Source: Alphaproteobacteria bacterium
GTDB taxonomy: Bacteria; Pseudomonadota; Alphaproteobacteria; Rs-D84
NCBI GenBank assembly: GCA_015062485.1
Contig: SUUO01000004.1
Location: 17,981 to 81,980, forward strand
Direction of reading: 5' to 3'
DNA: 64,000 bases
Shown: piece after piece, positions 1 through 64,000 of the stretch
Layout of the letters: the number at the start of each line of letters is the position of its first letter
Position numbering within the stretch: position 1 is the first letter of the stretch
Made by a program: the position numbers and the translations under genes
The notes under the pieces: model-generated
Databases searched by the model: none
What the model saw: only the letters and a program-made list of their open reading frames with translations
Told to the model about the DNA's origin: nothing

Positions 1-104
1 CAAGCTTATTTTTACTTTTTTTTATTGAGACAGCAATTTATTAGTTTACAATCAACTTGTACCGTTCTACCAGTGTTCACTGATATTAACCACGGGAGGT
101 CACT

Positions 105-296
105 ATGTTAAAAAACAAAATATTAACACCGGAAATTATTGAATCTATTGACAATACAATTCGTTTGATGAAAGAACTGCCCCTAGATAATGAACAAGAT
201 AAAAAACATATTGAGGGGCGGATTGCCGCGCTGGAATGGATAAAGACCGGTCAGGGCGGAAAAATTATTGTAAATATTCCTAAAAAAAGTGAATAA
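105..296 (+). CDS. Small hypothetical protein (63 aa)
   Basis: ORF with a strong SD (GGGAGGT) upstream and a terminator hairpin directly after the stop; no recognised family. Confidence 0.6.
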   Translation: MLKNKILTPEIIESIDNTIRLMKELPLDNEQDKKHIEGRIAALEWIKTGQGGKIIVNIPKKSE

Positions 297-322
297 AAAA
301 ATCCCAATTCTGGGATTTTTTT
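295..322. terminator. Bidirectional intrinsic terminator
   Basis: AAAAAAATCCCA-attc-TGGGATTTTTT between convergent genes. Confidence 0.8.
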
Positions 323-1700
323 ATCGATCATAAATCACCGGCGTTTTGTTTATTGTATATATTCGACCATCGTTTTCCGTATTAAAATAAATATAGATTA
401 CATTCGCAATATCATCCGGCGACCACGGGTTTATATTGTCGACAATTTGACGTGATGTGTTATGTGTAAACACCGAATGAAATGTATTATCAAACACACG
501 CGTATAGGCATCACCGAATGACGGACTTTCAATCATATTCATTAACACAATTCCATTCGGGGCAATGCGCGACTTGATACGCGACATAAATTCGCGGGTA
601 ATTAGACCCTCGGGTATCTGGAAGGAATTGGAATAAACGTCCAGCAAAATTATATCATATTGTTCCGGTGTATTTTTCAAAAACTGGGACGCGTCTTGAA
701 CAATAAACTTCTTGTTCGGTCCCAGATTTTGTTTCAAGAAATATTTTTCAGACACGTCTTTTAACGTTGACTCGATATCTACAAACGTATATTCGTGAAA
801 TGTATCACGCAGGCCGGCCGTAAATCCCCCCGCCCCCAGGACCAATATCTTGCGCGGTTTGTCCGTTGGCAATGTATAGATAAAATTATCATTTACAAAA
901 TTGATATACGGCGCACCACGACCATCGCGCGTGTCGTATATAGACATCGCCAGGCGATTCATATCCAATACACGCATACCATCAAATTCGGCAACAGATA
1001 TTGTGGAATTAGAATTATTTACCAATATGCCGTATTTTGAATACTGAACATAATCACTGTTGATATATCCACCAAACGCCAGCAAGAATGCCGCCACAAC
1101 CCAAACCCAAGTGCGACGGTATGACAACAATGCGCATACGCACCCCAGCAATATTACCAAACCAACCGTATAATTCACCCCCAAAAACGGCATCAAAAAC
1201 AATGTGGTCAGCAAAGATGCCATAACCGAACCAATTGTATCAACCGCCATAATGTTACCGGTGTTGTTTTTATTGCGAACCTGTAACAGGCGTGACAATA
1301 TCGTCGTATTAAATCCAAACAAAAATGGACCAACAGATAAAAATACAAACGAATAAATAAATGTCTGAACAATACCCGATGTTATACCCGCGGTGTACAT
1401 TAAGGCAAAGTATGTTGTAACGAATGGGAAACTGGCCGCAAAGAGTGCCAGCGCCGCAATAAATAGAAAGCTGAAACACAAAATCTTTGGAATATATTTA
1501 ATACGCACACGTTCGGAATTTCCCAGCCAATATCCTAACGACATAAAGCCCAAGAATGCCCCCATAATAATACTGGTGATAACGGGACTGGAACCGACCC
1601 AGAACGATAACTGACGTAATATAACCAATTCCAAAGATAAACTGATAAAACCATTTAAAAATATCAAAGCAATTAACCAAACGCGCATTTTTTTATTCAT
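321..1700 (-). CDS. Fused MFS-like membrane domain / spermidine synthase-like SAM-dependent protein
   Basis: About 7 N-terminal TM segments (LSLELV..RQL, DTIGSV) followed by a Rossmann SAM motif ILVLGAGG, VDIE, QDA, YDIILLDVY. Confidence 0.8.
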   Translation of the reverse strand: MNKKMRVWLIALIFLNGFISLSLELVILRQLSFWVGSSPVITSIIMGAFLGFMSLGYWLGNSERVRIKYIPKILCFSFLFIAALALFAASFPFVTTYFALMYTAGITSGIVQTFIYSFVFLSVGPFLFGFNTTILSRLLQVRNKNNTGNIMAVDTIGSVMASLLTTLFLMPFLGVNYTVGLVILLGCVCALLSYRRTWVWVVAAFLLAFGGYINSDYVQYSKYGILVNNSNSTISVAEFDGMRVLDMNRLAMSIYDTRDGRGAPYINFVNDNFIYTLPTDKPRKILVLGAGGFTAGLRDTFHEYTFVDIESTLKDVSEKYFLKQNLGPNKKFIVQDASQFLKNTPEQYDIILLDVYSNSFQIPEGLITREFMSRIKSRIAPNGIVLMNMIESPSFGDAYTRVFDNTFHSVFTHNTSRQIVDNINPWSPDDIANVIYIYFNTENDGRIYTINKTPVIYDR

Positions 1701-1761
1701 ATTAAATTCCCCATTTCCATATAGCGTAAAATATAAAGAAAAAGAAAATTTTCTGCAACCA

Positions 1762-2061
1762 CTAATGTGCGTTCATCAATCTTATGTCATCAAATTCAGG
1801 GTATCTGTTGAACATTGCGCGCGCAAACGGACATATTGTTATGATACGACGATGCTGGGACCGCGCCAGGTCTGCGACCCGGCGAACCAATGTCAGGCCT
1901 ATGTTCTGGCCACGGTATGGGGTCGCAACCCCGGTATAATCGATAATAATTTTATCCATACCAATACGAACATAGGTCACCTGGCCAATGATTTGACCGC
2001 GACAAATTGCATCAAACCCAGAACCATCAACAGACGGCATATATTGAATATCTTCTGACAT
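1762..2061 (-). CDS. GNAT family N-acetyltransferase (YjdJ-like)
   Basis: IIDYTGV..YRGQNIG and ICPFA motifs; start placed at MSEDIQ after a G-rich SD. Confidence 0.8.
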   Translation of the reverse strand: MSEDIQYMPSVDGSGFDAICRGQIIGQVTYVRIGMDKIIIDYTGVATPYRGQNIGLTLVRRVADLARSQHRRIITICPFARAMFNRYPEFDDIRLMNAH

Positions 2062-2157
2062 AAAAAATCCCCCCGTGTGGTAAAAATATATCACGGCGGA
2101 TAATTGGTTGCACTATGATTGTATTCAATAAAAAAACGGGGATTTTATCCCCGAATA

Positions 2158-3090
2158 TTATTTCAAAGAATCATAATTTCTACGGATGATTTTTCCACTG
2201 CGACGCAGTGCGGCACTTTCCGTCGATGTCATTCGTGGCATCAGTGTTGTTATAACGCCACCCCGCCCCACAATTCGCGGCAAAGACATTGCCAGTGCAG
2301 ATGCCCCAGAACCCGCAACAGTGGATACCGTTAAAATACGACGTTCGTCATTTATAATACAACGCAACAAATCTGCAACCGCCGCCGCAATTCCATCCCA
2401 GGTTGCCCCGCGCCCACGAATAATTTCATAGGCTGCATTTTGAACACGATGTTCAATTGTGTTGCGCGTGGTTTGTGGCAGGCTTATTTTAGCCTGGCGA
2501 CAGAATGTGTTTAAATCAATCGCGCCAACTGATGCCGATGACCAGTTTATCATACTGCTGTCGCCGTGTTCGCCCAGGACATATGCGTTTATTGATTGGG
2601 CAGACACCGACAAATGCCGTGATAATATCGCACGCAGGCGTGCAGAATCCAACATTGTCCCCGTACCAATCACACGGGATGCGGGTAACTTTGAAATCTT
2701 TTGCGCCAGCATAACCATTACATCCAGCGGATTTGTGACAATAACCAATGTTACGTGTTTGGGGTCTGTATTTGCCATAACACGTGGCACAATATCGGAA
2801 ATCACCGATGCATTTGCATTTAACAAATCGGTACGCGTTTGCCCGGGTTTCTGATTTGCACCGGCGGCAATAATTACAATATCAGAACCGCGAATACCAC
2901 GATAGTTATTTATAGCCGTAATTTTAACATCGTATGAAAACGCCGATGCGTGCCCCAAATCTTCGGCCGCAGCATAAGAACGAACATTGTCACGATCATA
3001 TAATGCGATTTCGTGAACCAGGCCTGTGTTTTTTACAGCGGTCGCAACGGCCGCACCAACAGAACCAATACCAATAATTGAAACCTTCAT
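2158..3090 (-). CDS. ldh: L-lactate dehydrogenase
   Basis: GIGSVG, AGANQKPGQTR (Gln specificity loop), VTNPLD, GTGTMLDSARLR, LGEHGDS. Confidence 0.9.
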   Translation of the reverse strand: MKVSIIGIGSVGAAVATAVKNTGLVHEIALYDRDNVRSYAAAEDLGHASAFSYDVKITAINNYRGIRGSDIVIIAAGANQKPGQTRTDLLNANASVISDIVPRVMANTDPKHVTLVIVTNPLDVMVMLAQKISKLPASRVIGTGTMLDSARLRAILSRHLSVSAQSINAYVLGEHGDSSMINWSSASVGAIDLNTFCRQAKISLPQTTRNTIEHRVQNAAYEIIRGRGATWDGIAAAVADLLRCIINDERRILTVSTVAGSGASALAMSLPRIVGRGGVITTLMPRMTSTESAALRRSGKIIRRNYDSLK

Positions 3091-3189
3091 ACATTCCCCC
3101 ATTTAATCAGGTATATTATACCACATATTCATCGATTTTTCACATAGGACTTGAAGTTTTTTTATTTTATGCTAGGTTATGACGTTGCT

Positions 3190-3675
3190 ATGAAGAACAA
3201 GACAAAGATTAAATTTGCAATATTGTTAATGTTGGTGGCGGGAAACGCATATGCCCAACAGCAAAATTCCGATGATGTAAAGCGGGGTGTGCGCGCGCAT
3301 AATTTTGCACGCACATTACTTTATTGGGCCGATGTTGAGGCATACTATGATGTTTCCAAGCGTGAAATTCGGGCCGCTGAAAAAATGTCCCCCGACAGTG
3401 CGATGGCGCGCATTCCGACATTGGTGCGGGATTCAACGTATTTTGCGAACGAACTGCGGTCTGGGGCGGATATTATAAATTCAAAATATACATTAAATGA
3501 ACGCCCGGATAATATTTATACGATATATGAATTACTGTATGTATATGACAAAAAAAATTCTGATAAAAATTCGCCTGATTATATAATGGCCGATAAATTG
3601 CATAAATATGTGGATGTGATAAAAGAACTGAAACTGGCGCGATATGCAATAAGACACAATGATAATCACAAATAA
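3190..3675 (+). CDS. Hypothetical secreted protein
   Basis: Basic N-terminus, hydrophobic core and AYA signal peptidase site; terminator after the stop. Confidence 0.6.
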   Translation: MKNKTKIKFAILLMLVAGNAYAQQQNSDDVKRGVRAHNFARTLLYWADVEAYYDVSKREIRAAEKMSPDSAMARIPTLVRDSTYFANELRSGADIINSKYTLNERPDNIYTIYELLYVYDKKNSDKNSPDYIMADKLHKYVDVIKELKLARYAIRHNDNHK

Positions 3676-3701
3676 AAATCCCGGCGATGCCGGGGTTTTT
3701 T
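3674..3701. terminator. Bidirectional intrinsic terminator
   Basis: AAAAATCCCGGC-gat-GCCGGGGTTTTTT. Confidence 0.8.
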
Positions 3702-5688
3702 ACCATAACTTTACACGCTCATACGGGGCGACATACATTTTATCGTCCGATGCAATGCCAAACGCATCATACCACGCGTCTATATGAACCAAGATTCCGT
3801 TTACGCGATTTTTCCCCAGCGAATGTTCATCAATCTTGGTCAGGCGTAATTCTTCGTCTGGGCGAATGTTTTGTGCCCAAGCACCTGCATACGCGATAAA
3901 GAAACGCATATCCGGCGTCAGCCCCGCAGATTCATTGGATGGTGTGCCAAAGTTTTTATATGCCGTGTATGCAATTGTAACCCCACCATAATCCGCCAGG
4001 TTTTCACCCAGTGTAAATTCGCCGTTGGCGTTAACTTCGTCATTGATTTGGATATTGTCAAAGAATTCACGCATTACACGTGCACGAACATCAAAACGCG
4101 CCGCATCCAACAATGTCCACCAATCGTTCAGGTTTCCGTCTTTGTCGAATTTACGCCCCATATCGTCAAATCCGTGCGTCATTTCGTGACCAATAATCGC
4201 ACCAATCGCACCATAATTAAACGCATCATCGGCATTCATATCAAAGAACGGATACTGTAAAATTCCGGCAGGAAAACAAATCTCGTTTGTAGACGGATCG
4301 TAATACGCATTTACTTCGTGTGCGTTCATGTACCAAATGATTGGGTCTTTTTCCGCACCGATTTTATTCAGCCAGAACGCATCTTCAAATTTGGAAACCT
4401 GTACCATATTTTCCCACAGGGATTTATTTGAATCTATGTCCAGTTTTGAATAATCACGCCATTTGTCTGGGTATCCAATTTTTGCGCGGAATGTTGATAG
4501 TTTTTCCAATGCCTTTTGTTTTGTTTCGTCCGACATCCAGGTCAGATTTTCAATTCGAATCGCATATGCACGTTGCAGATTTTTTACCAATGTTTCCATA
4601 CGTTTTTTTGCGGCGGCTGGAAAATATTTTTCAACATATAATTGCCCAATTAATTCACCCAATGCATCATCCAGCATAGATACCGCGCGTTTCCAGCGTG
4701 GCTTGGGTTCTTTCTGTCCGGCCATTGTGCGGTTATAGAAATCAAATGCAATTTCATAAGATGCATCATCCAGTAAACTGCTTGCAGAATTTGCAATACG
4801 ATACTTCAAATACGTTTTAATTAATTCAAAGTCAGTATCGTTCATAATCGCGATTGATTCGCGAATTGCATCTGGCTGGTTCACATTGATATCCGTGGCC
4901 GCAGATGCCCCACGTGCAACCAGATATGTATCCCAATTAAATCCGGGAAATTCTTTTTTAACATCTGCCAATGTCATCTTGTGATAATTGGCGTGTGGAT
5001 CGCGCAGAACTTCTTTGGTGTGGAATGATTTTGCCATACGTTCTTCCAATGCGTACAGTTTTTCCGCATCGCCCGCAATACCAAAATTCTTTAATTGTTT
5101 TGCAATATATTTTTTATATTCGTTGCGGATTTCAACAGATTTACTGTCGCTATCAAAATAATAATCACGCGACAGCCCAATTCCGCCCTGGCCAATGTTA
5201 TAGATGTAATGCGTACTGTCCATTTCGTCCAGCGCAACACCATCAGACCAAAACGCAGATGAAAATGTGTGCATATTACCCAGATATTGTGGCAATTGTT
5301 CGGGACCGGTTAATGCATCAATCTCGTTCATGTATTTTACCAGTGGCGCAACACCATCGGCGTTACGTTTTTCTGTGTTCATAATAATTTTATAAAGTGT
5401 ACCGATTTTTTTATCATCATTTTCTGCAATTTCACGGGTGCGTTCCAGATTTGTGTTGCGTAAAACCTCGAACGCGCCAAAGCGTGAATAGTCATCCGGA
5501 ATTGGGTTTGCGTCGCGCCAACCACGTGTCGCATAGTCATAAAAATCATCACCCGGTCTAACCGTCATATCCATATTCTCAGTCTTGATTCCTGCATCCA
5601 TTTTCTTCCCCTTTGATGTTTGATATGCAAATAAAATTGCGATTGCAACGGCAATAGTGCCAATTATGTTCCAGAATGTGCTTCTCAT
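3700..5688 (-). CDS. pepO: M13 family (neprilysin/PepO-like) zinc endopeptidase
   Basis: PGDDFYDYA, VNAYY, HEMTHGFDD, GENLAD; N-terminal membrane anchor. Confidence 0.92.
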   Translation of the reverse strand: MRSTFWNIIGTIAVAIAILFAYQTSKGKKMDAGIKTENMDMTVRPGDDFYDYATRGWRDANPIPDDYSRFGAFEVLRNTNLERTREIAENDDKKIGTLYKIIMNTEKRNADGVAPLVKYMNEIDALTGPEQLPQYLGNMHTFSSAFWSDGVALDEMDSTHYIYNIGQGGIGLSRDYYFDSDSKSVEIRNEYKKYIAKQLKNFGIAGDAEKLYALEERMAKSFHTKEVLRDPHANYHKMTLADVKKEFPGFNWDTYLVARGASAATDINVNQPDAIRESIAIMNDTDFELIKTYLKYRIANSASSLLDDASYEIAFDFYNRTMAGQKEPKPRWKRAVSMLDDALGELIGQLYVEKYFPAAAKKRMETLVKNLQRAYAIRIENLTWMSDETKQKALEKLSTFRAKIGYPDKWRDYSKLDIDSNKSLWENMVQVSKFEDAFWLNKIGAEKDPIIWYMNAHEVNAYYDPSTNEICFPAGILQYPFFDMNADDAFNYGAIGAIIGHEMTHGFDDMGRKFDKDGNLNDWWTLLDAARFDVRARVMREFFDNIQINDEVNANGEFTLGENLADYGGVTIAYTAYKNFGTPSNESAGLTPDMRFFIAYAGAWAQNIRPDEELRLTKIDEHSLGKNRVNGILVHIDAWYDAFGIASDDKMYVAPYERVKLW

Positions 5689-5692
5689 CTTT

Positions 5693-6748
5693 TTACCTTG
5701 CGATTTTTACCAGTATATCGTCCAGTACCAACATACCCGCCTGGGTCACAAAAATGCGATTATTTTCTATTTGGACCAGGTTTGGCATATTTCGTACCGC
5801 GCCCATATTTATAACGCGTTTTATGTCTTCTGTCAAATTCACGCCACGCACCGTCCGCAGACCCGTTATCAGCTTTTCAACCGCACGCGCTGATGTATCT
5901 AGGGGTTCAAATTTTTCGTTTGCCCCCATTTGTTCATACCATACCCCATTGTAATAAACACGCCCCGCCGCACCGCGTCCAATGCCAATATACGGTGCGC
6001 CATCCCAGACATTTTCATTATGACGACAATGTGTGGTTGGGGTGGCGTAATTTGAAACCTCGTACCGGGGCAGGTTTAAAGCATCCCCAATCGCATTATA
6101 CATATCCGCCATTTCATCATTTGTTGGCATTTGCGGATTTTCGCGACCGATGGGGGTTGTGGGCTCTATCGTTAATTCATAAAGCGAACAATGCAGTAAC
6201 CCAAGGGTATTTATATTCTTGCACATTTCAATGATATCACCAACCGTATCCCCCGGCAATCCATATATAAAGTCGGCCGACACGTGCAACCCCATATCGT
6301 GCGCCGTGTTCAGTGTTGTGACGGCATCGGTCACACTGTGTCGACGCCCCAGATATTTTAGCCGGTCGTCCGATAAACTTTGTACACCAACACTTAGCCG
6401 GTTTACCCCCAGGGTTTGAAAATCGTGCATTTTTATTTTATCTATGGTGCCCGGATTTGATTCAATTGTTATTTCGGCATCCGGCAATACTTCAAAACTG
6501 GAATAAAGTTTATTTATTATTCTTTCAAAGCACACTATCGGCATCAATGATGGTGTGCCACCACCAAAGAATATTGTTGGTACCGATATTCGCCCCAGCA
6601 TACGCCCCCAGTGTTCAATTTCGTCGATTATGCCATCTGTGTACACGGTCCAGTCGGGATTTGCACAGGCACGTGAAAAAAATGCGCAATAACGGCACTT
6701 AGATATACAAAACGGAACGTGAATATAAATGTTATGCGGTAAATTCAT
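5693..6748 (-). CDS. hemW: Radical SAM heme chaperone HemW/HemN-like
   Basis: YIHVPFCISKCRYCAF, GGGTPS, ESNP, YEVSNY. Confidence 0.88.
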   Translation of the reverse strand: MNLPHNIYIHVPFCISKCRYCAFFSRACANPDWTVYTDGIIDEIEHWGRMLGRISVPTIFFGGGTPSLMPIVCFERIINKLYSSFEVLPDAEITIESNPGTIDKIKMHDFQTLGVNRLSVGVQSLSDDRLKYLGRRHSVTDAVTTLNTAHDMGLHVSADFIYGLPGDTVGDIIEMCKNINTLGLLHCSLYELTIEPTTPIGRENPQMPTNDEMADMYNAIGDALNLPRYEVSNYATPTTHCRHNENVWDGAPYIGIGRGAAGRVYYNGVWYEQMGANEKFEPLDTSARAVEKLITGLRTVRGVNLTEDIKRVINMGAVRNMPNLVQIENNRIFVTQAGMLVLDDILVKIAR

Positions 6749-6847
6749 AAGTCTTATTTTACACCGCGCCCGACATCGTGCAAGAAATAAATGAAAACGC
6801 TTTCACGGGGACCTTTTTTATGATATAATAAAAGCACGAATGTTGGA

Positions 6848-8332
6848 ATGAGAAAGGGCTTAATTTCATTTTTGTCGCTGATTTTAGCACCTGTTGCGGT
6901 ATTGGCCGCGAACGAGGGGGTGCCGTCATACTATCAAACACAACGTGCGACAACCGCCAATCAGGCCGGATATAACCAATATGCAACAGCGGGATACACA
7001 AAATATGTTGGCACATCTGGTAATAAACAAACGGTCGGTTCACGCACATACACGTACCAGGTTCCACGTCAACCCACATATATTCCGCAGATGCCGGGCG
7101 CAATGACAACAAATGGTATCGCAATGCCCACCCAGAGTGAGCCTGCAACATCAATTTATGCCGGATATACGCGTCGCTTTGCCGATTTTCAATTTGAAAC
7201 GGGTGTAAATTCCATTCTGGAATGGGACGATATGATTCTTAACGAAATCACAGTCGGCGCCCGCCATAATTTTAGTCTGCGTGATTTTGATTTATCTGTA
7301 TATGGTGAATATTCATATGGTGACATCTCGCACGGGGGATTGTCGATGGACTATGATTTGCAACCATTTGACACATCCGACCCAGCATATGGAATCTTTA
7401 CGATTTCTATGGGGGATCTATCGGGGCGCACAAATCATTTTCGTTTCGGCCTGTCTGCGCATCACGCGTGGGATATTGCGGGATGGAAATTATCACCAAC
7501 AATCGGTTATGAAATTTTTAAACACAACCTGGAAATGAGCGATCATTACTATCCAAATCCGGGAATTTATTTGCCATTGATGACGAACAAGGGCGACTAT
7601 GTTTACGGCGACGTCGACGGGAACTATTACAGTGTACCAACAAACGTTGCACCTGATGAGGGCTGGTACCAGGTTTGTATGTCCCCAGAAGACATCAAAT
7701 TGGTCCAGGCGCCGGCATCGGGCCTGGGGTCATTGGGCACAGATTTAGGGATTGGTGATTACGACCCGGCAATGGGATATATTCCGTGGGGTGTTGATGC
7801 GGGCGAATGTGTAATCATTGGTGGCGATGGCCCAATTCTGGTCAGTGGCACAACACATATATACAACACAACTTGGTCTGGGTTTTATGTCGGGTTAGAA
7901 GTTGAAAAACAAATGACCCTGAACGACAAACTGCGTATGTACGTTCAATTTGGATTACCCAAGTATTCATCCGAGGGCATTTGGCCAAATCGTACAGACT
8001 GGCAACAAAACCCCAGTTTCCTGGACGAAGGGGACAATGATTCCTATTCATATCTGGCGGAATTGGAATATAATTATAAATTATCCGACAGATTACAGTT
8101 ATCTGTTCGGGCGGATACAAACTGTTTCCACGTGGGTCAGATTCCAGGGGAACTGTATGTTGCGGGTTCTTATGATTATGCCTATAACGAAGACGGCACA
8201 ATCAAAACCGACGAATACGGTAATCCTATGATAGAGGAAATTGCCCCATACACTGAATACGTCAGCAATTCGTTGAAAAAAGCCACCTGGCAATCATTTG
8301 GATTGCATATTGGCGTAAAATATTCATTCTAG
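6848..8332 (+). CDS. Outer-membrane beta-barrel protein (omptin/Pom-like)
   Basis: Signal peptide, alternating beta-strand pattern, NSILEWDD and W.NRTDW..NPSF motifs, C-terminal beta-signal GLHIGVKYSF. Confidence 0.7.
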   Translation: MRKGLISFLSLILAPVAVLAANEGVPSYYQTQRATTANQAGYNQYATAGYTKYVGTSGNKQTVGSRTYTYQVPRQPTYIPQMPGAMTTNGIAMPTQSEPATSIYAGYTRRFADFQFETGVNSILEWDDMILNEITVGARHNFSLRDFDLSVYGEYSYGDISHGGLSMDYDLQPFDTSDPAYGIFTISMGDLSGRTNHFRFGLSAHHAWDIAGWKLSPTIGYEIFKHNLEMSDHYYPNPGIYLPLMTNKGDYVYGDVDGNYYSVPTNVAPDEGWYQVCMSPEDIKLVQAPASGLGSLGTDLGIGDYDPAMGYIPWGVDAGECVIIGGDGPILVSGTTHIYNTTWSGFYVGLEVEKQMTLNDKLRMYVQFGLPKYSSEGIWPNRTDWQQNPSFLDEGDNDSYSYLAELEYNYKLSDRLQLSVRADTNCFHVGQIPGELYVAGSYDYAYNEDGTIKTDEYGNPMIEEIAPYTEYVSNSLKKATWQSFGLHIGVKYSF

Positions 8333-8350
8333 GGTACAAAAGGGACGTTT

Positions 8351-9418
8351 ATGAACCTGCGCTGTGCGGTACGCGTATGTGGCGTGCTGATATCTTTGCT
8401 GGGGCCGATTACATCACACGCGGTGGACGTGGGGGCTTTTGACATTGAACGTTGGTATGGGATGTTAGACCGGGTGCGTACGCGCGCAATCGCCAATGGA
8501 ATTTCAGATAAGGTGGTAAAAGAAACCCTGAAATCCCCCGCATTTATTCCATCAATTGTTAAAAGCGATAAAAATCAGGCCGAATTTAAACTAACAATGG
8601 ACCAATATTTGAATCGCACGGTAAATAGCAAACGTATTTCAGACGGCAAAAAAATGCGCGCAAAATATCCAACGATGCTGGGGCGGGTTGAAAAAAAATT
8701 TGGTGTACCACCGCACGTGATTTTGGCGTTCTGGGGGATGGAAACAAACTATGGCGCGGTAAAATCACGGCACCAGTTGACCAACGCATTTCTGACCCTG
8801 ATGTACAATGGCCGACGCGAGACCTTTTTTGAAAACCAATTAATTGCATTGATGAAAATAGCAGACAAGAACAAATTGAATATAAATAATATTCACGGTT
8901 CTTGGGCGGGGGCGATGGGACATTTTCAATTTATTCCAACGACACTGGCCCAGTATGGCACAGACGGCAATGCCGACGGTCGCATCGATATTATAAACAG
9001 TGTTGGCGATGCAATGTTCAGCGCGGGAAATTATTTGAATAAATTGGGCTGGAATAAAAACGAGCGTATTGTGCGTCGCGTAATTTTACCGGCAGATTTT
9101 GATATAACCCTTTTGGACGGAAAAACAAAAAAGACGTTGCCAGAATGGGCGGCGATGGGCGTTACAAATCCGGATGGCACCCCAATTCCACAGGGCCAGA
9201 TGATGGCCGGACTGGTTGCCGACATCGCACAGATTGAATCTGCGCGGGCGCAACTTATCGCGGACGCAACAACCGGGGCGCCAATGGACACCGACATAGC
9301 ACCACAACCCGCCATTGTTGCGTATTTGACATATCCAAACTTTTATCGGATAAAGAAATGGAATAATTCTAATTGGTATGCGATTGCGATTGCAAATCTG
9401 GCGGATGAATTAAAGTAA
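8351..9418 (+). CDS. mltB: Lytic murein transglycosylase (MltB/Slt35, SLT_2 family)
   Basis: AFWGMETNYG, GSWAGAMGHFQFIP, EF-hand DGNADGRID, NFYRIKKWNNS. Confidence 0.9.
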   Translation: MNLRCAVRVCGVLISLLGPITSHAVDVGAFDIERWYGMLDRVRTRAIANGISDKVVKETLKSPAFIPSIVKSDKNQAEFKLTMDQYLNRTVNSKRISDGKKMRAKYPTMLGRVEKKFGVPPHVILAFWGMETNYGAVKSRHQLTNAFLTLMYNGRRETFFENQLIALMKIADKNKLNINNIHGSWAGAMGHFQFIPTTLAQYGTDGNADGRIDIINSVGDAMFSAGNYLNKLGWNKNERIVRRVILPADFDITLLDGKTKKTLPEWAAMGVTNPDGTPIPQGQMMAGLVADIAQIESARAQLIADATTGAPMDTDIAPQPAIVAYLTYPNFYRIKKWNNSNWYAIAIANLADELK

Positions 9419-9486
9419 ATTAAACGTTTACAATTGCCTGATTCTTTGATACTCTTCCCACATATATAGATACAAAGGATAAATTT

Positions 9487-10443
9487 ATGGCTATCAAGGT
9501 ACGCGATTTCGAAGTACGCTTAACACGCAACAAAGATGAACGCAAACAGGTGCGCCAGTTGCGCTATAAAGTTTTTGTAGAAGAAGAAGGCGCCGGTGTC
9601 ACAGATGAACAACGCGCCCTGGGCGAGGAATATGATGCATATGACAGATATGCGGAATATATGGCGGTTTTTCATCAGGGCCGTGTTGTTGGAACGTATC
9701 GTATTATTGATAGAAATGCCGCTGAAAAAATGGGTGGCTTCTATACAGAAAACGAATTTAATATTTCGAAGATAAAAAAATATCGTGGCAATATTGCGGA
9801 AATGTCGCGCGCCTGTGTCGATCCAGATTATCGTGAAAACGCATTGGTTATGCGTATGTTGTGGGCGGGATTGGGCGAATATATTGTTCGTCGCAAAATT
9901 GGTGTTTTGTTTGGTGTGGCGTCTTGGGTTGGTACAAAACCCGCAAAATCCGCCCAGGCAATATCATATTTGTATTACAACCATCTGACACCGCCACGTC
10001 TGCGGGCAACGGTATTGCCGGAAAAATTTGCAGATGGTGTTAATCCAAAATTGGCACGAATGAATATCTTGCCACCTGAATTTGTAGATGAAATGGATGC
10101 CAAACACGAAATGACACCACTGATTAAGGGATATTTACGTTTGGGCGCCACATTCGGCAAAGGGGTGTTTGTTGACACGCCATTTAATTCATACGATGTG
10201 TTTGTTATGATGGAAACACGCAAAATGAACGCGGCGTATCAAAAGCATTTCTTGGGGCGTGAAAATGCACTGGGGGATGCCGAAGAAGACAAAGACGGAA
10301 TTATTAAAACAATTAGCAAAATTGTTACCTTCCCGGTAACCGGCCCGTTAAAGGTTATGCGTGCATTCGTTGAATTTTTATTGCACGAAGATGCGGCCGA
10401 TGCAGAATTTGTCGAAGATACTGATAAAAACGAAGAAGAATAA
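9487..10443 (+). CDS. olsB: L-ornithine N-acyltransferase OlsB-like GNAT
   Basis: QLRYKVFVEE, VVGTYR, EMSRACVDPDYR, LWAGL, PLIKGYLRLGA; paired with an acyltransferase gene. Confidence 0.8.
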   Translation: MAIKVRDFEVRLTRNKDERKQVRQLRYKVFVEEEGAGVTDEQRALGEEYDAYDRYAEYMAVFHQGRVVGTYRIIDRNAAEKMGGFYTENEFNISKIKKYRGNIAEMSRACVDPDYRENALVMRMLWAGLGEYIVRRKIGVLFGVASWVGTKPAKSAQAISYLYYNHLTPPRLRATVLPEKFADGVNPKLARMNILPPEFVDEMDAKHEMTPLIKGYLRLGATFGKGVFVDTPFNSYDVFVMMETRKMNAAYQKHFLGRENALGDAEEDKDGIIKTISKIVTFPVTGPLKVMRAFVEFLLHEDAADAEFVEDTDKNEEE

Positions 10444-10446
10444 ACA

Positions 10447-11274
10447 ATGGCAAAACCAAAACTACGCAAACAGAATATTTTTAACACAACTATGGCCGCG
10501 ATTAAGTTTATCGCATTCTGGATTATGGTTGTTATTCAGATACCGATTATCGCATTCTTGCCACGTCGTTGGGCGGTTCAGTATATGCCGGTTTTTATGT
10601 GGTTTCTGCTTAAATTGGGCGGGATAAAAATTGTTGTGCACGGAAAACTGTCGGATGCGCGACCATTGATGATTGTATCTAATCATATATCGGTGTTTGA
10701 AATCGCAACATTTCCGTCCGCATTCCGGGGCAGCTTTATTGCCAAAAAAGAAATGGAAAATTGGCCATTGGTTGGTTGGGTTGCAAAAAAATTTGGCGTA
10801 ATCTTTGTTGATCGTCGCCCATCACACGCACGTGACGCCTTGGCGGTGGTGCAAGAAACGGTTAAAAACGTTAAATACCCAATGATATTGTTCCCAGAGG
10901 GCACAACCACCAACGGCGCATATGTAAAACCATTTAAAAGTACACTGTTTAGTTTTGTTGAAAATTCAAATGTTACGGTGCAACCTATGGCGATGCATTA
11001 TCGATACAAAGACGGCACACCGATTGATGAACAAACAATGGCGGACCATTTCGCGTACTTTGATAACAAAAAGATGGATATGGGCCCACTTTGCAAACGT
11101 GAACGCAGCGCATTCGGCCAAGTGTTTCATATTATGATGCTGGGTGGTTTTATGGTTGAAATTACATTGTTGCCGCCGCCACCCCTGGGGGGGTTAAACA
11201 GAAAAGAAATCGCAGAGGTACTGCAAAAACAGGTATCTGATAAATATATGGAATTAAAAGATAAAACAAAATAA
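10447..11274 (+). CDS. olsA: Lyso-ornithine lipid / 1-acyl-G3P acyltransferase (OlsA/PlsC family)
   Basis: SNHISVFE, FIAKKE, FVDRR, FPEGTT; immediately downstream of olsB. Confidence 0.7.
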   Translation: MAKPKLRKQNIFNTTMAAIKFIAFWIMVVIQIPIIAFLPRRWAVQYMPVFMWFLLKLGGIKIVVHGKLSDARPLMIVSNHISVFEIATFPSAFRGSFIAKKEMENWPLVGWVAKKFGVIFVDRRPSHARDALAVVQETVKNVKYPMILFPEGTTTNGAYVKPFKSTLFSFVENSNVTVQPMAMHYRYKDGTPIDEQTMADHFAYFDNKKMDMGPLCKRERSAFGQVFHIMMLGGFMVEITLLPPPPLGGLNRKEIAEVLQKQVSDKYMELKDKTK

Positions 11275-11295
11275 AAAATAAGAGATAAAAGAAAA

Positions 11296-12573
11296 ATGAG
11301 AATTGAAAATTTATGTGTTAAAAGATTGATTGGTGATGTTGCCGGCGCAACGACGCACGGACATAAAATCGCGGTCAAGGGTGGATATATCTATCAAACC
11401 TTTCAGGGGGGATATACGTTAAGTCCACTGGGGTGGCGTGTTGTTCGCAATATTGAAAATATAATCCGCAGCGAAATGGACGCCATCGACGGCCAGGAAA
11501 TCTTGATGCCGGTCGTATCTGGGGCGGACATATGGCGCGAAAGCGGACGTTACGATACGGTTGACGTGTTGGCCAAGTTCAAGGGGCGTTCCGGTGCGGA
11601 CTATGTATTAAACCCAACCCACGAAGAAGTTGTGGTGGATTTTGTAAAATCTGTGTTGGAAACATATCGCCAAATGCCATTTATGGTGTACCAGATTCAG
11701 ACAAAATTCCGTGATGAATTGCGTGTACGTGCGGGCCTTATTCGGACACGTGAATTTATTATGAAAGACGCCTATTCTTTCCACGAAACGCAAGCCGATT
11801 TGGAAAAATATTACAATCGTTGCCTGGATGCGTATACACGTGTATTTGAACGCTGTGGATTAAAAAATGTAATCAGCGTTATGTCGTCAACCGGCGATAT
11901 GGGCGGCAGTGTTGCACACGAATTTCAACTGGTAAACGATATGGGCGAAGACACACTTTTCCTGTGCGATTGCGGATTCAGTACCAACAAGGAATTGGTT
12001 GATGAAAATACAGAATCTTGTCCGAAATGCGGTAAAAAATTACGCAAGGTTCGCGGTATCGAAATCGGAAATATTTTCCAACTGGGAACCAAGTATTCCG
12101 CATCAATGAATCTGACGTATACAAATGCCGATGGCGAAACCCGGAATCCGATTATGGGTTGCTATGGCATTGGGGTCGGCCGCACAATGGCGGCAATTAT
12201 CGAAGAAAGCGCCGATGACAAAGGCCCAATTTGGAATATGGCAACCGCACCATTTGCGGTTGAGGTAATTGGTCTGGCGGATAAAGAGGGCAAAACATTG
12301 CCATTGGCGGAAAAAATTTATAATGACCTGCGTGCCGCCGGAATCGAAACAATCATCGATAACCGTGATGCACGTGCGGGTGAAAAGTTTGCCGATGCAG
12401 ATTTGATTGCGGCACCAATTCGCATCATTGTATCGGCCAAGAATTTGGCCAACAATGCGTTAGAGGTTAAATATCGCACAAACAATGTTGACACATCCGA
12501 TATGCCAACAACATTCGGGGTTGATACATATATGTCCGATATCCAAGACGCAATCGCAAAATTATCAAAATAA
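11296..12573 (+). CDS. proS: Prolyl-tRNA synthetase (bacterial type, no INS editing domain)
   Basis: PTHEE, YQIQTKFRDE.R.R.GL.R.REF.MKDAYSF, IEIGNIFQLGTKYS, MGCYGIG. Confidence 0.95.
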   Translation: MRIENLCVKRLIGDVAGATTHGHKIAVKGGYIYQTFQGGYTLSPLGWRVVRNIENIIRSEMDAIDGQEILMPVVSGADIWRESGRYDTVDVLAKFKGRSGADYVLNPTHEEVVVDFVKSVLETYRQMPFMVYQIQTKFRDELRVRAGLIRTREFIMKDAYSFHETQADLEKYYNRCLDAYTRVFERCGLKNVISVMSSTGDMGGSVAHEFQLVNDMGEDTLFLCDCGFSTNKELVDENTESCPKCGKKLRKVRGIEIGNIFQLGTKYSASMNLTYTNADGETRNPIMGCYGIGVGRTMAAIIEESADDKGPIWNMATAPFAVEVIGLADKEGKTLPLAEKIYNDLRAAGIETIIDNRDARAGEKFADADLIAAPIRIIVSAKNLANNALEVKYRTNNVDTSDMPTTFGVDTYMSDIQDAIAKLSK

Positions 12574-12600
12574 AAATCCCGCCATTGGCGGGATTTTTTT
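12572..12600. terminator. Intrinsic terminator after proS
   Basis: AAAATCCCGCCA-t-TGGCGGGATTTTTT. Confidence 0.85.
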
Positions 12601-12616
12601 CACAATCAGCAACTAT

Positions 12617-12652
12617 AAAAAATCACCGTCGGCAATTACTTAACCGACGGTG
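12617..12652 (-). terminator. Terminator at the end of the long 3' UTR of the 111-aa gene
   Basis: CACCGTCGG...CCGACGGTG stem followed by ATTTTTT on the minus strand. Confidence 0.7.
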
Positions 12653-12735
12653 GCTCCCTTCCTTCCGGTAGCCGGAAACTGTACTTGGATGAACGACACA
12701 TAATTTGCCCAGAAATGCGCATCCGCGCCGGGAAA

Positions 12736-13071
12736 TTATGCCGCCATTGCAACGTGCGCTTTGTCTGCAACGTTGGATGCATCCATAATCTTTTTAGCCT
12801 CTGCAAAGACCATTTCTTTGACGCGCAATGCCAAATCACGGGTTTCCATACTTTCGGCCGCAACATCAAAATTATCTGTGCGAATTTGCAAGGACACATA
12901 TGCACCAACCAGTGATGTACGTGCCAAATCTTCGATAGAACGTGGGGCGTTATTTTTGCCGATTTTTAATTCGTCTGCCAATGATACAATTTGACGATCT
13001 TCATTTACCCAGACGGTTGTTGTTAAAACTTGGTTCAGGGCAATCATAATTTCTTTGATATTTGTTGTCAT
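12736..13071 (-). CDS. Hypothetical protein (111 aa) ending in AMAA
   Basis: Strong SD GGAAGGAGGGG upstream, host-like codon usage, own terminator. Confidence 0.75.
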   Translation of the reverse strand: MTTNIKEIMIALNQVLTTTVWVNEDRQIVSLADELKIGKNNAPRSIEDLARTSLVGAYVSLQIRTDNFDVAAESMETRDLALRVKEMVFAEAKKIMDASNVADKAHVAMAA

Positions 13072-13338
13072 GTGCGTTCCCCTCCTTCCTTGGGATGCGG
13101 TTGTGGTAAAAATTTAATTCAAACCCTGTATTTACATTGGTATTTACAAAATTCGAATTTTATTTTTTTCCTTTGTTTTGTTTTTTGGCAGAAATCCGGT
13201 TTTATGCGGTTTTCTGGGCTTTTTATTTCTTTTTCCCTTGTCTATACAAATATCTTAGAACAAAAACGAATCGCAGGTCAAGCATAAAATATATTTATTT
13301 TCATTTTATTTTAATTTTTTTATTTTTTGTTACAAAAA

Positions 13339-13401
13339 CCATAAAATACCACACAACAACTATAAAATGTCATTGACAACCATATATGCCCGTGCTACAT
13401 T
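13339..13401 (+). promoter_or_regulatory. mraZ promoter with 10-bp-spaced MraZ-type operator repeats
   Basis: TTGACA(13373)-17 bp-TACATT(13396) with extended -10 TG; CCATA/CCACA/CTATA/CCATA repeats at about 10-bp period. Confidence 0.6.
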
Positions 13402-13464
13402 TCAATTACGAAGACGGAAAGACTAACATTGGGGCGTGCCCCACGAATAACACAAGAAGCAGGA

Positions 13465-13914
13465 ATGTCATTGTTTCTCTCATCTTATGAAAATCGTTTG
13501 GATACCAAGGGGCGCATTTCGGTGCCGGCTTCTTTCCGGGCTTCGGTTGCAAACGAAAAATTTGCGGGGGTTGTACTGTTTCGTTCATTTACAAACAACT
13601 GTATCGAGGGTTTTTCAATGTCCAGAATGGAGGCTATGGCGTCCGCCACCGACCAAATGGGCGTTTTTGACAGCAATCTGGATGATTTATCGGCAATGCT
13701 GTTTGCGGATGCACGCCAACTGGCATTTGACGTGACGGGACGCATTGTTATTCCGTCGGACCTGTTGGCGCACGCCGGAATTACCGATCGCGCCGTGTTT
13801 GTCGGTCGCGGGAACAGTTTTCAAATTTGGAACCCGGATGCATTCCGCAAGGTTCAGGAAAAAGCCCTTAGCAATTTACGCGAGACGCGCCCAAATTTAA
13901 AGATTTCTTTATAA
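13465..13914 (+). CDS. mraZ: Transcriptional regulator MraZ
   Basis: Two DxxGRI.(V/I)P repeats, VFVGRGNSFQIWNP. Confidence 0.93.
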   Translation: MSLFLSSYENRLDTKGRISVPASFRASVANEKFAGVVLFRSFTNNCIEGFSMSRMEAMASATDQMGVFDSNLDDLSAMLFADARQLAFDVTGRIVIPSDLLAHAGITDRAVFVGRGNSFQIWNPDAFRKVQEKALSNLRETRPNLKISL

Positions 13915-13955
13915 AAATTCCCCGTTTGATTAAAGCGCAACTAATGACAACATCA

Positions 13956-13987
13956 ATACTGAACTAAACTTTTATTTATCATAGTAA
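13956..13987 (+). repeat. dif/lox-like 32-bp site, copy A
   Basis: ATACTGAACTAAA-CTTTTA-TTTATCATAGTAA; near-identical to copies at 23201-23232 (-) and 23376-23407 (+). Confidence 0.7.
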
Positions 13988-14007
13988 ATGCTGATATGAA
14001 AAACGTC

Positions 14008-14036
14008 TTGCCTAAAATCGCGCAAAGCGTTATAAT
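14008..14036 (+). promoter_or_regulatory. sigma70 promoter for the Cys-rich gene
   Basis: TTGCCT-17 bp-TATAAT. Confidence 0.65.
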
Positions 14037-14145
14037 ACGTGGCATAGAGACGAAAAACATATGCCGAATCCAATGGGACGTTTTTCCGCGGCATAAATTC
14101 ATAATTAAAAATCCCTGATTTCTGCATATTTTATCCCCCGTTTTT

Positions 14146-15201
14146 GTGCCGAATCTAAACGTCGGTTTGGTTGCGGCGATTGCTATCGCATTAGCGTCAA
14201 TATCGACAACAAACGTTGCATATGCAGCGGCGTGTACATATTCGTCAACATACACATCGGGGACGACTTATACGGGTGCACAATGCCAAACGTTGTCAGC
14301 TGTCTCTTATTTTTCCGCCGGCGGACAGGTAAAGTCTTGCAACACCTGCAGAACTGGTTATACCAGGGTCGCAACGTCAAAAACCCATAGTAGCGGATGT
14401 ACATTTACAATGTACGACTGTGTCGCGAGCGCGAATTACGCCACGGTGGTCGCAGATTGTTCATCGTCCAGCCTTTCAACATTGTATACCAACGCCTGTA
14501 ATGGCGTCTATGGCAACTATCTGGGCAGTTCTTCAACATCTGTGATAAATGAGGCCGGACTTTCTTCGGAATACGACGCGTGTGGGGTATATAATATAAA
14601 ATACGCCTCATCACAACTGACTGCAAAAGTAATTATGTGTTTCAAAAGTCAAATTTTATTTAATGGCACAACCTTTGGCAGCATCCAAGTATCCAAAATA
14701 TTCTCAGAATGCGACCCAGGCTATCACGCCGACGATTACACCACACAATATGTTATCACAGACTGGAGTGGTAATACCGGTGCTACCTTCTCTATAACAA
14801 ATTATGCCCAATGGGACTGTTGCAATAATACAACATCCTGTATGGGGTATGCTGGTGGCAACACAACCAATGCGGGCGATATGATGCTGTATTATTCTGC
14901 AAAAACGTGTTCGACAACAGGGACGTGTGGCGCAACGACCGCGGGCGGATATATCACATGCAATACCGGTTATTATAGTGCCAAGGGGCTGTCGAAATAT
15001 ACATTAACATCAAGTAACAATCCCGCAAATTATGCATCGTATTTAAATTGCACGTCTTGCGCCACAGCAACAAGCAACACCAGCGCAACCAGTGATATCG
15101 GCGCCAGCGCGATAACGCAATGCTATCTGCCGGCGGGTTATGACGACACAGATACCACCGGCGCCTGGAAGTACGACAGCAATTGTAATTATACGAAATA
15201 A
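14146..15201 (+). CDS. Secreted Cys/Thr/Ser-rich protein (start uncertain)
   Basis: Signal-like AIAIALAS..VAYAA; many Cys; C-terminal CYLPAG..DTTGAWKY..NC module. Confidence 0.75.
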   Translation: MPNLNVGLVAAIAIALASISTTNVAYAAACTYSSTYTSGTTYTGAQCQTLSAVSYFSAGGQVKSCNTCRTGYTRVATSKTHSSGCTFTMYDCVASANYATVVADCSSSSLSTLYTNACNGVYGNYLGSSSTSVINEAGLSSEYDACGVYNIKYASSQLTAKVIMCFKSQILFNGTTFGSIQVSKIFSECDPGYHADDYTTQYVITDWSGNTGATFSITNYAQWDCCNNTTSCMGYAGGNTTNAGDMMLYYSAKTCSTTGTCGATTAGGYITCNTGYYSAKGLSKYTLTSSNNPANYASYLNCTSCATATSNTSATSDIGASAITQCYLPAGYDDTDTTGAWKYDSNCNYTK

Positions 15202-15229
15202 AAAATCCCGCCATATGGCGGGATTTTTT
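15200..15229. terminator. Bidirectional intrinsic terminator
   Basis: AAAAAATCCCGCCAT-ATGGCGGGATTTTT. Confidence 0.85.
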
Positions 15230-15515
15230 ATTTCTTGGCTACACGGTTTCTGAATTCCGTGCTGGGGCGGAATGTGACGACGTTACGCGCCGTGATTAGC
15301 GCCGGTTCGCCCGTCTTTGGGTTACGCCCCATACGAGCATTTTTTTCAAGAATCTTGAATGTGCCGAATCCGGCAAACTTGACCTCTTCCCCGTGAAGCA
15401 AGGATTCACTTATTTCATCAAATATCACATCGACCAATTTGTACGCGTCCGCCGATGTTAAACCAAACTTATCGCGCAGTTTATCTGCTAAATCACTTCT
15501 TGTTACTGTTGCCAT
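15228..15515 (-). CDS. ihfA: Integration host factor subunit alpha
   Basis: TVTRSDLA, VKFAGFGTF, RMGRNPKTGE, VTFRPS; directly after fabH as in Alphaproteobacteria. Confidence 0.85.
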   Translation of the reverse strand: MATVTRSDLADKLRDKFGLTSADAYKLVDVIFDEISESLLHGEEVKFAGFGTFKILEKNARMGRNPKTGEPALITARNVVTFRPSTEFRNRVAKK

Positions 15516-15518
15516 TTG

Positions 15519-16457
15519 TTACACCCTTATTAGTGCCGCACCCCAGGTCAGACCACTGCCGAATGCGGGATATAAAATTAACTGTCCGTGCTTTATCATA
15601 CCAGATTCAAATCCATATGCCAGTGCTAAAACACCGGATGCGCCACTGGTATTTGCGTGTCTGTCCACCGTAACCAAAATCTTGTTCAGTGGAAATTCCA
15701 GGCGTGCCGCACAACTTTCAATTATGCGCAGGTTCGCCTGGTGCGGGATAATCCAGTCGACATTGTCGGCCGTAATCCCCGCGTGTTCCATTATGTAACG
15801 CGCCGCGTGTGGCATTGACATAATCGCGCGCCGATATGTTTCGGGACCATTCATTTCAATTTTATGGTCGTTCGTGCCGTGCAACATATCATAACCCGCA
15901 CCGTCGGCCATTACAACCGTGTCAATTATACCAGAATAACTGGATGTGGAACGTTCAAATATCAACGCACCGGCACCATCACCGAATAAAACAGCCGTAC
16001 TGCGATCAGACCAATCAATAAAGCGCGACATTTTTTCCGCACCAACAATCATAATACGCTGGTGCATACCGGCGGCAAAGAACGCACGTGCCGTATGCAA
16101 TGCATAAATATAGCCCGTACACGCACCACGCACATCAAACGCAGGCTGATTCCGGGTTGCGCCCAGGCGCCCCAAAATTTGAACCCCAACGGATGGAAAA
16201 TCCAATTCCGGCGTTGTCGTTGCCACAATCAGCATATCGATATCATCTATGGTCAAGGCGGCATTTTCCAGCGCACGCCGTGCCGCAATAACGGCCATAT
16301 CAACAACCGTTTCATCTTCGCGTGCAATATGACGTTCACGGATACCCGTACGCGTGACAATCCATTCGTCGGTCGTGTCCATAATACGTTCAAAATCGGC
16401 ATTAGTCATAACGCGAGACGGCAAATATGCACCATAGCCAATTAACTTATTTCCCAT
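15519..16457 (-). CDS. fabH: 3-oxoacyl-ACP synthase III
   Basis: DTTDEWIVTRTGIRER, GACTG, LFGDGAGA, PHQAN, HANTS, FGSGLTWG. Confidence 0.93.
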   Translation of the reverse strand: MGNKLIGYGAYLPSRVMTNADFERIMDTTDEWIVTRTGIRERHIAREDETVVDMAVIAARRALENAALTIDDIDMLIVATTTPELDFPSVGVQILGRLGATRNQPAFDVRGACTGYIYALHTARAFFAAGMHQRIMIVGAEKMSRFIDWSDRSTAVLFGDGAGALIFERSTSSYSGIIDTVVMADGAGYDMLHGTNDHKIEMNGPETYRRAIMSMPHAARYIMEHAGITADNVDWIIPHQANLRIIESCAARLEFPLNKILVTVDRHANTSGASGVLALAYGFESGMIKHGQLILYPAFGSGLTWGAALIRV

Positions 16458-16560
16458 AGAGATACGGTCCCCTGCCCTTTGATTTTTTTGCCAACGCATT
16501 ATACAGACACAAAAACCATCTTGCAATATTTTATTGTTGGGAATAAAATGTCAAACAGAT

Positions 16561-16636
16561 GTCCCCATAGTTCAATTGGATAGAACAAATTCCTCCTAAG
16601 AATTAGATACAGGTTCGATTCCTGTTGGGGATGCCA
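16561..16636 (+). tRNA. tRNA-Arg (anticodon CCT)
   Basis: Cloverleaf: GTCCCCA acceptor, GTTC/GAAC D stem, AATTC-CT CCT AA-GAATT anticodon arm, GGTTCGATTCC, encoded CCA. Confidence 0.95.
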
Positions 16637-16638
16637 GA

Positions 16639-17553
16639 TTATTTGATTTTTTGGTTCTGTGTCATATAAAGAACATTGTCATAGCGTTTGCTGCCCATCA
16701 TAGGTTTTACAAAACAATTATCCATCTTATGGCCGGTGGCGTGCGTTTTTGAATTTTGCTTGGCGGCAAATTTTTGCCACGCATCCCACATTTGATCGCG
16801 CGTTGATGCGTTATTGCCCCACATATATTCCAATATGATTGTTCCGCCATCTGGACTAAGATTATTTTGCGATAAATCAGTTAATGTGGCATTATAAAAC
16901 TGATTTAATGCCTGGTAACCGTCTGATATTTCACTGTGCTGAAAATCAAAAATATTAGACAGCATAATAAAATCATATTTTCGTGCAAAGTTTGCAGATA
17001 TCCCCGTAATATCCAGATGTTTAAAACTGATGCCCCGGGGCAGTTTTTTTGCCAGCAGGTTGTATTTTTCTTCGTATGAATAATATGTGTTATCGTAATG
17101 GGCTGTAATATCCAGTTGCCCATTATACGCGAACATTTTGCGACCGGCATTACCAATACTGTAATACAGGTCCATAAACATACGCAACGATGGTGAAAAC
17201 AGTGGCATAATTGGTTTGATTATTTGTATATCAAAGAATCGGTCCCTGGTAAAAAAGAATTCTAAAAAGTCTTCATATGGAATATTTTTAATCATATGAT
17301 TTTTTAATTCTATGATTGGTTTCTGGCGATAATTGATATCAAATGTGTCCACATTTTTTGCGCCGCGTGCATAGCATTCAAATGCGTGGTCGCCAGATGC
17401 GCCAACTGTTAATACGGTTTTGCCAGATAAATCAAATTTATCCAGGTATCCCGCAACATTTTCATTTGAAAACAAGAATACTTCCAGGTCTTTTCTATAA
17501 CCCTGGCTGGTGCAAATCGTATCTTGATTAAAATCAGGCATATTTTGAAACAT
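16639..17553 (-). CDS. DUF3419/BtaA-like SAM-dependent transferase, paralog 2
   Basis: FLFSNEN, VLTVGASGDH, FDINYRQ..ELK, YDFIMLSNI. Confidence 0.7.
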   Translation of the reverse strand: MFQNMPDFNQDTICTSQGYRKDLEVFLFSNENVAGYLDKFDLSGKTVLTVGASGDHAFECYARGAKNVDTFDINYRQKPIIELKNHMIKNIPYEDFLEFFFTRDRFFDIQIIKPIMPLFSPSLRMFMDLYYSIGNAGRKMFAYNGQLDITAHYDNTYYSYEEKYNLLAKKLPRGISFKHLDITGISANFARKYDFIMLSNIFDFQHSEISDGYQALNQFYNATLTDLSQNNLSPDGGTIILEYMWGNNASTRDQMWDAWQKFAAKQNSKTHATGHKMDNCFVKPMMGSKRYDNVLYMTQNQKIK

Positions 17554-18483
17554 TTATCGAACCTTTTGACTAAAAGTCAGCGCTACATCCATCCCCGCAC
17601 CGGGATTCATCACACTGTTATATGTGGTTGGAACGGTAACCATATCTATTTTATGTTCCAGGGGGCAAAAATCATCAATCCGGTATTTCATATATTGCTG
17701 AATCGCGTCAATCATTGTGCGATAATCGGCCGTATTCGCACACCAGGCATAATTAAAACAAATCTGGCCATTGTTGGCGTTCAGATTCCGGTCCGCAATC
17801 GGTGTTATCACATTGTTATAGAATGCCATAATCCGTCCGGCGGTGTCGGGAATTTCTTCGAACATATATTCGGATATATTCGACAATAAAATCGTGTCAT
17901 AAACCGTGTCGCAACGATTGGCAATATTCATCAGATCTGTATGCGTAAAACCAATCTTGTCGGGCATTATATGTGACAGATACGAATATGCCGTAACATC
18001 ATTGATATAGGATATTTTATCAATGTCATAAAATATAGATTGCGCGGTGCGATATCGAAACAAAGAGCGATTTCGCGTCTTGTAATACTTGTTCAAAAAT
18101 ATTTTAAGTGCCGGCGTAAACTTGTGCCATATGGGTTTGATAATGTCACGATTAAAAAAATCTGCCTCGTTAAAAAAGAAATGCATAAATGATAAATACG
18201 GCAGATGCTTTATCATCTTGGACTTTAATTCCAAAACGTGACGTTGCAGATAGTTTACGTCAAATGTATCAACATTTTTGGCGCCACGAACCAAACATTC
18301 AAAGGCGTGATCGCCACTGCCGGTGACGGTCAAAACATTTTTGTCCACAACATCATTGATTTGCGATAAATACCCGGGTATGTTTTCATTTGTAAACAAA
18401 AACACGGGCGCGTGCCAGTTATAGACACTGCGCTGACTTACACCATTTTTTAATGCATATGCGGTTTTGATTACATCAAACAT
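17554..18483 (-). CDS. DUF3419/BtaA-like SAM-dependent transferase, paralog 1
   Basis: FLFTNEN, VLTVTGSGDH, FDVNYLQ..ELK, YDTILLSNI; clear paralog of the neighbouring gene. Confidence 0.7.
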   Translation of the reverse strand: MFDVIKTAYALKNGVSQRSVYNWHAPVFLFTNENIPGYLSQINDVVDKNVLTVTGSGDHAFECLVRGAKNVDTFDVNYLQRHVLELKSKMIKHLPYLSFMHFFFNEADFFNRDIIKPIWHKFTPALKIFLNKYYKTRNRSLFRYRTAQSIFYDIDKISYINDVTAYSYLSHIMPDKIGFTHTDLMNIANRCDTVYDTILLSNISEYMFEEIPDTAGRIMAFYNNVITPIADRNLNANNGQICFNYAWCANTADYRTMIDAIQQYMKYRIDDFCPLEHKIDMVTVPTTYNSVMNPGAGMDVALTFSQKVR

Positions 18484-18601
18484 AATATTTGATTATATAA
18501 CACATTATTTATTTTTGTCAATATAGATTTTTATCTTATTATTTTATGATTTACAGGGCAAAAAAATTTACTATAATTTCACGCACATAAAGGAAAAACG
18601 A

Positions 18602-18928
18602 ATGAAAAACAAAGCCGTAAAAATTGGGATTATCGCATCAATTGTGCCACACATATTCTGTTGTGGCGTGCCAATTGCATTGTCAATTATTGGATTGATT
18701 GCGCCAGAATCTGCGCATTTTCATTTGATTCCACACGAATGGGAACCGTTTTTATTTGTTGTGTCGGGGGCGTTGTTGGCCCTGTCGTGGTATATGGTGG
18801 CGCGCGACTGTCGGTGCAAATGCGAACATTGCGATGGCGATAAATCGCACCGCACCCAAAAGATTATAATGTCCGTAATTACGATATTGTTTGTACTAAG
18901 TGTGATATTACACGTGACAACACATTAA
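18602..18928 (+). CDS. Small 3-TM Cys/His-rich membrane protein (MerT/MerC-like)
   Basis: HIFCCGVP in TM1, CRCKCEHC loop, three hydrophobic segments. Confidence 0.6.
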   Translation: MKNKAVKIGIIASIVPHIFCCGVPIALSIIGLIAPESAHFHLIPHEWEPFLFVVSGALLALSWYMVARDCRCKCEHCDGDKSHRTQKIIMSVITILFVLSVILHVTTH

Positions 18929-18953
18929 AAATCCCCCAAACGGGGGATTTTTT
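18927..18953. terminator. Bidirectional intrinsic terminator
   Basis: AAAATCCCCC-aaac-GGGGGATTTT. Confidence 0.85.
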
Positions 18954-21315
18954 ATTTGGTTTCTTCTACGCAACTGCCGGTTCCATAGGTTTTGTCTGCG
19001 GTCGTTGCTTTGACAAAGACTTTTCCTTCTGGACACGAGCAGGTATTAGTTGCTGGGTAATACTCTTCGTCCGTCAGGCCACTGACAGTACATTTGCCCG
19101 TAGATGCACTACCATTTAACTTTTCGCATCTGTAAGCACCAGCATTATACCAGTATCCACTTGTTCCAAATGCAGAGCAAGCGTCTGCTATGTTTTTACA
19201 TTTTCCACCCTGCATATCAAAATTGTATACATAGACCTGGCCGGCACTGCAAATCTCGAGCCCAGAGATGCTTTCGCCCAGCATATTCGCAATCCACAAC
19301 TTTATGCTGTTGTAATCACCATTTGTCGCATCACCATTTACAGACATACACGTTGTAATTGCTGCACGACAGGAATTAATTGCAACATTGTTATTGGCCT
19401 TGTCACTGTTATATCCATTCTGAGACAGACAGGACGAAACCTCTGCGATACAGTTTTCAGCGTGATCGGCGATAACTTGGTCTTGGGCAACCTTAATCTG
19501 GGTCAATGTACGACGCAGATATTCTTTGACCACGGTGTTTTGTGGGTTATATTCTCCGTTTACATATGTATAATCCTGGCACTTGTTCAAGACAGACGCA
19601 CACATTCCATATGCCTTGCCACCGGTAATATAACCAATCTTGTTTGCCAAGAATTGTGTCATAACAGCCGAGGTTTGCGTAGCGACCTCCTTGCTTAAGG
19701 TTCCGTTTATGTATTCATCAAGAGTACCTGTACCACACCAGGCATTCTGTTCAGTACCGTACTTCCAGGTTGCGTACAACTCGGTTGTTGGACACATTGC
19801 AGGTTCACCAACGCCCGCCTCTGTGACTGTTGCACCAGGGGTAGAACCAATAACGACCTCACCATTAACGATGTATTTACCCGATGGATCCAGACAGTTT
19901 TCATAGTCCGTACCACATACAAAGTCATCCTGCATACAAGAATCCAAAGCATTTACGCAGCCACGCAGGTCGTAAGAATTCTTTTGCTGAGCAACCATTA
20001 AACGTGCCTTTTGCAGAACTGATTGTGCATTACGAACCGTCGCGCGCATTTGATCGTTTGCATCCGTCAATGAGCGTTCGTATGCGACACATTGTTTATC
20101 GATTTCCAAATCATAAGAATTTGTGATAACGGCAATATCTACGCCCTGTGCGGCACAATTGTTTAAAACCGCCGCTTTGCAGCGCGATGCCGCAGTTTTG
20201 TATAGTTCTTCGCCACGCTGGTTTGAAATGCTGGACGTGTTGGTTGTTGTTGTTCCAAACAATCCAGACAGGTCGAAACCAGTACTGCCGATATTAAAGT
20301 CTAACAAGCCAGACAAATCCATACTGATGCCGGATGAAATCTCGGACGAAGAGGCCGTGCCAGATTTAACATCAACAATCATATTTTTAATCTTGTCCAA
20401 ATCGTTTTTGATTTGTGAACTGTCACTGGACCCCTGCATTTGCATTTCCGCCTCTGTCTGGGCAAACAGTGTGTCAATTTCATCGCCGGTCAAACCGATA
20501 TACTGAATTTTTTGCGCGACATCTTGCAGGTTTTCAGTTGCGGCCTTTAACGCCTCTTCGGTTTTGGCATAATTCTTTACATTCTTAGAACAAGAACAAC
20601 GTCCCTGATTATCATCCAAGACATTACAGAAGTTATCCATACATTCGGTATACTGTGCCTTGCAAAAATCGGTGATTTGCGCCAATTCATCCATTGATGT
20701 TGTGACATCTTCGACGGTGACGGGCGTGGCCTCTGTGCTTACCGTGTTGGAAACACGAACAGATGGTACACGCGCACGCACGGATGCCGCACCAACCGTG
20801 CGCGTACCAACGCGACCGGTATACAATGGCGTATTAACCGTATCAGTTTGTGTAATAGATACCGTACCCGCACGGGCGGTTGTCGCCGGTGACGTTGTTT
20901 GCGCCGCACGACGTGTAGAAACATTTTGAGAAGTTGCCGCACGTGATGCCGCACCACGGGTTGCAGTTCCGCGGGTCATAGCACTGCGCGTTTGGGAAAT
21001 ATTGGCCGCCGCACGTGATGCAACCGCACGCGATGGTGCCGTATTTGACGCACGCGTTGTCGCCCCAGATGTCGAAGCAGTCGGCAACGAACGTGTTGCA
21101 CGTGACGAAGAACGATTCGTATTACGTGCCGGTACACTTGGTGCCGCAACATTTTTTTGTTCGTCTTCGACAACAAATTCGTCATCAACAACGACATCAC
21201 CGTCATACATTTCGGCATCAGAATATTCGATTACGTCGTCATAGTAAACAGGCGCAACCTCAGCAAATGCGGGCATTACCAGCAATCCACTTAATACTGC
21301 AACAAATCTTTTCAT
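18952..21315 (-). CDS. Large secreted Cys-rich/coiled-coil protein, paralog A
   Basis: Signal peptide, Arg/Ala/Thr/Ser-rich linker, CMDNFC..NQGRCSCS core shared with 59150-61369. Confidence 0.85.
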   Translation of the reverse strand: MKRFVAVLSGLLVMPAFAEVAPVYYDDVIEYSDAEMYDGDVVVDDEFVVEDEQKNVAAPSVPARNTNRSSSRATRSLPTASTSGATTRASNTAPSRAVASRAAANISQTRSAMTRGTATRGAASRAATSQNVSTRRAAQTTSPATTARAGTVSITQTDTVNTPLYTGRVGTRTVGAASVRARVPSVRVSNTVSTEATPVTVEDVTTSMDELAQITDFCKAQYTECMDNFCNVLDDNQGRCSCSKNVKNYAKTEEALKAATENLQDVAQKIQYIGLTGDEIDTLFAQTEAEMQMQGSSDSSQIKNDLDKIKNMIVDVKSGTASSSEISSGISMDLSGLLDFNIGSTGFDLSGLFGTTTTNTSSISNQRGEELYKTAASRCKAAVLNNCAAQGVDIAVITNSYDLEIDKQCVAYERSLTDANDQMRATVRNAQSVLQKARLMVAQQKNSYDLRGCVNALDSCMQDDFVCGTDYENCLDPSGKYIVNGEVVIGSTPGATVTEAGVGEPAMCPTTELYATWKYGTEQNAWCGTGTLDEYINGTLSKEVATQTSAVMTQFLANKIGYITGGKAYGMCASVLNKCQDYTYVNGEYNPQNTVVKEYLRRTLTQIKVAQDQVIADHAENCIAEVSSCLSQNGYNSDKANNNVAINSCRAAITTCMSVNGDATNGDYNSIKLWIANMLGESISGLEICSAGQVYVYNFDMQGGKCKNIADACSAFGTSGYWYNAGAYRCEKLNGSASTGKCTVSGLTDEEYYPATNTCSCPEGKVFVKATTADKTYGTGSCVEETK

Positions 21316-21508
21316 ATTTTTTCTTCCCTTCTCTGATATTGCATTTTATCACATAGTGCAAATTCAGACAAGCAAAAAAATTGACAGAAAACTTTAAAAT
21401 TATTTGATATAACTGATTTAAATCCTAATTCATTAAAAAACATAATGAATTTAACTTGTAAAATGCTTTTTATTTATACTATACTATATAATCACGGGGG
21501 TAAAAAAG

Positions 21509-23098
21509 TTGAACATATTAAAAAAAGTTTCGATGTTTATATTATGCCTGCCGCTGATTGGGTGCACAACTGTGCCAACAACAACCAGTGACAAGCGCCT
21601 GGAAGGCTATTCGGCCAAGGTTACACCGCACGACTTTCAATATGACCCATATGAAACACCAATTGCAAAATGCTATGCAACCGAATTGGCGACGGGTGAC
21701 GACGTATCAGGCGCGACGTTAATCGAAGACGGACTGTCCGCATTCGTTATCCGTTCCGCGTTTGCACGTATGGCAACCAAGACGATTGATTTGCAGACTT
21801 ATATTTATAGTAATGATTTTTCATCCAAGGTTTTAATTGGCGAACTTAAAAACGCCGCAGACCGTGGGGTCAAGGTACGAATTTTACTGGATGATTATGG
21901 AACAAAATCTGACATCGTGGATGTAATGTTGCTGAACCAGCATCCAAATATAGAGGTCAAGGTTTTCAATACTGTTAAAAATCGCACAAAATTGTTTTAT
22001 TACCCACAGTTTATGATGGACTTTAATCGCCTGAATTCGCGTATGCATAATAAATTGTTCATCGTGGACAATGTTGCGTACATCACCGGCGGTCGCAATG
22101 TCGGCAGTAATTATTTCTATCCGGAAACGGCATCGAATTTTTCCGATACTGACGTTTTGTTTATTGGTGAAATGACACGTCACGCGACAAAAAGTTTCGA
22201 CGAATACTGGAATCACCACCTGTCTATTCCGGCGTCGGCATTTCCACGTGCACAAACAAAGCGTGGATTGAAAAAACTGGAACGGGAATTCGCGAAAATT
22301 GCCGAAAAAAGCGCAGAAGAAGTTAATCGATACAATAATATTATCGCAATGGCCCAACGCGAATATCAGACCAAGAAATTTGATTTCAGTTGGGGGCGCG
22401 GAAAATTCTTGGCCGATCCACCACAAAAAGTCGAAATGACAATGGATGAAAAAGAGGCATATCGTGGTGACATCGTTCGTGCGTTACAACACCTGTGGGA
22501 TAAAACGGATAAATCTGTTTATATGTCGGCGGCGTACTTTGTCCCGGGCCAAGGGGGCTTGGAACATATGTTGCACGAAGAAAAATCGGGCGTACATATG
22601 ACGATTGTCACGAATTCGTTGGCATCGACAAATGCACCAACAGTGTATGCAAAATGGGAAAAGTATCGCAAACAACTGATTGAATCTGGGGCGGACGTGT
22701 ACGAATTTATGGTGTCTGCGGAAAATTTACGCGGGAAAGAACACGACCGCGAAAGAAAACAATCCAGTTTTTCGGTTCTGCACAGCAAGACAATGGTGTT
22801 TGACGATGATATTTCCTGGATAGGCAGTTTCAACCTGGATCCACGCAGTGCATATTACAACACGGAAAATGTGGCCATTTTCGAAAGCCGTGATTTTGCA
22901 GACAAACTGCGCGCGATGATTTTAAAAGACACCCAGACGTCGTGGCGCGTCACATTGGATGAAGACGGAGATCCCGTCTGGACCGGCAGTCGCCCCGGCG
23001 ATAAAAAGCCCCAGGTTCACAAGCGTGCACCTGACACATCCATTTTCCGGCGTGTTTGGAAATCGATATGCAGCCTGGTCCCGGAAAAGTTTGTATAA
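21509..23098 (+). CDS. Phospholipase D family lipoprotein (ClsC/YmdC-like)
   Basis: Lipobox LIGC, two HKD motifs (RMHNKLFIVD, LHSKTMVFD), GSFNLDPRS. Confidence 0.88.
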   Translation: MNILKKVSMFILCLPLIGCTTVPTTTSDKRLEGYSAKVTPHDFQYDPYETPIAKCYATELATGDDVSGATLIEDGLSAFVIRSAFARMATKTIDLQTYIYSNDFSSKVLIGELKNAADRGVKVRILLDDYGTKSDIVDVMLLNQHPNIEVKVFNTVKNRTKLFYYPQFMMDFNRLNSRMHNKLFIVDNVAYITGGRNVGSNYFYPETASNFSDTDVLFIGEMTRHATKSFDEYWNHHLSIPASAFPRAQTKRGLKKLEREFAKIAEKSAEEVNRYNNIIAMAQREYQTKKFDFSWGRGKFLADPPQKVEMTMDEKEAYRGDIVRALQHLWDKTDKSVYMSAAYFVPGQGGLEHMLHEEKSGVHMTIVTNSLASTNAPTVYAKWEKYRKQLIESGADVYEFMVSAENLRGKEHDRERKQSSFSVLHSKTMVFDDDISWIGSFNLDPRSAYYNTENVAIFESRDFADKLRAMILKDTQTSWRVTLDEDGDPVWTGSRPGDKKPQVHKRAPDTSIFRRVWKSICSLVPEKFV

Positions 23099-23124
23099 AA
23101 AATCCCCCGTTCGGGGGATTTTTT
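23097..23124. terminator. Intrinsic terminator
   Basis: AAAAAATCCCCCG-tt-CGGGGGATTTTT. Confidence 0.85.
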
Positions 23125-23200
23125 AAAGTTCAAAGTGCAAAGTTCAAAGTGCAAACAATGAATCCAACTTCGCAAAATACTTCGTTGGACAAGTACATAA

Positions 23201-23232
23201 ATACTTAGATAAATAAAAGTTTAGCGCAGTAA
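23201..23232 (-). repeat. dif/lox-like 32-bp site, copy B (inverted)
   Basis: Minus strand reads TTACTGCGCTAAA-CTTTTA-TTTATCTAAGTAT; 21-bp perfect inverted repeat with 23384-23404. Confidence 0.7.
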
Positions 23233-23260
23233 TCAGTTTACAAAAACGTTTCACGTTTTT

Positions 23261-23348
23261 GTCATTCCGGTGCTTGACACCGGAATCCAGGTGAAAGCAA
23301 ATAAAGAGGAAATATGACCTGGGTCCCGTGGTCAAGCCACGGGATGAC
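23261..23348. repeat. RPE4-like / REP palindromic element
   Basis: GTCATTCCGGTGCTTGACACCGGAATCCAGG ... CCTGGGTCCCGTGGTCAAGCCACGGGATGAC; minus strand translates to SSRGLTTG...LDSGVKHRND, like the Rickettsia RPE4 peptide. Confidence 0.75.
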
Positions 23349-23375
23349 AAAATTTTTACAAAATTTTATTTGTGC

Positions 23376-23407
23376 TTACTTAACTAAACTTTTATTTATC
23401 TAAGCAA
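23376..23407 (+). repeat. dif/lox-like 32-bp site, copy C
   Basis: TTACTTAACTAAA-CTTTTA-TTTATCTAAGCAA. Confidence 0.7.
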
Positions 23408-23436
23408 TTGCGTAAGGGAAAAGATTTGGTTATAAT
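23408..23436 (+). promoter_or_regulatory. sigma70 promoter
   Basis: TTGCGT-17 bp-TATAAT, abutting site C. Confidence 0.65.
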
Positions 23437-23463
23437 TGTTGTGTTATGACAAATTGTCATAAT

Positions 23464-23654
23464 GGGGTGTCAAGACCCGTGCATAGGTATCGGAAAGCCA
23501 ACCTGTACAATATACAGGGCGAGTGTATGTTCCGATAAAAACGCTCCTGGCCAATGGTCAGGAGGGCTGTGAATATATTGAATAAGCACACAATTCCTAT
23601 GATTGTCTTGAACCTCCTGACCACTTGAAGTTTTTCAGTGGTTTTTGTTTTTTT
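23464..23654 (+). ncRNA. c4-antisense-like structured leader RNA with terminator
   Basis: TGGTCAGGAGG/CCTCCTGACCA 11-bp stem; internal CCTATG and GTCTTGA are complementary to upstream CATAGG and TCAAGAC; CCACTTGAA/TTCAGTGG hairpin plus T-tract. Confidence 0.6.
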
Positions 23655-23685
23655 CGCGAATAAAACAAAAGAAAGGAGATTGAAA

Positions 23686-24111
23686 ATGAAAAAACTTTTA
23701 TTTTTAACCGCGACGTGCGCGATTTTGACCGCACCCGCAACAGCGGTCCAACAATGCGTGGCATTGGATGCCAGTGTTAACGGGACAAGTTATGTCAATC
23801 CGGGTTCGAAAGCTGAATGGTCCGTAACATTTCCCAATGTGACAGTACGCGGAATCGGCGTATGTGGTAGCAAAAGCGGTTCATATAAAGACCTGTCGGA
23901 TAGCTTCACTACATATGATAGCGCAGCAGGATTTGCAAATAATCGCTATTGTTGGTGTAAGATGATAAGTCCAGCCGTGTCGTCTTGGGTGTTAGCCTTT
24001 GCTGCCGATGACGCGGATTATTGTGCGCCCGGCTGTAATGGCGACTGTGCGAGCGCCGTCAGCAACTCTTCCACCTTCCGGTCCGCGATGTTTGGTTCAA
24101 TATCAAACTAA
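23686..24111 (+). CDS. Secreted Cys-rich protein with a putatively hypervariable C-terminus
   Basis: SD AAGGAG, signal peptide MKKLLFL..ATA, YCWCK..P..S.WV and C-X3-C-X3-C motifs. Confidence 0.8.
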   Translation: MKKLLFLTATCAILTAPATAVQQCVALDASVNGTSYVNPGSKAEWSVTFPNVTVRGIGVCGSKSGSYKDLSDSFTTYDSAAGFANNRYCWCKMISPAVSSWVLAFAADDADYCAPGCNGDCASAVSNSSTFRSAMFGSISN

Positions 24112-24121
24112 GGTGGCGCGA

Positions 24122-24601
24122 ATGAAACGATTAATATTTTTAATGTCTTTTGTGCCGATTGTCGCGCACGCCGCCACTGAAAAGGCCAATGGTGAGAGGT
24201 GCATAGCGAACAGAGATTGCGCATCGCTGGTATGTTCACAAAAAAGTGGCGAATTATTGAGGTATTGTGCAGCGCCCGCCGTCCTTGGAGAATCCTGTAG
24301 CACAAAATTAGGAGATGCAGTTTATTATCTTGATACACAAAAACTTTGTGCCAGTGGTTTGATATGTCAAAACGGTCTTTGTGTTACAATAGATACCTGT
24401 CCGTCGGGATATATCGTGATTGACAGGCCATATATCACCCTTGCAACCAGTTGCACCAGCGGCACAATCGCCGTTGGCACGGCGGAATCGTGTTTGGTGG
24501 AAAGTCCCGCGGGGGATTGCATAATGTATGCGCCGGTCGGGATGTCCTTTACGGATGAATCCGGTACATACGAATTTACAGATGCGTGTGCGATGGAGTA
24601 A
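24122..24601 (+). CDS. Secreted Cys-rich protein (Dickkopf/EB-like Cys spacing)
   Basis: Signal peptide ..VAHA; GERC..NRDCASLVC; C-terminal CIMYAPVG..FTDESGTYEF..AC module. Confidence 0.78.
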   Translation: MKRLIFLMSFVPIVAHAATEKANGERCIANRDCASLVCSQKSGELLRYCAAPAVLGESCSTKLGDAVYYLDTQKLCASGLICQNGLCVTIDTCPSGYIVIDRPYITLATSCTSGTIAVGTAESCLVESPAGDCIMYAPVGMSFTDESGTYEFTDACAME

Positions 24602-24627
24602 AAAATCCCGGCATCGCCGGGATTTTT
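24600..24627. terminator. Bidirectional intrinsic terminator
   Basis: AAAAAATCCCGGC-atc-GCCGGGATTTTT. Confidence 0.85.
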
Positions 24628-25693
24628 ATTGTTTTTCTTGCTGTAACTGACTGCGTATCGATTCAACAGATTTTGCACGTTCTGCAATCAGACCATTTAA
24701 ATTTGCGTGAATCAAATCTGATGCGTACTTTAACGAATTTGCAAATGCCAATGCATCACTGTTGCCGTGGGTTTTTACCGCAAACCCCTTTAGCCCCAGG
24801 AACACCGCACCCGCATATGAACGTGGGTCAATTTTATGCTTTAACCGTTTAAATACGTGAACCAAGAAGAACGCACCAATCATCGCCAAAATTGATTTCT
24901 TGAAGTTTTCAACGATAACACGCTTGATCAATTTTGCGGTACCTTCGACCGTTTTTAATACGATATTACCGGTAAAGCCGTCGGTGACAACCACCTGAAC
25001 GCGGCCGGCACTGATATCATTGGCCTCTACAAAGCCCAGATATTCATACGGTAATTCATCTTTGTGTTCGGTCAGAACGTGATTCAAATGCACCAGGGTT
25101 TCGTTACCCTTGGTTTCTTCGGATCCGATATTCAGTACACCTAATTTTGGTTTTGGCATTTTTCCGATAACCTCGGCATAAACACTGCCCAGGACGGCAA
25201 AGTCAAACAAAATAGATTCATCACACTGAACATTTGCCCCCAGGTCCAAAACGACCACACGATCATCGCCGGCACCAGATGGCAACATCGTTGTAATCGC
25301 CGGACGTGCAATACCATCAACCGTCTTTAATGCCAATTTTGACAGCGACATCAAAACACCGGTGTTACCCGCACTGACGACGGCGGCGGCGTTGCCCTCG
25401 CGGACGTCTTTGATTGCCATATACATAGACGTATCCTGGGCGTGACGAACGATATCCATAATTTTATCCGTCCCCTTGATAACGCCGGGGGCGTGTACAA
25501 CCTCTACATTACGGCCGACGCGCGGGTATTTAGTCAACATACGGCGCAGACGTTTTTCGTCACCAAACAGGCGGAAATGAACTTTGTCTTCGCCATTTTG
25601 ATATAAGAACTGGTTAATGCCCCCCAGGACGGCCGATGGGCCCTTGTCCCCACTCATAGCATCAACGGCAATAATTTTCTTTTGTTCTGACAT
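24626..25693 (-). CDS. plsX: Phosphate acyltransferase PlsX
   Basis: IAVDAMSGD, VSAGNTG, LDLGAN, LNIGSEETKG, VVTDGFTGN, VKTHG. Confidence 0.95.
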   Translation of the reverse strand: MSEQKKIIAVDAMSGDKGPSAVLGGINQFLYQNGEDKVHFRLFGDEKRLRRMLTKYPRVGRNVEVVHAPGVIKGTDKIMDIVRHAQDTSMYMAIKDVREGNAAAVVSAGNTGVLMSLSKLALKTVDGIARPAITTMLPSGAGDDRVVVLDLGANVQCDESILFDFAVLGSVYAEVIGKMPKPKLGVLNIGSEETKGNETLVHLNHVLTEHKDELPYEYLGFVEANDISAGRVQVVVTDGFTGNIVLKTVEGTAKLIKRVIVENFKKSILAMIGAFFLVHVFKRLKHKIDPRSYAGAVFLGLKGFAVKTHGNSDALAFANSLKYASDLIHANLNGLIAERAKSVESIRSQLQQEKQ

Positions 25694-25760
25694 AGCAATA
25701 TAAAAAACGGCAGACAGACCACGGGCCCGCGGTCAAATCTGCCCCGAATTTTTAGTTAAA

Positions 25761-25910
25761 TTATTTTGCACCACAAGCCGCACAAACGTGATGTGGGCGC
25801 TTCTTTTCACCGCAGACCTTGCATACGCTGCTTGGCATAACTGACAATGCATCGTGAGAGCGACGCTGGGCGCTGCGTGATTTACTTGTTTTACTTCTTG
25901 GCGTTGCCAT
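25761..25910 (-). CDS. rpmF: 50S ribosomal protein L32 (Zn-ribbon form; not in the ORF track)
   Basis: Manual translation MATPRSKTSKSRSAQRRSHDALSVMPSSVCKVCGEKKRPHHVCAACGAK; upstream of plsX. Confidence 0.93.
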   Translation of the reverse strand: MATPRSKTSKSRSAQRRSHDALSVMPSSVCKVCGEKKRPHHVCAACGAK

Positions 25911-25979
25911 TTTATTATCCTTTTATATTTTCCGAATGCTTATTTTATTCAAATATTCCCGTTTTGCAAGCAAAAGTTT

Positions 25980-26017
25980 ACACACCCCCGGGTTTTAACC
26001 GGGGATGTGTTGGTTTT
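25980..26017 (-). terminator. Putative terminator after rpoC
   Basis: ACAC-CCCCGG...CCGGGG-ATGTGT stem. Confidence 0.55.
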
Positions 26018-29000
26018 TATATATCCAACAATTGCTGCTGGGTGTTGCCTTCGCGTGCAAGACGTTCCGCCTTTTCTTCCTCTTTGGCGATTTCGCGTAC
26101 ACGACGGACATATGCACCCGTTCCAATTGGAATCAAACGACCAACAATCAGGTTTTCGTTGATACCAACCAATTTGTCGGTTGAACCGGAAATTGCGGCG
26201 TCTACCAACACTTTGGTTGTCTGTTGGAACGATGCGTTCGATATAAACGAACGTGATGTCAGGGACGCGCGTGTCAAACCAACCAAGACCTGGGACGCTT
26301 CGGCAATACGGCCACCGTCACGGGCAACACGGGCATTTTCTTCTTCGAAATCGACACGGTCAACAACCTGGCCCATCAGGAAGCCGGTATCACCCGGATT
26401 CGTGATTTCAACACGGCGTGTCATTTCACGTATCAGAATTTCGATGTGTTTGTCATTAATCGTCACACCCTGAAGGCGATAAACCTGCTGAATCTGGTCA
26501 ACCATAAATGTTGCCAGGGCTTTCTGGCCCAGGATACGCAAGATATCTTGTGGTACAGGGTCACCATCAACCAATTTGTCAGCCTTCTTGACAACGTCAC
26601 CACTGCGAACCAACAGGTTTGTACCCTTTGGCACCGCATATTCAACCGGTGCACTGCCGTCGGTCGGTTCAATACGGATGATGATTTTTGATTTTGCATC
26701 TTCTAAATCAACCGTACCATCGATTTCCGCCAATAAGGCCGGATTTGTTGGACGACGTACTTCCAGTAACTCGTTAACACGTGGCAGACCGCCCGTAATG
26801 TCGCCGGTACGCTTTGTCTGAACCGGGATACGTGCCAAAATGTCGCCCGCGTGAACCGTGTCGCCATTTGCAACATTCAGGATAGAATAGATTGGCAGCA
26901 AATATTCTGCAATCTTTTTACCACCCAAAGATATCACGTTACCCTTGGCATCGACCAATGTGACCGCCGGTTTCAGGGCTTTCTTGGTATTTGTCTTCCA
27001 GTTAATAACCTTGCGTGAAACGATACCGGTCATAGAATCAACTTCTTCTTGGAACGATACGTTTTCAACCAAGTCGTTATAGTTTACGGTACCATCGGCC
27101 TCGGCTATGATTGTGTTGGAATATGGATCCCATTCGGCAACCTTGGCGCCTTTTTCAACGCTGTCGCCATCGTTAACAATCAACATTGATGCGTACGGTA
27201 ATGCACAGCTGAACAATTCTTTGTCCGCGTCATCGACAATGGCAATTTTACCATTACGTGACAAGACAACAACACGACCTGCGCTGTTCTTAATTGTATT
27301 AACACCAATCAATTTGATGCGACCCGCAACCGGAACTTCGATAAAGTGACTGTCGGTGCCACCGGCCGCAATACCACCAATGTGGAAGGTACGCAATGTC
27401 AACTGGGTACCTGGTTCACCAATGGACTGACCCGCGATAACACCAACGGCTTCGCCGACGTGTACCAATGCATTACGTGACAGGTCCATACCATAACATT
27501 TCGCACACAGACCGTCACTGCAACACGTCAGAACACTGCGAACATCAACAGATGGCAGACCGGATTCGTTAATCGCCTTGGATGCGGCCTTGGTAATCAA
27601 TTCACCGGCGGGAACAATGACTTCCTTGGTCAATGGGTGAACAATATCGTGTGCCGCCGTGCGACCCAATACAACATCCCCCAATGGAACCGACAGTGTT
27701 GAACCCGTATAAACCGGCTTTGCCGTGATGAATTCAGTTGTTCCACAATCGTGTTCGGTGATAACGGTATTTTGTGCCAATTCAACCAAACGACGTGTCA
27801 GGTAACCCGCGTCAGCAGTCTTTAATGCCGTGTCCGACATACCCTTACGCGCACCGTGGGTGGATGTAAAGTATTCAGACATAGTCAGACCTTCTTTAAA
27901 GTTCGAGATAATTGGAACCTCAATAATAGATCCGTCTGGTTTCTGCATCATACCACGCATACCAGCCAACTGCTGAATCTGACGTTTGGAACCACGGGCA
28001 CCAGATAACGCCATCATATATACAGAATTCCAATTGTCACCGGTTGATTTACCCAGCGCAGCATATGCCATATCACCCAGTTTATCGGTTGTTTTCTGCC
28101 ACATATCGACCAATTTGTTATAGCGTTCACCACCAGACAACAAACCGTTCTGATATTGTTCTTCGATTTCTTCGGCGGCCTTTTCAGATTGCGCGATGAT
28201 TTCTTTCTTTTCTTCTGGAATAACGATATCGTCATAACCAATGGAAATACCACTGCGTGCGGCCTGTTCAAAACCAGTATTTTTCAGCGCGTCTGCCAAC
28301 AAAATCGTTTCTTTGTCGCCACAACGTTCGTATGTCGTTGCCAACAAAGCCTTGATTTCTTTCACCGGCATAACCTTGTTCACCAAATCAAATGGCATTT
28401 TGTCAGACTTTGGCAATAATTCACCCAAAATCATACGACCCGCCGTTGTTTTATATGTTTTGCCGTTGATACGTGCAACAATCGGTGTGTGCAGTGTAAT
28501 TGTCTTGTTTTCCAAGGCCAATTTCACTTCGTCCATATTCGCAAAACGTGGTGATTTATCGGTGTGTTCGCCATCAATCAACGAGATGTAATAAACACCC
28601 AATACCATATCTTGGGATGGAACAATCATAGGTTCACCGTTCGCAGGCGACAATACGTTGTTCGATGACAACATTAATGTGCGTGCTTCTAACTGTGCCT
28701 CTAAGGAAATTGGAACGTGAACAGACATCTGGTCACCGTCAAAGTCAGCATTAAAGCCCTTACATACCAATGGGTGCAGACGGATTGCCTTGCCCTCAAT
28801 CAATACTGGTTCAAATGCCAGCAAGGACAGACGGTGCAATGTTGGTGCACGGTTCAACAGAACTGGATGTTCATAGATAACCTTTTCCAGGATTTCCCAT
28901 ACGACATCTTCGCCGTTTTCAACCATCTTGCGGGCGGTTTTCAATGTATTTGCATAGTCCCCGGCCAACAAGCGTGCATAAACAAATGGTTTAAACAATT

Positions 29001-30141
29001 CCAGTGCCATTGTTTTTGGCAAACCCACCTGGTGCAGTTTCAATGTTGGGCCAGATACGATAACCGAACGACCAGAATAGTCCACACGCTTACCCAACAT
29101 ATTCATACGGAAACGACCAGATTTACCGCGCAATGAATCAGACAATGATTTCAATGGACGGCGGTTCTGGGAAACCATTGGACGCGCCTTGTGACCATTA
29201 TCGAACAGGGAATCAACCGCCTCTTGCAACATACGTTTTTCGTTACGTACGATGATGTCTGGTGCGTGCATTTCCATAAAGCGTTTCAGACGGTTGTTAC
29301 GAATGATAACGCGACGATACAAATCATTCAGGTCAGATGCCGCAACGTGACCCGCATCCAATGTTACCAATGGACGCATATCTGGTGGAATAACCGGGAT
29401 AATATCCGGCATCATCCATGCTGGATTGGTCTTGGAATCCAAGAAGGCTTCGACCAATTTTAATTGTTTAATAATAGATTTGCGTTTTGTTTCAGATTTT
29501 GTATCCGCCAATTCCGCGCGCAGACGTGTGCGTTCATCGCCCATATCCAGGTTTTCAATGATTGAACGAACACCTTCGGCACCGATACCAACGCGGAATG
29601 CATCCGCGCCAAATTCTTCGACGGCGGCCTGGTATTCATCTTCGCTGATTACATCGTACAGTTTCAGGTTTGTTAAACCCGGTTCAATAACAATGTATGC
29701 GTCGTATGAAATAACCTGTTCCAGTTTCTTTTGTGGCAGATTGTTCAACAGGGTTGCAATCTTGCCCTCACGCAAAAACCACGTATGCGCAACCGGCATT
29801 GCCAATTTAATATGCCCCATACGTTCACGACGAACGGCGGATGGGCCAACCTCCACGCCGCAACGTTCGCAAACAACGCCACGGAATTTAATGCGTTTAT
29901 ATTTACCACAGGCGCATTCGTAATCTTTGACCGGACCAAAAATCTGCTGACAGAACAGTCCTTCGGCCTCTGGTTTCAGCGAGTGATAATTGATTGTTTC
30001 AGGTTTTTTCACTTCGCCATTTGACCAGGACAGAATTTCTTCGGGTGACGCAATGGTAATACGCAATGCATCAAACTGTTCCTTGGTTTCGATTTGTCCA
30101 AATATCTTTTGCAACATATTGCTCATTATATTTTGCTCCAT
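26017..30141 (-). CDS. rpoC: RNA polymerase beta' subunit
   Basis: [11 protein letters not shown], Zn ribbon [29 protein letters not shown]. Confidence 0.99.
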
Positions 30142-30214
30142 TTTAAAATAGTTTTTAGTTGTTAGTGGCTAGTGGTTAGGGTGTGGAGATGATGCCCCAC
30201 ACCAATGCTAACAA

Positions 30215-33200
30215 CTAATCTACTTTCTTTGGTGTCATTGCCAGACCCAATCCACGCAATTCGCGAACGAATACGTTGAATGCTTCTGGGGTTCCGGTCT
30301 GGATATCATTGCTGCCGGAAATGATGGATTCGTACATCTTGTTTCGGCCGGTGATATCGTCAGATTTAACCGTTAACATTTCGCGCAACAGGTGGGCGGC
30401 ACCGTGGGCTTCCAGTGCCCACACCTCCATTTCACCCAAACGCTGGCCACCCATATGGGCCTTACCAGACAATGGCTGTTGCGTTACCAATGAATAGTTA
30501 CCAATTGAACGTGCGTGAATCTTTTCATCAACAAAGTGATGCAGTTTCAACATATACATAACGCCAACTGTTACCGGACGTGCAAACTTTTCACCCGTCA
30601 TACCGTCGTACAGATCAAACTGACCCGTTTCCGGCAGACCCGCCAATTTCAACATACTGCGAATATCTTCGGGTGTTGCACCGTCAAATGTTGGGGTTGC
30701 CATTGGAACACCGTCACGCAACAAGGCCGCCTGGGCACGGACATCTGTGTCCGTCATTTTTTCCAGTTTTTCTGCGACCTCGGTACCGTAAACCTTGCCC
30801 ATAATGGTGCGCAGGTCATCGGTAACCGCGCGTTTTGCCTTTACTTCGTCCAAAACGGCGCCAATTTGTGCACCCAATGTGCGTGCCGCCATACCAAGGT
30901 GGGTTTCCAAAATCTGACCAATGTTCATACGTGATGGTACGCCCAATGGGTTCAGAACAATGTCAACAGGGGTCCCGTCCGCCAAGTGTGGCATATCTTC
31001 GACCGGTACAACCTTGGACACGATACCCTTGTTCCCGTGACGACCCGCCATTTTGTCACCCGGCTGCAACTTCATTTTGTGCGCGATGTAAACCTTGACC
31101 TCTTTCAAGACACCGGCATTCAAAGAATTGCTTTCGGTTGCTTTGGCAACTTCGGCATCGGCTTCTTCGTTCAACTGCTTCAACTTCAGAACGTGCTGTT
31201 CACGCAGTTCATCAATTTTCGCTTGTGCTTCTTTGTTTTTAACGACCAACTTTTTCACATCAGATGGACGGATGCCTTCGAATACCTCGGCGGTCAATTT
31301 TTTACCGATAAAAGGTTTCAAACTGCCGGTGCCGGATTCGATAACCATACCCTCTGCAATTTGGAAGATTTGGTCGGCAAAGCCCTTTTCGATGATGTTT
31401 GTTTCTTCTTCGCGGTCTTTGTTAATCTTTTCGATTTTCTGCAATTCAATCATCTGGGTACGTTCGTCTTTCTTTACCCCGTGACGGGTCAGAACGTTAA
31501 CACCGATAACTGTACCTTCTTCGTTTGGACCAACGCGCAGTGACGTATCCTTTACATTCAAGGCCTTTTCACCAAAGATGTTACGCAACAGCGCTTCTTC
31601 TGGGGTTAATAATGTTTCAGATTTTGGTGAAACACGACCAACCAAGATGTCGCCCTGTTTTACGCGTGCGCCAACATAGATAATACCGGATTCGTCCAGA
31701 TTCTTTAATGCTTCTTCGCTGACGTTTGGAATGTCGCGGGTGAAACTTTCCGGGCCCAATTGTGTATCACGTACCTTGAATTCTTTTTCAACGATTTTTA
31801 CAGATGTAAATACGTCGTCACGAGAAATCTTTTCCGAGATAACGATTGAGTCTTCGTAGTTATATCCACGCCACGGCATAAACGCAACCAATACGTTGCG
31901 ACCCAATGCCAATTCACCATAGTTCATAGATGAACCGTCGGCAATGATGTCGCCCGCAGAAATACGATCGCCAACCTTTACCAATGGTTTCTGGTGAACC
32001 AGGGTTTCACTGTTGCTGCGTTCGAATTTTTCCAGGTTATAGATATCTACACCGGTTACAACGTTGCGGCTGTTCATACATTTAACCACAATACGGTTTG
32101 CATCCACAGATTCAACAACACCACTGCGTTTTGCAACCTTACCGGTGCGGGAATCACGCGCAACCTCGCGTTCGATACCGGTTCCGACCAATGGGGCCTG
32201 GACGCGCAATAATGGAACGCCCTGGCGCTGCATATTCGAACCCATCAATGCACGGTTCGCGTCGTCGTTTTCAACGAATGGAATCAAGCCCGTTGCAATA
32301 GATACCACCTGGCGTGGTTCAACGTCGATTAAGTCAACTTCGCCCTTTGGTACCATTGTAAATTCGCCATCAACACGCGCCGTTACCGTTTCATCGGCCA
32401 AGACACCGTCTTTTGTTGTTGGGGTGTTACCCTGGGCAATTTTGTGACCCAATTCTTCGTCCGCGGTCAGGTATACCATTTTGTCTGTCACGCGGCCGTT
32501 TTCAACCACATAGTATGGCGTTTCAATAAAGCCGTATGGATTTACACGTGCATAAGATGACAAGTGGTTAATCAAACCAATATTTGCACCTTCGGGTGTG
32601 TGAATTGGGCATAAACGACCATAGTGTGTTGGATGAACGTCACGTACGTCAATACCCGCACGTTCACGGTTTAAACCACCCGGCCCCAATGCCGAAATCA
32701 GACGCTTGTGTTCCAATTCAGCCAATGGATTATATGCATCCATAAACTGGGACAACTGTGATGTTCCCAAGAATTCAGACACCAATGACATCAACGGCTT
32801 TACATTGATAACATCCTGGGGTTGCATATTGGCAATGTTTGGACTGGACAATGCTTCACGAACCAGGCGTTCGATACGAATCATACCGGTGCGGAAATTC
32901 TGTTCCAACAATTCGCCAACCGTGCGAACACGACGATTTGACAGGTTATCAATATCATCAACCGTGTCTTTGCGGTCAATAATGTTTGTTAATGTTTTTA
33001 ATACCGCCAAGAAATCAGACTTGGTCAACAGACGTTCATCTTCTGGCTTTTTACCAGAATCAATTTTCAAACGTTTGTTCATCTTGAAACGACCAACCGC
33101 CGACAAATCATAGTATGCCGGTTCAAAGCCCTGGCGCATAAACAGATTGATTGCAGCCTCTAATGTTGGGCGTTCACCCGGACGGATAATGTTATAGATT

Positions 33201-34351
33201 TCAATCAAGGCTTCTTCGCGATTTGTGGTTTTATCAGCCAACAAAGTATTACGCATATGGGCCGTGATTGTGGTGTTGTCAATGGAAATCAGGCTGATTT
33301 CTTTGACATTCATTTTATCCAAATCATTCAAGACTTCTTCGGTGATTTCTGTGCCGGATGGCATTACAACCTCGTCCCCGGACATAATCGGATCAAACAG
33401 ATATTCACCAATCAAAGATTCTGGCAGGATACCGAACGTCTTGGATGCATCCATAATCTTTTTCAAGCGTTTCGCGTTCAAACGATCACCCTTGGACGCC
33501 AAGACTTTTTTATCTTTTGGATTAATTAAATCATAATTCAGGCGGTATTTATCCAAACCTTCGAATGATGCAACATCACCGGTCCACAATTTGCCGTCAA
33601 ATTTCAAGCCAATGCGGTTATAGAAAGTCCCCAGAATTTCTGTGTCACTCATACCACGGATTGTTGTCTTGCGTGGTTCTGCCAACCATTTCTTTTCATC
33701 TTCGGCGGCCGGCAGGCAACGCAACAGAACCGTTGCAGGCACCTTGCGACGACGATCGATACGGACATAGATTACACCCTTGGATTCTTCGAAATCAATC
33801 CAAGAACCGTGTTCTGGGATGATACGTGCAGTGTATGTAATCGGATTACCCGCAACCTTGGCTTCTTTGGTTGTTGCAAACACAACGCCCTGGGCACGAT
33901 GCATCTGGGAAACGATAACACGTTCTACGCCGGATGCGATAAAGCTGCCGCGTTCGGTCATTAACGGCACTTCGCCCATAAATATTTCTTGTTCCTTGAT
34001 GTCACGCAGAGTCTTTTTACCATCTTCTGCGACATCCCATAAAATCAATCTCAGCTTCAATTTCAGCTTGCTGGAATATGTCATATTGCGCAGCATACAT
34101 TCTTTTACATTGTAAACAGGCTTGTCCAATGTATATTCCACAAATTCCAGGTCGGCAATGCCGGCATAGTCTTTGATTGGGAACATTGACGAGAACACGT
34201 TCTGTAAACCAATGTTTTTACGGTTTTGCGGCGCAACGTCAGCCTGCAAAAAGTCTTTGTAGGAATCGTATTGAATTTCAACTAAATCAGGAAGCGGAGT
34301 TTGCAAAAAACTTTTACCAAAAGATTTTCTAAGTTTCTGGATTACTGCCAT
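30215..34351 (-). CDS. rpoB: RNA polymerase beta subunit
   Basis: [43 protein letters not shown]. Confidence 0.99.
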   Translation of the reverse strand: [1378 protein letters not shown]

Positions 34352-34521
34352 CGGTTTTAGTCCTTTTTTCTGTGCGTTTTGTGCAAACGATTTTCGATAT
34401 TATCGTATTGTCTGTATTTTACGCCTTTGTGCCCGTATGGGATTTTCATCCCACACGGGCGGCGTTTTTGCCATATTTTCATACGGCAGATTTTTTATGA
34501 ACCATTCGGTTCCGGGTTGAA

Positions 34522-34887
34522 TTATTTCAATTCAACTTTGGCACCGGCGGCTTCGATTGTAGCTTTCATTTTTTCAGCTTCATCTTTGGCAACGCCTTCT
34601 TTTACTGCCTTTGGTGCAGATTCGACCAAAGTTTTCGCTTCGCCCAAACCCAAACCTGTGATGTCTTTTACAGCCTTGATAACAGCCAATTTGTTTGCAC
34701 CAACTTCGGCCAGTACAACGTCAAATTCGCTCTTTTCTTCGGCGGCAGCGGCAGCTGGACCCGCAGCAACTGCAACAGCAGCAGCGGCGCTAACGCCCCA
34801 TGTTTCTTCCAACGCTTTGGACAGTTCAACTGCTTCCAAAACGGTCAATTTTGACAATTCTTCAACTAATTTCTGAATGTCTGCCAT
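34522..34887 (-). CDS. rplL: 50S ribosomal protein L7/L12
   Basis: [34 protein letters not shown]. Confidence 0.98.
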
Positions 34888-34935
34888 TTTTTTACTCCTA
34901 AGTTTTGTTTTAGGTCAGAATAAAATATTCTGATT

Positions 34936-35415
34936 TTATTGTTCTTTTTTTCCATACTCTGCCGATACTCGTGCAATGCGCGACGCAGGTTCGACCAAGA
35001 TGCGCGCAATAGTGCCACGAATTTCCAACAGGGAAGGAAGCTTGGATAATTGTAATACGCCGTTACAGTCCAGAACGTCCGCATCCATTTTACCACCAAC
35101 GATTGTCAAATTTGGGTGTGATTCCGCAAATTTTGCCAATACCTTGGTAACCGCCAAGCCGTCTGTTGCAACCGCAACCGCGGTTGGACGTTTCAGCATA
35201 TCGGATACAGGTTCGAAATCGGTGTCTTTTAACGCCAATTTCATCAAACGGTTTTTAACGACTTTGAACACGGAAACCAATGGGCGCAATTCATTACGCA
35301 GACCCTCAAATTCCTGTACGGTCAAGCCGTGGTTTTCAACAACGAAAACACCGTTCGCTTCTTTCAGGGACGACTGTAACGCTGAAATCAAATCTGATTT
35401 TTCTTCGCGTTTCAT
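34936..35415 (-). CDS. rplJ: 50S ribosomal protein L10
   Basis: GLTV..LR, FKVVKNRL, LSKLPS; position between rplA and rplL. Confidence 0.95.
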   Translation of the reverse strand: MKREEKSDLISALQSSLKEANGVFVVENHGLTVQEFEGLRNELRPLVSVFKVVKNRLMKLALKDTDFEPVSDMLKRPTAVAVATDGLAVTKVLAKFAESHPNLTIVGGKMDADVLDCNGVLQLSKLPSLLEIRGTIARILVEPASRIARVSAEYGKKEQ

Positions 35416-35429
35416 CTTTATTTCCTTCA

Positions 35430-35560
35430 AGCTTCTGTTTTGTTAACTTTCCATCCGGGTTGCCCCGGGTGGGGCTTTGGTTCCTGCCCCAAAGAATTGT
35501 TCTTTGTCTATGATGGCAATTAAGCAACGTTCTCGTCACACCATCAGTCTTGGACAGAAA
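35430..35560 (-). promoter_or_regulatory. L10 leader (rplJL autoregulatory RNA)
   Basis: TCCAAGAC-TGATGG...TTAA...CCATCA-TAGAC kink-turn-like stem upstream of rplJ. Confidence 0.7.
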
Positions 35561-35602
35561 TCTGTTTATGCGACGTATGTTTTTCACACACGTCGCATTT
35601 AA

Positions 35603-36277
35603 TTATTTTGCATCTACTTTCAGACCTGGGCCCTGGGTTGTCGCAACGGAAATACCCAAGATATACTGACCCTTGGCTGATGCAGGTTTAATCTTTTTCA
35701 GCTGTTCAATCAAGGCATTTGCATTTTCAACCAATGCATCGGTTGTAAATGACATTTTACCAATCCCAGCGTGAATGATACCCTTCTTTTCAGCACGGTA
35801 TTCAATCTGACCCGCTTTGGCCGTTTTAACAGCGTCCGCAACGTTGTTTGTAACCGTACCCAATTTTGGATTCGGCATCAAACCCTTTGGTCCCAATACG
35901 CGTGCAATTTTTGACATTTTTGGCATCATATCAGGTGTCGCGATAACACGGTCAAAATTGATATTGCCCGCCGCAACCGCGTCAATTAAATCCTGGCCAC
36001 CAACAACATCGGCACCGGCAGATTTCGCTTCGTCGGCCGCATTTTCAGTAAATACCGCAACACGAACCGTTTTACCCGTACCATTTGGCAGGGACAACAT
36101 ACCACGAATATTCTGGTCAGCCTTGGTCACATCGATACCCAAACGGATAGCGATTTCCAATGTTTCATCAAATTTCTTGGATGCATATTCACGCAATGCT
36201 TCAATTGCTTCAGACAAGGCATACACTTTGTCTGTGTCCAAATTTTTCCAAGTTTGCTGTTTCTTTGTCAGTTTCAT
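35603..36277 (-). CDS. rplA: 50S ribosomal protein L1
   Basis: KFDET, LPNGTGK, LGPKGLMPNPKLGTV, TQGPG. Confidence 0.98.
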   Translation of the reverse strand: MKLTKKQQTWKNLDTDKVYALSEAIEALREYASKKFDETLEIAIRLGIDVTKADQNIRGMLSLPNGTGKTVRVAVFTENAADEAKSAGADVVGGQDLIDAVAAGNINFDRVIATPDMMPKMSKIARVLGPKGLMPNPKLGTVTNNVADAVKTAKAGQIEYRAEKKGIIHAGIGKMSFTTDALVENANALIEQLKKIKPASAKGQYILGISVATTQGPGLKVDAK

Positions 36278-36281
36278 GATA

Positions 36282-36713
36282 TTATTCCTCCACCTTTACG
36301 CCCATAGAACGGCACTGACCCGCAACGATGTTCATAGCGGATTCAATGGTAGAGCAATTCAAGTCAGGCATTTTTGCTTCGGCGATTTCTTTTACCTGGG
36401 CCTGGGTCAATGTACCAACAAAGTCGCGCCCCGGTTTATGAGAACCGATTTTCAATTTCAATGCTTTTTTAATATAGTACGATACAGGTGGCAATTTCAT
36501 AATAAATTCGAAACTGCGATCTGTGTAAACAGTGATAATACATGGAATCGGCATACCCGGTTCTTTATCAGATGTTTTATCGTTAAACTGTTTGCAGAAT
36601 TCTGCGATGTTAACACCAGCAGCACCCAACGCCGGACCAATTGGAGGCGCAGGATTTGCCTGTTTTGCAGGGACGACCAATTTGACCAATCCCTTAACTT
36701 CTTTCTTTGCCAT
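36282..36713 (-). CDS. rplK: 50S ribosomal protein L11
   Basis: [28 protein letters not shown]. Confidence 0.98.
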
Positions 36714-36738
36714 TTTTCACTCCATTTTTTTGGTTAGT

Positions 36739-36769
36739 GTCGTGGTACGATATGGCGTATCTACCACGC
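36739..36769 (-). promoter_or_regulatory. L1-binding leader upstream of rplK
   Basis: CGTGGTAG-ATAC..ATATCG-TACCACG interrupted hairpin just before the rplK RBS. Confidence 0.55.
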
Positions 36770-36821
36770 GTCGTGTGATTTTACTGAATATTTTTCAGAA
36801 AACCACAAAAATCTTTTGCGC

Positions 36822-36995
36822 CTAGCGAAGAATTATCTTCTTGGCACTTTCTGCGGCACGCATTTGATTCATCTTACACTCACGCTCCCATCTTTCTGCC
36901 AGAACCCGAATTTCTCGAAATACCCCTTCAAGCTCTTTGGACTCTTCCGCAGAAAGAGGCTTAGAACAATCTGACAGAGACATAAGCTTTCTCAT
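36822..36995 (-). CDS. Hypothetical 57-aa ORF between nusG and rplK (not in the ORF track)
   Basis: MRKLMSLSDCSKPLSAEESKELEGVFREIRVLAERWERECKMNQMRAAESAKKIILR; starts 6 nt after the nusG stop. Confidence 0.5.
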   Translation of the reverse strand: MRKLMSLSDCSKPLSAEESKELEGVFREIRVLAERWERECKMNQMRAAESAKKIILR

Positions 36996-37001
36996 ACGGA
37001 C

Positions 37002-37535
37002 CTAAACCTTTTCAACCTGGTCGAATTCCAAATCCATACTGGTTTCACGACCAAACACCAGTACAGTTACGGTCATTTTCTGTTTTACATTGTCGACCTC
37101 GGACGCGATACCGTTAAAGCCTGCAAAAGGCCCATCGATAACGTGTACCTCTTGACCAACAGTGTATTCGATATCATCCATTGCGACCGCGCCCTCTTCT
37201 ACCTGTTTCATCAGGCGACGCGCCTCTTCTTCGCTGACCGCGATTGGTTTTTGTTTCGCGCCCAGGAACATAACAACCTGGGGAATCTGCTTTACCAGCG
37301 TAAATGTTTCATTGTTCATAACCATCTGAACAACGATATAGCCTGGAAAGAATTTACGTTCCGTCTTTACGCGTTTTCCACCCTTGATTTCAGTAACCTC
37401 ACGCGTGGGAACCAAAATTTCACCGAAATACGCATTCAAGCGACGCTTATCAATTTGTTCACGCAGACCACGCGCAACCTTGTCTTCGCAACTTGTATGA
37501 ACATTCACAACAAACCATTGCATTTTTTCTTCCAT
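37002..37535 (-). CDS. nusG: Transcription termination/antitermination factor NusG
   Basis: WFVVNV, FFPGY, KOW motif VIDGPFAGF.G, VFGRET. Confidence 0.97.
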   Translation of the reverse strand: MEEKMQWFVVNVHTSCEDKVARGLREQIDKRRLNAYFGEILVPTREVTEIKGGKRVKTERKFFPGYIVVQMVMNNETFTLVKQIPQVVMFLGAKQKPIAVSEEEARRLMKQVEEGAVAMDDIEYTVGQEVHVIDGPFAGFNGIASEVDNVKQKMTVTVLVFGRETSMDLEFDQVEKV

Positions 37536-37563
37536 CGTATGCACCCTTTGTCAATTCCGTTTC

Positions 37564-37743
37564 TTAGAAAATCCAATTAACAATCGCCCCCAGCACACTG
37601 TCCACCGCAAAGAAGAACAGCGCCGCAATGGCCGAAAACACCAAAATCATAATCGTTGCACGCGTCACAGTATCGCGCGATGGCCACACAATCTTGAACC
37701 ATTCACGACGTACAGACTTGATATATTCCAGCATTTTCTTCAT
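37564..37743 (-). CDS. secE: Preprotein translocase subunit SecE
   Basis: VRREWFKIVWPSR plus one TM segment; between tRNA-Trp and nusG. Confidence 0.92.
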   Translation of the reverse strand: MKKMLEYIKSVRREWFKIVWPSRDTVTRATIMILVFSAIAALFFFAVDSVLGAIVNWIF

Positions 37744-37780
37744 AAAACACGTCCACTTTTTATTATTACGACCATATTCG

Positions 37781-37799
37781 TGGCAGGGGCAGAAGGAAT
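37781..37799 (-). repeat. 19-bp duplication of the tRNA-Trp 3' end
   Basis: TGGCAGGGGCAGAAGGAAT is identical to 37954-37972. Confidence 0.9.
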
Positions 37800-37953
37800 G
37801 TTCGCATTCGCTCACCACTCGTACCGATTTCGCATCGTTACACTTGCAAAATCTTACTCGTATGCGAACCCAACACCACTATTTCCTTCGGGTTCGATTT
37901 TCCGCCCACCTTTTGCCGAATTCCAAAACACAAATATGTTGCGTTTTGGAATT

Positions 37954-38027
37954 TGGCAGGGGCAGAAGGAATCGAACCCTCATCCGCGGTTTTGGAGACC
38001 GATATTCTACCGTTGAACTATGCCCCT
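37954..38027 (-). tRNA. tRNA-Trp (anticodon CCA)
   Basis: AGGGGCATAGTTCAACGGTAGAATATCGGTCTCCAAAACCGCGGATGAGGGTTCGATTCCTTCTGCCCCTGCCA. Confidence 0.95.
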
Positions 38028-38262
38028 AGAAACTGTAAAAACCGTCTTTTTGTACCGCACACACGTCCACAGTCTGCGACAGGATAGCACACAGATACAA
38101 AAAATCAAGCGGAAATATTATATTATTTTTCATTCCCCGGCGCAAGACAAAATTCCACCCCCGCATACACAAATCCAATAATATGATTTTGTATTTGCAA
38201 TTTTTTCTTGCATATGCGACGTATTTTTTTCTACAATCCACTTAATCAAGGGGGAGATTTTA

Positions 38263-38940
38263 GTGCAAAACCGCGTAGAACCGCCAATTTTAATGTCCAG
38301 ATTGATGACGTTTGTGCTTGCAACCGCGGTGGTAGTGTTGGCCGTTATGCTGATAACACTGTATAAAATGTTTCCACTGAACCGACCCCAGGTGTTCTTT
38401 TTAATGACACAGCCAAGCCATCAACTGGAAATCACATTGCGCGATATGGTGCCGGCGGACGAAAACCTAAGCCAATACAAGCGTGCATTTATCAAAGAAT
38501 ACATCAAGGCCCGAAACGAGATTTCATCAAATATTAACGTTATGCGCAAAAAATGGACCAACGATCCGGCCGCCGCTGTGCGCGCGTGGTCAACCGATGA
38601 TGTCTTTAACGATTTTGCCCAGACCAGAATGTGGACCGCGTTGATGAACGAAGTCCCCAGCTTTGAACTTAAATGTCCGGTCGAATTTGAAACGGGCGCA
38701 ATAACACCACGTGGCAATGATATGTACGCGGTAAAATTTCGCTGGTTTTGTGAAAATAGTGATGGACAGGTGGACGCAAAAGATTATACAATCGTATTAA
38801 GACTGGAATCTGGTACAGACGAAACAGTACAGTGGACAGACAGATTGAACAACCCGTTGGGAATTCGTGTGACACAATACACGGTTGAGTCTGTGGATGG
38901 TGACAAATCTAATAAAACCGACCCACTGAACAGGTTTTAA
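38263..38940 (+). CDS. VirB8-like type IV secretion inner-membrane protein
   Basis: Single N-terminal TM, FIKEYIKARNE helix, C-terminal RLNNPLGIRVTQY signature. Confidence 0.75.
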   Translation: MQNRVEPPILMSRLMTFVLATAVVVLAVMLITLYKMFPLNRPQVFFLMTQPSHQLEITLRDMVPADENLSQYKRAFIKEYIKARNEISSNINVMRKKWTNDPAAAVRAWSTDDVFNDFAQTRMWTALMNEVPSFELKCPVEFETGAITPRGNDMYAVKFRWFCENSDGQVDAKDYTIVLRLESGTDETVQWTDRLNNPLGIRVTQYTVESVDGDKSNKTDPLNRF

Positions 38941-38971
38941 GAAGTAAAAGTAAAGACGGAAGGAAGCAGAT

Positions 38972-40498
38972 ATGACGTTTGCAAAAGCAATAAAATTAAA
39001 TGTATCTCTGATATGCGTTGGAATGGCGCTGGGGTTGGTCAATATAAATTCGGCGGTGTCATACCAGGCGGCTTGGGATAATCCAAACGCAAATATGACC
39101 GCCGGCAGTATTAAACCGGGATATGCACAACTGTCCTGGTCCAAGGGCAGCACATTGCCATTAAAATTACGCAACGGAATGGTAACTATGGTATCATTGC
39201 CAAACGGCGAACAAATTTCTGATATTATTGTTGGGGACAGTGGCCTGTTCCAGGTTGATGCGCAAAAAGGTGGCGGCACCATATTTCTAACCCCAAACGA
39301 TGGAACAATGGGCGGTGACACAAATATGATTGTTGACGGACAGTCAGGCAACAAGTACATATTCTATCTGCGCGCCGAACCAACGAATTCATCTGAAATC
39401 ACGTATTCCCAGGTGGATATCGTTTTGGATGGCAATATGGCCTTGCCGAATGCGGTGGCGACACCAACGTCTGGGGCGGGGATGAAATCTATATTTAATA
39501 AACCGGCAACAACATCAAATACCGTTGGTGTTGACGGCGAAGATTATGGCTGGATTAAGTCTATGAAGATTGATCCGTCCGAATTCCGTTTTGATTTGGA
39601 CATCTTTGTTCCAAATCCAGACGACTATGTAATTGCACCAGAACGCGTGTGGCGCGACCGCATATTTACATATATCGATTTTGGTGACAAGGTTATTTCT
39701 ATGACCCAACGTCCGGTTGTATCTTTGTTGGTTGAGGGTGGTGAATCCCCGGTTGGATTCCGTACCGACGGCGAAGATGGACGCTTGTTGATTGTAGAGG
39801 CGGTTGGGGATATGGTTCTGCGCAGTGGGCAACGCATTGTTTGCATTAAAAAACGTGAAAAGCCATTCCTTATTGCGGATACTGCATCGGTTATGGCGTT
39901 GGCAGAGGCAAATGTTGCACAAAGTATGATGAGTGGGCAATCCCTGAACAATATTGCGTACAATATGGATATGGCCGCAATGAATATGAATGTCGGAAAT
40001 TACACCACCAGTCCAACATTTGTTGGCAATGGATCGGTCGCGGCGGCAACGGGTGCGGGATACTATATGCCGGCCGGATTTACCAGCACGACACAGGCCG
40101 CCGGCGCATCCACCGCAATGACTATGGTTCCGACGGTGCGCGACACGGCGGGTGCGTATTTGCCACAAACAAATATTCCACTGATTACCAGCAACCAATC
40201 TGGTGTTGCGGTTGAATTAAAATCCGACCCATCGGTCAAGGCATTGAATGATTATTGGACGGGATTGCTGGCTAAATTTAGTGGCGACGATGGCGCGGGC
40301 CTGTTGACCCCGTACAAGGACAAGGTTTTCTTTGCCGTTGATGAACAAGGCGTCGGAGAATTGGGTGCGGAATCAACATCGGCACGCCTGTACCGCCTGC
40401 GCATTGGGCCGTTGGCCGATATTGATACGGCGCAAAAACTGTGTGACCAATTGTTGAAATTCAGTGGCGCAAGTTGTAACGTTGTTCGTATTCAGTAA
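38972..40498 (+). CDS. VirB9/TrbG-like protein with C-terminal SPOR domain
   Basis: T.VSLPNGEQI..I.VGD, TNMIV, IAPERVWRD..FTYIDF; terminal LYRLRIGPL..A..LC..L. Confidence 0.78.
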   Translation: MTFAKAIKLNVSLICVGMALGLVNINSAVSYQAAWDNPNANMTAGSIKPGYAQLSWSKGSTLPLKLRNGMVTMVSLPNGEQISDIIVGDSGLFQVDAQKGGGTIFLTPNDGTMGGDTNMIVDGQSGNKYIFYLRAEPTNSSEITYSQVDIVLDGNMALPNAVATPTSGAGMKSIFNKPATTSNTVGVDGEDYGWIKSMKIDPSEFRFDLDIFVPNPDDYVIAPERVWRDRIFTYIDFGDKVISMTQRPVVSLLVEGGESPVGFRTDGEDGRLLIVEAVGDMVLRSGQRIVCIKKREKPFLIADTASVMALAEANVAQSMMSGQSLNNIAYNMDMAAMNMNVGNYTTSPTFVGNGSVAAATGAGYYMPAGFTSTTQAAGASTAMTMVPTVRDTAGAYLPQTNIPLITSNQSGVAVELKSDPSVKALNDYWTGLLAKFSGDDGAGLLTPYKDKVFFAVDEQGVGELGAESTSARLYRLRIGPLADIDTAQKLCDQLLKFSGASCNVVRIQ

Positions 40499-40527
40499 GT
40501 GTCTCTTAACCGGGTGTGGGATAATAA

Positions 40528-42906
40528 ATGAATAAGTTAAAAAAGACCTTTGTAGATTGGCGGAACAATACACCAAAGCGTGTTCAGTGGTTATTACTGG
40601 CGGTGGCGTTTGTGGTTGTTCTTATACTTATGACATTATTATTGACCGGCAATAAACCCAATAAAAAAATCGAAGCGGTTGATTCAACACCAATCAACCT
40701 GGTGATAACGCCGGACGCGCTGGATTGGGCGGATGTTACTGTGGGCCAATCAAAGACACAGATTATAAAAGTCTCTGCAACTGGGCCGGCAAAAGTCTTG
40801 GACGTTCGTCGCGAACAGAATATTAACGGGTTGTCGGTTAATACAAACTGTATGAATGCGGGCGACATAAATGCCGGATTCGCGTGCACAATTACAATAG
40901 ACTATACGCCGACGACCGCGATGACGGCGCGTGGGGTTCCAATCTTTATCGACTGGCGTGGGGTTAATGAACCAGATGAAATGAAAAAATCGTACAAATA
41001 TACGATGGTGTTGGGTGCCACGGCCCCCGTGGTCGATACCCCCGCCCCGGTCGTTATTGAAAAAGTCGTAGAAAAGGTTATTGAAAAACCGGTTGAAAAA
41101 ATTGTTACCCCAGAACCAGAAGACGATATCGAAGAAGAAATTATTGAGGAAGAACCTGAAATTGAATTAATCGCACCGGCCAAACCATTTGGTACGGTCA
41201 CGGAACGCGCCAAAAGCGAATATGTGGCACCACCGGAATCTTGTTCAGATTTTGCATTCCCAGGATATGGGAATTCAGGGCAACAGATTGGATGGATTAA
41301 GCCAAAGGCGGGCGCATACTATTTCCATCCTTTTTCCGATACAGAATGTGAAAGTCCAACCGGTATTTATAATCCGGATAATGGGATAATAACGGATATA
41401 AAAAATAAGTCTAAAAAAATTGGCACAGACGCAGACCATATTGGATACGCCGTTATAACAAATGGAGTATTGCCAGAACTGTCAAATCCAGTTTCAAGCG
41501 CACAACGCGAATCTATGATTGATACAGAAAATCGCACAACCAGTGGTATGGGACGTTTGGGCACAGGTGGCCTTGAAGAAATGGGTGGCCTGCGGGATGC
41601 ACCGGTGCCAGATGTTGAATACAAATCGTCTGGTCTGGCGGTTGTGTCCAGCAAAATTCACGACCGACAATTCTTGTTGCGTCAATATAAGCCGATTCCA
41701 GCCACAATCGTATCAGATGTTCGCGCGGATGCAGAGGCCCTGGCCAATGGGATTCCAGTGCGCGCAACCGTTGACCGCAATGTTTATTCAGACAGTGGTC
41801 GTAACGTCATTATTCCAACGGGCACAATGATGCTGGGGTATGTAACTGGAACGTTACCGGGGCCATATACATCAGTTGGCCGGATGAATATTAAATGGTA
41901 TCAATTTATCCTGCCGAATGGCGTTGAATTTAATTTTGATGGCGGCGCTAATGATCCGTTCTCGGCGGATTCCCAGGGCAAGGTTGGCGTACCCGGATAC
42001 GGCAGTACGGACTATATAGAACAATTCTTTATGCCAATGCTGACCGCAATTGTGCCGGCGGCGGTGAATTTGATTGCACCGGTGACGGATGCATTTGTAA
42101 ACCAGATTGATTTGGATAATAACACCGTTGTGCAAAGTGGTACGGTGCGTTCATCAGAATTGGCAAAAAACGAGATTATTACCGCCTGGAACCAGGTGGC
42201 ACAAAAATTGCTGGTTGATATGATGGATAATACCGTTCCGCCATTTACAATTGCCGCGGGGACGCGTATCACAGTCTATTCGCCGGTTGATTTGATGGTG
42301 ACCTGTGGTGCACCGGGTTCATCTGATAAAAAATGTGCCGTGGCCGCATATGGCGAAGAAAAACGTGCACGTTGGGCACATAATGCAAAACCAAATTATG
42401 ATGATGGCTCTTGGACCGGCCAGGTACGTTCTTTTGCCGTGGCGGAATATTGCACCACCGACAAGAACGGGAACAAAACAGTCGACCCAAAGTGTAAGGA
42501 TACAACAAAATGTGGTGGTTATGACTATGCGACACTGTTGTTCTATTGCCAGTCACAAAATTATCAGGCAATAAATATGGCAAAACAGGAACAAGTATTC
42601 CAGAACCAACAAGATGCCAACAATAAAAACAGTATTGCATACATATCTAATCAGGGTCAGCAGGCATATAATGAACAGGTTCTGGGACTGACATATGACG
42701 AAGAAACGGGCGCAATCGAAAACCCGTTTGAAAGCAAAGATGATGAAGTTATTATCGAAGCGGCAGAAACCGTTCTGACCTGCGAAGATGGTAGCCTGCC
42801 GGATGCAAATGGCTGCTGTGCGGGGGAAATTTACACCGATATGGGCGATCAGGGATTTAATTGCTGTCCGTCGACGGGCGGTGATTGTTTCCCGCCGATA
42901 CTGTGA
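40528..42906 (+). CDS. VirB10/TrbI-like protein with Ig-like and Cys-rich extra domains
   Basis: TM, Pro/Glu linker, IPATIVS, VRATVDRNVYSDSGRNVIIPTGT.MLG, DSQGKVGVPG, PPFTIAAGTRITV. Confidence 0.8.
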   Translation: MNKLKKTFVDWRNNTPKRVQWLLLAVAFVVVLILMTLLLTGNKPNKKIEAVDSTPINLVITPDALDWADVTVGQSKTQIIKVSATGPAKVLDVRREQNINGLSVNTNCMNAGDINAGFACTITIDYTPTTAMTARGVPIFIDWRGVNEPDEMKKSYKYTMVLGATAPVVDTPAPVVIEKVVEKVIEKPVEKIVTPEPEDDIEEEIIEEEPEIELIAPAKPFGTVTERAKSEYVAPPESCSDFAFPGYGNSGQQIGWIKPKAGAYYFHPFSDTECESPTGIYNPDNGIITDIKNKSKKIGTDADHIGYAVITNGVLPELSNPVSSAQRESMIDTENRTTSGMGRLGTGGLEEMGGLRDAPVPDVEYKSSGLAVVSSKIHDRQFLLRQYKPIPATIVSDVRADAEALANGIPVRATVDRNVYSDSGRNVIIPTGTMMLGYVTGTLPGPYTSVGRMNIKWYQFILPNGVEFNFDGGANDPFSADSQGKVGVPGYGSTDYIEQFFMPMLTAIVPAAVNLIAPVTDAFVNQIDLDNNTVVQSGTVRSSELAKNEIITAWNQVAQKLLVDMMDNTVPPFTIAAGTRITVYSPVDLMVTCGAPGSSDKKCAVAAYGEEKRARWAHNAKPNYDDGSWTGQVRSFAVAEYCTTDKNGNKTVDPKCKDTTKCGGYDYATLLFYCQSQNYQAINMAKQEQVFQNQQDANNKNSIAYISNQGQQAYNEQVLGLTYDEETGAIENPFESKDDEVIIEAAETVLTCEDGSLPDANGCCAGEIYTDMGDQGFNCCPSTGGDCFPPIL

Positions 42907-43081
42907 CGAAAAAAAATTATCACGGTCCACCATATGGTGGACTTTATTTTTTAACCAAAGGTACTTATAATAAGATAAGCGGAATATCAAGATGACGGTT
43001 TTTATATGCGTGTTTGTGCGTCCATTTTTTGGACGCCTATTTTTTTGTAACAAAAAGGTGCCATATGACGATGAATATGGC

Positions 43082-43134
43082 TGAATTTTCGATTCGTGGC
43101 AATTTTATTAAATTTGCCATTCGAATCGAAATTC
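43082..43134. repeat. Long imperfect inverted repeat
   Basis: GAATTTTCGATTCG-TGGCAA...TTGCCA-TTCGAATCGAAATTC in the intergenic region. Confidence 0.65.
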
Positions 43135-43233
43135 CGATTCACCAATCAACCGCCGGTTGTAGTATTTATCACAATCGGTTTTTTAGGATATAAATCTTAA
43201 TAGGTCGCAAAACAAACCAAAGGAGATGTAGTT

Positions 43234-43575
43234 ATGGAACAAAAGCAAGCGATTTATAACACTGAAAAATTTCAAAATTCAGAGCAATTATGGTTCTGGT
43301 TTTTATATTCTAAATCTGTACGCAATGGATTTGTACATAATGGGATGCGCGGGACGCGACGCGCGTGTGAACTGGTTGATGTAGAAACGCTGATTACTAA
43401 ATTATATTTATCAGGAAAACTGACCGATGAACAATTACAAGTTATGAAAGAATTTGGCGATAAACGTCGTGCGCCACATCAATATATCTGGCGGGAAAAT
43501 CGCGCCGCGGATCAATGGCGGCGCGCAATGGACGCGATACAAATCGCGGCAACCGAACGCGGATGGATTGAATAA
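43234..43575 (+). CDS. Hypothetical protein
   Basis: SD AAGGAG; F.N.E.LWFWF and R.CE..D motifs. Confidence 0.75.
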   Translation: MEQKQAIYNTEKFQNSEQLWFWFLYSKSVRNGFVHNGMRGTRRACELVDVETLITKLYLSGKLTDEQLQVMKEFGDKRRAPHQYIWRENRAADQWRRAMDAIQIAATERGWIE

Positions 43576-43597
43576 TTAAAGGTAAGGAAAAAATATT

Positions 43598-43939
43598 ATG
43601 ATTATTATTGCCTTCTCGAATAAAACATCTAAAATTATTCCGAATATATTATGCAGACACCTAAAACACGTGGCACCAATTGTGCCGCGTGATGATAAGT
43701 TAATTTTGTTCCAATTTGTAAAACGCGGACACGTCGAAAAAATAGTTTTACAGATGCGTGATATAAAAATATTACGGACACACGGATGGAAATTTATTTA
43801 TATCGATGGTGCAGTGGTGCCCGCTGATTTTAACCCTTATATGGCATATAGTTGCGTTGATTTAACCAAGCGCGTCATTAGAATCCGAGATTGGCGAATA
43901 CAGACGCCGTGGGCACTGTATAAGATTTTGCGCAAATAA
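43598..43939 (+). CDS. Hypothetical protein, possible permuted papain-like (NlpC/P60) fold
   Basis: His (KHVA) before YSCVDL and TPWALY. Confidence 0.6.
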   Translation: MIIIAFSNKTSKIIPNILCRHLKHVAPIVPRDDKLILFQFVKRGHVEKIVLQMRDIKILRTHGWKFIYIDGAVVPADFNPYMAYSCVDLTKRVIRIRDWRIQTPWALYKILRK

Positions 43940-43941
43940 AC

Positions 43942-43964
43942 AATCCCGCCATTTGGCGGGATTA
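43942..43964. terminator. Terminator between convergent genes
   Basis: AATCCCGCCA-tt-TGGCGGGATT. Confidence 0.7.
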
Positions 43965-43966
43965 TG

Positions 43967-45526
43967 TTATTTCTGGCGTTTTATTATGTACATCTGAACT
44001 ATACCAAAGATATTTGATACCGTCCAATACAGTACCAATCCCGCCGGCATCCACGCAAACATTATCGTAAACAATATCGGCATCCAGCGCATCATTCGTT
44101 GGGTCTGGGCGGCAATATCATTTTTATCCGCAGACTTTGCCTTTTGTGCGCTTTGTAGATATTGTTGTAACCACATTGTCGCACCCATCAATATTGGCAG
44201 AATAAAGTATGGATCCATTGTTGCCAAATCTTTTATCCAAAGGAAATGTGCACTGCGCATTTGAACAGATACCAATAACGCCTTGTACAGGGCAAAGAAA
44301 ATTGGAATCTGAATCAACATCGGCAGGCACCCAGACATCGGCGACATCTTGTGCGTCTGATAGACTTTCATCATTTCCATTTGCAGGCGCATTTTATCGT
44401 TGGCGTATAATTTCTGAATCCGCTGTAATTCAGGCTGCATTTTCTGCATCGCAATCATTGATGCATAGGACTTGCGCGTAAGTTTCCACATCAGCATACG
44501 CAAAATCAATGTCATCAAGATAATCGCAACACCATAATTCATTACCAACGCATTTAATGTATTGATAAACCATAACATCGGACGCGCCAAGAAACCAAAC
44601 CAACCATAATCAACCGTATCGTCTATGCCCGCAATGTATTTGGTGGCGATGTCAAGTGCGCCCTGCTCTAATGGGCCAGCATACATATTATATACAATAT
44701 CCGCCGTTCCACCCGGTGCAATAGAAACCGCGCCCGCCAAAACATTCGCATCATAATCCGCGCCAGACTTTTTCAATGTCATCGTTTGGTCCAGATTATT
44801 CAACGCAACAATCGTTTCCCAGTATTGATCCGCAAACCCTATGAAACCATTCGTTGTCGTGTATGCATATGAACGTTTGTCCATTTTACGCCAATCAATG
44901 CGTTCTAAATCATCGTTTTCATATACAATCGCGCCCGTTGATACCCCCGCAGAATTTGACACATCGTTTGCACGCACAATGCGACCATATGGCGCAACAG
45001 ATATGTCGCGCTTTGTGTTATTTTGCACCGTGTCTGTGACAACTATCATATAATTATCAATCGTAATTTTACGCGAGAACGCAACACCATCAGAATTGCG
45101 CCACGTAAATACACCATCTTTATTATTCCACACCGTTGTTGCCGTTGGTGCCGTCGTGCCATTGGCAAGCAAACCAAATTCAGCATACGCGCCATCCGTT
45201 CCCAATAATGTCACGGGCGTAGAATCCGATGCCGAAACAGTAAAATCTTTTAATGCGATATTCGATATGCGCAGTCCACGAACCTGGGCAGAAACGTCAT
45301 CATTTTCAATCGTCGTGGCTGGGACACTTGATAAATCAACAACAGGCGCATTTTCAACCGGGACGTCCGTCGTCTTGGGCGCCATCCAAGTCCCCAGCAA
45401 CCACCAAATCCCAATAAATATTAAAAACCACCACATAAAGCCACCAAACGTAGACTTTTTCGCGGTGGCATTTTTATTCGCATTCCACTGGGCAAAGCCA
45501 GAATTTCTATCCATATACTGAACCAT
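43967..45526 (-). CDS. yidC: Membrane protein insertase YidC
   Basis: VDYGWFGFL, NYGVAII, GCLPMLIQIPIFFALY, WIKDL..DP, PAGLVLYW. Confidence 0.95.
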   Translation of the reverse strand: MVQYMDRNSGFAQWNANKNATAKKSTFGGFMWWFLIFIGIWWLLGTWMAPKTTDVPVENAPVVDLSSVPATTIENDDVSAQVRGLRISNIALKDFTVSASDSTPVTLLGTDGAYAEFGLLANGTTAPTATTVWNNKDGVFTWRNSDGVAFSRKITIDNYMIVVTDTVQNNTKRDISVAPYGRIVRANDVSNSAGVSTGAIVYENDDLERIDWRKMDKRSYAYTTTNGFIGFADQYWETIVALNNLDQTMTLKKSGADYDANVLAGAVSIAPGGTADIVYNMYAGPLEQGALDIATKYIAGIDDTVDYGWFGFLARPMLWFINTLNALVMNYGVAIILMTLILRMLMWKLTRKSYASMIAMQKMQPELQRIQKLYANDKMRLQMEMMKVYQTHKMSPMSGCLPMLIQIPIFFALYKALLVSVQMRSAHFLWIKDLATMDPYFILPILMGATMWLQQYLQSAQKAKSADKNDIAAQTQRMMRWMPILFTIMFAWMPAGLVLYWTVSNIFGIVQMYIIKRQK

Positions 45527-45528
45527 AA

Positions 45529-46068
45529 TTATTTACATCCTTTGTTACAATTTTCCAAACATTTGCGACGTGCAATATACCAATTTAAAATGTACAGTCC
45601 AACGCCAACCACAATACAAATATCCGCAATATTAAATGCCGGCCAATGATATCCGCCAATATGAAAGTCCAAGAAATCAACCACCGCACCAAAGCGAACC
45701 CGATCAATCAAATTACCAATCGCACCACCCGCAATCAATGCCAATGGTACAATTTCATACCTTTTTGCGCGGGCAAATAAATAATACAAAATCACACCGA
45801 TAATAAATCCGGTCATTATTATTAACGCAATTGGCGCATATTCACCCAGGCCATTAAACAGCGAAAACGCGGTACCAAAATTCCATGTAAATACTATGTT
45901 AAAAAATCCAGTGACCGGCGTCATTAAATATGGATGTGGCACCAAATCCCACGCCGCCCCCATTAACGGCACACCGCCCGTAATCAGATACAGCAACACC
46001 CCCTTGGACAATATATCCAAGACCAACACAGCCAGTATTATTGATATAATTGATATTATCTTTTTCAT
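45529..46068 (-). CDS. lspA: Lipoprotein signal peptidase II
   Basis: WNFGTAFS, GGAIGNLIDR, VVDFLD, WPAFNIAD. Confidence 0.95.
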   Translation of the reverse strand: MKKIISIISIILAVLVLDILSKGVLLYLITGGVPLMGAAWDLVPHPYLMTPVTGFFNIVFTWNFGTAFSLFNGLGEYAPIALIIMTGFIIGVILYYLFARAKRYEIVPLALIAGGAIGNLIDRVRFGAVVDFLDFHIGGYHWPAFNIADICIVVGVGLYILNWYIARRKCLENCNKGCK

Positions 46069-46159
46069 GTAACTTTCCCGTTTTCATAGAATATAGCAAT
46101 CGCACCATACAAATGCAAATAAAATGTCCCCAAATGGGGACTTTTTAGTAAGATTATTA

Positions 46160-47866
46160 TCACTGTTTATCAGATATTTGCGATGATAATTCCATATAAT
46201 TATCCGCACGCATTTCGGACAGCATTTTCTTGATTTCTGAATCAGATGTGCCAAGGTGATTTAAAACCCGATGCCCCAGAAAGAAAGAGGATTCAATCGT
46301 TTCAGGCGTTGCAGAAAAGACACCGTCTTTTAGCAGCACCTTGGAATCGGCCAGATTGCGCGCACGTGCAAATATTTTCATACGTGGTGCAATCGCCCGT
46401 ATGGCACGCACGGCGGAACGCGCCGTTCCCGCATTATCCAGCGCAACAACAACCGCACGAATTTTACGCGGATGCAATCCAAATTCCCGCAACACGCGTT
46501 CATTCGTTGTGTCGCCATAGACAACATTTTGACCACGTGCACGCGCAATCATAATCGTGCTTACATCCATATCAATCGCCAGATATGTTATATTTTGCGC
46601 ATCCAGCATTTGCGCAACAATTTGTCCCACACGACCAAAACCACAAATTATAACGTCTGGTTTAATTGAATCGTCGGCATCACTTAGTGTACGGGATGTA
46701 CGCGCAATCATCAACCTGCCCGTTCGGCGCAGATAATCATATATCGCCAACAACACTGGCGTCATCATAATAGACAAAACAATTATCGCAGATAAAATTT
46801 CTTGGTGCGCGGCGGGAATTGCCTGAATCCCAGATGTCTTTAACGTCTGTAACATAAGCAGACCAAATTCGCCACCATTGGCCAGCAACAGTGCAATCAT
46901 TGTCGCATCTGGGATATCAACATTGCGAACACGTGCAACCATAAAGATTGCAACAAACTTTACCACCATCAACCCGACCAAACCGCCCAGGACGATATAC
47001 CAATTTTCCCCCAGCATCGGCAAATTAAAGCCCATCCCCAGAACAATAAAGAACAGCGCCAAGAATAATGTAGCATACGGTCCAATCTGGGCATCTATCT
47101 GGTGACGGTATACGGTTTCAGACATCAGCATACCCGCCAAAAATGCCCCCAATCCCGCCGGCAGGCCCATCAAGTCCAACAGCACCGCCCAAATTACAAT
47201 GTTTAACATTACCGCAAGAAGAAAGGCTTCGTTCGATTTTAATTTCGAAACCAATTTTAATAGCGGATTTAAGATAAAGCGCCCAATAACAACCACACTT
47301 AGCACAAGGGCCACCGAGATAACAATAACGTCAATCGCACTGGCCCCCAGGTCAAAACTTTTGCCCGCAAAAACCGGTAACATTGCAAGCAGGGGAATCG
47401 ATAATAAATCTTGGAACAACAAAATTGAAAATGTTTGGCGCCCCATATTTGTATTTAATTGGTTTCGGGATGTTAATAAATCCATTGCGGATGACGTACT
47501 GGACATTGCAAGCATCAACGACACCATCACGCATCCCATAATGGACCATACCGTCACACCAAACAGCAATGGAAACAGCATTACCACAACCATCATAACC
47601 TGGGCCGCGCCAAAGCCAAAGATGGTATGACGCAAATTCCATAAACGGCGAATATTTATTTCCAGGCCGATTGTAAACCATAAAAACATAATCCCGATAT
47701 CACCCAGGAATTGCCACGTTTCATTTATCTCGAACAAATTAAAAACATATGGACCGGACAATATGCCCGCAAACAGGAACGCAACCAACGCACCAATCTT
47801 GGCCATTCGCAACGCATAGACCAATACGAATAAGACACCTAGAAATATTAAAACCGAAATTGGCAT
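46160..47866 (-). CDS. Kef-type K+ efflux antiporter (CPA2 + TrkA-N)
   Basis: FTIGLE, MSSTS, ILLFQDL, LGAFLAG, GGEFG, IICGFGRVG. Confidence 0.88.
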   Translation of the reverse strand: MPISVLIFLGVLFVLVYALRMAKIGALVAFLFAGILSGPYVFNLFEINETWQFLGDIGIMFLWFTIGLEINIRRLWNLRHTIFGFGAAQVMMVVVMLFPLLFGVTVWSIMGCVMVSLMLAMSSTSSAMDLLTSRNQLNTNMGRQTFSILLFQDLLSIPLLAMLPVFAGKSFDLGASAIDVIVISVALVLSVVVIGRFILNPLLKLVSKLKSNEAFLLAVMLNIVIWAVLLDLMGLPAGLGAFLAGMLMSETVYRHQIDAQIGPYATLFLALFFIVLGMGFNLPMLGENWYIVLGGLVGLMVVKFVAIFMVARVRNVDIPDATMIALLLANGGEFGLLMLQTLKTSGIQAIPAAHQEILSAIIVLSIMMTPVLLAIYDYLRRTGRLMIARTSRTLSDADDSIKPDVIICGFGRVGQIVAQMLDAQNITYLAIDMDVSTIMIARARGQNVVYGDTTNERVLREFGLHPRKIRAVVVALDNAGTARSAVRAIRAIAPRMKIFARARNLADSKVLLKDGVFSATPETIESSFFLGHRVLNHLGTSDSEIKKMLSEMRADNYMELSSQISDKQ

Positions 47867-47894
47867 TGTTATTTGTCCCCCCACTACAAAAATA

Positions 47895-48719
47895 CTATAA
47901 CAAATCGAACGCCATTAATGCAAATGTTTCTGGACTTATTTTTTCGGCGCGTTCGGTCCCCGTCAGTCCATATTTTTCCCAATTAACATTCGGCATTATT
48001 GCGCGTATCATTTTGCGGCGCTGGCCGAATAATTTTGCGGTTAATTGTTCGATTTTTTGCAAATCCCGCAAGCGTGCGAGTTTTTCAGCGTTCGGTATTA
48101 TTTGTACAACCGCACTTTGCACCCGGGGACGCGGAACAAACGCCGTATTTGGAACATCAAATAAAATCTTGGCATCCGCAATCAATGACGTTAACACCGC
48201 CAGGCGACCATAGTGCTCATCGCCGGGGTGCGCGGTTATGCGTTGTGCAACCTCGCGCTGGAACATTAATGTTAATGATTTTATCGGTTCTCCCGCCGCC
48301 ATTTTATGCAGCCAGCCGATTAACAATTCCGTGCCAACATTATATGGCAAATTGGAACATATTGCATATTCCCCAACCCCCAGGTCTGCAAAATTCACAC
48401 GCAATGCGTCATCAAAAATTACACTAAGACGTCCCGCAGATGCATCTATGATTTGCGACAATATAGGTTCGGTGGTTTTATCTTTTTCAATCGCGATGAC
48501 ACGTTTTGCCCCCGCCATCAGCAATGCGCGTGTCAAACCGGCGGGACCGGGTCCAACCTCTATCACGGGGATTTCTGTAATGTTGGGTACACTGCGTGCA
48601 ATGCGACCCGTCAGGTTTAAATCAAACAAGAAATTTTGTCCGAATTGTTTTTTCGGCTCTAACCCCGACGCACGCATCATTTCAGATACCGGGGGTAAAT
48701 TTGCAACATTGTCCGTCAT
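47895..48719 (-). CDS. rsmA: 16S rRNA dimethyladenosine transferase
   Basis: KQFGQNFL, EVGPGP.GLT, NLPYNV, MFQREVA. Confidence 0.95.
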   Translation of the reverse strand: MTDNVANLPPVSEMMRASGLEPKKQFGQNFLFDLNLTGRIARSVPNITEIPVIEVGPGPAGLTRALLMAGAKRVIAIEKDKTTEPILSQIIDASAGRLSVIFDDALRVNFADLGVGEYAICSNLPYNVGTELLIGWLHKMAAGEPIKSLTLMFQREVAQRITAHPGDEHYGRLAVLTSLIADAKILFDVPNTAFVPRPRVQSAVVQIIPNAEKLARLRDLQKIEQLTAKLFGQRRKMIRAIMPNVNWEKYGLTGTERAEKISPETFALMAFDLL

Positions 48720-49312
48720 AATGATTTACGTCCCCCAAACGCCAGTGTTAATGTGCCATCGTCTATGTAATCCAAATCACCACCCAATGGCACCCCAGAT
48801 GCCAATTCGGAAAAAGCAACATTATTTACATTACCGATAGCAGACATAATGTAATGCTGGGTGGTTTTCCCCTCTACCGTATTGGGAAGCGCAAAAATAA
48901 TTTCACTTATTTTTTCATTTTCGATACGCGCGGGTAAATTCTTAATATTTAAATCATCCGGCAACACACCGCCCGCCCCCGACAGCAATCCGCCAATAAT
49001 ATGATAACGGCCGTGGAATACCGATGATTTTTCAAGTGTCCAAACATCCGACAGGTCACGGACAATACATAATTGACCATTTGCACGATTTTCATCACGA
49101 CAAAATTCGCATAAATCGCCCCGCCCCGTCAGCACCCCACAGCACGCACACGGTGCAATATTTTGCGCCGCATCAATCAGAGACGTGGCCAATGCCTCGG
49201 CACGGCCGGTTTTATCCTGTAATAACGACAAAACTATACGTTGCCCCCCGCGCGAACCAACACGCGGTAATTTTGCAAATAATTTTATTAACTTTTCTAT
49301 TTTTGGATTCAT
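48716..49312 (-). CDS. recR: Recombination mediator RecR
   Basis: LP.VG, C4 zinc finger, YHIIGG, TVEGKTT, GVPLGGDLDYID. Confidence 0.93.
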   Translation of the reverse strand: MNPKIEKLIKLFAKLPRVGSRGGQRIVLSLLQDKTGRAEALATSLIDAAQNIAPCACCGVLTGRGDLCEFCRDENRANGQLCIVRDLSDVWTLEKSSVFHGRYHIIGGLLSGAGGVLPDDLNIKNLPARIENEKISEIIFALPNTVEGKTTQHYIMSAIGNVNNVAFSELASGVPLGGDLDYIDDGTLTLAFGGRKSL

Positions 49313-49327
49313 TGTATGCACACGATA

Positions 49328-50509
49328 CTAGTGAAAAACATAACTGTCAATACCATTGGTGGTGGCGGTTGATTTTAATTTTTGTGCCGCCCCATCCGTC
49401 AGGCCATTTACACGCACACGAAACATTCCATTGGGCGCCGTTTCAATAACCGCATTCGCCCCCAAGCGTGATTTTACATTTGCAACCTGGGTTTCGGCCG
49501 CCGCGCGCGATGAAAAGGCACCAAATTGAACGCCCGCATTACCCGTCGCCACCGCCGATTTTACCGGCGCAACCTGTTTTGCCGCACGATATTCCGGCAC
49601 CGCGGCGGCAGTCGCCGCGGTATAAGCCGCGTTAAATGTTGCCGCAGATGCACTGGTATCATTTGGCGCAGAATACGTACGAACCGGTGCCGTCGCCGCA
49701 ATTGTTTCCGGTGACACCCCCAGCATTCCAAACCCCTTGTTCAGCATTTGCGCCGCAACATTTGCACGCACATCTTTGTTTTCCGCACCCAATACCACAG
49801 ACATTAAATGCGCATTGCCACGATGGGCGGTCGCAACCAATGAATACTTGGACTTTTTAGTATACCCCGTCTTCATCCCATCACACCCATTAAACGACCC
49901 CAGCAGGCGATTACCATTTGTATAAGTCTTGCCATTATAGGTCCAAGACTTTATCCCGAAATACTTCCAATACTGGGGAAAATGCTTGTACACCGCCATA
50001 GACAACAACGCAATATCACGCGCCGTTGACATATGATCATCGTTGGGCAGACCCGATGAATTTTCAAAATTTGTTCGCGTCAATCCAATTTCACGCGCAA
50101 CGCGTGTCATCAGGTCGGCAAACGTTTCCTCTTGCCCGCCTTTAAGATTTTCAGCCAACACACGCGCGACGTCATTTGCACTGTGTACGGCGACCGCCTT
50201 TATCGCATCTTCGACCCGGATTTTAGAACCCGCCGGCAATCCCAATTTCACCGGTTCCGCATTTGCGGCCGACTGTGACACAATTAAATAGTCATCCAGA
50301 TTTAATCGCCCGTGTTCCAACGCATCAAATGTCAGATACAATGTCATAATTTTCGTCAGGGACGCCGGATAATTTAATTCGTTGGCGTTTTCCTGGTATA
50401 AAACACGACCGGTATCCATATCGGCAACCAAGGCCGCACGATACTGGGCCGCATAGGTTGGCGCGCACAGTAATAAAATTGGTAAAAGAATAAACCGCAT
50501 TCTCATCAA
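49328..50509 (-). CDS. dacA: D-Ala-D-Ala carboxypeptidase (S11) with C-terminal SPOR domain
   Basis: PASLTK, SAN, KTG motifs; VQFGAFS SPOR domain. Confidence 0.88.
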   Translation of the reverse strand: MMRMRFILLPILLLCAPTYAAQYRAALVADMDTGRVLYQENANELNYPASLTKIMTLYLTFDALEHGRLNLDDYLIVSQSAANAEPVKLGLPAGSKIRVEDAIKAVAVHSANDVARVLAENLKGGQEETFADLMTRVAREIGLTRTNFENSSGLPNDDHMSTARDIALLSMAVYKHFPQYWKYFGIKSWTYNGKTYTNGNRLLGSFNGCDGMKTGYTKKSKYSLVATAHRGNAHLMSVVLGAENKDVRANVAAQMLNKGFGMLGVSPETIAATAPVRTYSAPNDTSASAATFNAAYTAATAAAVPEYRAAKQVAPVKSAVATGNAGVQFGAFSSRAAAETQVANVKSRLGANAVIETAPNGMFRVRVNGLTDGAAQKLKSTATTNGIDSYVFH

Positions 50510-50559
50510 ATGCAGTTTAGTAAATTTTTGCGCACCCGGTCAATAATTAAAATCCAACA

Positions 50560-50874
50560 CTATTTTCCAAATATAAACGAATTATCGCATGAAATTTCAA
50601 TAATCGCATCGATATTATCATTATCTGATGTGCGTTGGCGCTTAATTTTACCACAGGTTTCGCATTTATGCGTAATAACAAAACGCGTGCCGTCGGGGGC
50701 GGCCGAAATTGGTCGCATCATTCCACCGCACGTTGCCGCACGGTCACCAGGATTTTCATCAACGTGCCGCGACCACAGGCAATTTGGGCAATGATTTGTA
50801 TAGCCATTGCCACGAACAACTGCGCCACAATGGGCGCAGTTAAAATCTTCGGTTGTTTTTGTAAATGCTTTCAT
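50560..50874 (-). CDS. RNHCP domain zinc-binding protein
   Basis: F.C.HCG, TNHCPNCLWSRHVD..PGDRA..CGG.M, HKC..CG. Confidence 0.85.
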   Translation of the reverse strand: MKAFTKTTEDFNCAHCGAVVRGNGYTNHCPNCLWSRHVDENPGDRAATCGGMMRPISAAPDGTRFVITHKCETCGKIKRQRTSDNDNIDAIIEISCDNSFIFGK

Positions 50875-51122
50875 TACAGACCCAATGCGTTGCGATACAT
50901 TTGTGTTAATTCGTCTGCCTCGTCGATTTCGTCTGGGTCCATCTTGCGCAGGCGTATCATCTGGCGAATGTATTTGGGGTCATAGCCGGCGGATTTGGCC
51001 TCGCTATAAATTTCTTTGATATCTGCGGCGATTGCGGCCGTATCTTCGTTTAATTTTTCAATTCTTTCGATAATGCTAATTAATTGCTGATTATCAATTG
51101 CACCGTGATTTGCTTGTTTCAT
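50874..51122 (-). CDS. gapR: GapR/DUF2312 nucleoid-associated protein
   Basis: L.SIIERIEKL, DIKEIYSEAKSAGYD, RLRK, Y..ALG. Confidence 0.85.
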   Translation of the reverse strand: MKQANHGAIDNQQLISIIERIEKLNEDTAAIAADIKEIYSEAKSAGYDPKYIRQMIRLRKMDPDEIDEADELTQMYRNALGL

Positions 51123-51202
51123 TCTGTTTTCCCCTTGTTTATTTGATGACTTTATGATATACCATAAATCGAAAAAATCAAGAAAAACAGGAAGGGAAAA
51201 AT

Positions 51203-52573
51203 ATGAATAAATATACAAAAATCACCGCATCTATTGGACCAAAATGTGAAGACAGACAGACTTTAACCCGTATGATTTCTGCGGGTGTGAATGTATGTCG
51301 CCTGAATTTTAGTCACGATACCGGCGATGTCCAGGGACAGAAAATTGACCTTATTCGTTCCATATCCGAAGAACTGGAAACACCGGTTGCGGTGATGATT
51401 GACCTGCAGGGGCCAAAACATCGAATTGGGAACTTTGCAACTGAAAATCCGTACGATTTAAAAATCGGACAGAAATTTACATTTGATAACGACCCAACCC
51501 CCGGTGACGGCACACGTGTACAATTACCAGACGCTGATGTTTTAAAATCTTTAAACGTTGGGGACCGCGTATTATTAAACGACGGAAAAATTGAAATGCG
51601 CGTGGACGCGGTTACCGATGATGCGGTTGAAACAACCGTCCTGCGTGGGGATAAAATCTGGTCACGTCGTGGGTTTAATTTGCCAGATACGGAAATTGCC
51701 ACATCGGTTCTGACGGCAAAGGATCGTGCCGACCTGGAATACGCAATTACAAAAGAACCAGATTATGTTGCAATTTCTTTTGTGCAACGCCCAGAAGATG
51801 TGGCAGAGGTTCGTGACTTTATCACCCAGCGCACCGCACACCCGATAAAGATTATTGCAAAAATCGAACGTCCAAACGCGGTTGAACGCATTTGCGATAT
51901 TGCCGCCGCGGCTGATGGAATTATGATTGCGCGTGGGGACCTGGCGGTAGAGGTGCCATTCCAGGACGTGCCCGCAATTTCACGTCATATTATTCGTGAA
52001 TGTCGCAAGATGAACAAACCGGTGATTGTTGCAACACAAATGTTGGGTTCTATGGTGGCCAGTGAATTTCCAACACGCGCCGAAATTACAGACGTTGCAA
52101 ACACTGCGTATTTGCGCGCGGATTCAACAATGACGTCCGAAGAAACCACAATCGGAATCAATCCGGTAAACGTTATTGAAACAATGTACAAGATTTTATC
52201 GCACGCCGATATGGACGCGATTGCAAACCCGTTTGATTGGTCGCGTGTTGAAAATATACCTGAAAATGATTGGTCGCGATCAGTTGCATCAATGGCGTAT
52301 TTGAACAAAGCGTCCGCCATTGTTGTATTTGCACGTGACACCGATATCGCGGTTCAAATTTCTTGCCGCAAGCCAGATATTCCAATCGTGGCGGTATGTA
52401 ATGAATCTGTCACCGCGAACCAGTTATGTTTGGCGCGTGGCATATTCCCAATTTACGATGAACAGTTATTTGGTATGCGTGACGCTTTTAATGCCGCGCG
52501 TCGCTTTAATATAAATATGGGCAAACTGGTTATCGTGGACGAAGATAAAATTAGCCTGCGAACACTGGATTAA
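51203..52573 (+). CDS. pyk: Pyruvate kinase
   Basis: TKITASIGP, RLNFSH, DLQGPK, IAKIE, MIARGDL, ATQML. Confidence 0.95.
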   Translation: MNKYTKITASIGPKCEDRQTLTRMISAGVNVCRLNFSHDTGDVQGQKIDLIRSISEELETPVAVMIDLQGPKHRIGNFATENPYDLKIGQKFTFDNDPTPGDGTRVQLPDADVLKSLNVGDRVLLNDGKIEMRVDAVTDDAVETTVLRGDKIWSRRGFNLPDTEIATSVLTAKDRADLEYAITKEPDYVAISFVQRPEDVAEVRDFITQRTAHPIKIIAKIERPNAVERICDIAAAADGIMIARGDLAVEVPFQDVPAISRHIIRECRKMNKPVIVATQMLGSMVASEFPTRAEITDVANTAYLRADSTMTSEETTIGINPVNVIETMYKILSHADMDAIANPFDWSRVENIPENDWSRSVASMAYLNKASAIVVFARDTDIAVQISCRKPDIPIVAVCNESVTANQLCLARGIFPIYDEQLFGMRDAFNAARRFNINMGKLVIVDEDKISLRTLD

Positions 52574-52601
52574 AAAATCCCGGCAATCGCCGGGATTTTT
52601 T
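52572..52601. terminator. Bidirectional intrinsic terminator
   Basis: AAAAAATCCCGGC-aatc-GCCGGGATTTTT. Confidence 0.85.
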
Positions 52602-54174
52602 ATTTATGATTTTTTGCGGCCGCCGCAATAAATGCATTAAACATTGGGTGCCCGGTATAGGGGCTGGATTGAAATTCCGGATGGAATTGTCCCGCAACAA
52701 AGAACGGGTGCGATGGAATTTCAACAATCTCGGGCAGTTTACCATCGGGGCTAAGGCCTGATATTTTCATACCGGCGGCCTCAAACTTTTCACGCCAGGT
52801 GACATCCATCTCGTACCGGTGACGATGGCGTTCGCTGATATTTTCAGCGCCATAGATTTCGTACGCACGCGAATCCGGCACAATTACACACGGATACGCC
52901 CCCAGGCGCAATGTCCCCCCCATATCGGCCGCATCGTGGTCGGCCATTATGTTTATAATTGGCGTTGCACTTTTGTTAAATTCGGTTGAATCCGCATCCG
53001 CAATTCCCAATACATTGCGGGCAAATTCAATAACCGCCACCTGCATCCCCAGGCATATTCCCATATATGGCACACGGTTTTCACGTGCATATCCCGCCGC
53101 CGCAATTTTGCCCGCAACGCCACGCACACCAAATCCGCCCGGCACCAAGATACCATCAACGTCCGCACAATCGTCGGGGGTAAATGTTTCAGCGTTTATC
53201 TTTTTAAGTTTTACATGGACATTGTTTTGAATGCCGGCGTGGAATAAAGCCTCGTTCAAAGACTTATATGCATCGGGCACATCAAAATATTTTCCAACAA
53301 TACCAATGTTAACCGTTGGGATATCCGCGACCAGATACTTTTCAATCTTTTCAAATCGTGTCATATCGCCGATTGCATTGGGCAAACCAAAGTGATCCGC
53401 GATTATGTCAAAGACGTGTTGGCCCTCGTACGCAAGGGGGATTTTATAAATATTATCAACATCAATGCCACTGATTACATTTTTCGCCGGCAGGTTACAG
53501 AACATACCAATCTTGGCACGCTCGTCCGAGGTTAGCATACGTGGTGTGCGCACAATCAGCATATCCGCCTGAATCCCGTTTTCAAGCAGGCGACGTACCG
53601 ACATCTGGGTCGGCTTGGTTTTTAATTCGCCCGACTTTTCAAGATATGGTGCCAATGTTAAATGCACAAACATAACATTGCGACGACCGACCTGGTTTGC
53701 GAATTGTCGAATTGATTCCAGGAAAATTTGCCCCTCTATATCACCAACGGTGCCACCGATTTCACAGACAACAAAATCCGTATCAACGGGGGTGGAAATA
53801 TAATCTTTTATCTTGTTCGTGACGTGCGGAATCATTTGAACCGTCGCCCCCAGATAATCACCGCGACGTTCCGCACTTAATACATCCCAATAAATACGAC
53901 CGCCAGACACCGAATCGTTGCGGGTCAGTTTTGCCCCCAGAAATCTTTCGTAATATCCCAGATCCAAATCCGTTTCATATCCGTCATTTGTGACGTATAC
54001 TTCGCCGTGCTGAAACGGTGACATTGTACCCGGATCAACGTTTAAATACGGATCAAATTTGCGCGCGTGCACCGTGTACCCACGCGATTGAAGAAGGGCG
54101 CCACAACTTGCCGCCGCGACGCCCTTGCCTAAACTTGAAACAACACCACCGGTAATAAATATATACTTTGCCAT
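52600..54174 (-). CDS. pyrG: CTP synthase
   Basis: GGVVSSLGKG, DPYLNVDPGTM, KTKPTQ, GICLGMQ, QFHPE. Confidence 0.98.
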   Translation of the reverse strand: MAKYIFITGGVVSSLGKGVAAASCGALLQSRGYTVHARKFDPYLNVDPGTMSPFQHGEVYVTNDGYETDLDLGYYERFLGAKLTRNDSVSGGRIYWDVLSAERRGDYLGATVQMIPHVTNKIKDYISTPVDTDFVVCEIGGTVGDIEGQIFLESIRQFANQVGRRNVMFVHLTLAPYLEKSGELKTKPTQMSVRRLLENGIQADMLIVRTPRMLTSDERAKIGMFCNLPAKNVISGIDVDNIYKIPLAYEGQHVFDIIADHFGLPNAIGDMTRFEKIEKYLVADIPTVNIGIVGKYFDVPDAYKSLNEALFHAGIQNNVHVKLKKINAETFTPDDCADVDGILVPGGFGVRGVAGKIAAAGYARENRVPYMGICLGMQVAVIEFARNVLGIADADSTEFNKSATPIINIMADHDAADMGGTLRLGAYPCVIVPDSRAYEIYGAENISERHRHRYEMDVTWREKFEAAGMKISGLSPDGKLPEIVEIPSHPFFVAGQFHPEFQSSPYTGHPMFNAFIAAAAKNHK

Positions 54175-54253
54175 AAGAATGCCCCCTTATGGAATTCTAT
54201 CATAGGAAATTTTCCGTTGCGGTGCAATTAAATAAATTCCTATACTGAGTCTT

Positions 54254-56167
54254 ATGGGAAAGGTATTGGATTTTCAACGTCAAAACTTGTTTTTATGGGT
54301 GGCACCGATAATGGCGTTTGGTGCAGCATTGTATTTTTCATTACCGTACGAGCCCAACGTACCATACGCCACAATTTTATCGGCCGCATTATTTGCAATT
54401 ATGATTTGGTCGCGCGTGCCGATTATTCTGCGCGCGGTTGCAATATTTATGTTTGGATTTATCTATGCGTGTGCGTATACACACGCAATTGATACACCAC
54501 AAATAAAATCCACCATGCGGGATACGAATATCGTGGGCAATGTTTACAAGATTGATTTTGCAAATGACAAATCACGCCTTTATATAAATACAGATGACGA
54601 TATGCGTATTCGCGTATCAATCGGCGACAATATTCCCACGCCAAATGTTGGTGATAAAATAAGTGCAACCGCAACACTGTTTCGGCCGGCGGCCGCATAT
54701 GCGCCGGCAACATTTGATTATGCACGGTGGGCGTATTTTAACGGCCTGGGTGCGACGGGATATATTTCAGATTATGATGTGATAATACCCGCACGTGGGT
54801 TCAGTATAAATTCCATTCGTGACAATTTACACACGCGTTCTGATTCTTTTCTAGTCGACAGTTTGGTATTAGGATATAAAAATTCAGTTCCAAAAGACGA
54901 CAATAAAATATGGACCGCCACCGGTATCGGTCACGTATGGTCAATCAGTGGTTTTCATATGACATTGGTTGGTGGGTGGATATTTGCAATATTCTTTTTA
55001 ATATTCCGGTCAATTCCGTATATCACACGTCGCATCCCGGCGCGAATACCCGCGATTATGTGTGCGTGGTTGGGACTGCTGGGGTATTTGTTTATATCGG
55101 GGCTGGATGTTGCAACAATTCGCGCGTTCTTGATGACGACACTGGTGTTTGCGGCATTTATTTTTGGGCGTAATGCAATATCGATGCGTAATATTTGCCT
55201 GGCGTTTTGTTTGATATTTTTGATAAACCCGCACTATGTTATGCAACCGGGTTTTCAGTTATCTTTTGCGGCGGTGTTCGGACTGGTATGGTTTTGGGGC
55301 GACGCACAATATGTAAAGCGTGGGCGCATCCAGAAAGTATTGCGCGCAATTTATGCAACCATTATGACATCTGTTATTGCGACGATATTTACCGCGCCAT
55401 TTGTTGCCGCACATTTTTATGCGTTGCCAATTTATGGATTGATTGGGAACCTGATTCTATTGCCAATATTTTCATTTGCGATTATGCCATTGGTTATGAT
55501 TGGCGCATTTGGCGCCGGATGGGCGACAGATATAGCACACGAAATATATTATTGGACGTTGGGTATCGCAAATTGGATTTCAGATTTACCATTATCAACA
55601 ATTTCCGTACCACATATATCAAATACGGTTATGGTATTGATGATAGTGGGCCTGGTGTCGATAATATTTATTCGTGCAACGCGGTGGCGTGAAAACTATA
55701 TTATTGGCGCGATGTTTATTTGTGCGGGTGCGATAACACAGATGATGCAACCCGTGCCGATATTTATGTCGACATATGACAATGAACTGGTTGCGATGCG
55801 GCGCGCGGATGGCAAATTAGAATTTAACAAGATACGCGCATCAAAGCACTATTTTGCATTTGATACATTTTTACAAATTTCCGGCAATGCGCCCGATGCC
55901 ACACGCCATAAACACAAATGCAGTCGTGGCGTTTGTGAATTTAAGTCTGATAAATTTAAACTGATGTACACGCAACGTTTTATGCCGTTGGTTAAAAATT
56001 TGGATAATTGGTGCGCAGATAGCGATGTTGATTATATCGTTTCATATCTGGATGTGGATGCACCAAAATGCAACCACAAAATTTTACGCGATGCGTTTAT
56101 AATTTATGACAATGGTCGGATTAAGTCTGTACCACTTAATCGGCACTGGCATAATCAGCACGAATAA
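54254..56167 (+). CDS. comEC: ComEC/Rec2 competence channel protein
   Basis: OB-like DUF4131 region (FDYARWAYFNG), GIGHVWSISGFH, RAFLM, PGFQLSF; overlaps the truA 3' end by 32 bp. Confidence 0.88.
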   Translation: MGKVLDFQRQNLFLWVAPIMAFGAALYFSLPYEPNVPYATILSAALFAIMIWSRVPIILRAVAIFMFGFIYACAYTHAIDTPQIKSTMRDTNIVGNVYKIDFANDKSRLYINTDDDMRIRVSIGDNIPTPNVGDKISATATLFRPAAAYAPATFDYARWAYFNGLGATGYISDYDVIIPARGFSINSIRDNLHTRSDSFLVDSLVLGYKNSVPKDDNKIWTATGIGHVWSISGFHMTLVGGWIFAIFFLIFRSIPYITRRIPARIPAIMCAWLGLLGYLFISGLDVATIRAFLMTTLVFAAFIFGRNAISMRNICLAFCLIFLINPHYVMQPGFQLSFAAVFGLVWFWGDAQYVKRGRIQKVLRAIYATIMTSVIATIFTAPFVAAHFYALPIYGLIGNLILLPIFSFAIMPLVMIGAFGAGWATDIAHEIYYWTLGIANWISDLPLSTISVPHISNTVMVLMIVGLVSIIFIRATRWRENYIIGAMFICAGAITQMMQPVPIFMSTYDNELVAMRRADGKLEFNKIRASKHYFAFDTFLQISGNAPDATRHKHKCSRGVCEFKSDKFKLMYTQRFMPLVKNLDNWCADSDVDYIVSYLDVDAPKCNHKILRDAFIIYDNGRIKSVPLNRHWHNQHE

Positions 56168-56879
56168 AATACAGACCCGATGCCGGTGCCGTTGGGCCGG
56201 CCACGCTGCGGTTTTTTGCCGCCAAAATTTCATCGACATCGTACGGTTTACCAATACCGATTTCAATCAATGTGCCAACAATATTTCGCACCATATGATG
56301 CAAGAAAGAACGCGCAGAAAATTCAAAAATAATTTCGTCGCCACTTTGTATTATTTCGATTTTATCCAATGTTTTGATTGGGGATTTGGCTTGACACTCG
56401 GATGCGCGAAAACTGGTAAAATCGTGATTACCAATCAGTTTTTGTGCCGCCCGACGCATTGCATCAACGTCTAATTTACGTGGCACCCAATACACACGAT
56501 TTTTCTGCAAGACCGGCGCCATTGGACGATTTAAAACAACGTACTTATAATGGCGCGCCGTGCAATCAAAGCGCGCATTAAATTCATCCGGTACAATTTC
56601 ACACGCACGCACAACAACCGGTTTACCGTTCAGGTAAAAGTTTAGCGCACGCATCACTGTATCCGCGGGTGTATCCCCCGGCAAATCAAAATGCGCCGTC
56701 ATCGCAATGGCGTGCACGCCCGCATCCGTGCGGCCGGCGCCAACAACATCCGGGCGCGTGCCACAAAAACCATAAATCGCATCTTTGACCAATGATTGCA
56801 CGGATGGGCCCTGGGTATTTTCCTGCCAGCCGATAAGGTCCGTGCCATCGTATTCCAAGATTACTTTGTATCGTGTCAT
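56136..56879 (-). CDS. truA: tRNA pseudouridine(38-40) synthase
   Basis: EYDG...GWQ, GRTDAGVHA, HDFTSF, FLHHMVR. Confidence 0.95.
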   Translation of the reverse strand: MTRYKVILEYDGTDLIGWQENTQGPSVQSLVKDAIYGFCGTRPDVVGAGRTDAGVHAIAMTAHFDLPGDTPADTVMRALNFYLNGKPVVVRACEIVPDEFNARFDCTARHYKYVVLNRPMAPVLQKNRVYWVPRKLDVDAMRRAAQKLIGNHDFTSFRASECQAKSPIKTLDKIEIIQSGDEIIFEFSARSFLHHMVRNIVGTLIEIGIGKPYDVDEILAAKNRSVAGPTAPASGLYFIRADYASAD

Positions 56880-56892
56880 TATTGCCCCGGTA

Positions 56893-57699
56893 TTATTCAC
56901 CATATTTTATTTCACCACCACGCAGGCCGTTCACAAAACTTTTCCAATCCATTGGATTTTTTCCAGCCGGCTGAATCCGCGTGATTTTTAATTCATTGTT
57001 TTCAATTCTGGTTTCCAAGATTTTTACATCAACACCACTTATTTTTGTACGCCCACACCCCAGCGCACGAATTTGATTATGTATTTGTTGCGCAGATTTG
57101 TTCCAATCAATTATTTCATCCGCGCCCGTCCATTTGTGCGTAAATGTCGGTGCGCCATTCTGGGGCACCGCGGGATATGCGCCGGGGTTATTCAGATATT
57201 CAACCAACATATCGGCGCCGATTTTTGATACGATTTCTTCGACCGCGTCATTAGTATCGTTTTCACCAATTCCAAATTCACGACACATATGAACATCACC
57301 CGCATCCAGTTCCGCCGTCACATCCATTAAACATACCGCAGATGTTTTATCACCGTTATAAATTGCGGTTCTGATTGGTGATGGCCCGCGATATTGTGGC
57401 AGGAAACTCGGGTGAATGTTAATACACGGCGCAGACGACAAAACATTGTCGCGCAATATTACACCATAAGACACAACCACAATCATATCGGGAGCATAGT
57501 TGTATTCATTTATATTTGTATGCACCGTCAAATTATTTTCAATCGCCCAATTATGCACCGGCGACGGGGTTAAGATTTTTTTGCGTCCCATTGGTTTTGG
57601 CGCGCGTGTAAACACCGCCAAGATTTCGTGCCCGGCGTTTTTAATTCTTTCAAACATTGGGACAACAAATGCGTTTGTTCCCATCAAGACCAGTTTCAT
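56893..57699 (-). CDS. fmt: Methionyl-tRNA formyltransferase
   Basis: MGT..F, INIHPS.LP.YRG.SPI, ELDAGD. Confidence 0.92.
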   Translation of the reverse strand: MKLVLMGTNAFVVPMFERIKNAGHEILAVFTRAPKPMGRKKILTPSPVHNWAIENNLTVHTNINEYNYAPDMIVVVSYGVILRDNVLSSAPCINIHPSFLPQYRGPSPIRTAIYNGDKTSAVCLMDVTAELDAGDVHMCREFGIGENDTNDAVEEIVSKIGADMLVEYLNNPGAYPAVPQNGAPTFTHKWTGADEIIDWNKSAQQIHNQIRALGCGRTKISGVDVKILETRIENNELKITRIQPAGKNPMDWKSFVNGLRGGEIKYGE

Positions 57700-58196
57700 T
57701 TGCGACGTCTTACCTTTCTCATAACCATTTCACGACGCACCGGCGACAGGTGATCGATAAACAACACCCCGTCCAGGTGGTCTGTTTCGTGCTGAACAAT
57801 GCGCGCCGGCAGGCCCGACATTTGCGCCCCAACACGTTCGCCATTTTCGTTTGTCCATTCAACGGTAACCGATGCCGGGCGCGTAACATTTGAAAACACC
57901 GGCAGGTTATCAGACCCCAGCACGGACAGGCACCCTTCTTCCATTGTGCATTTTTCATCGGAAAAAGATGTAATTTGCGGATTTATCATACGATATATCG
58001 TCTTGGTATCGGGGTCCATCATAACCAAAAAACGCGACAGGAATCCAACCTGGGGCGCGGCCAGGCCTACGCCATTTTGCGCATCCATCATTGACACCAT
58101 TTCATCCATTGTATGCAACAATTCCGGTGTGATATTATCAACCGGTTCGCATTTACTGCGCAAAACTAAATCCCCGCAAAGTTTCATTTGCAACAT
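57696..58196 (-). CDS. def: Peptide deformylase
   Basis: GVGLAAPQVG, EGCLS, QHETDHLDG. Confidence 0.96.
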   Translation of the reverse strand: MLQMKLCGDLVLRSKCEPVDNITPELLHTMDEMVSMMDAQNGVGLAAPQVGFLSRFLVMMDPDTKTIYRMINPQITSFSDEKCTMEEGCLSVLGSDNLPVFSNVTRPASVTVEWTNENGERVGAQMSGLPARIVQHETDHLDGVLFIDHLSPVRREMVMRKVRRRK

Positions 58197-58242
58197 ATCT
58201 AAATCCTTATATAATACCGTTATGATACCAAAGGATTGGGAA

Positions 58243-59121
58243 ATGACAACTTATATTTTCATTATGTTGGCGGTTATTATTGTGTTGTTGGTGGCGGTTT
58301 TGATGCGCAAACCGGTGGTGGATATATCCGCCCTGCGCGAAGATAACGCAAGACTGCGCGAAAGATTGGCTGAACGCCTGGGGGCGCTGTCCCAGAATGC
58401 GATTGAATTAAAAAATATCAGTGGCGACATCGCAAATTTTAAAAACATTTTAATGGGCAATAAACAGGCACGCGGAACATTTGGCGAAAGACAACTGGAA
58501 GATTTGGTCGCGGATATTATGCCGCCGGAAACGTACGCATTTCAAAGCGTTCTGGAAACGGGTGTGCGACCGGATTGTATAATCCGCCTGCCGTATCCGC
58601 CGGGGGATATGATAATCGACAGTAAATTCCCACTGGAAAGTTATAACCGTATGATGACGGATAGCACCGACATTATGGCACGTAAACAATTTGAATTAGA
58701 CGTGCGTAAACATATTGATGATATCGGTGCCAAGTATATCATTCCCGGACGCACCGCAGAATCGGCAATGATGTTTATTGCATCGGAATCTATATTTGAA
58801 ACACTGCACCGCGAATTTCCAGACACGATTGAATACGCGGGCCGAAAAAAGGTATTTATTGTTTCACCATCGACATTATGGGCAACACTGAATACAATTC
58901 GCGCGGTGTTGTCTGATATAAAAATCAAACGCGTGGCGGCAAAAATAAAAAAAGAATTGGAATTATTGTTAACAGACCTGGGGCGATTAAACGAACGCGC
59001 AACAAAGGTTAATCAGCATTTTGCAATGGCACAAACAGACATTGAACAGTTGCAAACATCGATTGGAAAAATTACACCACGCGCGGAAAAATTACGCGCA
59101 ATGGATTTTGGCGAAGAATAA
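58243..59121 (+). CDS. rmuC: DNA recombination protein RmuC
   Basis: RGTFGERQLE, RPDC.IRLP, IDSKFPLE, MFIASE, VSPSTL; the start is far downstream of the ORF-track start. Confidence 0.9.
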   Translation: MTTYIFIMLAVIIVLLVAVLMRKPVVDISALREDNARLRERLAERLGALSQNAIELKNISGDIANFKNILMGNKQARGTFGERQLEDLVADIMPPETYAFQSVLETGVRPDCIIRLPYPPGDMIIDSKFPLESYNRMMTDSTDIMARKQFELDVRKHIDDIGAKYIIPGRTAESAMMFIASESIFETLHREFPDTIEYAGRKKVFIVSPSTLWATLNTIRAVLSDIKIKRVAAKIKKELELLLTDLGRLNERATKVNQHFAMAQTDIEQLQTSIGKITPRAEKLRAMDFGEE

Positions 59122-59151
59122 AAAATTCCCGCCAATCGGCGGGATTTTTTT
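59121..59151. terminator. Bidirectional intrinsic terminator
   Basis: AAAAATTCCCGCC-aatc-GGCGGGATTTTTT. Confidence 0.85.
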
Positions 59152-61369
59152 ATTCGGCTGAATCTGCTATGCACTGGCCACCTGATAATTTATAGCCATC
59201 TGCACACAGGCAATTGTTATATGCATCACGCTTGCCAGAAAAATTAGCAGTTGTATCACAAGCCTTCATACACTGTTTGCCAACCGGTTCATACCCGTCC
59301 AAACATTTACATACATCGTTGACGTATTTTTTGCACTCTTCTCCTTCGCAGCTCGATTTACGGGTCGTTTCATATCCAGAATTTGCCGGGCACAGCAATG
59401 ATTCATAGAATATTTCTGATATGCAATTCACATATTCGTTGTTACGTTGCGCATCGTCGGTCGCGTTTGCAGCATCCGGGCATCCCGCCGTTGGCTTTTC
59501 CGTTGTTGGATCCAATGCAGGGGGTCCCGCAAAAATTGCATAACCACAGGTCAGCGCAACATTACGACACGCACCGCGCATAACATCATAGACACTGTTT
59601 ATACTGGCACTGGACGACCAAGTGTTCACCTGGGTCACCTGGTTATTATAACATTGCGCCACATCAACCATACAATTAGACGCATAGTCGGATATGATAC
59701 TTTGCTGGGCCGCGCGAATGTTCACCATTGCACGCTGAATATAATTTAAAACAATATCATTGTTCCAAACATACTGATTTTCTTTGTATGTGTAATACTG
59801 ACACTTGTCCAGAACCGCACGGCATAATCCGCCATCGGTTGCCTTGTCCCCTGTGCCAATTTTTTCCAACAGATATTTTGTCACATACGAACCGTCTGCA
59901 CAATTGTCGCTACACGTGTCTGATTCATCGTAGTCAATAGTAACATCACGCGCAGTATCTAAAAACGATTTATTAATATTTGCATTATTATAATCATCCA
60001 TAAACTGGGTAATCATAGTGATATTTTGCCCCAGGACCACTTCGCCATTTTCATCAATATAACGTTTGGTTGGATCAACACATTTGAAATAATCGTCGCC
60101 ACAAACCATATCGTCACGCATACACGAATCCAGGGCCGCAATGCACCCCTTGGCATCATATTGATTTTTGTTTTGCAGAACGGCCAGGCGCGCCTTTTGC
60201 AACATCAATTCAGCACTGCGCACATTGGAAACCAGGGTTTCGTTCATTTTTTTCAGGCCCTTTTCATAGGCAATACAATCCTTGTCAATGGCCAGGTCAT
60301 AATTCCCCGTAATTTGCTTAGGCGTTGCGCCGGCCCCCTTGCACTGGTTCAATATAGTACTGCAACGGTTGCGGGCGGCATTATACAAATCGGTCCCGCG
60401 CAGGTTTGAAAAACTGCTGGACGAATCCAGGTTCAAGAAATCCAAACTGAACATATCTGCGGAATCAGATGAAAAATCAAGGTTTAAATCCAATCCAAAA
60501 GAAGATTCCGAATACGACGCAGAACTACTTGTTGGGTCTTTGATTAAATCTTCGATTTCCGCCAACATATTGCGCGTTTCGGTCGTATCCTTTTGACCGG
60601 ACAGTGCGGCCTCGGCCTCGGTCTCGGTCAGGATGGCACGAATTTCATCCGCAGACAGCCCCACATAACGAATACGTTGGGCGACACTGTTTAATTCGGC
60701 ATTGGCCGCTTTGACCGCTTCTTCCACCTTGGTATACTTGGTCAGGTTTGATGAACACGAACAACGCCCCTGGTTTGCGTCAATAACCGCACAGAATTGA
60801 TCCATACAATCGTTATACTGTTCCTGGCACGATTTGTTTAATTCGGCCGTTTGTTCCAGGCGTTCTTTTGCCTCTGAAATACTTTCCCGGGTGGCGGCAC
60901 GCGATTGCACGCCACGCAAACTTTCATCAATATTGGAGCCCGTCTGAACATCCGTTCCAGCAATGGTGGCACGTCCGCCAACCTCGGCCGTGGATGGGCG
61001 CAAGACAACCCCCGCGCGGCGCAAGGTCGGATTGTTGTTAATACTGGCCGCGGAGACACGCGCATTACGTCCAACGGTATTTACCGCCGCGTCTAATTTA
61101 TCCGTGGTTTGCGAAACCGCCTTGCGCGTGGCGGTGCCACGTGACGCGGTGCGTGCAACCGTCTTGGGCGTGGGCGTATCGGTTTCAGTCGTCCCGACCG
61201 TCGCCGTGCGTGATGCGGTGCGCGAAATCGTTGAACGCGCTGTATTCTTTTGAGATTGTACGTTTTCAGTATCTACCTTGTCCGAGGGCAGTACACGCGA
61301 CGCAGTTGCGCCAAACGCAGATGGCGCACAAAGGACAAATGCGAAAAAACACGTCGCAAATCTTCTCAT
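59150..61369 (-). CDS. Large secreted Cys-rich/coiled-coil protein, paralog B
   Basis: Signal peptide, Arg/Thr/Ala-rich region, CMDQFC..NQGRCSCS and YDLAIDKDC core shared with 18952-21315. Confidence 0.85.
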   Translation of the reverse strand: MRRFATCFFAFVLCAPSAFGATASRVLPSDKVDTENVQSQKNTARSTISRTASRTATVGTTETDTPTPKTVARTASRGTATRKAVSQTTDKLDAAVNTVGRNARVSAASINNNPTLRRAGVVLRPSTAEVGGRATIAGTDVQTGSNIDESLRGVQSRAATRESISEAKERLEQTAELNKSCQEQYNDCMDQFCAVIDANQGRCSCSSNLTKYTKVEEAVKAANAELNSVAQRIRYVGLSADEIRAILTETEAEAALSGQKDTTETRNMLAEIEDLIKDPTSSSASYSESSFGLDLNLDFSSDSADMFSLDFLNLDSSSSFSNLRGTDLYNAARNRCSTILNQCKGAGATPKQITGNYDLAIDKDCIAYEKGLKKMNETLVSNVRSAELMLQKARLAVLQNKNQYDAKGCIAALDSCMRDDMVCGDDYFKCVDPTKRYIDENGEVVLGQNITMITQFMDDYNNANINKSFLDTARDVTIDYDESDTCSDNCADGSYVTKYLLEKIGTGDKATDGGLCRAVLDKCQYYTYKENQYVWNNDIVLNYIQRAMVNIRAAQQSIISDYASNCMVDVAQCYNNQVTQVNTWSSSASINSVYDVMRGACRNVALTCGYAIFAGPPALDPTTEKPTAGCPDAANATDDAQRNNEYVNCISEIFYESLLCPANSGYETTRKSSCEGEECKKYVNDVCKCLDGYEPVGKQCMKACDTTANFSGKRDAYNNCLCADGYKLSGGQCIADSAE

Positions 61370-61414
61370 CTCTTGGGTGAATTATATCATTTTTGAATAT
61401 TGGTGTAAATAATA

Positions 61415-61443
61415 AAAAAACCCGCCAATCGGCGGGATTTTTT
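61415..61443. terminator. Terminator after rpmA
   Basis: AAAAAACCCGCC-aatc-GGCGGGATTTTT. Confidence 0.8.
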
Positions 61444-61708
61444 ATTCTGCATCGGTTTCTGGAACAACAGATACTGTTCTTCTGTCGCCGTTGCCCTTTT
61501 TGAATTTCACAATACCTGCGATTTTCGCAAAGATTGTGTGGTCTTTACCCATACCAACATTCAAGCCCGGGTGTACAGATGTACCACGCTGACGAATGAT
61601 GATGTTACCTGGGATAACACGACTGCCACCAGATTTTTTAATACCTAATCTGCGTCCGGCCGAGTCGCGTCCGTTTGACGTTGCGGAACCCGCTTTCTTA
61701 TGTGCCAT
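61442..61708 (-). CDS. rpmA: 50S ribosomal protein L27
   Basis: [32 protein letters not shown]. Confidence 0.98.
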
Positions 61709-61719
61709 AATTTCGCTCC

Positions 61720-62019
61720 TTAGGCTTTAATATCTGTTATTTTCAGAACAGTAATATACTGGCGATGACCAGCGGTGCGACGATAATTCTGGCGACGTTT
61801 TTTCTTGAACACCAAAATTTTGTCGGCACGTTTCTGTTCGACAACTTCTGCGACAACCTTGGCCCCTTCTACGAAAGGAGTACCAACCTTGTCACCGACC
61901 ATTAATACCTGGTCGAATTCGATAGAACCTTCGGCATTCAGTTTTTCAACCTTAATCACATCGCCCGTTGCCACGCGATATTGTTTGCCACCGGTTTGAA
62001 AGATTGCGTATTCTGCCAT
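61720..62019 (-). CDS. rplU: 50S ribosomal protein L21
   Basis: [23 protein letters not shown]. Confidence 0.98.
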
Positions 62020-62156
62020 CTATCTTTCCTTTTTATTATTGTTATTTTATCGTTATTTTTCGCACTTTGTCGAAAAGTTTATGCAAATTCTATATTTTTT
62101 ATATCAAAAGTCAAGTCTTTTGTAGAAAAATTTATGCAAAAGAATACTTTTGGCAC

Positions 62157-62183
62157 AAAAAAATCCCCGTTTGGGGATTTTTT
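62157..62183. terminator. Terminator after glyQS
   Basis: AAAAAAATCCCC-gttt-GGGGATTTTTT. Confidence 0.85.
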
Positions 62184-62184
62184 A

Positions 62185-63546
62185 TTAACCATTTACGATT
62201 TCAAGCACGCGACGCGGAACATCCGTTATCGCAATGCGTTCCTGGGCCATACTGTCACGATGACGCAGGGTGACGGTATTATCTTCCATTGTTTGATGAT
62301 CAACCGTAATGCAAACCGGCGTACCAATTTCATCGTGGCGACGATAGTTTTTACCGATATTACCAGAATTTTCCAATTCAATACGACCAATCGCCAGTTT
62401 CCGCAAATCGTTTTCAATATTAGTCGCGATTTCCAATAATTCTGGGACATTGCGTGCCAATGGGATAACCGCCGCCTTGACCGGGGCCAATTTTGGTTTC
62501 AATTTCAAAACCGTGCGTGATTTACCATCGCCCAGGTCTTCTTCGGTGTACGCTTCCAGCATAACGGCCAACATTGCACGATTTACACCCATTGCCGTTT
62601 CAATTACGTATGGGATAAAATTCTCGCCGGTTTGTGGGTCCGAATAAGACAGTTTTGTGGTGCTGTCTTTGTTTTCCAGAACATTTGCATTGATTTTAAA
62701 TTCGCCCTGACCCTTGGTATGAGAGCCCAGGTCAAAATCTTGGCGGTTATGAATACCTTCGACCTCGTCAAAGCCGTCTGGGAATTCGTATTCGATATCA
62801 ACGGCGGCCTTGGCATAATGGGCCAATTTTTCGTGTGGCATAAAGCGCAATTTTTCCGCCGGAATACCCAATTCATTTATCCACCAGGCCAGACGCGTAT
62901 CCATCCACATTTTGTGATATTGTTCATCCTGGTCGGGGCGAACAAAGTATTGTAATTCAGCCTGTTCGAATTCGCGCATACGGAACACAAATCCACGTGG
63001 GGAAATTTCGTTACGGAACGCCTTGCCAATCTGGGCGATACCAAATGGTAATTTATGCGGTTTTGCATCCAGAACATTTTTAAAGTTTGTGTATGTTGTG
63101 GTGGCCGTTTCTGGACGCAGATATGCATTAATCGCACCATCAGACGTCGCCCCAATCGATAGACCCATCATCAACTGGTACGCGCGCGGTTCTGTAATTT
63201 CGGTTGAACCACAATTATCGCACTTGGACGCGTCTTTCATTTTATCCTGGCGCATACGGGCGCCACATTTTTTACATTCAACCAATGGATCGGAAAAGCC
63301 TGCCTCGTGTCCGGAATATTTCCACAACAGGCGATTTGAAATCAGTGCGGCATCCAGGCCCTCGACATCATTGCGGGAATATATCATCGCATTCCACCAG
63401 GCGTCACGAATATTCTTCATCAATTCGACACCATACGGACCGTAATCATACGCACCGCCCAAGCCCCCATAAATCTCGGATCCGGTAAAAATAAATCCAC
63501 GACGCTTGCAAAGCGCAACGATATCATTAACTGTTTTTGCTGGCAT
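62185..63546 (-). CDS. glyQS: Glycyl-tRNA synthetase, homodimeric (alpha2, eukaryote/archaea-like) type
   Basis: LCKRRGF..SEIYGG..YDYGP, YLRPET, QIGKAFRNEI, REFEQ, PYVIE, YRRHDEIGTP. Confidence 0.95.
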   Translation of the reverse strand: MPAKTVNDIVALCKRRGFIFTGSEIYGGLGGAYDYGPYGVELMKNIRDAWWNAMIYSRNDVEGLDAALISNRLLWKYSGHEAGFSDPLVECKKCGARMRQDKMKDASKCDNCGSTEITEPRAYQLMMGLSIGATSDGAINAYLRPETATTTYTNFKNVLDAKPHKLPFGIAQIGKAFRNEISPRGFVFRMREFEQAELQYFVRPDQDEQYHKMWMDTRLAWWINELGIPAEKLRFMPHEKLAHYAKAAVDIEYEFPDGFDEVEGIHNRQDFDLGSHTKGQGEFKINANVLENKDSTTKLSYSDPQTGENFIPYVIETAMGVNRAMLAVMLEAYTEEDLGDGKSRTVLKLKPKLAPVKAAVIPLARNVPELLEIATNIENDLRKLAIGRIELENSGNIGKNYRRHDEIGTPVCITVDHQTMEDNTVTLRHRDSMAQERIAITDVPRRVLEIVNG

Positions 63547-63630
63547 AATTTTAATCCTTGGGTTTATAAACGTTTATATATTATACCGAAATAAGTTTTT
63601 TACAATAAAAAAATCCCACCAATAGCGGGG

Positions 63631-63909
63631 TTATTTCTTTTTTTGCGTTTTGGGCTTTTGCGTTTTAGCATCGTCGCCATTGCCCAGAATTTGCATCTGC
63701 ATTTTAAGAATGATATTTTCTTTGTCCTGGATACGTTTTAGTAATTCACTGTTTTCCAGTTTTATTTTATCCAACGCCTGGCGACTGATTACGACCTGGG
63801 TTGCCATTTTCTTGCGCGTTTTTCGATTTAAAACAAAACCAACAAAAACGCCAATGACCGCACCAACAGACGCGCTTAGTACATCAAAAAGTGTTTCTAG
63901 GATAACCAT
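63631..63909 (-). CDS. Hypothetical membrane-anchored coiled-coil protein
   Basis: One TM, a coiled coil and a basic tail; terminator-like hairpin at 63608-63632. Confidence 0.6.
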   Translation of the reverse strand: MVILETLFDVLSASVGAVIGVFVGFVLNRKTRKKMATQVVISRQALDKIKLENSELLKRIQDKENIILKMQMQILGNGDDAKTQKPKTQKKK

Positions 63910-63943
63910 AGAAACACTTTAACATTTTTGATGCGAATATACA

Positions 63944-64000
63944 CTAGGCTTCTTTTCGTGTGCCGGTTTTGCGGTTTATCCAGACCGCCTCGTCCGCGAT
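63944..64000 (-). CDS. Possible 3' end of a gene running off the window
   Basis: Open frame IADEAVWINRKTGTRKEA* from the window edge. Confidence 0.35.
   Translation of the reverse strand: MADEAVWINRKTGTRKEA

Follow-up and report, generated by a model that had tools for sequence, protein, structure and literature searches.

Three similar short sites in a 64,000-nucleotide stretch of DNA (hereafter the window) from an uncultured gut alphaproteobacterium lie next to genes for secreted Cys-rich proteins. The question is whether they are the crossover points of a site-specific recombination system that shuffles these genes as cassettes, as an earlier note on this DNA proposed, or have some other role. 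The sequences and coordinates given there turned out to be exact on re-reading for all three sites:

Site A: 13956-13987, + strand, solo copy of the junction motif, with its 13-mer at 13966-13978
Site B: 23201-23232, - strand, motif copy oriented to the terminator side and not backed by a promoter
Site C: 23376-23407, + strand, motif copy immediately 5' of an L1 promoter

A 24-base pattern derived from A, B and C, with up to three mismatches allowed, matches the window at these three sites only, and none of 100 dinucleotide-preserving shuffles of the same window (0/100) has any match. Proximity to promoters, also claimed for A and C, is real: A ends 20 bp 5' of its promoter and C abuts its own. 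B and C, described as an inverted pair around an insert of ~145 bp, are indeed inverted, with 143 bp between them.

Site A is part of a cassette that is wholly absent from the matching place in the close relative G074 and has ATAAAAA at either end:

13911..15197, + strand: A cassette, consisting of a short lead-in, site A, a promoter, an L2-type leader and a Cys-rich gene
14008..14036, + strand: sigma70-type promoter of the A cassette, TTGCCT-N17-TATAAT, 20 bp 3' of site A
14146..15201, + strand: Cys-rich open reading frame of 351 aa with a signal-peptide-like start; its start codon is tentative

B and C belong to another unit, in place of which G074 has a single terminator region of ~44 bp:

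23110..24617, unstranded: B/C cassette unit, absent as a whole from G074
23100..23127, unstranded: terminator hairpin 3' of a phospholipase-D-like gene, left edge of the unit
23128..23200, - strand: terminator-side low-complexity module of GCACTTTGAACTTT repeats with a small hairpin, which forms a separate repeat family
23233..23375, unstranded: five-hairpin foldback core, whose 21-bp terminal stem is B paired with C
23408..23436, + strand: L1-class sigma70-type promoter, TTGCGT-N17-TATAAT, abutting site C
23443..23685, + strand: L1 leader (start inferred from the -10 box), with a 5' hairpin GTTATGACAAATTGTCATAAT followed by GGGGTGT, and a 3' hairpin and T-run before the gene
23686..24111, + strand: small secreted Cys-rich gene, first in the cassette
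24122..24601, + strand: second secreted Cys-rich gene, start inferred at MKRLIFL
24603..24632, unstranded: terminator hairpin common to the convergent plsX, right edge of the unit

In other words, one foldback stands at the 5' edge of a two-gene cassette and has B and C as its terminal inverted repeats, and the 5' edge of another cassette carries A as a solo copy. Folded as single-stranded DNA, the foldback has a z-score of -10.6, with B and C forming the 21-bp terminal stem around five inner hairpins, and its stems display compensatory changes across 11 copies. Segments between paired sites in this genome (G000, 0.94 Mb) are non-coding. Small palindromic inserts occur in nested form as well. 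The foldback core aligns, on both strands, with the whole of the Rfam model RF02625 (WsnRNA46, Wolbachia sRNA 46) at 37 and 32 bits, with an E-value of 2.7e-6 for the 301 bases searched; in bits, the match stays below the gathering score of 65.3. It shares with WsnRNA46 a GTCAT...hairpin...ATGAC frame, whereas the model treats as one long hairpin what here are five. The match is sub-threshold, and none of the evidence marks the element as an RNA gene.

The three sites have many relatives in the genome. The 13-mer AAACTTTTATTTA, with at most one mismatch, gives 57 raw hits genome-wide and 48 after a simple filter, and the exact 15-mer occurs 33 times in G000 compared to 0 for a reversed control pattern, so that the scan for further sites proposed in the earlier note has uncovered a genuine family. 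In total, some 45 copies of one motif are accompanied by several structured-repeat families in this genome. The fixed part of the motif is 14 bp long, TAAA-CTTTTA-TTTA. In the logo of the 48 sites the conserved block is asymmetric, extending from ~2 bases 5' to 11 bases 3' of the 13-mer, while the left arm is weakly conserved, with a consensus reverse-complementary to the right arm. This gives an 11-6-11 dyad architecture at the consensus level. The outer arms vary, and the 6-bp centre does not: each of its positions is invariant in 47-48 of 48 sites, instead of varying freely genome-wide as the earlier note had contemplated. Consequently, the description of the sites as symmetric arms around an invariant asymmetric core is accurate for the core, whereas the symmetry of the outer arms exists only as a consensus. 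Same-strand runs of sites are found on contig C1, and orientation does not strictly alternate along contigs. Among 61 genomes sampled from the genus, the motif is present in 14, in multiple copies (four or more) in 9, and absent from 47. Its distribution is patchy among equally distant species, and it is exact in species whose PlsX proteins are only ~80-83% identical.

Around the motif, promoter/leader, terminator-side low-complexity and five-hairpin foldback modules are placed head-to-head, with at least five inner and at least five outer module families in G000. Inner modules such as foldback ends and CACTAA repeats each adjoin L1, L2 and three terminator-side families, and foldbacks are found in both orientations relative to the promoter/terminator flanks. 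Arm variants track the adjacent module, left and right arms assorting independently. The genes downstream of the motif mostly encode secreted Cys-rich proteins; a gene for a 72-aa XRE-type HTH protein is also found behind the same promoter and leader. The motif in the sister species G006 bounds several further repeat families, and six copies in alternating orientation are packed there within 1.5 kb. In a sister species the motif also joins an element with a DUF559-nuclease gene, and it is absent from the DUF559 elements of other species.

To see how these arrangements change, we compared G000 with G074, whose PlsX protein is 99% identical. Alignable parts are 88-99% identical, with 84% of G000 aligned and ~15% not. 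Because genomes so close by PlsX already differ at about half of the motif loci, the intergenic mosaics are what changes fastest in the genome. Some of the differences could, however, stem from assembly choices, since the genomes of the relatives are species representatives assembled from metagenomes. Sixteen of 37 motif loci (25 of 48 sites) are in or within 150 bp of DNA that does not align to G074, compared to ~18% expected by length, which supports the claim that the sites mark the 5' edge of secreted Cys-rich gene cassettes varying between close relatives. Eight motif-bearing cassettes, both of those in the window included, are absent from the matching G074 places. The motif is internal to the missing unit in all eight, the empty places have no motif, and the junctions, where cleanly resolved, fall in or beside terminator hairpins and not in CTTTTA. 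The sites therefore are not the cassette boundaries they were taken for. Smaller modules are another matter. In one case a solo site in one genome is replaced by a pair, in another a hairpin-type module is replaced by a foldback pair, and in a third a foldback pair is missing with half a site left. One foldback copy occupies different loci in the two genomes, one promoter cassette has been relocated with its core flipped relative to the promoter, and one G074 promoter has lost the core and retained the promoter sequence. Breakpoints of such small swaps coincide with an arm or the core in three loci, plus the one core flip; no inversion or crossover was seen directly in the contigs used, which break at repeats. 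Breakpoints at the sites are found for smaller module swaps and not for whole cassettes. What survives of the original reading is a real multi-copy family at the 5' edge of secreted Cys-rich cassettes; what does not is the role of the sites as boundaries or crossover points of whole cassettes.

Based on these observations, we consider A, B and C to be copies of a lineage-restricted intergenic repeat, distinct from dif, that would join interchangeable non-coding modules and act as a handle for their exchange, cassettes moving as units; we would give this reading about an even chance of being correct. The modules found on one side of the motif combine freely with those on the other, and module swaps between close relatives break at the motif. 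The 14-bp fixed part would then be the joint, and the outer arms would belong to the neighbouring sequence. As proposed for the neisserial dRS3/NIME arrays, the motif may be a hot spot or handle for module exchange, the candidate agent being a DNA-binding or recombination protein, or else short-homology recombination. Its promoter-side arm would at the same time provide the A/T-rich region upstream of the cassette promoter, and whole cassettes would be gained and lost as units, with the motif inside, through recombination in or beside terminator hairpins. Since small module swaps and one core flip break at the motif, recombination at it is possible. However, the fixed spacing in the L1 class would also fit a transcription-factor site or UP-like element, and the exactness of the 14 bp across species exceeds what a passive joint needs.

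In one further reading, which we consider unlikely, the motif would be recognised by a recombinase, either the host XerC/XerD or a protein of another kind, with which these tiny-genome gut bacteria swap promoter-proximal modules and so rewire or relocate the promoters of their variable secreted-protein cassettes. Closest to the original proposal is a full site-specific system, in which a tyrosine recombinase (XerC/XerD or other) would bind the arms and exchange strands in CTTTTA, so that modules invert or swap like dif modules or a shufflon. The dyad with its invariant asymmetric centre, one arm well conserved and the other poorly, suits such a system, as do 11 inverted pairs in G000, the alternating arrays of G006, the foldbacks in both orientations and the independent assortment of arms. 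The core flip between G000 and G074 at the same promoter points the same way, and 3 of 18 motif-bearing L1 promoters likewise have the core in flipped orientation. The genome has XerC-like and XerD-like genes, but these are near-universal in bacteria. In Acinetobacter, modules at pdif sites are documented to have been inverted, excised and replaced, although there, going by the available part of the report, arms are conserved and spacers variable, the reverse of what we see (PMC13141974). Nonetheless, we regard this full system as quite unlikely, as the site is unused in cassette gain and loss, its orientation does not strictly alternate, and no read-level inversion was seen in contigs that break at repeats. 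No Phage_integrase or Resolvase match occurs beside any motif pair or array or on the window's contig, in agreement with the statement that the window has no recombinase, and none of the recombinases tested tracks the motif; a small serine invertase is present in 51 of 61 genomes irrespective of it. As the chromosomal dif itself, which shares two ~11-bp arms around a 6-bp centre, the motif is ruled out by its multi-copy state (33 exact and ~48 near copies instead of one per replicon), the lack of a GC-skew switch and the lack of a correlated recombinase gene. The skew does not change sign on the window's contig (C5), so the suggestion that this zone lies near a replication terminus is not borne out. 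The sole, more canonical dif-like candidate, found by a pattern search on contig C1 and not at a skew switch, has different arms.

The motif could be a transcription element, either an operator for a dimeric regulator or a UP-like A/T-rich element, serving a regulon of leader-bearing cassettes with the 72-aa HTH protein as candidate regulator, and we see in this a minor possibility. The -35 box of L1 promoters starts 9 nt 3' of the 13-mer in 17 of 18 cases, and the conserved block, judged by eye, covers ~-59 to -34 from the inferred start, about the region occupied by E. coli UP elements. One site between two divergent promoters has the same arm-to-(-35) geometry on both sides, and a dimeric protein would fit the dyad symmetry. 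At a cut-off (E <=1e-20) chosen after the data had been seen, strong homologues of the HTH protein are found in 11 of 61 genomes, 10 of which are among the 14 with the motif, and the motif is upstream of 10 of 22 HTH genes examined. On the other hand, the association weakens at E <=1e-5, where 24 of 61 genomes have the family, HTH homologues are missing from two genomes that carry 10 and 6 copies of the motif, and co-occurrence among related, non-independent genomes may only mirror shared membership of the cassette system. Furthermore, L2 spacing is uneven (16, 16, 18 and 29 nt), about 10 of ~28 real L1 promoters keep the promoter-side arm alone without the core, and the G074 promoter persists after core loss. 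No promoter lies behind at least 13 of 48 sites in G000, which face terminators or other repeats, and the same holds for most of the 43 G006 copies examined. The motif might instead be passive, a remnant terminal inverted repeat from a MITE family whose transposase is lost or elsewhere, with solo copies as decay products and the promoter link as hitch-hiking. Foldback architecture, nested palindromic inserts and patchy spread are consistent with this, as is the presence or absence of the foldback alone at conserved loci, and so is the finding of one copy at different loci in the two close genomes; solo sites could derive from pairs that lost one core and the spacer by deletion between near-identical arms. 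Yet there is no clear target-site duplication (none visible at B/C and one imperfect 8-bp direct repeat, at contig C1:53686), and the motif stays exact despite the PlsX divergence noted above. In addition, all copies share only the 14-bp centre while their arms follow outside modules, which is not how terminal repeats behave. Neither a matching transposase nor any protein acting on the motif was found among the families searched, which were Phage_integrase, Resolvase and DUF559. The remnant explanation is, to us, very unlikely.

Among known systems, the shufflon (Rci/sfx) consists of coding segments in an array, next to which its own recombinase is encoded, unlike the non-coding segments here, which have no recombinase match beside them. 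REP/BIME and the palindromic elements of Wolbachia or Rickettsia are other comparators for the foldback. The closest analogue is the neisserial dRS3/NIME system, although the motif is not a member of it. There, dRS3 repeats with internal dyad symmetry flank many families of 50-200-bp non-coding RS repeats, the arrays differ between close strains and adjoin variable surface-protein genes, and a site-specific recombinase acting on dRS3 has been proposed, not shown (PMC1797815). Our motif is likewise a short dyad repeat flanking many short non-coding repeat families, in arrays that are dynamic between close relatives and lie beside variable secreted-protein genes. Going by the portion of that paper available, however, its sequence is unrelated to the dRS3 pattern, which has conserved 6-bp ends and a variable centre, whereas ours is A/T-rich with an invariant asymmetric 6-bp centre (PMC1797815). 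Also unlike that system as described there, one arm here lies directly against a promoter, the host is an uncultured gut bacterium with a genome of 0.94 Mb, and the motif is not a known integration site for any phage. In the dif modules of Acinetobacter plasmids, pdif sites are inversely oriented around modules, gene-less ones included (PMC13141974, PMC6449649, PMC5790767), and modules have been found inverted, replaced and in new contexts (PMC13141974). The motif resembles them in having two arms and a 6-bp centre and, in its 11 inverted pairs, in the inverse orientation around discrete modules. It differs, as far as the accessible text goes, in that pdif arms match the host dif (PMC13141974), and in that our sites are chromosomal and cassette loss leaves no site. 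Correia repeat enclosed elements are MITE-like foldbacks (PMC1797815). Such elements, as described there, are similarly structured, ~150-200 bp long with terminal inverted repeats, often just 5' of genes, and present or absent at otherwise conserved loci; in our case no target duplication or transposase has been identified, and the terminal repeat also occurs solo and bounds unrelated inserts.

If the motif were a mere promoter element or a dead repeat, it would still be a useful marker of the cassette system for annotation. Reduced genomes of ~0.9 Mb are expected to be repeat-poor. This one has nevertheless kept its ~45 motif copies and structured repeats exactly 5' of its most variable secreted-protein genes. 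Should the recombinase-site reading be true, dif modules would have a non-coding equivalent on the chromosome, and the NIME/dRS3 recombination hypothesis, long-standing yet unproven, could be tested on it. If it is a recombination handle, it would be a tractable analogue of the neisserial system and would explain surface-repertoire variation in an uncultured, partner-dependent gut lineage.

The earlier note had described three copies of one motif in the window, and their positions, strands and sequences were found exactly as it had quoted them:

A, 13956-13987, + strand: motif copy ending 20 bp 5' of a promoter, TTGCCT-N17-TATAAT
B, 23201-23232, - strand: motif copy inverted relative to C, with 143 bp in between
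C, 23376-23407, + strand: motif copy directly adjoining a promoter, TTGCGT-N17-TATAAT

The promoters and the inverted B/C pair likewise agree with that description, the promoters being predicted from sequence, as are all promoters, gene starts and leaders discussed here. A 24-base pattern derived from the three copies matches the window, at up to three mismatches, at these three places only, and none of 100 shuffles has any match. The motif belongs to a family spread over the host genome, G000 (941,769 bp in 17 contigs, rated 96.7% complete; the window is C5:17981-81980), whose DNA is also contained in animal-gut sequencing runs. Allowing one mismatch, the 13-mer AAACTTTTATTTA has 57 raw matches in this genome, 48 of which remained after a simple filter, and an exact 15-mer is present in 33 copies, compared with none for a reversed control pattern. 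In the logo of the 48 sites the centre is invariant and the conserved block comprises the 13-mer with the 2 bases preceding it and the 11 following it; only TAAA-CTTTTA-TTTA is common to all copies. Since the consensus of the left arm reads as the reverse complement of the right one, the proposed dyad around an asymmetric 6-bp centre is real at the consensus level, but the symmetry does not extend to conservation, one arm being strong and the other, left one weak. Strict alternation of site orientation was not seen in G000. In the accessible text of PMC12306168, which deals with Enterousia, we found no mention of repeats or palindromes; the size of G000 and its presence in gut runs agree with what that text says of the group.

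The motif joins various sequence modules. On the strong-arm side, 18 sites face a promoter and leader of a class that we call L1 (site C is one of them), with the -35 box beginning 9 nt past the 13-mer in 17 of these. Four sites face the second class, L2, that of site A, at spacings of 16, 16, 18 and 29 nt. The downstream genes are mostly secreted Cys-rich ones, with which the motif, promoter and leader form a cassette. At least 13 sites, including B, face a low-complexity module and a terminator without a promoter, and the remaining ones are mixed. The genes that end at motif-facing terminators are housekeeping ones, such as those for EF-Ts, DnaK, an RlmE-like protein and, before B, a phospholipase-D-like protein. 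The weak-arm side is occupied by foldback ends (see below), by CACTAA-type or different low-complexity repeats, or by an L1 promoter pointing away. Inner and outer module families assort freely, and every arm variant goes with its neighbouring module. The L1 leader pattern has 38 matches in G000, with the core forward in 15, inverted in 3 and absent from 20; about 10 of the latter are real promoters with the promoter-side arm only, the others being false matches in coding DNA. As to the leaders themselves, the one after C (23443-23685) carries an attenuator-like terminal hairpin and T-run right before the ribosome-binding site, and leaders of its class stand before the genes of about 28 promoters in G000. 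The L2 leader after A contains a perfect 10-nt inverted repeat, GAAAAACGTC / GACGTTTTTC (13998-14007, 14077-14086), that encloses 69 nt, and a short upstream ORF in the A cassette echoes the first codons of the gene (14061 and 14146).

There are 11 inverted pairs in G000, spanning 105-235 bp from 13-mer to 13-mer, and 8 of them, B/C included, contain the same structured core, the foldback. Folded as single-stranded DNA, the B-C unit forms a 21-bp terminal stem, in which B pairs with C, around five hairpins, with an energy of -52.1 kcal/mol versus -20.0 for shuffles (z = -10.6). Across 11 foldback copies (8 from G000 and 3 from G074, another genome of the genus), several stem pairs change on both sides, so the hairpin structure is being kept. 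With respect to the promoter and terminator flanks, the foldback is found in either orientation. In Rfam, only two tRNAs reached the gathering score; WsnRNA46 gave a full-model match to the foldback core on both strands, with 37 and 32 bits where 65.3 would be needed for gathering. Logan contigs from three DNA runs and one RNA run end at repeats (13281-14149 and 23124-23671); their joints have the sequence of other genomic copies, and identical pieces are found in all three DNA runs.

G074, whose PlsX is 99% identical to that of G000, allowed a whole-genome comparison: 84.3% of G000 aligns, and alignable flanks are 88-99% identical. None of the 11 inverted pairs of G000 is unchanged in G074. 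Where G000 has a solo site, G074 has a pair whose terminator-side module is different, and a hairpin-type module of G000 is replaced there by a foldback pair. The foldback pair at C1:53686 is missing in G074, where the promoter-side arm is joined to the other flank; this deletion is marked by an imperfect 8-bp direct repeat, and the foldback copy is found at a different locus. In the case of contig C7 the two genomes combine the same promoter and leader with opposite orientations of the core, and the neighbours differ. These smaller module changes do break at the motif. At 13 shared loci the motif differs at 23 of 338 positions versus 9-17% in the flanks, a contrast that is too weak and driven by replaced flanks. 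The sites are enriched by variable DNA: 25 of 48 sites and 16 of 37 loci fall in, or within 150 bp of, the 87 non-aligning segments, compared with about 18% expected by length (binomial tail for loci, 3e-4). The motif is found in only 16 of the 87 segments; the bulk of the variable DNA therefore has nothing to do with it. Within a block of the window that is otherwise 92-97% identical between G000 and G074, divergence is highest at 18957-19843, in the N-terminal part of a 787-aa secreted Cys-rich protein.

Whole cassettes behave differently from these smaller changes. Eight motif-bearing cassettes of G000, including that of A (13911-15197) and the B/C unit (23110-24617), are missing at the matching places in G074; one of them, on C7, is not lost, as it is located elsewhere in that genome. 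In all eight cases the missing unit contains the motif, of which there is no copy at the empty place, and this speaks against the earlier idea that cassettes are captured and lost by crossover in CTTTTA. The clean junctions are instead in or beside terminator hairpins of the AAAAATCCC...GGGATTTTT kind, two of which are present per clean place in G000 (filled) and one in G074 (empty). The A cassette has the flanking repeat ATAAAAA, and its lead-in resembles half a terminator. Absence of the B/C cassette from G074 is probably a loss, because the more distant G069 (PlsX 97% identical to that of G000, DNA here 76-87%) keeps a B/C-like pair, the L1 promoter and the cassette beside plsX. Being near-palindromes with a variable 4-6-nt centre, the terminator hairpins might be considered a candidate recombination site at least as good as the motif. 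Hairpins 23100-23127, 24603-24632 and also 15202-15230 belong to this one family. At the empty B/C place of G074 (L036, ~3517-3562), a small palindromic insert sits in the loop of the single terminator; in two other copies, a related small palindrome is found in the loop of one foldback hairpin.

The surrounding region has further peculiarities. plsX and fabH-ihfA are usually neighbours; here (15519-16526, 24626-25693) they are separated by 8 kb with a tRNA gene, two paralogous methyltransferase-like genes and the genes for the 787-aa Cys-rich protein and the phospholipase-D-like protein; ihfA itself occupies 15228-15515. From fabH to the tRNA gene there are about 2 kb in G074 (L036, 9865-11895) versus about 10 bp in G000 (16549-16558). 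FabH was found in 13 of 31 genomes, and among the 8 genomes with both loci located, their relative orientation and distance vary.

Searches for the Phage_integrase and Resolvase families gave five recombinase-type genes in G000: a XerD-like gene, a XerC-like gene, a 393-aa integrase located at the end of a contig, a large serine recombinase and a small serine invertase-like gene. None is on the window's contig, in keeping with the earlier note, which had seen no recombinase in the window. The small serine invertase was rejected as the motif's partner, because 51 of 61 genomes have it irrespective of whether they carry the motif. A dif pattern yielded one candidate in G000, C1:41835 (-), outside the window (GGCGCATAA TTTATA TTATGTATAGT). 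It is conserved in G074 and represents the best candidate for the real dif. A GC-skew switch is found neither there nor in the window's contig. Neither the identity of the sites as dif nor the placement of this zone near the terminus is supported.

Among the 61 genomes of the genus, of which all relatives are metagenome-assembled species representatives, the exact 15-mer is most abundant in G006 (45 copies, next to 33 in G000), followed by G069 (21), G074 (15), G060 (14), G016 and G044 (10 each), G065 (6) and G050 (4); five further genomes have 1-2 copies and 47 have none. The motif may be present or absent in genomes at similar PlsX distance (80-84% identity). It is not tied to the L1 leader, which was rejected as an obligatory partner: a 14-mer of the leader's 5' end is absent from the motif-rich G006 and G060, and this end was not found in five motif-free genomes searched either. 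In G006, a sister species, the motif joins repeats quite unlike those of G000, with six alternating copies within 1.5 kb, and also bounds elements of ~450-670 bp with a DUF559 nuclease gene (Pfam E-value 4.5e-32), of which 4 copies are intact and near-identical and at least 10 truncated by internal deletion. Each of these elements (L022:745-1128 and L016-L027) is nested in long inverted repeats ending in the motif. The nuclease is cargo rather than the motif's enzyme, since the gene is absent from G000 and G074 and since DUF559 elements in four other species end in GC-rich sequences of their own and lack the motif.

We give about an even chance to the proposal that the motif is a joint of a mosaic intergenic repeat system, at which repeat modules would be prone to exchange. 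A mainly transcriptional role is rather unlikely. It would fit the fixed spacing to the -35 box in the L1 class and one site shared by a divergent promoter pair, with identical geometry towards each promoter, but many sites have no promoter behind them, the L2 spacing varies, and among L1 promoters there are the ten or so real ones lacking the core and the three with the core inverted. The conserved block lies at the position of UP elements in E. coli promoters, a resemblance judged by eye in a register predicted from the -10 box; comparisons with IHF, hix and UP consensus sequences were likewise made by eye and are not counted as evidence. A lead for the transcriptional reading is a 72-aa XRE-type HTH gene of G000 (C7:44872-45087, -), located behind a motif, promoter and leader of the same kind. 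Strong homologues (E <= 1e-20, a cut-off chosen after seeing the table) are found in 11 of 61 genomes, all but one of them motif-bearing, related genomes not being independent; at E <= 1e-5 the family is found in 24 of 61. The motif is upstream of 10 of the 22 HTH genes read, and homologues are lacking from two genomes whose motif counts are 10 and 6. This co-occurrence may merely reflect common membership of one cassette system. The HTH genes (L099-L118), up to 5-6 copies per genome, are always preceded by a structured leader of the kind that the Cys-rich cassettes have.

It is unlikely that the motif belongs to a dedicated site-specific recombination system; for cassette capture and loss, the eight comparisons with G074 speak against a crossover in CTTTTA. 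The dif modules of Acinetobacter, for which the accessible text of PMC13141974 describes inversion, excision and replacement at inversely oriented sites, are similar on paper, but their conserved arms and variable spacers are the reverse of the invariant centre and variable outer arms seen here, and next to the inverted pairs of G000 there are runs of same-strand sites on C1. That the motif, for all its inverted pairs, is the end of a dead MITE seems quite improbable.

A mosaic intergenic repeat system is the best-supported picture, and among described systems its closest analogue is neisserial dRS3/RS (NIME). According to the accessible part of PMC1797815, a short dyad repeat flanks more than 100 short-repeat families in that system, with arrays that differ between strains and adjoin variable surface-protein genes; the recombinase suggested to act there is a proposal that has yet to be demonstrated.
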